Source: Nostoc punctiforme PCC 73102
Lineage (GTDB): Bacteria; Cyanobacteriota; Cyanobacteriia; Cyanobacteriales; Nostocaceae
Length of the DNA: 32,000 nt
Assembly (NCBI RefSeq): GCF_000020025.1
Contig: NC_010628.1
Span: 1,260,001 to 1,292,000, forward strand
Direction: 5' to 3'
The notes beneath the pieces are model-generated. The model was not told the origin of the DNA, searched no databases, and saw only the letters and a program-made list of their open reading frames with translations. The position numbers and the translations under genes are program-made. Positions 1 to 32,000 of the stretch are shown here, piece after piece; the first letter of the stretch is position 1; every line of letters starts with the position of its first letter.

Positions 1-320
1 ACCTCGTAAGAAAGCAAAAAGCTGACACAACATTGGGGATCTCAACCCCAAGACTCTAGCAATTGATAAACGTATGCCGCCGTTCGATGCGCCGATGGCT
101 GGCATACGGGCAGATATTATACATCTCCGAAATATGAATGTAGAGACGTAGCACTGCTAAGTCTCTACAAGGGTTCTGGATAAAACATATTTGATTTTCT
201 GGAATGTTTATTATACTTTTAGCACGGAAGTGTCTGGCTAAGGTCTTAAAAATAACATATCTGCTAAACTTCCTGATATTTTCCGAGTTAGCTTGAAACA
301 GCAAATAATCAGAAACTATA

Positions 321-390
321 GCAATCCGATAGCGAAGCGGTAGCGAGTCAGACGCTCCTGCGTCGCTAACGCTGCGCTATCGAGCGTCTT
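321..390. repeat. GC-rich dispersed intergenic repeat with an internal inverted repeat
   Basis: An internal inverted repeat pairs gacgctc (351-357) with gagcgtc (382-388). The reverse complement starts aagacgctcg and contains gactcgctaccgcttcgctatcgg. This matches aagacgctcg...gactcgcttgccgccgacgctatccg at 6742-6790. The gacgctcct..gtcgcta.cgct core recurs at 8341-8363. Confidence 0.6.
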
Positions 391-415
391 TGATTTCTAA
401 ACTTATTTGTGTAGG

Positions 416-443
416 AGGCAATAGGCAATAGGTAATAGGCAAA
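416..443. repeat. STRR-type tandem heptamer array (aggcaat x4, last two copies degenerate)
   Basis: Direct reading gives aggcaat aggcaat aggtaat aggcaaa. Short tandemly repeated heptamers are characteristic of heterocystous cyanobacteria. Confidence 0.85.
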
Positions 444-527
444 AAGGCTCTTTGAGTTGTACTGAATTTTTTCAGAAATCAAATATGAGTCCTATATCTG
501 AATTATTGTTTTAATAGGCTTGCAATT

Positions 528-1439
528 ATGAAAAAACTTACCGTTTTTCGATACCGCACTTATGGACTAATTGGGTTAATATCTTTAACCGCCGTATTAA
601 GTACAACTACATCTGCCCTAACACAGTTAGCAAGCGATTCCCCAATTGGGCAAACTCCTATCCCTGCTTCTAACTTAATCTGGCCGACTCAAGGGTTTAT
701 TTCTCAAGGCTTTCGCAAATATCAACATGAAGGAATTGATATTGCAGGGGCATCTGGAACTCCAGTTGTTGCTGCTGCATCGGGTACTGTTGTAAAAGCA
801 GGTTGGGATAATTGGGGGTTAGGCAATGCCATAACTATTAAGCATCTTGACGGTAGCACTACTGTTTATGGTCATAATCGCCGTTTGCTGGTGAGCAAAA
901 ATCAACAGGTCATTCAAGGTCAAATTATTGCTGAGATGGGATCTACAGGCAATAGTACAGCACCTCATCTCCATTTTGAAGTTCATCCAAATGGTCGAAT
1001 AGCAGTTGATCCCCTTCGTCTATTGACATCTTTAACTGCAAGTGTTTCCCCTGCTTCTAAAATTCAGCAAGTGGATAATCCGAACCGCCCAGTCTCGACA
1101 ACCTCTGTAGCAAAGCAAGTTTCACCTTCATTGCCTCCAATAGGTTTTGCACCTATAAGCAGTGATACTAAGTGCAATGGAGTTACTATTATTGATGGTG
1201 AGACTGCAAATATTCGTGTAAAGGTGTGTGAAGAAAATGGTCAGTTATTTTATATTGGGCAGTTGAAGCAAGACCCAAGCAAGCCTATAAAAATAGCAGC
1301 TTTGAATATTGGTAAAGGCAGATATCGAGCAGATAATGGTAGTTTTTATTATTTAGTCAGCCCTGAAAGAGTGGAAGTTTGGCGAAATGGCACTCAAATG
1401 CGTTCTGACAAATTTTATACTTTAACAAAATCACCATAA
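528..1439 (+). CDS. Secreted or membrane-anchored M23 (LytM-type) metallopeptidase with a C-terminal domain I cannot assign
   Basis: 303-aa ATG ORF. It has an N-terminal hydrophobic signal/anchor (GLIGLISLTAVLSTTTSALT). The M23 metal-ligand motifs are present: HEGIDIAG (HxxxD) and GNSTAPHLHFEV (HxH). About 130 C-terminal residues show no motif I recognise. Confidence 0.9.
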   Translation: MKKLTVFRYRTYGLIGLISLTAVLSTTTSALTQLASDSPIGQTPIPASNLIWPTQGFISQGFRKYQHEGIDIAGASGTPVVAAASGTVVKAGWDNWGLGNAITIKHLDGSTTVYGHNRRLLVSKNQQVIQGQIIAEMGSTGNSTAPHLHFEVHPNGRIAVDPLRLLTSLTASVSPASKIQQVDNPNRPVSTTSVAKQVSPSLPPIGFAPISSDTKCNGVTIIDGETANIRVKVCEENGQLFYIGQLKQDPSKPIKIAALNIGKGRYRADNGSFYYLVSPERVEVWRNGTQMRSDKFYTLTKSP

Positions 1440-1510
1440 AGTTAGGAAGTAAGTTGGCACAATAAAATCAAACTATATAAAGAAAAATGAAGGAGGCTAA
1501 AACCCTTATA

Positions 1511-1538
1511 CCTATTGCCTGTTGCCTATTGCCTTATC
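1511..1538. repeat. STRR-type heptamer array, reverse complement of the 416-443 array
   Basis: It reads cctattg cctgttg cctattg ccttatc. attgcct is the reverse complement of aggcaat. Confidence 0.85.
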
Positions 1539-2012
1539 TCAACGACAATTATTTACGCCCACTTACTTATTTAATGTTTGACTATGACTTGAGTTGATTA
1601 ATTTGCTCAGTGATTCCATAGCTATCTATATATTGCTGTAGACATTATCACTTGTGATGCGATCGCAGGAGTTAATCTTCATTTGGGCTTGATTTTTGTT
1701 TAAGTCCCGTTAAAAGAGATAAGATAACCAGGGCGTAGGAAGTCACTTATGCAGATGACAGGGATATGTTCAACTTAACCAGATTTACGTTTGATAAGTA
1801 TCAATTGTATTTGGTTACAAGTAATTTCCTCTCGCTTTGTTGCTTTTTTGGCGGTGAAGTTTCGCCAAAAGTATAAAAGTAAAGGGCTTTTCAAGCCTAT
1901 AACAATCATTACTCTTTTGCTGTATGAATGGACACAATTTTTGCTAACTTTTAAATTTTTTCAAGCCTGATATAACACCAACTCGCAATGCTCGTTAAAA
2001 AAAAGTGCCAAA

Positions 2013-3596
2013 TTAACCTTCAGCGCTTTCAGCACGGATGGGAATTACAATTCCTTCGCGCAGTAGTGCATCCGTAAAAATCTTCCGAAGAACGCGTTGA
2101 ATCTGAAGATGTTTTCCTGGCTTCACCTTCGTTAATGTCCGCAGCAACAAGTTAGATTCTCCAAGGCTTTCCACTCCATCTATCTGTGTACCTTCGAGTA
2201 CATCTGGATCGTTTGTTTTTAACTGTTGTCCTACCTCCTCAATCACTTTGTACACATGGGCTAAGTTGGAATTATAAGGCACACCAACTTCTACTACTGC
2301 AAAGATATACTGTTTAGAATAATTAGTAATTGGGCCAATATCTCCATTGCGAATAATCTGCAATTGACCATTGGGATGTCTAATACGAGTGGTTCTGAGT
2401 TCAATTGCCTCAACAATACCTTCGACAACTTTCTCTTCGGCTTTCCCAGCCTCGATATAATCACCCACTAAATAGTAGTTTTCAAACAGAATAAAGAAGC
2501 CGCAGACTATATCGTTTATCAGTGTCTGTGCCCCTAAACCTACAGCTATACCGACAATACCAGCACCTGCAAGTATAGGAGTTGGGTCAATGTCAAGAGT
2601 ATAGAGAATAGAGATAATAGCAGCAAAGTACACAAAATATTGTAAGAAACTACGAAAAAGAGGAACGAGTGTCAAGCGTCTACTTATTTGAATATCACTT
2701 AGATTCCGATCTTTGAATAGCACCTCTTCAACAAGTAAGTAAGCGACTTCAAACAACACACGACTAATGAAGATGATGCCGATGATCTTGATTATTCGCG
2801 GCCCAAAAGCTGCGATATTGGCGATTAACTGCACCTGCTGAATTACCAATGTTGCCATGCAGACATAAATTACAAATTCTAGACACCGTTTTAAAAAGGG
2901 TATCAGGTGTCGGAGGCGATCGTAGAATCTTAAGAGGTTATCAGGGTTGGAGTATCTGACGCTGAGAGCATCGAGAAAATCAACTACCGCCGCGACTGCT
3001 TTGAGTATCAGCAACCCGACGGCAATAATTAGATAGATTCGCAGTGCAATGTACAAATATTCCGAAACCGTTGCTGGCAATTTGAGAAACTGGGCACACA
3101 AGATTACAGCCCACAGCCAGATTCCACCACTAATTCTGTGATAGAGGGCGTTAAAGAAAGCATCAATACTTTCATCATCGGCGGTATTTTTTTCTAAGTT
3201 CTTGGCGCTAGTGCTAGCTACCTTCAGCCAATATTTCAGAAATTTTAGTGCGATCGCCGCTAACATGAAAGTGCCAATGCTCTGAGCTATTCCAATTCCT
3301 AGAGTTATCCAAAATCCTGGTGGAATACGCTCAAGCATTGCTATGGTGTATTGTTGAAGGTTTTCACCACGATAAATTAGATAACCATTAGCACCCACAA
3401 TCAAAATACATGACACCAAGCAAGCAAGTAACAACAACCCTGTAATGTTCCGACGCAAGGTTTTGATACTTCTATCTTCGCTCTTTAATATAGAGGTCTT
3501 TGTAAATAGCTTGAATAACTTGCTTACAAGCCAGTTCAGTAATAAAAAAACAAAGATTACAAGGCTGACTTCAGCTAAAATGATCAATATACTCAT
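2013..3596 (-). CDS. Mechanosensitive ion channel family protein (MscS-like, large multi-TM form)
   Basis: 527-aa ATG ORF with several N-terminal hydrophobic helices. The MscS pore-helix/beta-domain signature is present: GIVGIAVGLGAQTLINDIVCGFFILFENYYLVGDYI ... RTTRIRHPNGQLQIIRNGDI. Confidence 0.9.
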   Translation of the reverse strand: MSILIILAEVSLVIFVFLLLNWLVSKLFKLFTKTSILKSEDRSIKTLRRNITGLLLLACLVSCILIVGANGYLIYRGENLQQYTIAMLERIPPGFWITLGIGIAQSIGTFMLAAIALKFLKYWLKVASTSAKNLEKNTADDESIDAFFNALYHRISGGIWLWAVILCAQFLKLPATVSEYLYIALRIYLIIAVGLLILKAVAAVVDFLDALSVRYSNPDNLLRFYDRLRHLIPFLKRCLEFVIYVCMATLVIQQVQLIANIAAFGPRIIKIIGIIFISRVLFEVAYLLVEEVLFKDRNLSDIQISRRLTLVPLFRSFLQYFVYFAAIISILYTLDIDPTPILAGAGIVGIAVGLGAQTLINDIVCGFFILFENYYLVGDYIEAGKAEEKVVEGIVEAIELRTTRIRHPNGQLQIIRNGDIGPITNYSKQYIFAVVEVGVPYNSNLAHVYKVIEEVGQQLKTNDPDVLEGTQIDGVESLGESNLLLRTLTKVKPGKHLQIQRVLRKIFTDALLREGIVIPIRAESAEG

Positions 3597-3912
3597 GCGC
3601 GATCGTAAAACTTAAATAATTTAACCGTTTGATTATCAAAACCTATTGAGAGATAGCTTGATATCTCTATAAGATAGATGACAATTATTTCATATAATAA
3701 GTCTTTGTCAAGCTACTAACATTTAAATCACTTTATATCTAAGTGATGATTTCCAAAAAGCTTTTTAAGGAAGGTATTTGTGTAACTTCGGGTTTAGCAG
3801 TTACATAAACTACCTAAAACTTAAATATACTTAAGTGTATATTCATTGATAAGCGATTCAAATCCAGGACTTATAACAATTTGAAAAAAGAATCCAAAAA
3901 GCAAGATTTTCT

Positions 3913-3939
3913 GGTAGGGGCAATTCAATTGCCCCTACC
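3913..3939. repeat. Palindromic hairpin repeat (ggtaggggcaatt c aattgcccctacc)
   Basis: Two 13-nt arms are perfectly complementary. A related copy (gtaagggcaattcatgaattgcctctac) lies at 12546-12573. It is flanked by aggactta (3866-3873) and taagtcct (3954-3961), another inverted pair. There is no U-tract, so it is not called a terminator. Confidence 0.6.
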
Positions 3940-4213
3940 GCATATAGTTTTGCGTAAGTCCTAAATTCATATTAGTTATCAGTGAACACTGGTTTAAGCT
4001 GCTTAAGCGTAGCCTGTGGCAAGCTGTTAAGTAACCGGAATAAACTACATATACCAAAATACATGAAGCAGGAACTGAGGACTGGAGAATAATATTTTTT
4101 ACTCAGTACTTTCAATTCAAATGGGTGGAAATAAAGCAAGCTATATTAAAAAATATAAATTGACTACCCCTTTAGATATAGTAGTTATACGGCAGAGGAA
4201 ATAAAAACTGTTA

Positions 4214-6442
4214 CTAAAGGAAAGATTTAGGCTCAACATCCTGACAGTTTATCTGCACCACACAATTTCTTCCTTGTGCTTTTGCCTGGTAGAGTCCCTG
4301 GTCAGCAGCAGCAATTAAGGTTGCGGGAGATAATTGGCTATGAGGAGTGATGGTTGCCACACCAAGACTTAGAGTGATGAATTCACTGACCTGAGAATGG
4401 GGATGAGGCATTTTTAATGCACTAATATTGGTCTGAATATCTTTTGCAACTGCAATGGCCCCTTCAATATCAGTATTCGGTAAAATAACTGCAAACTCTT
4501 CTCCACCATAACGAGCAACTAAATCAGCAGGGCATTTAACTGTTTGAGAGATTACCTTGGCAACCTGTCTGAGGGCATCATCTCCTGCCAGATGTCCATG
4601 CGTATCGTTGTAAAGCTTAAAGTAATCGACATCACACAAAATCAAAGATAGCGAACCTTGCTCTCGTGCCAATCGTTGCCACTGTGTGTTGAATGTGTCA
4701 TCAAAGCAGCGTCGATTTCCCACTTGGGTCAGACCATCTGAACAGGCAAGGCGCTGTAATTCCTGGTTTGCTTGTTGTAATTGGTGGTAAAGTTCTGATT
4801 GCTGAATAGCGATCGCAGCTTGTCCTGCTAACTGGTTAAACAAGTTAATCTCCGATTGCTGCCATTGTCTGGCATTACGGCATTGATGAGCAATCAATAG
4901 TCCCCACAAACGCTCTTTCTGCAAGATAGGCACGACAAGGTTTGCCCGGATTTGCAAACTCCGCAGGAGGTCAAGATGACACGGCGATAATCCAGCAGTT
5001 TCAACGTCTTCGATTGCTCTGGTGTTACCTTGTTGAAAGTAAATTGCACGGGTAGATTTAAAGCATGTGTCCATAACGTGAAATCCCAGAATGGACATAC
5101 ACTCTTCTGCTAAGGATTCTACAGCTACTAATCCACTCCAGTCTGACTCAAACTGGTAAATTATTACTCGGTCTACCTCAAACAGTTGCCGCACTTCGGC
5201 TGCTGTGGTTTGCAAAATCTCGTCTAACTCTAACGATTGTCGAATGCGCTGCGTCACAGCCGCGACAATTCGCTCGGACTCATTTTGGTGTTGGACATGC
5301 CGCTTAAGCAGCTTAGAATCTGTCGATGCTACATTTAACGTGATCGGATTAAAGTGAGGGGTTGTAGTGACAGGCACTGCACTAGGTTTAGCAATCAAAT
5401 AGCCTTGAGCAAGATTTGCACCTCGTTCTCGCAGCCAGTTCAGTTCCTCAATACACTCAATTCCTTCAGCAACGGTCTGGATGTTTAACTTTTGAGTAAT
5501 CTCTAAAAGCTTCTCGGTAATCGAAGCTTTGTAAAGGTCTTGATGTACATCTCGAATTAACTCCATATCCAGCTTGATAAAGTCTGGACGTAACTGATGC
5601 AGCAAGTTTAGGCTGGAATAGCCAGAACCAAGGTCATCAAGAGCTACTAAAAATCCAGCATCCCGGTAGTATTTAAGCACTGCCTTGAGATGGGTTAAAT
5701 CTTGAGGATTATCTGATTCCACAACTTCAAAGACAACGCGATCGTGGGAAATTTCGGCAGTATCAATTGCCTCAACTGAACTACTTAGGCAAAAAGCTGG
5801 ATCGTAAAGTGATGTTGGCGCAAAATTGATGAAGATATGCCCACTCACTTTATACCGACTGAATTCAGTGATTGCGCTGAGGCGAGCAATTTGGTCGAGT
5901 TGTGGTATTAGTCCGGCTTCGGTTGCTAACTCCATAATTGGTGTCGGTAGCATTAAATTCCCTTCTTCATCCAGCCCCCGCAAAAGCGATTCATATCCAA
6001 AAATCTGCGATGTATCCTTAATTGAGACAATTGGTTGAAAGTAACTGGTGAATCGTTCCGTTGCCAGCATTTCAAACAGCCAGTCGGATTGGTTCAACTT
6101 AATGAAGCGTTGTAATGAGGCTATGTCACTAAAATCATGGAGTTGAGGTTGGATATTACCTTGAATGAAAAGGACTTGCGTCTCTTTTAATTCTCTAGGT
6201 GCAAGTAGTTTGGCCAGGTTACGGGCAATTTCTATGGACTGTCCGGGTTTACACTTCAAACTCAAACCTGGTCGCTCGTGCATCAGTTCATACTCAAGTC
6301 TAAGCTGCTGTAGGTAGGAGGTGGCTTTTTTGAGGGTATGTGTAACGGGGAACCAGAGAAAGAGCCTTCCTGCCTCCTGAGTCTGGCAGCGTGCAACATT
6401 GCGACAAGCACAGGTTTTGGAGATAGAACATATCTGGCTCAT
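4214..6442 (-). CDS. c-di-GMP turnover protein with domain order N-terminal region, EAL, GAF, GGDEF
   Basis: 742-aa ATG ORF. EAL-domain motifs: FQPIVS, YESLLRG (ESL variant of EAL), FINFAP, EVVESD, LDDLGSGYSSLNLL, IKLDMELIRD, VAEGIE, AQGYL. The central GAF-like region runs LDEILQTTAAEVRQLFEVDRVIIYQF...LLIAHQC. The C-terminal GGDEF domain has DGLTQVGNRR, DVDYFKLYND and RYGGEEFAVIL. Confidence 0.9.
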   Translation of the reverse strand: MSQICSISKTCACRNVARCQTQEAGRLFLWFPVTHTLKKATSYLQQLRLEYELMHERPGLSLKCKPGQSIEIARNLAKLLAPRELKETQVLFIQGNIQPQLHDFSDIASLQRFIKLNQSDWLFEMLATERFTSYFQPIVSIKDTSQIFGYESLLRGLDEEGNLMLPTPIMELATEAGLIPQLDQIARLSAITEFSRYKVSGHIFINFAPTSLYDPAFCLSSSVEAIDTAEISHDRVVFEVVESDNPQDLTHLKAVLKYYRDAGFLVALDDLGSGYSSLNLLHQLRPDFIKLDMELIRDVHQDLYKASITEKLLEITQKLNIQTVAEGIECIEELNWLRERGANLAQGYLIAKPSAVPVTTTPHFNPITLNVASTDSKLLKRHVQHQNESERIVAAVTQRIRQSLELDEILQTTAAEVRQLFEVDRVIIYQFESDWSGLVAVESLAEECMSILGFHVMDTCFKSTRAIYFQQGNTRAIEDVETAGLSPCHLDLLRSLQIRANLVVPILQKERLWGLLIAHQCRNARQWQQSEINLFNQLAGQAAIAIQQSELYHQLQQANQELQRLACSDGLTQVGNRRCFDDTFNTQWQRLAREQGSLSLILCDVDYFKLYNDTHGHLAGDDALRQVAKVISQTVKCPADLVARYGGEEFAVILPNTDIEGAIAVAKDIQTNISALKMPHPHSQVSEFITLSLGVATITPHSQLSPATLIAAADQGLYQAKAQGRNCVVQINCQDVEPKSFL

Positions 6443-6713
6443 AACTAACTACTTTGTTCAATCAAATTTATTTTATTATTCCCACTATTTTTACAATAAA
6501 AGATAAACTATTCTTCAAATATATGAAGATTTGATGAGTTCGGTAATTTGAAGAATCTGGTGTATCAAATAATAAAGCAGCACATCTATAGTTTTGTACC
6601 AAATGTTTAAGTAATAGTCGCTCAATTTGGTGCAATGAAGCAAATTAATAAGAGTTAGATAAAGAATTGAAGCCATGAAATAAAAAGAAAAGTCAGCTAG
6701 GTAACGATTGAAG

Positions 6714-6885
6714 GAGAATACAGAATTCAGAATTCAGAATCAAGACGCTCGCGGACTCGCTTGCCGCCGACGCTATCCGCCAGCGATGCACTTAGTTTCG
6801 GCTACGCTCAACTACCGCCGGTCGTTGTGTCGTACAGAATACCTTTCCTGTATTCTGACTCCTGACTCCTGACTCCTGAATTCTG
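6714..6885. repeat. MITE-like intergenic element: heptamer arrays at both ends around a GC-rich core
   Basis: The left end is cagaatt x3 (6721-6741). The core aagacgctcg...gtgtcg is related to 321-390. There is a hairpin cagaatac/gtattctg (6834-6841 / 6850-6857). The right end is ctgactc x3 (6855-6875), then ctgaattctg, which is the inverse of the left cagaatt units. No ORF. Confidence 0.6.
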
Positions 6886-7047
6886 TTTTGATAATTTTTT
6901 GCTAGGCTAATTTAGCTCGACTTTATCCATATCGTTAACTGATGGACTTGATATTATTTTTCAACCACAGATGTATATAGAGAATTCATCGATGTCAATC
7001 TGTGGTTTCATTTTCATAAAATTGACTTTTGCAAAAAGTTTACTGTT

Positions 7048-8178
7048 TCATTCAGCAGATGAAACACTGGGTATTGCAGAACGAATTGCACTAATAAAGT
7101 TTTGAGCATAATTCTGCGTTGAGAAATCCAAGGCGCGTTGCCTGGCAGCTATTCCTGCACTACGGGCAAATTCTTGTTCGTCAAGATAGCGGAGAATTGT
7201 GATCGCTAATTTATCCGCATCGCCGTAAGGTGTTAATAGTCCATTCATCCCATCGGTAATAATCTCTGTCGGGCCTCCTGCATCGCCAGCAATCACAGGT
7301 TTACCCAGCGCCATCGCCTCAATAATCACAATTCCAAACGGTTCTTTATCCGATGCATGAACGAATACATCCATCGCCTGCACCCACTCCGGGATATTAC
7401 GCTGTAGTCCAGCCATAATTACTTGTTCTTCCAAGCCCAAGGTAGCAATTTCGGCTTTTAAGAAGTCCTCATAGCCCGGTTCTAAATCGTGCTTACCGCC
7501 AACTACCACACAATGAGCATCAGGATACTTCTCTAAAATTTTGGGCATCGCTTGCACTAATACGTGCATTCCCTTCCATCGTTGCAATCGTCCCACAATT
7601 CCAATCAATGGGCCGTGTAAAGGTAAGCCCAGTTTTCGGCGTGCTTCTTCTGGAGTTGGCAAAGCATCAGGCTCAAATCGGTCTAGCGCGACACCGGGAT
7701 AAACCAAGGGTGTTGGCCTGTGGGGCCAAATCTCTGCTTGTGCTTGCTTGCCATCTTGAGAAAGGGTGATAATTGCTTGGGCTGGGATTAAAGTAGCAAT
7801 TCGTACCAACCAAGTTTTATCGCTCGGTACTTCTAGCTGATACCATACAGCAGGCAAACCAGCCAGCATTGCCGCCAAGCCTCCAGATATATGCGTAATC
7901 CACATCCAATTGACAATTATATCTGCACGTTCGCGGCGTGCGATCGCAGCTATCCGAAAAACAGCACCAATAAAACGGTGGATTTGGCGTAAACGTCCAC
8001 TTTCTACAACTCGCGCATCAATGCCAAGGGACTTTACTTGTTCTACCATCGGGCCGTGTTCTAAAAATATCACCAGCCACTCAACACCAGCATTACGTCC
8101 CTGCTGTACCAAATCCCAAAGCATCATTTCACCGCCGCCTCGTTGTTCGGCTAGTGGCATTACAATAATTGCTTTCAT
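7048..8178 (-). CDS. Glycosyltransferase, GT-B fold, family 4-like
   Basis: 376-aa ATG ORF. The C-terminal Glycos_transf_1-type motif is DVFVHASDKEPFGIVIIEAMALGKPVIAGDAGGPTEIITDGMNGLL (E-x7-E). It is the last gene of the co-directional cluster. Confidence 0.9.
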   Translation of the reverse strand: MKAIIVMPLAEQRGGGEMMLWDLVQQGRNAGVEWLVIFLEHGPMVEQVKSLGIDARVVESGRLRQIHRFIGAVFRIAAIARRERADIIVNWMWITHISGGLAAMLAGLPAVWYQLEVPSDKTWLVRIATLIPAQAIITLSQDGKQAQAEIWPHRPTPLVYPGVALDRFEPDALPTPEEARRKLGLPLHGPLIGIVGRLQRWKGMHVLVQAMPKILEKYPDAHCVVVGGKHDLEPGYEDFLKAEIATLGLEEQVIMAGLQRNIPEWVQAMDVFVHASDKEPFGIVIIEAMALGKPVIAGDAGGPTEIITDGMNGLLTPYGDADKLAITILRYLDEQEFARSAGIAARQRALDFSTQNYAQNFISAIRSAIPSVSSAE

Positions 8179-8284
8179 AATTTATATCAGTCCTATTTTA
8201 AGTTGTAAGATTTTGTTTTTTAACTCAATTCACATAGCAATACGCTTGGATTAAGCATTTTATTTTTTTCTTCTCTCTGTGTTC

Positions 8285-8475
8285 GGTTATTGAGCGGAGC
8301 CGAAATACTGCACCTCTGTGGTAGTCTGCGGCAAGCCGCTGACGCTCCTTTGTCGCTACCGCTTCTCTACCAAAGGCTTGTCTGCGACACGCTCCGCGAA
8401 CGCCAACGCTAATGCGTCTACGTTAAAAAAACTGACTTCTACAAGGAGCTTCAACCTTAACCCAAGCGTATTGAT
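8285..8475. repeat. Mosaic of at least three dispersed repeat families, including a nested insertion
   Basis: 8314-8339 and 8414-8475 are colinear with 12389-12476 (ctctgtggtagYctgcggcaagccgc ... gcgtctacgt(t)aaaaaaa(c)tgactt ...). They are interrupted at 8340-8413 by a 74-nt GC-rich segment related to 321-390. 8293-8308 (gcggagccgaaatact) resembles gggagccgaagtatt at 15886-15900. Confidence 0.7.
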
Positions 8476-8515
8476 TTATATAGCAGTCCTAAAAAATATA
8501 AAGAAGGAAACGAAC

Positions 8516-8577
8516 CGCCTTCGCGCAGCGTCTCGTCAGAGAAGAACGCCTTCGCGCAGCGTCTCGAAGAGAAGGAC
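8516..8577. repeat. Tandem duplication, 2 x 31 bp
   Basis: cgccttcgcgcagcgtctcg occurs at 8516-8535 and again at 8547-8566. Each copy is followed by a purine-rich tail. Confidence 0.85.
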
Positions 8578-8638
8578 GCAAAGGGAAGAAAGAAGAAAGA
8601 AATATGTAATTTTAACCAATGGTTTAGGATTGCTATAT

Positions 8639-10069
8639 TTATGAATTATTCGGATTGCTATAGTATTTGTGTCCTGCCATAGCCATAGCTAAAAATCCCC
8701 AAAGAATCATCCCTGCCACACTTAACATTCCACTACCAATAATTAGCTGTGTAGCTGAACTGATACCAATCGCACGAGCAGCACTGATAAAACTATCAAA
8801 ACGTCCTTCACCATAACTGCTAACACTAATAATTAACAAGATTAATCCACCCATATAAAAGATTGCTCCAAACCAACCAAGGGTGAAAAACATATCTAAA
8901 ATGCCACTATCAATGACCACTACTTCAATTTGACCAGTTTTTTCGTTGACTTTCCAAATATTTCCTAAGCCGTTACCTAAACCATTAGAAAGGGCTAGAC
9001 CAAGGTTTTTGTCATAACTTCCCGATCTATCTTTAAAACTGGTATCTTCTTGAAGATTAGAAAAAGTTTCCAAACGGGCTGATACAACTCCAGCAATTGG
9101 CTCAATAGTTGTCAATGGTACAACACAAATTGCCATCACCGCAATTATGATGATTAAGCGCATTTGAATTCGCGCCTTGACTGAAGCCACAATCATAATT
9201 ATTCCAAATAACCAGCCTCCCCAATTAGTCCGTGCTTGTGTTAGTAGAAACGACAAGTAACCAACAGCTGAAGCAGGAAAAATTAAATTTCCCGAACTGG
9301 TAAATAACAACAGTAAACCAGCTTGCATGACGGAACCAAAAGGCCCGACTGAGTGCAATGTACTCCAGACACGCATCCCGAAAGGTACAGGGTTTCCAGA
9401 ACTCATGAATAGTTTTGATTGGATGAGCCAATACCTATCCCACTCAGGAGCTACTACGAATTGATATATGCCATAAGTTCCTAAAATTAACACACACCAA
9501 AGAAACGTTCGCTGAATATTCTGGCGATAGCTAGGATAATCTCGCCAGTTTATAAATAAGTGAAAAGCGAAGATAATCGGACTGAGCCAATCCAGCAGTC
9601 CGCGTGCTACAGGGATTGGTGGGTTATAAATCAGACCGATAAGAAAGCCATAAAAGACTCCGATAAAAGCCATAACAAACGGCAAACCCCCTTGATGTGA
9701 GGCACGGGGAAAATGTCGCAAGAATGTTGCTATGGTTACAAACACTACCAAGTATGGTGCTATAAGCATCTGGCGGGTAGCGTCCCAACCTACCCGATAA
9801 TCAACTAAGCGGGTAGCCAAGGGTGTGAGAAACCATATCCACCAGGTAAAGCTGACGTAGAGAATGGGATGCCGCAAGTATAAAAACACGGCTACTGCTA
9901 AAGCAGTCACGGGATAAATTAGGCGCAATGCAGCAGTAGCACCAGCAAAATAGCAAACTACAGTTAGTAGTATAAAGCCTGCGATCGCCATCCACCCCTG
10001 TTGCGATCGCTCTTCTGGAGAATAATTTTCTTGTGAAAAACTATTGAAAAGTATCTGTCTAGAATTCAT
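8639..10069 (-). CDS. Polytopic membrane protein, Wzy-type polymerase / O-antigen-ligase-like
   Basis: 476-aa ATG ORF that is hydrophobic almost throughout (10 or more predicted helices by eye). One larger loop lies in the C-terminal third (ETFSNLQEDTSFKDRSGSYDKNLGLALSNGLGNGLGNIWKV). It is embedded among glycosyltransferases. Assignment rests on topology and context, not on a strict motif. Confidence 0.65.
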   Translation of the reverse strand: MNSRQILFNSFSQENYSPEERSQQGWMAIAGFILLTVVCYFAGATAALRLIYPVTALAVAVFLYLRHPILYVSFTWWIWFLTPLATRLVDYRVGWDATRQMLIAPYLVVFVTIATFLRHFPRASHQGGLPFVMAFIGVFYGFLIGLIYNPPIPVARGLLDWLSPIIFAFHLFINWRDYPSYRQNIQRTFLWCVLILGTYGIYQFVVAPEWDRYWLIQSKLFMSSGNPVPFGMRVWSTLHSVGPFGSVMQAGLLLLFTSSGNLIFPASAVGYLSFLLTQARTNWGGWLFGIIMIVASVKARIQMRLIIIIAVMAICVVPLTTIEPIAGVVSARLETFSNLQEDTSFKDRSGSYDKNLGLALSNGLGNGLGNIWKVNEKTGQIEVVVIDSGILDMFFTLGWFGAIFYMGGLILLIISVSSYGEGRFDSFISAARAIGISSATQLIIGSGMLSVAGMILWGFLAMAMAGHKYYSNPNNS

Positions 10070-10128
10070 TCAATTTTAGATTTTAGATTTACACATAAAA
10101 AATCCTAAATGAAATAATCAGTCTGCAA

Positions 10129-10248
10129 TGACCAATACTTCGACTTACCTCGGCTCCGGTTCCATCGAGCGAAGTCGAGATGCTCGGCACGAGTCCTCAG
10201 TACAAGTGACCAATGACAAATGACTAATGACTAATGACCAATGACAAA
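10129..10248. repeat. Hairpin core element (acttcg...ctcagtacaag) bracketed by tgaccaa-type STRR heptamers
   Basis: A single tgaccaa lies at 10129-10135 and the core spans 10137-10206. Six heptamers follow at 10207-10248: tgaccaa tgacaaa tgactaa tgactaa tgaccaa tgacaaa (tgaccaa = complement of STRR TTGGTCA). The array overlaps the last codons and the stop of the GT2 gene ending at 10231. Confidence 0.8.
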
Positions 10249-11157
10249 TTCTTTATATCCCTGCCAACGCCCACGCCAAGATGCTAGCAATTTTTTCCCC
10301 GCCAATTGTCCTTGGCTAGGTAAAAATCTCAGCCATTGTACAAAACCCAAACTATCGCACGTACCTACAAATACTGCCCAGAATAAAAATACAATCCGGC
10401 GGATAAATGGCAGATGCTCTAGTAAAACTAAGGTTTCATTATGGACTAAATTGATAAAGGCAATTTCGTTAAAGTTATTTCGCTGATCTTCATCAAAACG
10501 TTGTGCAGGATAGTGATCTACAGCAACATTAGGATCGTAAATTATCTTCCAACCAGCCCGCTTTAATGCCAGAGTAAATGCCATTTCAAAATGTACCTGC
10601 GCTCCAGTACCACGCATCCGCTCGTCAAAGCGTAATTGTCCAATTGCCTCTTTACGAAAACTCATGTTTACGCCTTTGAGAATATCGACTTCGCGGGGTT
10701 CTCCCACTCCCAGATGATGGTTGCCAATCACTCGTCCAAACCACTGCAACTGTCCCACTACTGGGCGAGATTCATCTTCTAATTTGCTGCCGTGGTATAC
10801 CCAATCACGCCCTCCCAGACCGCCGAGGTGACTATCTGAGGTAAAGTAAGCGGCGATGCGCTCTAACCAATCTGGGTGTGGTGCAGCATCATCATCAGTT
10901 ATGGAAACTATATCGCCCTCCACTGCTGCTAATCCGGCGTTGAGGGCTGCTACTACGCCTGGTTGTGTCACTTTCACAGTATGCAGTGGCAGATTAGGCG
11001 CGTTTAATTGCGCCAAAAATTGCCAAGTTTCTGCATCCGTATCGCGGACAACCACTATCACCTGATCGACGGGTTTAATTTGCTTCTGTAGCGCTAAAAG
11101 GCAGCGTGATAGGTCTTGTGGACGGCGATAAGTTGGTATCAGAACGGTGTTCCGCAT
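10231..11157 (-). CDS. Glycosyltransferase family 2
   Basis: 308-aa ATG ORF with a GAGGAG Shine-Dalgarno about 10 nt upstream. The N-terminal GT-A signature is VLIPTYRRPQDLSRCLLAL...VIVVVRDTD, and the DxD-type motif is ITDDDAAP. Confidence 0.9.
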   Translation of the reverse strand: MRNTVLIPTYRRPQDLSRCLLALQKQIKPVDQVIVVVRDTDAETWQFLAQLNAPNLPLHTVKVTQPGVVAALNAGLAAVEGDIVSITDDDAAPHPDWLERIAAYFTSDSHLGGLGGRDWVYHGSKLEDESRPVVGQLQWFGRVIGNHHLGVGEPREVDILKGVNMSFRKEAIGQLRFDERMRGTGAQVHFEMAFTLALKRAGWKIIYDPNVAVDHYPAQRFDEDQRNNFNEIAFINLVHNETLVLLEHLPFIRRIVFLFWAVFVGTCDSLGFVQWLRFLPSQGQLAGKKLLASWRGRWQGYKEFVIGH

Positions 11158-12277
11158 TCTTGCTTAACTCCTCGAATAGATCCACATAAGTTTGTGCCAT
11201 AGTAGTCCAGCTATGTTGTTCTGCCACAGAACGAGCAGCTTTGCCCATTTGCTTTATGAGGGTGGGACTACTCACCAAAGTCAGCAATGCCAGAGCCAAA
11301 GCATCACTATCATCTGAGTTGGATAAGACGATGCCACATTCTGGTGTCACCAACTCTCCGCCCCCGGTGGCTGTGGCAGTAATTACTGGCAGTCCTGAAG
11401 AAAGTGCTTCTAACAATACGAGGCTGCAAGCTTCGTATCGGGAAGGAAAAACAAATAAATCTACTGCTTGCATAATTTGGGGGATATCACGGCGAAATCC
11501 TACAAAATGCACGCGTTTACTTAACCCTAATGATGCTGCTAACTGCGGGAAAGGGCTATTTTGGGTGTGTCCCACTACCACCAAATGTAAATCGGGAACT
11601 TTCACCAAGGCGTGCAGTACTGTATCTAAGTTCTTTCTGGGTGTGCGGATATCTCCGGCGAATAATGCCAGGGTGACATTCTCCGGTAAACCCAACTTTT
11701 GGCGATCGCTTTCACCAGGAGTAAACTCGTCTAAGTCAACGCCATTGACAATTACGCGAATGCGAGAACGCGGCACACCAATGTTGACTAATTCGTGGGC
11801 TACTTTTTCTGATACTGCTACGACAACCTGCGCTTTTTGGAAAGCCTGTTTTTCCCAACGGGCATTAAAAGCCGTAAACAGCCATTGGTAAAAACCATAA
11901 AAATCACGGCGGTTGCGAGAAATATGAACAGGCGATCGCAACCATGAACTATGGACAAAATGTACAGCATTCACATCAGCCGCAGCCAGATTAATTGCGC
12001 CATTGACTTTAACTAAATCAATCTCAGAGCGATGTTTCCGTAACCAATCTGTACTTTTTTGGGCAAATACGAAATTACGTACAAATTCTGTCGGATAATC
12101 TTTGACTGGAATTGGAATCCAATTAACTTGACTATTAGCTTCTAATTCTGGTGCGACTTCACTAGCTAATAATGTTAGTTGATGACCACGACGAATTGCT
12201 TCATTAGCAACCTCATAGTTTACTCGTCCCTGCCCATCACCTTTTTTAATTTTATGAGTAACAATACAAAGTTTCAT
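11075..12277 (-). CDS. Glycosyltransferase, GT-B fold, family 4-like
   Basis: 400-aa ATG ORF. Motif: DLFVFPSRYEACSLVLLEALSSGLPVITATATGGGELV. The 3' end overlaps the next gene by 83 nt. Confidence 0.9.
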   Translation of the reverse strand: MKLCIVTHKIKKGDGQGRVNYEVANEAIRRGHQLTLLASEVAPELEANSQVNWIPIPVKDYPTEFVRNFVFAQKSTDWLRKHRSEIDLVKVNGAINLAAADVNAVHFVHSSWLRSPVHISRNRRDFYGFYQWLFTAFNARWEKQAFQKAQVVVAVSEKVAHELVNIGVPRSRIRVIVNGVDLDEFTPGESDRQKLGLPENVTLALFAGDIRTPRKNLDTVLHALVKVPDLHLVVVGHTQNSPFPQLAASLGLSKRVHFVGFRRDIPQIMQAVDLFVFPSRYEACSLVLLEALSSGLPVITATATGGGELVTPECGIVLSNSDDSDALALALLTLVSSPTLIKQMGKAARSVAEQHSWTTMAQTYVDLFEELSKNAEHRSDTNLSPSTRPITLPFSATEAN

Positions 12278-12388
12278 CCACTACCTTCTTTAATAATTTA
12301 AGCTTATGCAGAACCGCAAATAAAAAGTTGAAAATAATCCAATACAGTTCAGTTAAGCATTTCTTTATTCTCTCAGTATCCTCTGTGT

Positions 12389-12476
12389 CTCTGTGGTAGC
12401 CTGCGGCAAGCCGCACCGCGTCTACGTAAAAAAATGACTTTGACAAAGATTTTTAGCCTTAACTTAACCGTATTAT
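12389..12476. repeat. Uninterrupted copy of the repeat found at 8314-8475
   Basis: It reads ctctgtggtagcctgcggcaagccgc-acc-gcgtctacgtaaaaaaatgactttgacaaagatttttagccttaacttaaccgtatt. It aligns with the 8.3-kb copy minus that copy's 74-nt insert. Confidence 0.75.
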
Positions 12477-12545
12477 CAAATAATCTTCTTTTCTTACCTT
12501 CGCGGTTCGTTAAAAAATAGCATTTACACAAACAGAGATTTTCAG

Positions 12546-12573
12546 GTAAGGGCAATTCATGAATTGCCTCTAC
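12546..12573. repeat. Palindromic hairpin repeat, same family as 3913-3939
   Basis: ggcaattcatgaattgcc (12551-12568) is a perfect 18-nt palindrome with extended arms. It lies 18 nt downstream of the GT2 stop at 12591 on the minus strand. There is no U-tract. Confidence 0.6.
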
Positions 12574-12590
12574 AAGGTCATATTGCTCTA

Positions 12591-13622
12591 CTATTTTGAC
12601 AACTCTATTAATTTATTTGCCAAAAATTGCGGAGTAAAGGTAAGACTTAGCGCTACTAAGGTTCGCGCATTAAATTTTTGTTTAGTCAGCGCCTGCCAAA
12701 AATAAGGACGTGCTACTGCTATCTGTTTACTTCGCAGCAAACCAATTCCCAAAGTTGTATTAGCCTCTAACCATTTCTGTTGAAAGTACGTTCTAAATTT
12801 CTGTAACTGAGCGTCTTCCATAAAGGCTTGATAACAGAACATTTCGCTTTTAGCTTTGCGGATTTTTGCCTGCACATCTCGACTACCACTGAGCATAGTA
12901 TCAGTTTGCTCATGAGCGCGATATCGCGTCAGTTTTTCTGGATAGTAGTAAGCACCATAAGCCGATATACAACAGAGATAAGTTAAATATAAATCCCACA
13001 TTCCGCCAACTTCTGGAGGAATACTATCCCAATCGATCAGATTATTGCGAATTACACAAGATGCAGCAGTAGGTATACTTTTATCTACCAATCCAACTTT
13101 ACAGAAAGGTTGATAAATTCCTTCTTTGAGTTGATCTCGCTTATAACCGCGTGTATTTTTTTCAGTCCCAGCATTATCAATTATGCCATTTGCATCTATA
13201 ATATATTGGTCACAAAAAGCGAGAATTAACTCAGGATTTGCTTCGAGAACTGGTACAAGCTTTGCTAAGAAGTCTTCATTCCAGATATCATCATCATGAA
13301 GACTAGCAACATATTTACCTCGCGCCATCTTGAACCCATGCTGCTGATTAGCGAGCATACCTACATTTTGTTGGTGTCGCCAAAATCTGATGCGTGAATC
13401 ACCAAAAGATGCCACAAGTGCTTGAGGATTTTCTGGACTGCAATTATCTGAAACAATAATTTCGATATTTTGATAAGTCTGTTTAATGGCACTAGCGATC
13501 GCTTGCTTAAGATAGTCTGGTCGGTTATAGGTAGGGATAATAACGCTGACTAAAGGCTGTTGGCATTCTTGAGATAATGACATATTTTTTCCTTTATATT
13601 TCATGGATAAAAGATGCACCAT
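12591..13622 (-). CDS. Glycosyltransferase family 2
   Basis: 343-aa ORF. Motifs: VSVIIPTYNRPDYLKQAIASAIKQTYQNIEIIVSDNCS and the DxD-type LHDDDIW. An alternative ATG at 13583 (MSLSQ...) is preceded by AAGGA and may be the true start. Confidence 0.9.
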   Translation of the reverse strand: MVHLLSMKYKGKNMSLSQECQQPLVSVIIPTYNRPDYLKQAIASAIKQTYQNIEIIVSDNCSPENPQALVASFGDSRIRFWRHQQNVGMLANQQHGFKMARGKYVASLHDDDIWNEDFLAKLVPVLEANPELILAFCDQYIIDANGIIDNAGTEKNTRGYKRDQLKEGIYQPFCKVGLVDKSIPTAASCVIRNNLIDWDSIPPEVGGMWDLYLTYLCCISAYGAYYYPEKLTRYRAHEQTDTMLSGSRDVQAKIRKAKSEMFCYQAFMEDAQLQKFRTYFQQKWLEANTTLGIGLLRSKQIAVARPYFWQALTKQKFNARTLVALSLTFTPQFLANKLIELSK

Positions 13623-13645
13623 TAGAGATTTTGATCAAATTAAGC

Positions 13646-14848
13646 TTATTTCACTTGAGAAATACTATATAATTTTTTCGTTCTCGCAGGAAATTCGGCT
13701 ATTGTTTTTGCATAAATTGTTCGCAGATTATTTACATGAGCAGCCATTGTAAATTCTTTCATCAATAAAGCATGGCCTTGTTCGCCCATTTGCCGAGTTT
13801 TTTGATAATCTTTATCCAAAGAATGAATAGCATCAACTAGCTTTTTGATATCATTACCTGGAACAAGAATACCTGTTTCTCCATCTCGCAAATGTTCTGG
13901 AATGCCTCCCACTGCACTACCAATTACAGGTCGATAATTAGAGTATGCTTCTAGTGTTACAAGACCGGCAGGTTCAGGCCAGACACTAGGAAAGATGACT
14001 GCAAAACACTGTTGATAAAGTTGATTTATTTTGTCAGCATCGCACCAACCATGCCAAACAATCCGATTACTTAATCCGATTGTGTTTGCTAACTTTTCTA
14101 ACCGTGGCCGTTCCCAACCTTCACCTGCAATATCAAGTTGAATTTGCGGATTTGTATGTATTAAGGTTTTAAGTAGCCATTCCAGACCTTTATCAGAAAC
14201 AATGCGACCAACAAATAAAATTCTATGATTTTGGTGAACTTCTAAGCTCAGGGGAGCGGTCTTTATTTGCGGTACAGAGATACCACAGTGTAGGGTTACA
14301 GTTTGCTCAGAAGGTACGCCGTTTTTAATCAACTCTTGACGCACATATTCGCTATTAGCGACAAAAGTAATTTTTACCTTTTTTAAGGTATCTAATAACT
14401 GATGAGTAATTTGAAGTTCTTTAAGAGTTCTTAAGGGTCTACGGGTACCACATTTATCTACTAACTTACCCCAAGTACAACCTAAGTAAGAAAAGTTGCG
14501 ATCGCAGATTGTCCGTTGCCCTGCTAAATACTTTGTGCCACTAGGACAGTACAATGAGTGATTATGAACACTAAAGACAGTAGGACATTCGCCTGTAAGC
14601 TGCAATAGTAAATCTGGGCTGTGGATATGCAGCAGCTTGAATTGGCTTTGGTCAACACCCTTGAGGGATTTTATCACGCGATCGCTAACTTCAGGCGGTC
14701 GATGTTCAAACAGAGAAGCTAAATAAGTTTCAACACCTCCGCCCTCACCTACATCAAAATTAGAGCATTGATAAATCAGGTCTTCTTCAAAGATCCCTCT
14801 ATGCAAGTGTTTATTATCTTGTTTGGCTTCATTGATTGAGTTAAGCAT
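13646..14848 (-). CDS. Glycosyltransferase, GT-B fold, family 4-like, with a four-Cys insertion in the N-domain
   Basis: 400-aa ATG ORF. Motif: VIFPSVWPEPAGLVTLEAYSNYRPVIGSAVGGIPEHLRDGETGILV. The insertion is C101-x13-C115-x8-C124-x8-C133. Confidence 0.9.
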   Translation of the reverse strand: MLNSINEAKQDNKHLHRGIFEEDLIYQCSNFDVGEGGGVETYLASLFEHRPPEVSDRVIKSLKGVDQSQFKLLHIHSPDLLLQLTGECPTVFSVHNHSLYCPSGTKYLAGQRTICDRNFSYLGCTWGKLVDKCGTRRPLRTLKELQITHQLLDTLKKVKITFVANSEYVRQELIKNGVPSEQTVTLHCGISVPQIKTAPLSLEVHQNHRILFVGRIVSDKGLEWLLKTLIHTNPQIQLDIAGEGWERPRLEKLANTIGLSNRIVWHGWCDADKINQLYQQCFAVIFPSVWPEPAGLVTLEAYSNYRPVIGSAVGGIPEHLRDGETGILVPGNDIKKLVDAIHSLDKDYQKTRQMGEQGHALLMKEFTMAAHVNNLRTIYAKTIAEFPARTKKLYSISQVK

Positions 14849-14914
14849 TAACCACCATTCTTTACGTTATTATTCATTGAACTCCTCATATAAATAGAGG
14901 TTTACTTCATCAAC

Positions 14915-15754
14915 TTATATGCCAACATTAAACCAAAGCTTGTGTCTAACATCACTCACATAATGTCTGAGAGCAATGTTTTTACTTGCAGATTTATCTG
15001 GATAAATAAACTGATCTTCTACATTTAGAACATATTTATTTGAGCATAGAGGTTTACCATGATTGTGGTGCATGGTCAAATGTACAATTGTTTGCTCAGT
15101 AAAATAACTAGGAACTTCTGGAAGATTCGCTAAACGTTCGATAGCAAAACTCCAGTCAAATTCATGCCTAAATATTATAAATCCACCATTTACAGGATTC
15201 GATTTCTCGGACTCATCATAAATAATCCGCTCATCAAGCGACATCGAACAATCAGGTAGATAAAGAGAGTATTTTTCGTCCGACTTACTCAAATCAATTA
15301 AGTCAATCCCGCCAGGAAAAAATAAAATATCTGAATCAGTGTAAATCGTAGTACCATTAACAGGAATCGACATTAATGCCGACAACTTTCTGCCCATTGG
15401 ATGCAGTTGGGCATAATCAAGAACACATTGAGGTAAATCTGTTCTCAGGAAGTTTTGTAAAAGTATTACCTGAACGCAGGGATGGATACGGCGGAGTAAA
15501 TTACAACTAGAATCAGTATAACTACCATCGGAAACTACAGTAAATGTCTCTGGAATACCGACATGGCGAATGAATGAGCGAATACTTGCTACTTGTTCTG
15601 GTAGATCGCGTTCGCATGATAAGGCATAGATACTTACCGGAACTTGCCGAGTTTGCTTGATGGGGATGTTGATAATCTGAGAAATGGCTGCTTTATATAG
15701 AGAACGATTAAATTTACCCTGAATTTTAGCAGTGTGGTAGCCTATATTTACCAT
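14915..15754 (-). CDS. Conserved-looking hypothetical protein, possible GT-A (GT8-like) nucleotide-sugar transferase
   Basis: 279-aa ATG ORF with AAGGA upstream. It has a DxD-like IYTDSDILFF, NGGFIIF (compare GT8 N-x-G-[VL]) and a late RHYVSDVRHKLW (compare GT8 H-x-x-G-x-x-KPW). I see no membrane segments. The functional call is tentative. Confidence 0.5.
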   Translation of the reverse strand: MVNIGYHTAKIQGKFNRSLYKAAISQIINIPIKQTRQVPVSIYALSCERDLPEQVASIRSFIRHVGIPETFTVVSDGSYTDSSCNLLRRIHPCVQVILLQNFLRTDLPQCVLDYAQLHPMGRKLSALMSIPVNGTTIYTDSDILFFPGGIDLIDLSKSDEKYSLYLPDCSMSLDERIIYDESEKSNPVNGGFIIFRHEFDWSFAIERLANLPEVPSYFTEQTIVHLTMHHNHGKPLCSNKYVLNVEDQFIYPDKSASKNIALRHYVSDVRHKLWFNVGI

Positions 15755-15798
15755 TTATTTTTCCTTGTTAAAATTATCAATAACTGAGTAGGGAAATG

Positions 15799-15904
15799 AA
15801 TTCGTAATTTATATTTTGTAAATTACGAATTACGAACTATGAATTACGAACTTGTACTGAGCGACTTGCCCTGAGCGCAGTCGAAGGGAGCCGAAGTATT
15901 ACGA
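15799..15904. repeat. Second copy (opposite orientation) of the hairpin core element, bracketed by attacga heptamers
   Basis: ttcgtaat lies at 15801-15808. The heptamers attacga attacga actatga attacga span 15822-15849. The core cttgtactgag...gccgaagt is at 15851-15897, followed by a single attacga at 15898-15904. The core ends match the reverse complement of 10137-10206. The hepA-like stop codon (15899-15901) lies in the flanking heptamer. Confidence 0.8.
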
Positions 15905-17740
15905 ATTATAGTATTGCATCTGATGATATTCCCACAGCTTGCCTTGGCGTGCGAGTAATTCTTGATACTTGCCCTGTTCTACTATCCGTCCTGCTTCTAG
16001 TACTACGACTTTATCTGCTTTCGCAATAGTAGAAAGACGGTGAGCGATCGCAATTACTGTTCTACCCACAGATAGCTTTTCTAATGAATCTTGAATTAAG
16101 CGCTCGGATACAGAATCTAAAGCACTAGTTGCTTCATCCAAAATCAAAATTTCTGGGTTCCGTAGTAGTGCCCGTGCGATCGCAATTCGCTGTCTTTGTC
16201 CTCCAGATAATCTAACACCCCGATCTCCCAATTGGGTATTAAAACCTTCGGGCATTTCTAAAATAAATTCCAGCGCATTCGCTAATTTAGCAGCTTCTTG
16301 AATTTGCTCATTAGTAGCTTGTGGAGTACCATAAGCAATATTTTGCCAAACATCAGTATTGAAGATAAATGTATCCTGACTGACAACAGCTATTTTACGA
16401 CGTAGAGAGTTAATTTCAAATAGTCTTATATCAACTTCATCGATATAAACATTTCCCTCTGTGGCATTGTAAAATCGAGGGATTAAATCAGCAAGGGTGG
16501 TTTTACCAGCACCAGAGGCTCCGACTAGTGCAGTCATTTTTCCCTTTTCAATGGTTAGGGTAATGTTATGCAGTACTATATTTTGGTCATCGTAACCGAA
16601 ATCTACAGATACTAAATTTATTGCCCTTTCTAAAGCGTTAAACTGAAGTTTTCCATTCTTAAAATAATTTTTATCATCACTTTTCAACAAATTTTTAATG
16701 TTGTCTGCCGAGCCATGTAGAGTACTGAGAAATGCTCGTGTGCCATTAATATCTTGAACAAACGGAATGAAGCGAAATAGTACAAAGAAAAATGTTAGCA
16801 AAGAAGCAACTTGTAGCGTTCCATTACTAACCAGGCTAGTGAATGCCAAAATAATCATTCCCACCAACACCGTAGTGGCTGCCCCTTCGGCAATTGGCTT
16901 GACAAGTGTCCAAGTAAATACAACTTTAGTTGTAGAACTTACTACCTTATCGCTAGCTTTGTAGTAACGCTGGCGTTCAAATTCTTGAGTACCACAAGAA
17001 TGAACAGTGCGAATGCCATTAATAAATTCTATGGCTGTTGATGTAAAGTTAGCATTAGCAGTTGTCATGCCAAAACTTGATTCTCTGACTCTGGCATTCA
17101 GATTAGATAACCCTACACCTAAAAGTGTAAAGAGTAATGCTGAAATTACAGTCAGTTGCCATGATATCAAAAACATTGATATTAAGTAGACAAGAGTTGT
17201 TATCCCTCTAGATACTAAAAATGCTGCACCACTAAAACCCTGCCTGATCCTTTCGATCTCTGTGGTTATTGTGTTAATTAGTTCACCAGAACGAGTTTTG
17301 GCAAAGTAACTTAACGATAAGGATTGTAACTGTTCAAAGATTTGCTTTCGTAAGCGATCGCCAAAATGTAGTTGAGATAATTCAGTATAAACTTGTCCAA
17401 AATAATTGAAAGCGACACGTAACCAAGTACTTAATAATATCAGCGAAGATATGCGGTATAGACGATTAATTGCTGAGGAATTAGATCCCAATACTAAATT
17501 ATCAAACCATTCTATTCCTGTTTGGACAGGTTGAGCATTGGGACTAGTTAAGCTTTGCAAAAAGGAAAGTAAAAAACCAATACTTACTCCTTCAAAAGTT
17601 GCTGCTAAAATCGAGAATGTCAGAGCTAAAATTACTATTTTGCGAAAGTGTTTAAATTCTCGCAATATCAAATAGTTTTCTTGCCAAAAGCTAGAAGCTT
17701 TGAGCAGACTACGAAATTTTTGAGGAAGCTGAAAATTCAT
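15899..17740 (-). CDS. hepA: MsbA/PglK-type ABC exporter (fused TMD-NBD), HepA-like
   Basis: 613-aa ATG ORF with an N-terminal six-helix ABC_membrane-type domain. Walker A is GASGAGKTT, the signature is LSGGQRQRIAIARALL and Walker B is ILILDEATSALD. It sits immediately downstream of a HepC-like gene, as in the Anabaena PCC 7120 hepC-hepA pair. The symbol is assigned by context and family, not by a search. Confidence 0.8.
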   Translation of the reverse strand: MNFQLPQKFRSLLKASSFWQENYLILREFKHFRKIVILALTFSILAATFEGVSIGFLLSFLQSLTSPNAQPVQTGIEWFDNLVLGSNSSAINRLYRISSLILLSTWLRVAFNYFGQVYTELSQLHFGDRLRKQIFEQLQSLSLSYFAKTRSGELINTITTEIERIRQGFSGAAFLVSRGITTLVYLISMFLISWQLTVISALLFTLLGVGLSNLNARVRESSFGMTTANANFTSTAIEFINGIRTVHSCGTQEFERQRYYKASDKVVSSTTKVVFTWTLVKPIAEGAATTVLVGMIILAFTSLVSNGTLQVASLLTFFFVLFRFIPFVQDINGTRAFLSTLHGSADNIKNLLKSDDKNYFKNGKLQFNALERAINLVSVDFGYDDQNIVLHNITLTIEKGKMTALVGASGAGKTTLADLIPRFYNATEGNVYIDEVDIRLFEINSLRRKIAVVSQDTFIFNTDVWQNIAYGTPQATNEQIQEAAKLANALEFILEMPEGFNTQLGDRGVRLSGGQRQRIAIARALLRNPEILILDEATSALDSVSERLIQDSLEKLSVGRTVIAIAHRLSTIAKADKVVVLEAGRIVEQGKYQELLARQGKLWEYHQMQYYNS

Positions 17741-17853
17741 GGATTTTATAATAATAGTTTGGCAAGGTAGAGAGACCGCTATAGATGCAATGTAGTAATT
17801 TTTGCGTTAGCCTCAGTGCGGTAGATGAAATCATCAATTACCGCACAGATAAA

Positions 17854-18576
17854 TTACAGTGTTTGGCTATCTAGATGTAACAGGTGAGATGCCTCTACTT
17901 CCCAGGAAGCTTTGATGTCTGGTAATTTATTTAGCTGTACTGCATCTTCCAAAGTCCAGCAATGAGATCCACCACCAGTTAAACTCATGTCACCCCGCAG
18001 TACGTTAAATAACTGTGGGAGATTGTCGAGATTGTATTTACCTATCCAACGCCCTAGTGGTGTGATATTGTGCGTACAAAACTTCATTGCTTGAAAGAGT
18101 TTACCCCGTTCTCCAACACGCCATTCACTACAAAAAAGCGATCCTGGTGAGTAAACCTGCATTAATGCAATCAATCCCAGCATGACTGGACTTACTAATA
18201 GCAGCAATACTAAAGCAGCAATCCAATCAATTAATCGCTGCAATTGTCTCCAGGGTTGATTAGAAGGTTTATTGCCAGCAGGTATGCTTAGGAATATTGG
18301 TTTTTGAGCTTCTTGACATGCATCTGCCCAAAACCTGAGCAAAGCCTCACCTAGCTTTGGATCTATGCTTACCAAACTTACCGGAGAATGTTGTAAGCAT
18401 TTTACTAGCGATCGCTTACTATCTAATGCAGGCAGATATGGTTGTTTAACTCGTCCAGGCTGCTTTACCAACAGCTGACCCTGCCGCCACTGGAGTGTGC
18501 AACACCCACGATTATCTTGGTGTTCCTGGGTTACATCATATAAATTCTCTACAGTTGGAATTATTGAAGCTGTCAT
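17854..18576 (-). CDS. hepC: HepC-like protein: N-terminal soluble domain, one TM helix, then a degenerate and truncated bacterial sugar-transferase (PGT) domain
   Basis: 240-aa ORF. The Bac_transf-like segment is QRLIDWIAALVLLLLVSPVMLGLIALMQVYSPGSLF...RVGERGKLFQAMKFCTH...LDNLPQLFNVLRGDMSLTGGGS. The expected catalytic motifs are altered: DE becomes DN, KFRTM becomes KFCTH, and GPRP becomes GGGS. Confidence 0.75.
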   Translation of the reverse strand: MTASIIPTVENLYDVTQEHQDNRGCCTLQWRQGQLLVKQPGRVKQPYLPALDSKRSLVKCLQHSPVSLVSIDPKLGEALLRFWADACQEAQKPIFLSIPAGNKPSNQPWRQLQRLIDWIAALVLLLLVSPVMLGLIALMQVYSPGSLFCSEWRVGERGKLFQAMKFCTHNITPLGRWIGKYNLDNLPQLFNVLRGDMSLTGGGSHCWTLEDAVQLNKLPDIKASWEVEASHLLHLDSQTL

Positions 18577-19104
18577 AATGTCTTTGGGTTTATACAGGAG
18601 TAAATTACTGAGGCGTTATCAAAGGCTATTAATGCCAAAGACCCAAATCCGAATCTTGTTGTAAGTCCAAAAAATTGGAGATAATTGAGGGCAAAAATAT
18701 GTTATTGCTATTTGCCACTCAGCCAAGTACATATCGTCCAGAAGTTTGCTGGTGTAGAGGTTTACAAATCAACGTTACTATCAATATTCATGGGTAATCG
18801 GTATTTTCCGGTAACTACTGAAAGTAGAAATATGTAGAGGGAAATTACCCATAAATTTATATCTACGTTTAATTGCACTGAGGTGTTTCTTGTATCGATA
18901 AATTTACCAAAACCAGTCTGCTCTTATCTTCTAGCCTTTGTGAAGTGCTTTAATCTCTAGAATATAAGACTATTTAGGAATAGCGATCGCTCAAATAAAT
19001 TCTTTATTTACTCTTTAAAGAGCCAGTAATTTCTCTGAAAACCCATAAAGATAGCATAAATATACTAAAATTTTCCTGATAACAATAAAATTAAATTTGT
19101 TCAT

Positions 19105-19138
19105 AAAAAAGTAGGGTAGCACATCTGTGCTACCCTAC
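19105..19138 (-). terminator. Rho-independent terminator downstream of the Wzc-like gene
   Basis: The minus strand reads gtagggtagcacagatgtgctaccctac followed by TTTTTT. The plus-strand stem arms are 19111-19121 and 19128-19138, and the A-run is 19105-19110. It lies 72 nt after the stop at 19211. Confidence 0.8.
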
Positions 19139-19210
19139 CACGTGTTGTATTTAAACAGATTACCTCCCCAACTCCTTAAATAAGTCAGGGAGCGATCGCA
19201 GCCATACTAG

Positions 19211-21439
19211 CTACTTTTCCACAGCTTGACGGAGAGCCAATTGCTGTTGTTTGATATAAGGTACGTAATTACTGCTAGAGTTTGATACCCCATTAGCTAC
19301 AACCCCAATCAGGTTTAACTTACTTAGCATTGCTGTAGCCTGAGTCAACTGGCTTCGTGTCACAATACCAATGCTTGCCACCATGACCACACTACGACAA
19401 GATGATGCCGTAAGCATGGCATCCACCAAACCAAGAACTGGGGGAGCATCTATGAGTACCAAATCATAGTTTTCCTCAAAAGCTGCCATCAATTGCATCA
19501 TTCGGGGAGAACTCAACAGATTAGCTGGGTCAGCAGGTTTGGGCCCAGCAGTTAAAATATCGATGTAGGCGGAACCTGCGTATTGAAGACTAATCTGGCT
19601 GGGTAGACTTGCATCACTCGCTAGTAGAGTTGAAAGCCCTTGTTCATTAGGAAGATTCAGTTGGTGGTGCAGGCTGGGATCGCGTAAGTTGGCATCAATT
19701 AGTAACACTCTTTTGTGTAAACGAGCAGCACTCATCGCTAAACCTAACGCCAAAGCTGACTTACCCTCATCTGGTAAAGCTGAGGTAATCATCAAAGATT
19801 TCAAGTTAGCAACAGTATTTAAAAGTTCAATGTTCTTGTAAATTAGATCCAGCGATTCCCAACGTGGTGGAGATTGCAATACCTGAATTGTCCAAGGGGC
19901 GAGAACTTCTGGCTTGCCAAAGGGCAATTTGATCATTGATTCTCTGGGTTTAGCTGGCGGCAACTTGGGGGTTGTTCCTAACAAAGGTAGAGCCATTTGC
20001 TTCTCTAACTCGGCAGTGGTATGAACTGCATCATCAGCCGAATCTCGAATAAAGGCAGCAATGCCTCCTAACATCAACCCAACCACAGCACCTAACAGCA
20101 AGTTCTGTTGGAGATTGGGGCCTAATTGTGCGCCTTTTTGGGGATCTTCTACCACTTCCCAATTAAATCCACCCTTGGAAAGTTCTTGCCGCAATTGCTG
20201 TTCTGCTCTTAAAAGCTGCTCTAACCTTTCACGACTAAATTGCAACTGCGGTAGCATCCGATTGTAATAAGCCAAAAGAGGCGGGAAGCGTTTGATTTCC
20301 AGACGTAGCTCGTTTTCTTTCTGAGCTAAACTTTGATCGCGGGCAGTTAAAGCAACTATAGTTGTCTGCGTTTCTACTAACTGACCAGCAAGGCTAAGAT
20401 CAATTTGGCCAAGTTGTCCTTTTTCAAGAAGAGAGTCTCCAGAAGTGAATGCACTAGCAGACTTTTCACCTAAAGTTCTTCCTACTTCTTGTTGCAATAA
20501 TTCCTTCTGACCTTGAAGCTGTTCTTTGAGCTTTTGCACACTTGGAGTCTGATCTGTAAAGCGTAAGCGTTCTTGTGCTAGTGCCAATTCGCTTTTTTGG
20601 ATTTCGTTCAGTAAGCCTTGATAGCGAGTAGACTGACTCAGGCGAGAAGCAACTAGAGCATTTTGAGGAGAACGGTTAAGTTGTTCTTCCAAAGATTTTT
20701 GGCGTGCTAAGGCTTCGCCATACTGAGCGCGAGTTGTCTGTCTTTCTTGAGCGATATTATTTAAAGCTGTCTCAATCGCTTTGGCCTGTGACTCTGGATC
20801 AATTAAGTTCTGATTTCTGCGAAACCTTTGTAAATTAGTTTCAGATGCGTTTACTTCTTCACTAGCTTTACTTAACTGTTCCCTAATAATTTGCAGACCT
20901 TTTTGTAACCGTGAAGTCTGCTGTTGTTTGTTATATTCCAGATAAACTTGTCGAATTGCGCCCAGAACTTTTTGTGTTTTTTCTGGATCTCCAGCAGTGT
21001 ATTCAACTTGAAAGATTTTTGTAGCAACATTATCTTCTTTGCTTCTCAATTGAGTTAAGACTAAAGAAGCTTTAATTTCACCTGTACTGATATCTGGATA
21101 ATCAGACTGAAGTTTATCAACTGCTTTTTGGATAAGTCCAGAACTCTGCATCAAGTTAAGCTGAGTTGCAGTATCTATCACAATATTAGAGTCAGTAAAC
21201 TGGCTATCTACCCCTGCTCCTTCTTTCTTACCTTGATAGTTGGATTCTACTAGCAGTTGCATTGAACTTTTATAAGTTGGTTTAGTTTTTAAAGTTACGA
21301 TGCCTGCTATAGCAATAGAACTAATTAATACTGCTAAAAACCAAGGAAATCTTCGCACAAATACGGCAAACAATTGTCCGTAAGTTGGCTCAGTTTCAGA
21401 GGCTGGATTTATTTGAGGATTTAGACTAGTTTGAACCAC
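19211..21439 (-). CDS. Polysaccharide co-polymerase / BY-kinase-like protein (Wzc/GumC type)
   Basis: 742-aa ORF with a GTG start. The Wzz-like N-terminus has TM1 (FPWFLAVLISSIAIAGIVTL) followed by KPTYKSSMQLLVE. A long coiled-coil periplasmic region leads to TM2 (LLLGAVVGLMLGGIAAFI). The C-terminal P-loop domain has Walker A ALPDEGKS, A'-like VLLIDANLRD and Walker B DLVLIDAPPV. Confidence 0.85.
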   Translation of the reverse strand: MVQTSLNPQINPASETEPTYGQLFAVFVRRFPWFLAVLISSIAIAGIVTLKTKPTYKSSMQLLVESNYQGKKEGAGVDSQFTDSNIVIDTATQLNLMQSSGLIQKAVDKLQSDYPDISTGEIKASLVLTQLRSKEDNVATKIFQVEYTAGDPEKTQKVLGAIRQVYLEYNKQQQTSRLQKGLQIIREQLSKASEEVNASETNLQRFRRNQNLIDPESQAKAIETALNNIAQERQTTRAQYGEALARQKSLEEQLNRSPQNALVASRLSQSTRYQGLLNEIQKSELALAQERLRFTDQTPSVQKLKEQLQGQKELLQQEVGRTLGEKSASAFTSGDSLLEKGQLGQIDLSLAGQLVETQTTIVALTARDQSLAQKENELRLEIKRFPPLLAYYNRMLPQLQFSRERLEQLLRAEQQLRQELSKGGFNWEVVEDPQKGAQLGPNLQQNLLLGAVVGLMLGGIAAFIRDSADDAVHTTAELEKQMALPLLGTTPKLPPAKPRESMIKLPFGKPEVLAPWTIQVLQSPPRWESLDLIYKNIELLNTVANLKSLMITSALPDEGKSALALGLAMSAARLHKRVLLIDANLRDPSLHHQLNLPNEQGLSTLLASDASLPSQISLQYAGSAYIDILTAGPKPADPANLLSSPRMMQLMAAFEENYDLVLIDAPPVLGLVDAMLTASSCRSVVMVASIGIVTRSQLTQATAMLSKLNLIGVVANGVSNSSSNYVPYIKQQQLALRQAVEK

Positions 21440-21585
21440 TTTTATTATCCTTGTCTTTTCTACGAAAGGCTACGCCAACAAGACTTACGCTAAGAGATAT
21501 CCCGAAGAGTACCTATTTTTTAACAACCCGCCGAGGAGGATATATAAAATAATAGGTAATCTTATAGTGTCAAGAGATTTCGAAA

Positions 21586-22686
21586 TCAAATGAATATTTG
21601 ATGCCCGCCACAAGCCTGGTTAATAATTTGCTCAACTTTCCCAAAGAATGCATTCTCTGAAAAGTTTGCTACTGCATGATTACGGATGCGATCGTAATCC
21701 CAAGAAATGCTATTGGCTTCTAGTAATGCAGTTTGTAGAGATTCGGGTGTTTGTCTTTTGAAAAAGACTCCTGTTTCACCTGGTATTTGAGTATCTAATA
21801 CTCCACCTGCACCATAAGCAATGACTGGTGTACCGCTAGCATTAGCCTCTACTGGAACTAACCCGTAATCTTCTAAGGCTGCGACAATAATAGACTTGGC
21901 TTTGGAAAACAAGTCTTTGCGGGTTCTATCACTTACGTGTCCCAAGAACACAATATTTTTTAATGCTTTAGATTTTAACCGTTCTAGTTCTGGCCCGTCA
22001 CCTGATATTAATAAGCGCCATCCCAGCCAGTTAAAAGCTTCGACTATTATATCAAGGCGTTTATAGCTGATCATCCGGGCTGAAGCCAGATAATATTCAT
22101 CTTTTATATCTGAAAAAACAAATTTACTAGTATCAATTGGATAGTTCACCATCATTGCCTTTTTGCCATAAATATTTTCAATACGGCGGGCAACAACACT
22201 AGAATTAGCAATGTAAAGGTCAGGTTCCTGTGCATATTTCAGGTCTACCTTTCTCATTACTTGAAATACTTGTTCAATTAAAGGTGCAAAATATCTATAG
22301 TCTCCGTACTCCCTTAAATAAGTTGCTGTATCCCATAAGAAACGGGTGACGTTATGGCAAAAGCAAATGTGGCGGGCGTTGGGGTTTTTTCGTACTGCTT
22401 TGGCGAAGCTGGTGCTACTGCTAATAATTAGATCGTAGTCTTGCAGATCCAAGGCGCGAAAGGCAGGAAAATATAGAGGAGCCATTGCCCTGAAATACTT
22501 TGCTGCACCAGGAATTTTTTGTAAGAAGGTTGTGTTAACGATGCGATCGCCTAGATCAATAGTTTTTTGAGGATCGTACAGAGATGTGAAAATGTCTGCT
22601 TCAGGATAACGCTTACAAAGCAGTTCAAATACACGCTCTGCCCCACCTCGCTGGGTTAAATAATCGTGGACTAGAGCAATTTTCAT
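21586..22686 (-). CDS. Glycosyltransferase, GT-B fold, family 4-like
   Basis: The ORF track starts at a TTG (22689). The adjacent ATG at 22686 (MKIALVHDY) is the more likely start. Motif: IVAALEDYGLVPVEANASGTPVIAYGAGGVLDTQIPGETGVFF. Confidence 0.9.
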   Translation of the reverse strand: MKIALVHDYLTQRGGAERVFELLCKRYPEADIFTSLYDPQKTIDLGDRIVNTTFLQKIPGAAKYFRAMAPLYFPAFRALDLQDYDLIISSSTSFAKAVRKNPNARHICFCHNVTRFLWDTATYLREYGDYRYFAPLIEQVFQVMRKVDLKYAQEPDLYIANSSVVARRIENIYGKKAMMVNYPIDTSKFVFSDIKDEYYLASARMISYKRLDIIVEAFNWLGWRLLISGDGPELERLKSKALKNIVFLGHVSDRTRKDLFSKAKSIIVAALEDYGLVPVEANASGTPVIAYGAGGVLDTQIPGETGVFFKRQTPESLQTALLEANSISWDYDRIRNHAVANFSENAFFGKVEQIINQACGGHQIFI

Positions 22687-22818
22687 CAATTTGACCTAAA
22701 GTTTCGATCGGGTTTGTTTTAACGCTCCCCAGCAAGTTATTATCAACAACTTTAGTGTCCCGCAGTATAGCTTCCTATCCTCTTTACGAAATTCTGGCGA
22801 AAAATACGTTGATAGGAC

Positions 22819-22961
22819 TTCGGAGATCCCCCCAACCCACGCCAGTCGCTCCACTTGGGGAGACCCCAAGACCGCGCTGGCTCCCCTTAAAAAGGGGGGC
22901 TTTTTGTAATTTTTACCCCCTTTTTAAGGGGGTCGCCGCAAGCGGGGGGATCTTATCCGAA
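22819..22961. repeat. MITE-like element with imperfect terminal inverted repeats and two internal G/C-clamped hairpins
   Basis: The TIRs are ttcggagatcccccc (22819-22833) and ggggggatcttatccgaa (22944-22961). The internal hairpins are ccccttaaaaagggg (22883-22897) and ccccctttttaaggggg (22916-22932). The 71-aa ORF over it is not credible. Confidence 0.7.
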
Positions 22962-22969
22962 ACGTATTA

Positions 22970-22991
22970 GGGGTGTACAGCTGTACACCCC
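22970..22991. repeat. Perfect 22-nt palindrome ggggtgtacagctgtacacccc
   Basis: It is self-complementary over its full length. It lies 42 nt downstream of the stop (23033) of the oxidoreductase gene on the minus strand. There is no clean U-tract, so it could be an RNA-stabilising or attenuating hairpin, or simply a repeat. Confidence 0.6.
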
Positions 22992-23032
22992 TACAGCCAA
23001 TTCATTTGTCGCAAATATTTTTGGAATCGATA

Positions 23033-24346
23033 TTACCCAACTGCTACCAAGATTTTTTCTGGGGCGAAATAATTGTTTTGCTCAGTTCTTAGTTGGTCGC
23101 AGAGTCTGCCTTCAGGTAATTCTACATCCTCATAAGTGAGAACTTGATCCTTAGAAATATCTCGTTTGAGGCGACATCCTTCAGCTAAACCAATTGGTAG
23201 GAGATTTTGCTGTTGGACGATGGGGTAATTTTCACATTGTCCGTAGGTCATATAGTAACCGATGCCATCTAGGGTTTCTCCAGCTTTCAGGTCGATTTTG
23301 GCGGTGGTGACAACATCTACTAACGGGCCTGCTAGCGGAGACATTACAGCATCACCGAAGAGGACAGCACGCGCTACGGACAGGGGAACTTCAAAATGAC
23401 AGAGGTGATAAGGAGTATAGAAGCTGTAAAGAGGGCCTTCGCCTAATTTGTATAAGTTGAGATAGTGCTGTTGCTTGGGGTCGTCGTGAGTGGCAAATAC
23501 ATATACGCCTGGGCCTGGTTTTGCTCCAACTACATAATCGACAATACCGCCCAGTTCTTTGAGTTGTTCAACGTCATATATATGGGCCATTTCATCGACA
23601 TAACCGTTGAAGTTATATCCCAGCATTCCCCGTTTGGCGACTTTCATCCCTGTGGCATTGGCAACGATCGCTTGCTCAAAGGAAATTTTGGTTCCGTCTG
23701 CAAAGCTAGCCACCATGTGGGGCTTTTGACCCCAACGTTTAGCAAATCCTTCCTGGGTGGTGGGATTGCGATAAGGGTCTTGGAGTCCTTTAATGTTACC
23801 GCACAATAACGGAGTTAGACCAATGCTTTTGACAAAACGGTAGAGGTTCATTTGCACCCCTGGCTGATCGCCATCACAGGCGCTGAGAATCACACCTGCT
23901 TTGTCAGCATAGACTTTGAGGATGGGGCCAATGGTGCCGTCGAGTTCGGCATTCATCATGATCACATGCTTGCAATGAGCGATCGCTTCCATTACGATGT
24001 GAGCGCCAAATTCCACTGCACCTGTGACTTCGATTATGGCCTCGATGCCCTCAGCCCGACACAGTAACTTAGCGTCTTCTGTGACTGCATACTTACCGTT
24101 TGCGATCGCATCTTCTAATTCGCTGACAGTTGCAACAACTTGAATATCTTCAATTCCTGCTTCCGAATAAGCTTGTTTAGCTGCATCAATCTTGCGATTG
24201 GAGATAGCAACTAACTCCATTCCTGGCACTGAATTGACAATTTGGTTGGCAATTCCTCGACCCATAAAACCAGCACCGATCATTCCTACCTTGATAGGAT
24301 TTCCTGCTGCTGCACGGGCTTGTAAGGCGCGATCGATAATAATCAT
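23033..24346 (-). CDS. NAD(P)-binding oxidoreductase, homoserine-dehydrogenase-like N-domain with a SAF-type C-terminal domain (COG4091-like)
   Basis: 437-aa ATG ORF. The Rossmann motif is KVGMIGAGFMGRGIANQ. The C-terminus (TAKIDLKAGETLDGIGYYMTYG...) is typical of SAF-domain predicted dehydrogenases. Substrate is unknown. Confidence 0.7.
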   Translation of the reverse strand: MIIIDRALQARAAAGNPIKVGMIGAGFMGRGIANQIVNSVPGMELVAISNRKIDAAKQAYSEAGIEDIQVVATVSELEDAIANGKYAVTEDAKLLCRAEGIEAIIEVTGAVEFGAHIVMEAIAHCKHVIMMNAELDGTIGPILKVYADKAGVILSACDGDQPGVQMNLYRFVKSIGLTPLLCGNIKGLQDPYRNPTTQEGFAKRWGQKPHMVASFADGTKISFEQAIVANATGMKVAKRGMLGYNFNGYVDEMAHIYDVEQLKELGGIVDYVVGAKPGPGVYVFATHDDPKQQHYLNLYKLGEGPLYSFYTPYHLCHFEVPLSVARAVLFGDAVMSPLAGPLVDVVTTAKIDLKAGETLDGIGYYMTYGQCENYPIVQQQNLLPIGLAEGCRLKRDISKDQVLTYEDVELPEGRLCDQLRTEQNNYFAPEKILVAVG

Positions 24347-24455
24347 GAACTAAACTCCTTTTTGGAACTGTTGGTTGTGATACAAATTCTCTATAAACTT
24401 GTACTTAATAATTTTTTACAGCCAAATATTAAGTACATTTTCATGGGAATTAAGA

Positions 24456-25697
24456 TTAGCTATGGCTACTAACTGGTTGTTTGCTAGGCGCTATAGAACC
24501 AGTCTGTTTTTCCTGGCTGTGATTTTCGATAATTTGCTCTACAACATTTCTGTAAACTTGAGCAAATTTTTCTTTAGTATGATTTGCTCTTGCATATTCC
24601 CATGCCTGACGAGACATTAGATTTAGGTCTTCTACAGGCAAATTGGAAATACTTCTAACTTTCGCCTTAATTTCGCCAACAGAAAGATTATCGAAAATCA
24701 CACCAAAATCATGAACATCGACACCAGATTCGTAGCTTAAAATGGGAATTAACCCAGCTTGTAAGCAACTGATTACTGCTCCTGACTGTCCTTCAGAAAC
24801 GGAAGGATAAACAAGCCCTAGACAGTTATTTGTAACCTCTATAAAGTCAGGACTACTAACATTAATCCAACCATAAGTGTGGATGTTAGGTGTTTCGTAC
24901 AGTTCTTTATAGAAAGCTTGCTCAAATTCTTTGTCATTACTTACTGGACCACAAACTGTTAAATGGTATTCCGGCATTTGGGCAAAGGCATCTAAAACTA
25001 AATCTAATCCTTTCAGGACTAAAGCACTACCACCAAACCACAGAAAACGCTTTCTTACCGCTTCAAAATCTTTCTTTTCAGGATAAGGATAAACGCTAGG
25101 CGAAGAAATTGGGATACGATACATTGGTTTTTTGGCATACTTAAATGTATCAGTTGTGAAATCATTACCCAACACAATCGCACAATCGGCATGGTCAATT
25201 CCCAAGTTAGGAACCTCAAATCGTTGTGGTTTTAAGGTGATACCTTTGCGCCGTTGTAGTTCTAGAAGCCTGTTGCATTCTGCTGCATTACGAAAGACCA
25301 TATTCGCAATGTCAACGTGGAAAATTTTGATGCAATCTTTATTGAGTTTTGGTGCAAGTGCTTCCATCCGATGACGGATATCGATGAAAAATGCGTAGTG
25401 CTTTTGCGGAACGAATTTATCATTGTGGAACTGGATAACATCAACGTTGTAACCCAAGTCTAAAAAAGTTTGGGCTATTTGCCAAACTTCCCAGTACCAA
25501 GTATGGTCGTTAGGCATTAGCTGACCAGGTTTTAAGAGGAATGGCTCAATCCGATAAGAAAGAAGTACATTCCCCTTGGAAGGCTGTTTTGGCTTTAGAG
25601 AAACAACCTGTAAGGTCTTAGCGTAATTGATCCGAGCTTGAACTTTTTTGGAAACAAAAGAGATAGTTTTTTCGACACGAGATAAAATATTTGACAT
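24456..25697 (-). CDS. Glycosyltransferase, GT-B fold (GT4-like C-domain, atypical N-domain)
   Basis: 413-aa ATG ORF. The C-domain reads RFLWFGGSALVLKGLDLVLDAFAQMPEYHLTVCGP ... LVYPSVSEGQSGAVISCLQAGLIPILSYESGV. Confidence 0.7.
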   Translation of the reverse strand: MSNILSRVEKTISFVSKKVQARINYAKTLQVVSLKPKQPSKGNVLLSYRIEPFLLKPGQLMPNDHTWYWEVWQIAQTFLDLGYNVDVIQFHNDKFVPQKHYAFFIDIRHRMEALAPKLNKDCIKIFHVDIANMVFRNAAECNRLLELQRRKGITLKPQRFEVPNLGIDHADCAIVLGNDFTTDTFKYAKKPMYRIPISSPSVYPYPEKKDFEAVRKRFLWFGGSALVLKGLDLVLDAFAQMPEYHLTVCGPVSNDKEFEQAFYKELYETPNIHTYGWINVSSPDFIEVTNNCLGLVYPSVSEGQSGAVISCLQAGLIPILSYESGVDVHDFGVIFDNLSVGEIKAKVRSISNLPVEDLNLMSRQAWEYARANHTKEKFAQVYRNVVEQIIENHSQEKQTGSIAPSKQPVSSHS

Positions 25698-25835
25698 TTA
25701 TTTCTACCCAAATTCATTAATTTAATATCTCAAGTTTTAATTAGTAATTGACATTTTTATGTACACCAATTCTAATTTTTCTCCTTTGCGGTTCGTTAAA
25801 AAAATAATTTTACGAACCATTTAATACCCCTGTCT

Positions 25836-26390
25836 TTATCTAGAAGTACCGCCAACTGTCATCATTCTTAACAAAGGCCAATTTAAATCTTTCTCAGATA
25901 TTTCAGTCACATCTAGAGGCCAATCAATGGCAAAGAATGGGTCATCATAGCGTAAACCTCTCTCATACCCTGGCGTGTAAAATTCGCCTACTTGATATAC
26001 AACTTCAGTCTCATCTGTGAGTGCTTGATAGCCGTGAGCAAACATTTCTGGAACATACAAAGCGCGGCGGTTTTCTGGTGTTAATTCCACACCAATATGG
26101 GATAAAAAGCTAGGAGATTCAGGGCGCATATCAATAATTACGTCATAGATAGCGCCTTTAGTACAGCGAATTAATTTCGTTTCTGCTGCTGGCAGAATTT
26201 GATAGTGCATTCCCCGGATAGTGCCTTTTTTGTAGTTAAAAGATAGGTTGCATTGGGCAACTGTTGGCTTTAATCCGTGTGCTTCAAATTCTTGAGCGCA
26301 GAAAGACCGAGCAAAAAAACCACGGTGGTCTGGTTTTTCTTCTAAATCAATAATGAATGCGTCTTTGAGTACGGTTTCAGTGAAAATCAT
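25836..26390 (-). CDS. NDP-4-dehydro-6-deoxyhexose 3,5-epimerase-like cupin (RmlC family)
   Basis: Motifs: DHRGFFARSF, TIRGMHYQ, KLIRCTKGAIYDVIIDMR, FAHGYQAL, VVYQVGEFYTPGYERGLRYDDP. I place the start at ATG 26390 (MIFTETVL...). The longer 26432 start would run into a repeat element. Confidence 0.85.
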   Translation of the reverse strand: MIFTETVLKDAFIIDLEEKPDHRGFFARSFCAQEFEAHGLKPTVAQCNLSFNYKKGTIRGMHYQILPAAETKLIRCTKGAIYDVIIDMRPESPSFLSHIGVELTPENRRALYVPEMFAHGYQALTDETEVVYQVGEFYTPGYERGLRYDDPFFAIDWPLDVTEISEKDLNWPLLRMMTVGGTSR

Positions 26391-26431
26391 TTGATTGCTT
26401 TGAGGTAAATGTTGATTAAAGAAAAGAAACA

Positions 26432-26559
26432 AACCACAGAGGCGCAGAGGGCACGGAGAGATGAGAGTTTGAGATATATTTTGTGTTAGTAATCTAGAAA
26501 TTTCATCGGGTGCAACTCCTTTCTTTCTCTTCCTCTATGTTCTCTGTGCCTCTGCGGTT
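26432..26559. repeat. About 128-bp MITE-like element with 18-nt terminal inverted repeats
   Basis: The left TIR is aaccacagaggcgcagag (26432-26449). The right TIR ctctgtgcctctgcggtt (26542-26559) reverse-complements to aaccgcagaggcacagag, a 16/18 match. Related ctctgtg.ctctg.ggt ends occur at 12381-12397 and 8314-8322. Confidence 0.75.
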
Positions 26560-26593
26560 AATTAAATTAGATATTCTTCTGGCGAGAACGTTT

Positions 26594-27445
26594 TTAAGTC
26601 GAAGCTTTAACTGCATCAGATGCAGAACGTAACTCTGCTCTGGGATAAGTATCATCCCAGTATTGGGTGCAGAGGTCTGGCCGTTCAGGAGGATTGGCGG
26701 TGTAACAAAAGAATAGTGTTGACCGGTCTTCTGTACGAACTGTGCCGTGATGTAAAGCATTTTTCGTATCTACAATAATGACTGTACCTGCTGGACCTGG
26801 GCAGGATTTCCAAGCTGATTTGGGGATGACTGGTTTTACTTGTTCATCGTCGATACCCATATAGCCTGACTTCCAAAGTTTGTAGTAAAGTCGAAAATAA
26901 TTCCAACTAAATAAGGAAGTTAACGAGCGAGGGATGTATTGAAAAGGCCCAGTTTTTTCTTCTACATCATTCAAGTAAATAATGATTTTGATAATCCGTC
27001 GGTCTTCGGCATCGCTATGCCATAGTAGCGTCCCAAACTGATGTTTACTCTTGAAATCTTTGCGTAAATGTACACCATGAAAAGCAATTGGAAGACCGAT
27101 ATAATTTTCGATGATGTTGAGTAGCCTTTTCTCTATCCCCCAGGCATAAAATTCTGGTAAACCTGTAACTGTATAAATTTGTGGCAATCTTTCATCTAGA
27201 TGCTCATTGGTGGGATTTTCCATCTGAAACAATTGATGGTGAGCAGCTTTGAGCAGTTCTGAGCTAGAGTCGAACCCTAAATCTGCCAAGTTGGTGACGC
27301 AAACACCATCTTTTTTGAGGGTCTTAAGGATGTTGCGATCGCTTCCTGCTAATGCTGGCAGATTTTTGCTATGCTTCCAACGAGCTAGGTAATATTCAAA
27401 GTCAGATGAGAGTGTAGCTATTTTGCGTTTAATCGCTTTGAACAT
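26594..27445 (-). CDS. Fe(II)/2-oxoglutarate-dependent dioxygenase, PhyH-like
   Basis: 283-aa ATG ORF. The facial-triad candidates are WHSDAED (HxD) and a distal ALHHGTVRTEDRS (His followed by Arg 9-10 residues later). This spacing pattern is typical of phytanoyl-CoA-dioxygenase-type enzymes. Confidence 0.65.
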   Translation of the reverse strand: MFKAIKRKIATLSSDFEYYLARWKHSKNLPALAGSDRNILKTLKKDGVCVTNLADLGFDSSSELLKAAHHQLFQMENPTNEHLDERLPQIYTVTGLPEFYAWGIEKRLLNIIENYIGLPIAFHGVHLRKDFKSKHQFGTLLWHSDAEDRRIIKIIIYLNDVEEKTGPFQYIPRSLTSLFSWNYFRLYYKLWKSGYMGIDDEQVKPVIPKSAWKSCPGPAGTVIIVDTKNALHHGTVRTEDRSTLFFCYTANPPERPDLCTQYWDDTYPRAELRSASDAVKAST

Positions 27446-27494
27446 GGCGCAAATCCTTCTCTTATTGATATATAGTTGTTAGTAATTAGTTAGT

Positions 27495-28502
27495 TTATGG
27501 CTTATAGGTACGTACTTCTTCAGTAGATATTTCGCTTGATTCTGCTAAACCGAATTCTTTAGAAACCATCACATCAAAAGCACATAAGCTGACTAAAGCC
27601 AAAAATGGAACTACTGTTTTGATGGCAGACATCGGCCATCTTCTTAAAGCACCCAAGAAAACTTTTAAGTTGACTTCTTTACCGTTCTGCAAAAGCATCC
27701 GTCTACAAAATTGCTTAGAATATCCACTCTGCTCTAATTTCAAAATCACTTCAGGAATATGTTTGTATTGCATTAACAGTGCTGACTTTGGTTCTTTCTG
27801 CCAATAACTCACACCAACAACACATTCTAAATAAGTCTCTTTAGTGACAATTACACTACCATTAGCAGCACAATATCCGGCTAAATATGCTAAAGATATC
27901 CAGTTATTCTCAGCATCTTGCCAATCTTGTAGAGCGCGTTTTACTAAGTCAGTGCGATAGACTGTAGCAGTTAAAAAAATGACTGCGCCGACACTTTTTG
28001 AAAAACAATGTTCAAATATGGCTTTACCATCACCCTTACCATCTTCACTATCAACATCAAACCAGCGATTACCAACGATTGTTGGTGGATGAACTGGTTC
28101 ACCAGTCAGTTGGTTACGACCGGAAAAATTGAGGAACAATAATGTTAAATCTTCGTGTTGTTTAAGTTTGCTAATCACATAAGCAATTGCTATATCTTGA
28201 ATTGGGTCATCATCGCCGATTGTCCAAACATATTTTGTTGTTGTAGACTTTAGGCAATACATAATATTTTTAACTACGCCTAAATTCTTTAAATTCTTAT
28301 TTGATTTAAATGTAATATTGTTAAGTATTGCTTGCCATTTTTGGATTACCTCTTGAGTATTATCTGTTGAACAATTATCGGAGACTAAAATCTCACATTC
28401 ATCTTCAAAACCTTTGATAGCTTGAGCCAACCATGTTAGCTGTTTATCAAGTAACCCGGCACGATTATAAGTGGGTATGGCAATAGTCAGGAGTTTATTC
28501 AT
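27495..28502 (-). CDS. Glycosyltransferase family 2 with a C-terminal hydrophobic segment
   Basis: 335-aa ATG ORF. Motifs: LTIAIPTYNRAGLLDKQLTWL...ILVSDNCSTDNT and the DxD-type IGDDDP. The C-terminus has VVPFLALVSLCAFDVMV. Confidence 0.9.
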   Translation of the reverse strand: MNKLLTIAIPTYNRAGLLDKQLTWLAQAIKGFEDECEILVSDNCSTDNTQEVIQKWQAILNNITFKSNKNLKNLGVVKNIMYCLKSTTTKYVWTIGDDDPIQDIAIAYVISKLKQHEDLTLLFLNFSGRNQLTGEPVHPPTIVGNRWFDVDSEDGKGDGKAIFEHCFSKSVGAVIFLTATVYRTDLVKRALQDWQDAENNWISLAYLAGYCAANGSVIVTKETYLECVVGVSYWQKEPKSALLMQYKHIPEVILKLEQSGYSKQFCRRMLLQNGKEVNLKVFLGALRRWPMSAIKTVVPFLALVSLCAFDVMVSKEFGLAESSEISTEEVRTYKP

Positions 28503-28701
28503 ATTAAGCTTAAATCTATAGTTAAAAGGCTACTAACAACAGCTTGTTGATAAACAAGTTGCTTTTAAGTGGATTTTTTGATATTTGACAACAAAAGCTT
28601 TATGAAACTACGCCTTTTAGTTACTTTTTACCTATTGTCTATGCTCATAACGGCAACAATAAAATAGTAATAAAAGGCGCTTTTTGGGTTATAATTAGTA
28701 A

Positions 28702-29970
28702 TTACGATGCTATTAAAAGCCTATCCGGAATTGGACACGGATAAATTTTTACTTCAGGAATTGGTACAACAAACTGTCCACCCCACTCGCCAATAAATGC
28801 CATTTGTTCCATAATTTCCTCTTTGAGATTCCAAGGTAAAATTAGGACATAATCTGGTTTAGTTTCGCGGATTTTGTCTGGTTCAAAGATGGAAATATGA
28901 GTCCCAGGCAAAAATAAGTCTTGTTTGTAAGGATTGCAATCGACTGTGTAATCGATAAAATCTTTCCCAATCCCACAGTAATTAAGCAATGTGTTGCCTT
29001 TGGCTGGTGCGCCATAACCAACAATTGATTTTCCTTCTGCTTTTGCACTCAGAAGGAAATTTAATAGCTTATGCTTTGTTTGTCTGGCTTTTTCGCCAAA
29101 TGTAATATAAGTCTCTATCCGATGCAGTCCAGCAGAAATTTCTTTTGTTTTTAGATGGCTAACTCGGTCACTGATGCCAGGACTATCAGCATTGTCATGT
29201 TTGGCATAAATTCTTAGTGAACCGCCATGAGTTGATAATTCCTCCACATCAAAAAGTTGCAAATTGTGTGCTGCAAAAATCTTTTCGATAGCAAGAAATG
29301 AGAAGTAAGAAAAATGCTCGTGATAAATAGTATCAAACTGATTTTGTTGAATCAATTGCAATATGTGAGGAAACTCCATCGTCAAAATACCATGCGGTTT
29401 GAGGATGAGTTTCATTCCAGCTATGAAATCATTTAAATCTGGTACATGAGCTAAAACATTATTGCCTATCAAAAGATCGGCTAGTTTTCCTTGTATCACA
29501 AGTTCTTTGGCAGTCTCAACCCCAAAAAACTTGTTGATACTAGGAATACCTCTATCTTGAGCTATCTTAGCTATATTTGCGGCTGGTTCTATTCCTAAAA
29601 CTGGGATTCCCTTTTCTACAAAATATTGCAGTAGGTAGCCATCGTTGCTGGCGATCTCAATAATTTGATTATGACGATTAAAGCCAAATTTTTCTACCAT
29701 CATATCGGTGTAAGCTTTGACGTGCTTTAGCCAACTTACTGAGTAAGAAGAAAAGTAAGCATAATCGCTAAAAATACGATCGGGAGTTTCAAATTGTTCT
29801 AATTGAACTAAAAGAGTGTCTTCAGACACATAAGCATGGAGCGGATAAAATTTTTCGGCATGATTTAGCTGTTCTGCTGTCAGATAAGCATTGGCTAAAG
29901 GTGACATTCCTAAATCAATAAAGGTTTGGTGCAGAGGTTGACCACTAAAACGGCATTTTGCGTTCGCCAT
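28702..29970 (-). CDS. Class I SAM-dependent methyltransferase of the NDP-hexose C-methyltransferase (TylCIII/TcaB9-like) architecture
   Basis: The ORF track starts at TTG 29979; ATG 29970 (MANAKC...) is the more likely start. The N-terminal segment is CRFSGQPLHQTFIDLGMSPLANAY...YPLHAYVSEDTLLVQL. The SAM-binding core is IIEIASNDGYLLQYF...GIEPA. The C-terminal domain is GKSIVGYGAPAKGNTLLNYCGI...DYVLILPWNLKEEI. Confidence 0.75.
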   Translation of the reverse strand: MANAKCRFSGQPLHQTFIDLGMSPLANAYLTAEQLNHAEKFYPLHAYVSEDTLLVQLEQFETPDRIFSDYAYFSSYSVSWLKHVKAYTDMMVEKFGFNRHNQIIEIASNDGYLLQYFVEKGIPVLGIEPAANIAKIAQDRGIPSINKFFGVETAKELVIQGKLADLLIGNNVLAHVPDLNDFIAGMKLILKPHGILTMEFPHILQLIQQNQFDTIYHEHFSYFSFLAIEKIFAAHNLQLFDVEELSTHGGSLRIYAKHDNADSPGISDRVSHLKTKEISAGLHRIETYITFGEKARQTKHKLLNFLLSAKAEGKSIVGYGAPAKGNTLLNYCGIGKDFIDYTVDCNPYKQDLFLPGTHISIFEPDKIRETKPDYVLILPWNLKEEIMEQMAFIGEWGGQFVVPIPEVKIYPCPIPDRLLIAS

Positions 29971-30080
29971 AAATTTCAACTCACTGATTACAAATAATTT
30001 GATGGATGAAATAAGTCCGAACCAAATATTGTTGATTCGGAAACTTAGATTATTTCTTCTTTGCTGCTAGGCAGCTCTAT

Positions 30081-31109
30081 CTACTTTTTATTCCAGAAGA
30101 AATCTTTGTCAATTTGCTCGGTGCGGATTAGATACTCTAGCTGTTTTAAGCGAGTAAATCCTCTAAACAAGAAAGTGTCTTCAGCCATATCTATTTGGCT
30201 AAATAAATCAAATAGCTGCTGGGCACCAAGTCGGGCATTCCAATCACATTTAAATCCGGGGAGAATTGTGTTGATTTTCTCGAAGGATACCCGATAGCTG
30301 CGGTTATCTGAGCCGTTGTCACCAAAGGACAATTTACAATCTGGGAAAATATCAGCAATAATTTCTGCGATTTCTTTGACACGATAGTTGTTTGCTGTGT
30401 CTCCCACGTTGAAGATTTGGTTATGTACAATATCTCGTGGTGCTTCTAAAGCACAGACTATTGCTTTGCAAATATCCAGTGCGTGGACTAATGGCCGCCA
30501 AGGTGTACCATCACTGGTCATTTTGATTTGTTTGCTAGTCCATGCCAACCCAGCTAAGTTGTTTAAAACAATATCAAAGCGCATTCTGGGAGAAGCACCA
30601 AAGGCTGTGGCATTCCGCATAAAGGTGGGAGAGAAATCATCGTCAGCTAGTGGTGTGACATCCCGTTCTACTAGAGTTTTGCACTCTGCGTAGGCTGTTT
30701 GGGGATTAATTGGGGATTCTTCTGTGACATCACCTGCGGTAGCAACACCGTAGACACTACACGAAGACATATATACAAAACGACGCACACCCATAGCTTT
30801 AGCTAGGCTAGCGAGACGAACTGAACCTACATGATTAATTTCGTAGGTAATATTGGGTGCTAATTGTCCGGCTGGGTCGTTAGAAAGTTCCGCCATGTGA
30901 ACTATTGCTTCAACACCTTCCAAATCATCAGGGGTGATGTTGCGGATATCTTTGTTAAGGGTTTTAGGTGTTACCCCATTAGCGTTGTATAGCCAACCAA
31001 CTTTATAGAACCCTGTATCTAGGCCGATAACTTCATGTCCACGTTCGATTAACAGAGGCGGTAATAATGAACCTAGATAGCCTTCTGTTCCAGTTACTAA
31101 TATTTTCAT
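30081..31109 (-). CDS. NAD-dependent sugar epimerase/dehydratase (extended SDR)
   Basis: 342-aa ATG ORF. It has the N-terminal Rossmann motif MKILVTGTEGYLGSLL and the catalytic YAECK (YxxxK). It is the first gene of the co-directional cluster. Confidence 0.85.
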   Translation of the reverse strand: MKILVTGTEGYLGSLLPPLLIERGHEVIGLDTGFYKVGWLYNANGVTPKTLNKDIRNITPDDLEGVEAIVHMAELSNDPAGQLAPNITYEINHVGSVRLASLAKAMGVRRFVYMSSCSVYGVATAGDVTEESPINPQTAYAECKTLVERDVTPLADDDFSPTFMRNATAFGASPRMRFDIVLNNLAGLAWTSKQIKMTSDGTPWRPLVHALDICKAIVCALEAPRDIVHNQIFNVGDTANNYRVKEIAEIIADIFPDCKLSFGDNGSDNRSYRVSFEKINTILPGFKCDWNARLGAQQLFDLFSQIDMAEDTFLFRGFTRLKQLEYLIRTEQIDKDFFWNKK

Positions 31110-31199
31110 TGTGGTTAACGCCTTTGTATTGATGAGTTAAATTTTTCGTTTAGTATAGGCGCACAGATGTTCGCCCTAAAAGGTGTTGCATCCAAGAAG

Positions 31200-31407
31200 G
31201 AACCGCTATATTTTTCGTTTGTATGCAATCATTTGACCTCTCTCCTCTTAGGAGAGAGGCTTTGAATCTTGCTCTCATTCCCTTGTAGGGAAGGGGTTGG
31301 GGGTTAGGTCATTGGACTCAACCCAGAAGCGCTATATATAACTCGGCTAACAGTCATTACATAGTTTGCCGACTTACCTATTGAGTAACAGCACTCTATA
31401 GCGGTTC
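31200..31407. repeat. About 208-bp element bounded by an 11-bp perfect inverted repeat, with internal hairpins
   Basis: gaaccgctata (31200-31210) pairs with tatagcggttc (31397-31407). The internal hairpin is cctctctcc-tctta-ggagagagg (31237-31259). The G-rich segment cccttgtagggaaggggttgggggttagg is typical of Nostoc dispersed repeats. Confidence 0.65.
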
Positions 31408-31541
31408 TTAATTGATGCACTACACTTTTTTCTTGTGAGATAGGTATCTTACCCGTCTCTTATATTTCCAGGCTGGAAAAGATGCCCACTATACAAGATT
31501 CATCCTTTTATTCAGCAGCCCGGAAGTAATAACAATGTTAT

Positions 31542-32000
31542 CTATGCAGTTACTGCAATATCTAGATGCGAGGGTTGGGGAATTTCTGCTACAAGCGCTT
31601 TGCCGATTTCTAGAGAAGATGTGGCCGCTGGAGAAGGAGCATTGCAAACATGGATGGAGTTTTGACCGGAAACAATCAAAAAGTCGTCTACAAGTTTGCC
31701 GTCGTTCATTAAGGCTTGAGCGCGAACTCCTGCGTGGGTGGGAACTAAGTCTTCTGCTTGGACTTCGGGAATTAGTTTTTGCAAACTTCTGGTGAAGGCT
31801 GCTTTACTAAAGGAACGAATGATTTCTTGGATGCCTTCATCAGCGTGTTTGGCTGCCAATTTCCAGAAACCAGGATAGGTGACGACTTCAAGAAAATCTC
31901 GTAAGTCAAAGTCGGTTTTTTTGTAACCTTCGCGTTTGAGGGATAGAACCGCATTTGGTCCTGCGTGAACGCTACCATCAATCATCCGGGTAAAGTGGAC
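31542..32000 (-). CDS. lhgO: L-2-hydroxyglutarate oxidase (FAD-dependent), 3' portion; the gene continues beyond the window
   Basis: The C-terminal sequence is (VHFTR)MIDGSVHAGPNAVLSLKREGYKK...GVRAQALMNDGKLVDDFLI...IHVCNAPSPAATSSLEIGKAL. This matches my recollection of the LhgO/YgaF family C-terminus. The reading frame stays open to position 32000. Confidence 0.8.
   Translation of the reverse strand, partial: VHFTRMIDGSVHAGPNAVLSLKREGYKKTDFDLRDFLEVVTYPGFWKLAAKHADEGIQEIIRSFSKAAFTRSLQKLIPEVQAEDLVPTHAGVRAQALMNDGKLVDDFLIVSGQNSIHVCNAPSPAATSSLEIGKALVAEIPQPSHLDIAVTA

Follow-up and report, generated by a model that had tools for sequence, protein, structure and literature searches.

HepC of the Nostoc punctiforme HEP island, a predicted pseudoenzyme of the monotopic phosphoglycosyl transferase superfamily

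In monotopic phosphoglycosyl transferases (monoPGTs), Lys59 is essential, and the Mg2+ cofactor is coordinated by the same Asp that serves as the covalent nucleophile (PMC10541605). The substrate is oriented by K59, R88, and the Arg of the PRP motif, and the role of D168 is to stabilise the re-entrant helix (PMC12802240). The PRP binds the nucleotide (PMC10186338), and variants R88Q and R145A/Q are severely impaired (PMC10519829). The small monoPGTs, such as PglC of Campylobacter (PDB 5W7L/8G1N; PF02397), share with HepC, the protein considered here, the signature of the re-entrant helix (R-x-x-D, S-P), the beta-hairpin GxxGKxF, the LPQLxNVLxGxMSL helix, and the core fold. Unlike HepC, PglC keeps the dyad Glu, R88, the PRP, R145, the segment that follows KFxTM, the last ~32-40 residues, and the aromatic box, whereas HepC has an added 110-aa N-terminal domain and is predicted to be inactive. 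The large monoPGTs (WbaP, WcaJ, EpsZ) carry a regulatory DUF and depend on dimerisation; WbaP keeps the catalytic residues that HepC has lost, and HepC has neither the four-helix transmembrane bundle nor, by Pfam, the CoA_binding_3 DUF. WbaP also provides the precedent for control of PGT activity by accessory cytoplasmic domains and protein partners (PMC10942596, PMC12802240). A third type is the STAS-Bac_transf protein (All4160, XssP), which, like HepC, joins an N-terminal soluble domain to Bac_transf. All4160 is needed for the Hep layer in Anabaena (PMC13555669). It has recently been shown to be switched by phosphorylation, it is under HenR and Alr3423 regulation, and, unlike HepC, it is encoded outside the HEP island. 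HepC does not qualify for this group (N-terminal STAS with a phosphorylatable Ser): neither Pfam nor hhalign detects a STAS signature in it, and the equivalent position lacks a phosphorylatable Ser.

The hepC gene has been treated since 1998 as that of the 'UDP-galactose lipid-carrier transferase' of heterocyst envelope synthesis, and we found no paper in the literature that calls HepC non-catalytic. The window (the whole stretch of DNA that was analysed, 32,000 nucleotides) contains hepC between a Wzc-like gene upstream and hepA downstream (Table 1). This gene order is the one listed for alr2833, alr2834 (hepC), and alr2835 (hepA) (PMC4390870), and it places HepC in the HEP island. The stop of hepC and the start of hepA are separated by 113 bp, and the adjacency of the two genes is kept in Nostoc loci and in Stanieria. 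The Wzc-like product scores 120 bits against TIGR01007 (cut-off 108). In the gap between its gene and hepC there is a terminator-like hairpin with a 13-bp stem, of which 7 pairs are G-C, followed by a T run; no terminator-like site is present in the gap between hepC and hepA. No NtcA box (GTA-N8-TAC) lies near hepC, and the count of such sites across the window is at chance level. HepC starts with an ATG, its N-terminus (MTxSIIP) is kept in orthologues, and Nostoc HepCs are 94-96% identical to the protein of the window. The NCBIfam equivalog NF045514 matches HepC at 333 bits (cut-off 140), with model positions 1-220 of 220 covered by residues 1-215. Pfam Bac_transf (PF02397) also matches well above its gathering score (E 5.9e-21; 75 bits against 27), but the match is partial, with residues 114-208 corresponding to profile positions 2-113 of 179, and does not amount to a whole domain. 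Models of canonical PGTs give only 44-84 bits, far under their cut-offs of 295-907. A first-pass annotation of this DNA, read by eye, had claimed that hepC is the only PGT-like gene of the island. This holds, as no other Bac_transf domain and no MraY/WecA-type domain is found among the 22 other window ORFs of at least 120 aa, and a six-frame tblastn of the window with PglC and intact relatives gives hepC as the sole match.

Table 1. Features of the hepC region (window coordinates)
Feature	Position	Strand	Basis
hepC ORF, 240 aa + stop	17854..18576	(-)	ORF list, NF045514, partial PF02397 match
hepA, MsbA/PglK-like ABC exporter	15899..17740	(-)	NF045513 1066 bits; Pfam ABC_membrane + ABC_tran
Wzc-like polysaccharide co-polymerase / tyrosine autokinase, alr2833 type	19211..21439	(-)	Pfam Wzz + P-loop
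Terminator-like hairpin, Wzc-like gene/hepC gap	19110..19139	(-)	consensus match only
N-terminal soluble domain, residues 1-110	18247..18576	(-)	alpha/beta; conserved in Nostocales + Pleurocapsales
Re-entrant membrane helix region, residues 111-141 (QRLID ... LVSPVML)	18154..18246	(-)	alignment to PglC
PGT catalytic core remnant, residues 142-200	17977..18153	(-)	HMMER alignments to WbaP/PglC; Foldseek
Junction H169/N170, site of missing post-KFxTM segment	18067..18072	(-)	alignments to WbaP, PglC, Pleurocapsales-type proteins
L183-D184-N185, degenerate Asp-Glu dyad	18022..18030	(-)	replaces PglC L-D93-E94
S204-H205-C206, degenerate PRP nucleotide-binding motif	17959..17967	(-)	after strain-specific Gly-Gly insertion
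Short divergent C-terminal tail, residues 207-240, with LPDIKASWEV	17857..17958	(-)	alignment

Catalytic motifs were mapped by aligning HepC to WbaP, PglC, and intact relatives with HMMER and MAFFT, C. concisus PglC being the reference. The QRLID of HepC (residues 113-117) corresponds to PglC K7-R8-x-x-D11, with D117 kept, and S129-P130 corresponds to the S23-P24 helix break; with these two elements (Q113-R114-x-x-D117 and S129-P130) HepC satisfies the basic-R-x-x-D and Ser-Pro pattern of a re-entrant helix. P130 is invariant and S129 is present in 116 of the 117 Nostocales HepCs. The core contains GERGKLFQAMKF, in which KFCTH takes the place of KFKTM, and LPQLFNVLRGDMSL is found in HepC as well. 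The elements needed for catalysis are not satisfied. E94 of the Asp-Glu dyad is N185; R88 is G179, although K165, the equivalent of K59, is present; the PRP is represented by S-H-C; and the column of Arg145 is a gap in this HepC. Toward the C-terminus, LPDIKASWEV is the equivalent of PGITGxxQV, for which the orthologues have LPGITGSWEV. The by-eye readings of QRLID, KFCTH, D184-N185 (at the position given in Table 1), and LPDIKASWEV are upheld by these alignments, which support the substituted catalytic positions and restore neither the Asp-Glu dyad nor the PRP. One reading has to be corrected. The PRP is lost as claimed, but its equivalent is S204-H205-C206 rather than G-G-S, because a two-Gly insertion (within G201-G203) had shifted the register. 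The insertion is confined to this strain and those closest to it, so that of the DN and GGGS whose conservation had been in question, the Asn is general (116 of 117 Nostocales) and the Gly-Gly is not.

Two stretches of the PGT domain are missing from HepC. At H169/N170 it lacks a 26-aa block of the Pleurocapsales-type proteins, WbaP residues 386-419 have no counterpart (HMMER), and HepC has residues at only 2 of the 16 PglC columns 64-79. The deletion after KFxT, first put at about 20 residues, amounts to 14 relative to PglC, ~24 relative to intact HepC-like proteins, and ~34 relative to WbaP. HepC then ends at about the equivalent of PglC 157 (D157), and the C-terminal segment with its conserved D168/169 and aromatic box is not satisfied. 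The earlier estimate of an end some 40 residues early agrees with the ~40 residues absent relative to full-length PglC; 28-32 are absent relative to intact relatives. A split gene or a recent nonsense mutation was considered and rejected: a 41-aa canonical tail aligned with the three frames around and downstream of the hepC stop gave only shuffle-level scores, and no relic of the missing tail was found there.

The predicted structure of HepC retains the core fold. A first AF2 model, made with a Nostocales-only alignment, was poor (pLDDT 62); with a mixed alignment the mean pLDDT is 74.5, with values of 86-94 over residues 51-100 and <50 for 220-240. Foldseek compares the HepC model with 8g1n and 8e37 at an rmsd of 2.1-2.2 Å over 104-124 columns, and in the superposition on PglC that had been suggested the core fold matches at 2.1 Å; the best PDB match by both sequence and fold is WbaP (8t53). 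The soluble domain of ~110 residues that had been inferred ahead of the helix is also borne out, by its conservation in both the Nostocales and the Pleurocapsales clades and by the pLDDT of the 51-100 region. Its elements are a beta-hairpin (27-38), a helix (54-63), a strand (68-71), a second helix (77-89), and a second strand (94-96), and residues C26, W30, R31, C60, S64, W83, and K92 are invariant, with C87 near-invariant. The domain has no sequence match in Pfam, NCBIfam, or the PDB. A STAS identity, which would make HepC a dead All4160 paralogue, is supported only by weak Foldseek matches seen with both models (1vc1_A, E 0.05, TM 0.41). A Pfam scan of 19 N-domains, with E allowed up to 10, found no STAS, a PDB-sequence profile search was empty, and hhalign against SpoIIAA (with an approximate SpoIIAA sequence) gave a probability of 0.06; the identity is an unverified lead. 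The proposal that the domain is part of the WbaP DUF has as its sole support a sub-threshold TIGR03022 alignment, with no Pfam CoA_binding_3 match.

The closest intact counterparts of HepC are found in Pleurocapsales. The 'HepC' proteins of Stanieria cyanosphaera PCC 7437 (309 aa) and Pleurocapsa PCC 7319 (310 aa) share the N-domain and the NCBIfam model with Nostocales HepC, and are 38-45% identical to the protein of the window, but they come from non-heterocystous hosts and have a full-length Bac_transf with intact catalytic columns; they are presumably active priming enzymes. In Stanieria PCC 7437, the one locus at which Pleurocapsales synteny was checked, a Wzc-like gene (744 aa), the intact HepC-like gene, and a HepA-like ABC exporter gene (616 aa) stand in the same order as in Nostoc. 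When 119 Pleurocapsales-type proteins, all of which carry the N-domain, and 117 Nostocales HepCs are aligned to PglC columns, the two groups stand in contrast. (The alr2834 protein of PCC 7120 lies outside the sample, being in neither the best-120 lists nor the clusters consulted; the state of its motifs is extrapolated from 160 other Nostocales sequences.) In the Pleurocapsales-type proteins all catalytic columns are invariant, and the Bac_transf match is full, covering positions 1-178 of 179 at 204-215 bits. In the Nostocales HepCs, the E94 column is N in all but one of the 117, and the D93 column is D in 87, N in 16, H in 6, E in 4, and Q in 4; the nearest strain, 94% identical, has N-N as its dyad. 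The K59 column is K in 54, R in 34, and S in 21, and the R88 column is G in 48, R in 30, H in 16, and C in 11. Within the PRP, P111 is replaced by S in 102 and P113 by C in 95, and R112 is R in 66, H in 22, and C in 11. At R145 the orthologues have Q or E, and the C-terminal tail beyond the equivalent of PglC ~157 is present in none of the 117. A further 44 Nostocales sequences (Scytonema, Brasilonema, Trichormus, Anabaena, and others) have no Glu and no tail. Cys206 and Glu151 are conserved and specific to Nostocales. Across ~150 sequence clusters of the family that has this N-domain joined to a PGT domain, most have dyads of DN, DK, DR, DQ, or other composition.

The hepC gene is under purifying selection. 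Its ORF is intact at 81/81 Nostoc loci (233-243 aa), and dN/dS is ~0.25 overall (dead core 0.19, tail 0.24), whereas hepA and the Wzc-like gene have values of 0.094 and 0.078, respectively; hepC evolves ~2.7 times faster than hepA. Synonymous divergence at the 3' end is not lowered. The HepC family is kept in >15 Nostocales genera, with many invariant residues.

Taken together, these comparisons establish that the catalytic apparatus of HepC has been lost and that its N-domain, re-entrant helix, and core fold have been retained, with purifying selection and conserved synteny. They also substantiate the original proposal that the PGT domain is degenerate and HepC a candidate pseudoenzyme: intact Pleurocapsales counterparts in the Wzc/HepC/HepA order stand against loss and drift under purifying selection in Nostocales, and HepC has two of the marks of a pseudoenzyme, homology to an enzyme family with essential residues lost, and selection. 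We conclude, on alignment evidence and in the absence of an activity assay of any HepC, that HepC is predicted to be a pseudo-phosphoglycosyl transferase in every Nostocales sequence sampled. Because the catalytic residues are lost yet the gene is under selection, HepC is most likely a non-enzymatic membrane partner; its probable role, inferred without interaction data, is to scaffold or regulate the HEP machinery. The true HEP priming PGT is most likely All4160, whose activity is likewise inferred and whose catalytic motifs were not checked; the need for this second Bac_transf protein makes the pseudoenzyme reading more coherent. As a joint account, a pseudo-PGT retained as a non-catalytic subunit of the HEP machinery, with All4160 as the most likely priming enzyme, is the best explanation available, and we hold it with reasonable confidence.

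A plausible path to this state can be outlined. HepC would descend from a small, membrane-anchored monotopic PGT with an extra N-terminal domain of ~110 aa, and the ancestral cyanobacterial module would have comprised a Wzc-like protein, HepC as the priming enzyme, and the HepA ABC exporter, an arrangement that is still intact in Pleurocapsales, as checked at the Stanieria locus. In the heterocystous lineage, the dyad Glu, the second Pro of the PRP, Arg145, and the ~32 C-terminal residues would have gone first; the post-KFxTM segment would have been lost afterwards in sublineages, Nostoc among them, where Lys59, Arg88, and the nucleophile Asp would also have drifted. As a consequence of these losses, HepC should be unable to form the phosphoglycosyl-Asp intermediate, or to bind UDP-sugar or undecaprenyl phosphate, in the canonical manner. 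Its role may instead be that of an adaptor or regulator on the cytoplasmic side of the membrane, where, by inference, it would link the priming PGT with HepA, the Wzc-like protein, or both. Loss of HepC would then stall HEP synthesis and perturb hepA expression secondarily.

Zhu and co-workers reportedly observed in 1998 that hepA is expressed constitutively in hepC mutants. Such a phenotype had led the first-pass annotation to a sensor or scaffold role; in the sensor version, HepC would be a transcriptional-feedback sensor of lipid-linked intermediates or envelope status that represses hepA, for example via HepK/DevR; the conserved, cysteine-rich N-domain could suit sensing. However, insertions in hepC can alter hepA in cis, by read-through or by disruption of an upstream element, and the de-repression could be such a cis effect because the 113 bp from the hepC stop to the start of hepA contain nothing terminator-like. 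Moreover, the N-domain is common to the catalytically intact Pleurocapsales proteins and so did not evolve for Nostocales-specific sensing, and the basic UndP-binding residues are gone. We regard a sensor role as unlikely.

It is also conceivable that HepC is still the priming PGT of HEP, using Asp184 with Asn185, Glu151, or Cys206, perhaps with a partner that supplies the C-terminal elements in trans. As noted above, hepC is the sole PGT-like gene of the island, and HEP is said to need hepC in Anabaena, in genetic work by Zhu and co-workers (1998) and Huang and co-workers (2005) that concerns PCC 7120 only. Because Asp184 and Lys165 are present, weak or altered activity of this particular HepC cannot be excluded; N185, E151, and C206 are conserved within Nostocales, and the near-invariant Asn in place of Glu together with the conserved Cys206 and Glu151 could reflect a site that is re-tooled rather than empty. 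Against this, 30 of the 117 orthologues, the 94%-identical strain among them, have N, H, E, or Q in place of the nucleophile Asp; K59, R88, the PRP Arg, and R145 vary or are lost; the C-terminal third that binds uridine and UndP is gone; the rate of hepC evolution is well above that of hepA; and a second Bac_transf protein is needed for HEP. A relocated catalytic Glu (PglC Q45 becoming E151 in Nostocales) was considered but is not supported, as this change does not consistently track the loss of E94 among ~150 representatives of the wider family. Continued priming activity of HepC is therefore very improbable. Finally, that hepC is a decaying pseudogene, or a mere carrier of hepA regulatory DNA whose protein is functionless, would accord with its progressive motif loss, truncation, and faster evolution than its neighbours, but it can scarcely be maintained for an ORF intact at every Nostoc locus, with a dN/dS that stays within 0.19-0.25 throughout, dead core and all, undiminished synonymous divergence at its 3' end, and a family with many invariant residues kept across Nostocales since their common ancestor.

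If HepC is catalytically dead, another protein must carry out the priming step of HEP synthesis, most plausibly All4160, and the hepC phenotypes (no HEP, altered hepA expression) must be re-read, with either the absence of a scaffold or regulator or a cis effect behind them. HepC would also represent, to our knowledge, the first pseudoenzyme branch to be documented in the monotopic PGT superfamily. One may speculate, and we do so only tentatively, that HepC is the founding example of a widespread cyanobacterial pseudo-PGT class, in which non-catalytic members would have arisen repeatedly as adaptors between an active priming PGT (e.g., All4160) and the ABC flippase/Wzc machine, gating synthesis post-translationally. 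Whether HepC is a dead enzyme is directly testable, since Pleurocapsales and Nostocales provide a natural live/dead pair in the same gene neighbourhood. There is in addition a problem of annotation, in that a single 'equivalog' model names the intact PGTs of non-heterocystous hosts and the degenerate Nostocales proteins alike. The NCBI name for the hepC product is glycosyltransferase, and its annotation as a sugar transferase is 25 years old.

The protein encoded by hepC matches NF045514, the NCBIfam equivalog 'heterocyst development glycosyltransferase HepC', at 333 bits (cut-off 140), and its nearest database matches are Nostoc HepCs with 94-96% identity. Models of working polyprenyl-phosphate hexose-1-phosphate transferases give it merely 44-84 bits against cut-offs of 295-907, and the monotopic phosphoglycosyl transferase (monoPGT) domain of Pfam, Bac_transf, pairs its residues 114-208 with profile positions 2-113 of 179. 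The neighbourhood reproduces the Anabaena heterocyst envelope polysaccharide (HEP) island alr2825-alr2841 (gene list in PMC4390870), with GT1/GT2 glycosyltransferases and dTDP-sugar enzymes surrounding hepA, hepC and the Wzc-like gene; since non-island genes flank it at both ends, the island lies wholly within the window. The first-pass annotation took hepC to be the only PGT-like gene of this island. This holds: no Bac_transf or MraY/WecA-type domain occurs in the other window ORFs of at least 120 aa, and when PglC and two intact relatives are searched by tblastn against all six frames, hepC is the sole match.

Features of the hepC region, the HEP island and its flanks (window coordinates)
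Feature	Position	Strand	Remarks
hepC	17854-18576	-	240 residues encoded
HepC N-domain	18247-18576	-	
HepC L183-D184-N185	18022-18030	-	dyad region
hepA, MsbA/PglK-like ABC exporter	15899-17740	-	immediately downstream of hepC; NF045513, 1066 bits
hepC stop to hepA start	17741-17853		113 bp
Wzc-like co-polymerase/tyrosine kinase	19211-21439	-	upstream of hepC
Strong terminator-like hairpin	19110-19139	-	13-bp stem, 7 G-C pairs, T run
HEP island	roughly 7048-31109		
M23 peptidase	528-1439	+	flanks island
MscS-type channel	2013-3596	-	flanks island
EAL-GAF-GGDEF c-di-GMP protein	4214-6442	-	flanks island
L-2-hydroxyglutarate oxidase fragment	31542-31985		far-end flank
Unassigned ORF, 476 aa	8639-10069	-	no Pfam/NCBIfam match
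Unassigned ORF, 279 aa	14915-15754	-	no Pfam/NCBIfam match
Unassigned ORF, 283 aa	26594-27445	-	no Pfam/NCBIfam match
GT2 glycosyltransferase	10231-11157	-	
GT4 glycosyltransferase	11075-12277	-	

In HMMER alignments to WbaP (8t53) and PglC (8g1n), HepC is matched only over residues 104-168 and 170-201; about 34 WbaP residues after KF are unmatched, and the alignment ends at MSLtG. Individual residues were mapped through MAFFT alignments with intact relatives and C. concisus PglC, whose sequence, taken from a PDB alignment, supplies the numbering. The motif readings made earlier by eye all stand except the register of PRP, whose equivalent is SHC rather than GGS because of a two-Gly insertion present in the window strain and those closest to it. 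The protein terminates near the equivalent of PglC residue 157, so that it falls short of intact relatives by the final ~32 residues and of full-length PglC by ~40. In active monoPGTs, the dyad Asp attacks the UDP-sugar beta-phosphate to form a covalent phosphoglycosyl-enzyme and also coordinates the essential Mg2+ cofactor, and Lys59 is essential for catalysis (PMC10541605). The substrate is oriented by K59, R88 and the PRP arginine, all three conserved across monoPGTs, while D168, an Asp of the C-terminal part, stabilises the re-entrant helix (PMC12802240). The PRP motif binds the nucleotide, and full turnover needs a C-terminal aromatic box (PMC10186338). Both R88 and R145 mediate UndP binding; R88Q leaves minimal activity, and R145A/Q reduce it 100-200-fold (PMC10519829).

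Exhaustive searching with HMMER yielded 25,721 relatives. Almost all of the 150 best cluster representatives have the HepC N-terminal domain, but when these are aligned to PglC only a minority are fully canonical (KRD ... SP ... K59 ... R88 ... DE ... GPRP ... PGTG ... R145, a 26-aa segment after KFxTM, a tail of 28 aa and about 310 aa in all); in most the dyad is altered (DN, DK, DR, DQ, DG, NK and others), and truncated proteins are numerous. The canonical proteins, which NCBI also names HepC, belong to Pleurocapsales (Pleurocapsa, Stanieria, Xenococcus, Waterburya) and have full-length Bac_transf domains (204-215 bits). Stanieria cyanosphaera PCC 7437 encodes a 744-aa Wzc-like protein, an intact 309-aa HepC-like protein and a 616-aa HepA-like ABC exporter in an order identical to that of the window.

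Column counts separate the two groups sharply. In the Pleurocapsales-type sequences K7, R8, D11, R47, K59, R88, D93, P111, R112, P113, R145, D157 and D169 are all invariant, whereas in Nostocales HepC catalytic columns are lost or drifting, which bears out the earlier suggestion of a catalytically degenerate candidate pseudoenzyme. (The sequences came from top-120 lists in which Nostoc is over-represented, and alr2834, the hepC of Anabaena PCC 7120, is not among them.) The dyad Asn is almost invariant among Nostocales HepCs; the Gly-Gly insertion is confined to the window strain and its nearest relatives.

PglC motifs, their window HepC equivalents and residue counts by column
PglC	Window HepC	Pleurocapsales-type (n=119)	Nostocales (n=117)
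K7-R8-D11	Q113-R114-D117		
S23-P24	S129-P130		
K59-F60-x-T62-M63	K165-F166-C-T168-(H169)	K59: K 119	K54, R34, S21
R88	G179	R 119	G48, R30, H16, C11
D93-E94	D184-N185	D93: D 119; E94: E 118	D87, N16, H6, E4, Q4; N 116
G110-P-R-P113	G203-S204-H205-C206	P111: P 119; R112: R 119; P113: P 119	S 102; R66, H22, C11; C 95
P134-G-I-T-G138	P219-D-I-K-A223		
R145	gap	R 119	Q or E
C-terminal tail		present	absent 117

A further 44 Nostocales sequences (Scytonema, Brasilonema, Heteroscytonema, Kalymmatonema, Iphinoe, Trichormus, Anabaena, Halotia and others) also lack the Glu and the tail and have Cys at the last Pro of PRP, a pattern that persists where the post-KFxTM insert is kept or expanded. E94N, P113C, loss of R145 and truncation are therefore the oldest lesions; only later did the insert disappear and did K59, R88 and the nucleophile Asp begin to drift. 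Many other cyanobacterial proteins of the wider family (among them P0134, P0142, P0150, P0152, P0180, P0187, whose cluster includes a Phormidesmis 'HepC', and P0197) join the HepC N-domain to a full-length PGT domain with Asp-Lys, Asp-Arg or Asp-Gln in place of Asp-Glu. Dyad loss or change seems widespread across this family, and is possibly recurrent.

The AF2 model of HepC, built from a mixed Nostocales and Pleurocapsales alignment (pLDDT 74.5, pTM 0.67), has a confident N-domain and core, with disorder at residues 1-22 and 220-240. WbaP and PglC rank first in Foldseek, and the model superposes on PglC at 2.1-2.2 A over 104-124 columns. The N-domain, a beta-hairpin followed by alpha/beta units, has no sequence relatives in Pfam, NCBIfam or the PDB. 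Three of its cysteines, C26, C60 and C87, are fully or almost fully conserved (C87 in at least 90% of sequences) across the intact Pleurocapsales and the dead Nostocales proteins alike and could belong to a metal or redox site; Nostocales have also fixed a Cys, C206, at the last Pro of PRP. STAS-Bac_transf proteins occur in cyanobacteria, which makes the weak STAS-like fold matches of both HepC models (1vc1_A, E 0.05, TM 0.41; RsbS) suggestive; hhalign against SpoIIAA gave no support, so this is treated as a lead only.

Taken together, HepC retains the monoPGT membrane anchor, N-domain and core fold, but has lost the acid/base/Mg2+ machinery, the nucleotide- and UndP-binding arginines and the C-terminal third, and its cationic pocket has become more acidic (Q45 to E151, Q141 to E226, R145 to Q/E). 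Although no biochemistry exists for any HepC, it is very probably not a working PGT. The Hep layer depends on All4160, an Anabaena STAS + Bac_transf protein that is encoded outside the island and switched through HenR/Alr3423 phosphorylation (PMC13555669). Priming in the heterocystous lineage may have been taken over by All4160, whose sequence was not compared, with HepC kept as a non-catalytic membrane subunit that would link the priming step with the HepA exporter, the Wzc-like protein or both. Control of monoPGTs by accessory domains or partners has precedent in the WbaP DUF and dimer and in EpsW-EpsZ (PMC10942596, PMC12802240). This reading as a whole, in which the scaffold mechanism is inferred, is held to be likely, with less assurance than the loss of catalysis. 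The hepC gene itself is already known, described in the papers searched as a glycosyltransferase or as 'UDP-galactose lipid carrier transferase'-like. What appears to be new is the reading of its product as non-catalytic, together with the live counterpart in the corresponding Pleurocapsales neighbourhood and the wide range of relatives without the dyad; none of the papers searched links phosphoglycosyl transferases with pseudoenzymes.

It remains possible that HepC is instead a dedicated transcriptional sensor, as the first-pass annotation suggested; this is untested. Work by Zhu et al. in 1998 reportedly found constitutive hepA expression in hepC mutants, but that effect may be in cis: the gap between hepC and hepA is only 113 bp long and contains no terminator-like site, so the upstream control DNA of hepA must lie partly within hepC, and insertions in hepC may alter hepA directly. 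Upstream, the hairpin lies just past the Wzc-like gene and about 530 bp from hepC, and the 634-bp gap between these genes suggests that hepC has its own promoter. A re-tooled but still active enzyme is unlikely, since closely related strains can do without the nucleophile itself; in Nostoc sp. ATCC 53789, whose HepC is 94% identical, the dyad is N-N. The selection data rule out a decaying pseudogene, as the ORF is intact in 81/81 cases (80 Nostoc genome loci and the window; 233-243 aa) and pooled Nei-Gojobori dN/dS is 0.25 overall (N-domain 0.23, re-entrant helix 0.22, dead catalytic core 0.19, tail 0.24). With hepA at 0.094 and the Wzc-like gene at 0.078, HepC is constrained throughout, roughly 2.7 times less than its neighbours. 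Nostocales HepCs show little or no variation at W152, G155, G158, F161, W177, N185, L186-P187-Q188, N191, G195 and W207-T208-L209 and over much of the N-domain. Such lineage-specific, progressive erosion of a catalytic site beside invariant structural residues is the signature of a pseudoenzyme.

NF045514 gives one name to intact 310-aa PGTs of non-heterocystous Pleurocapsales (family proteins P0299, P0330, P0379) and to degenerate 240-aa Nostocales proteins, an annotation over-reach in both directions. An 11-kb contig of an 'uncultured Acetobacteraceae bacterium' MAG (locus L007, CAZZZY010000136.1) carries a hepC 89% identical to that of the window and is almost certainly mis-binned Nostoc DNA, as could arise in a lichen or symbiosis metagenome. 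Among the unassigned island ORFs, only position and size mark that of 476 aa as a candidate Wzy-like polymerase or ligase; an unassigned 470-aa ORF has a similar position in the Stanieria locus (L001). The GT2 and GT4 ORFs overlap by 83 bp as listed, and the true start of the downstream gene is probably an internal codon.
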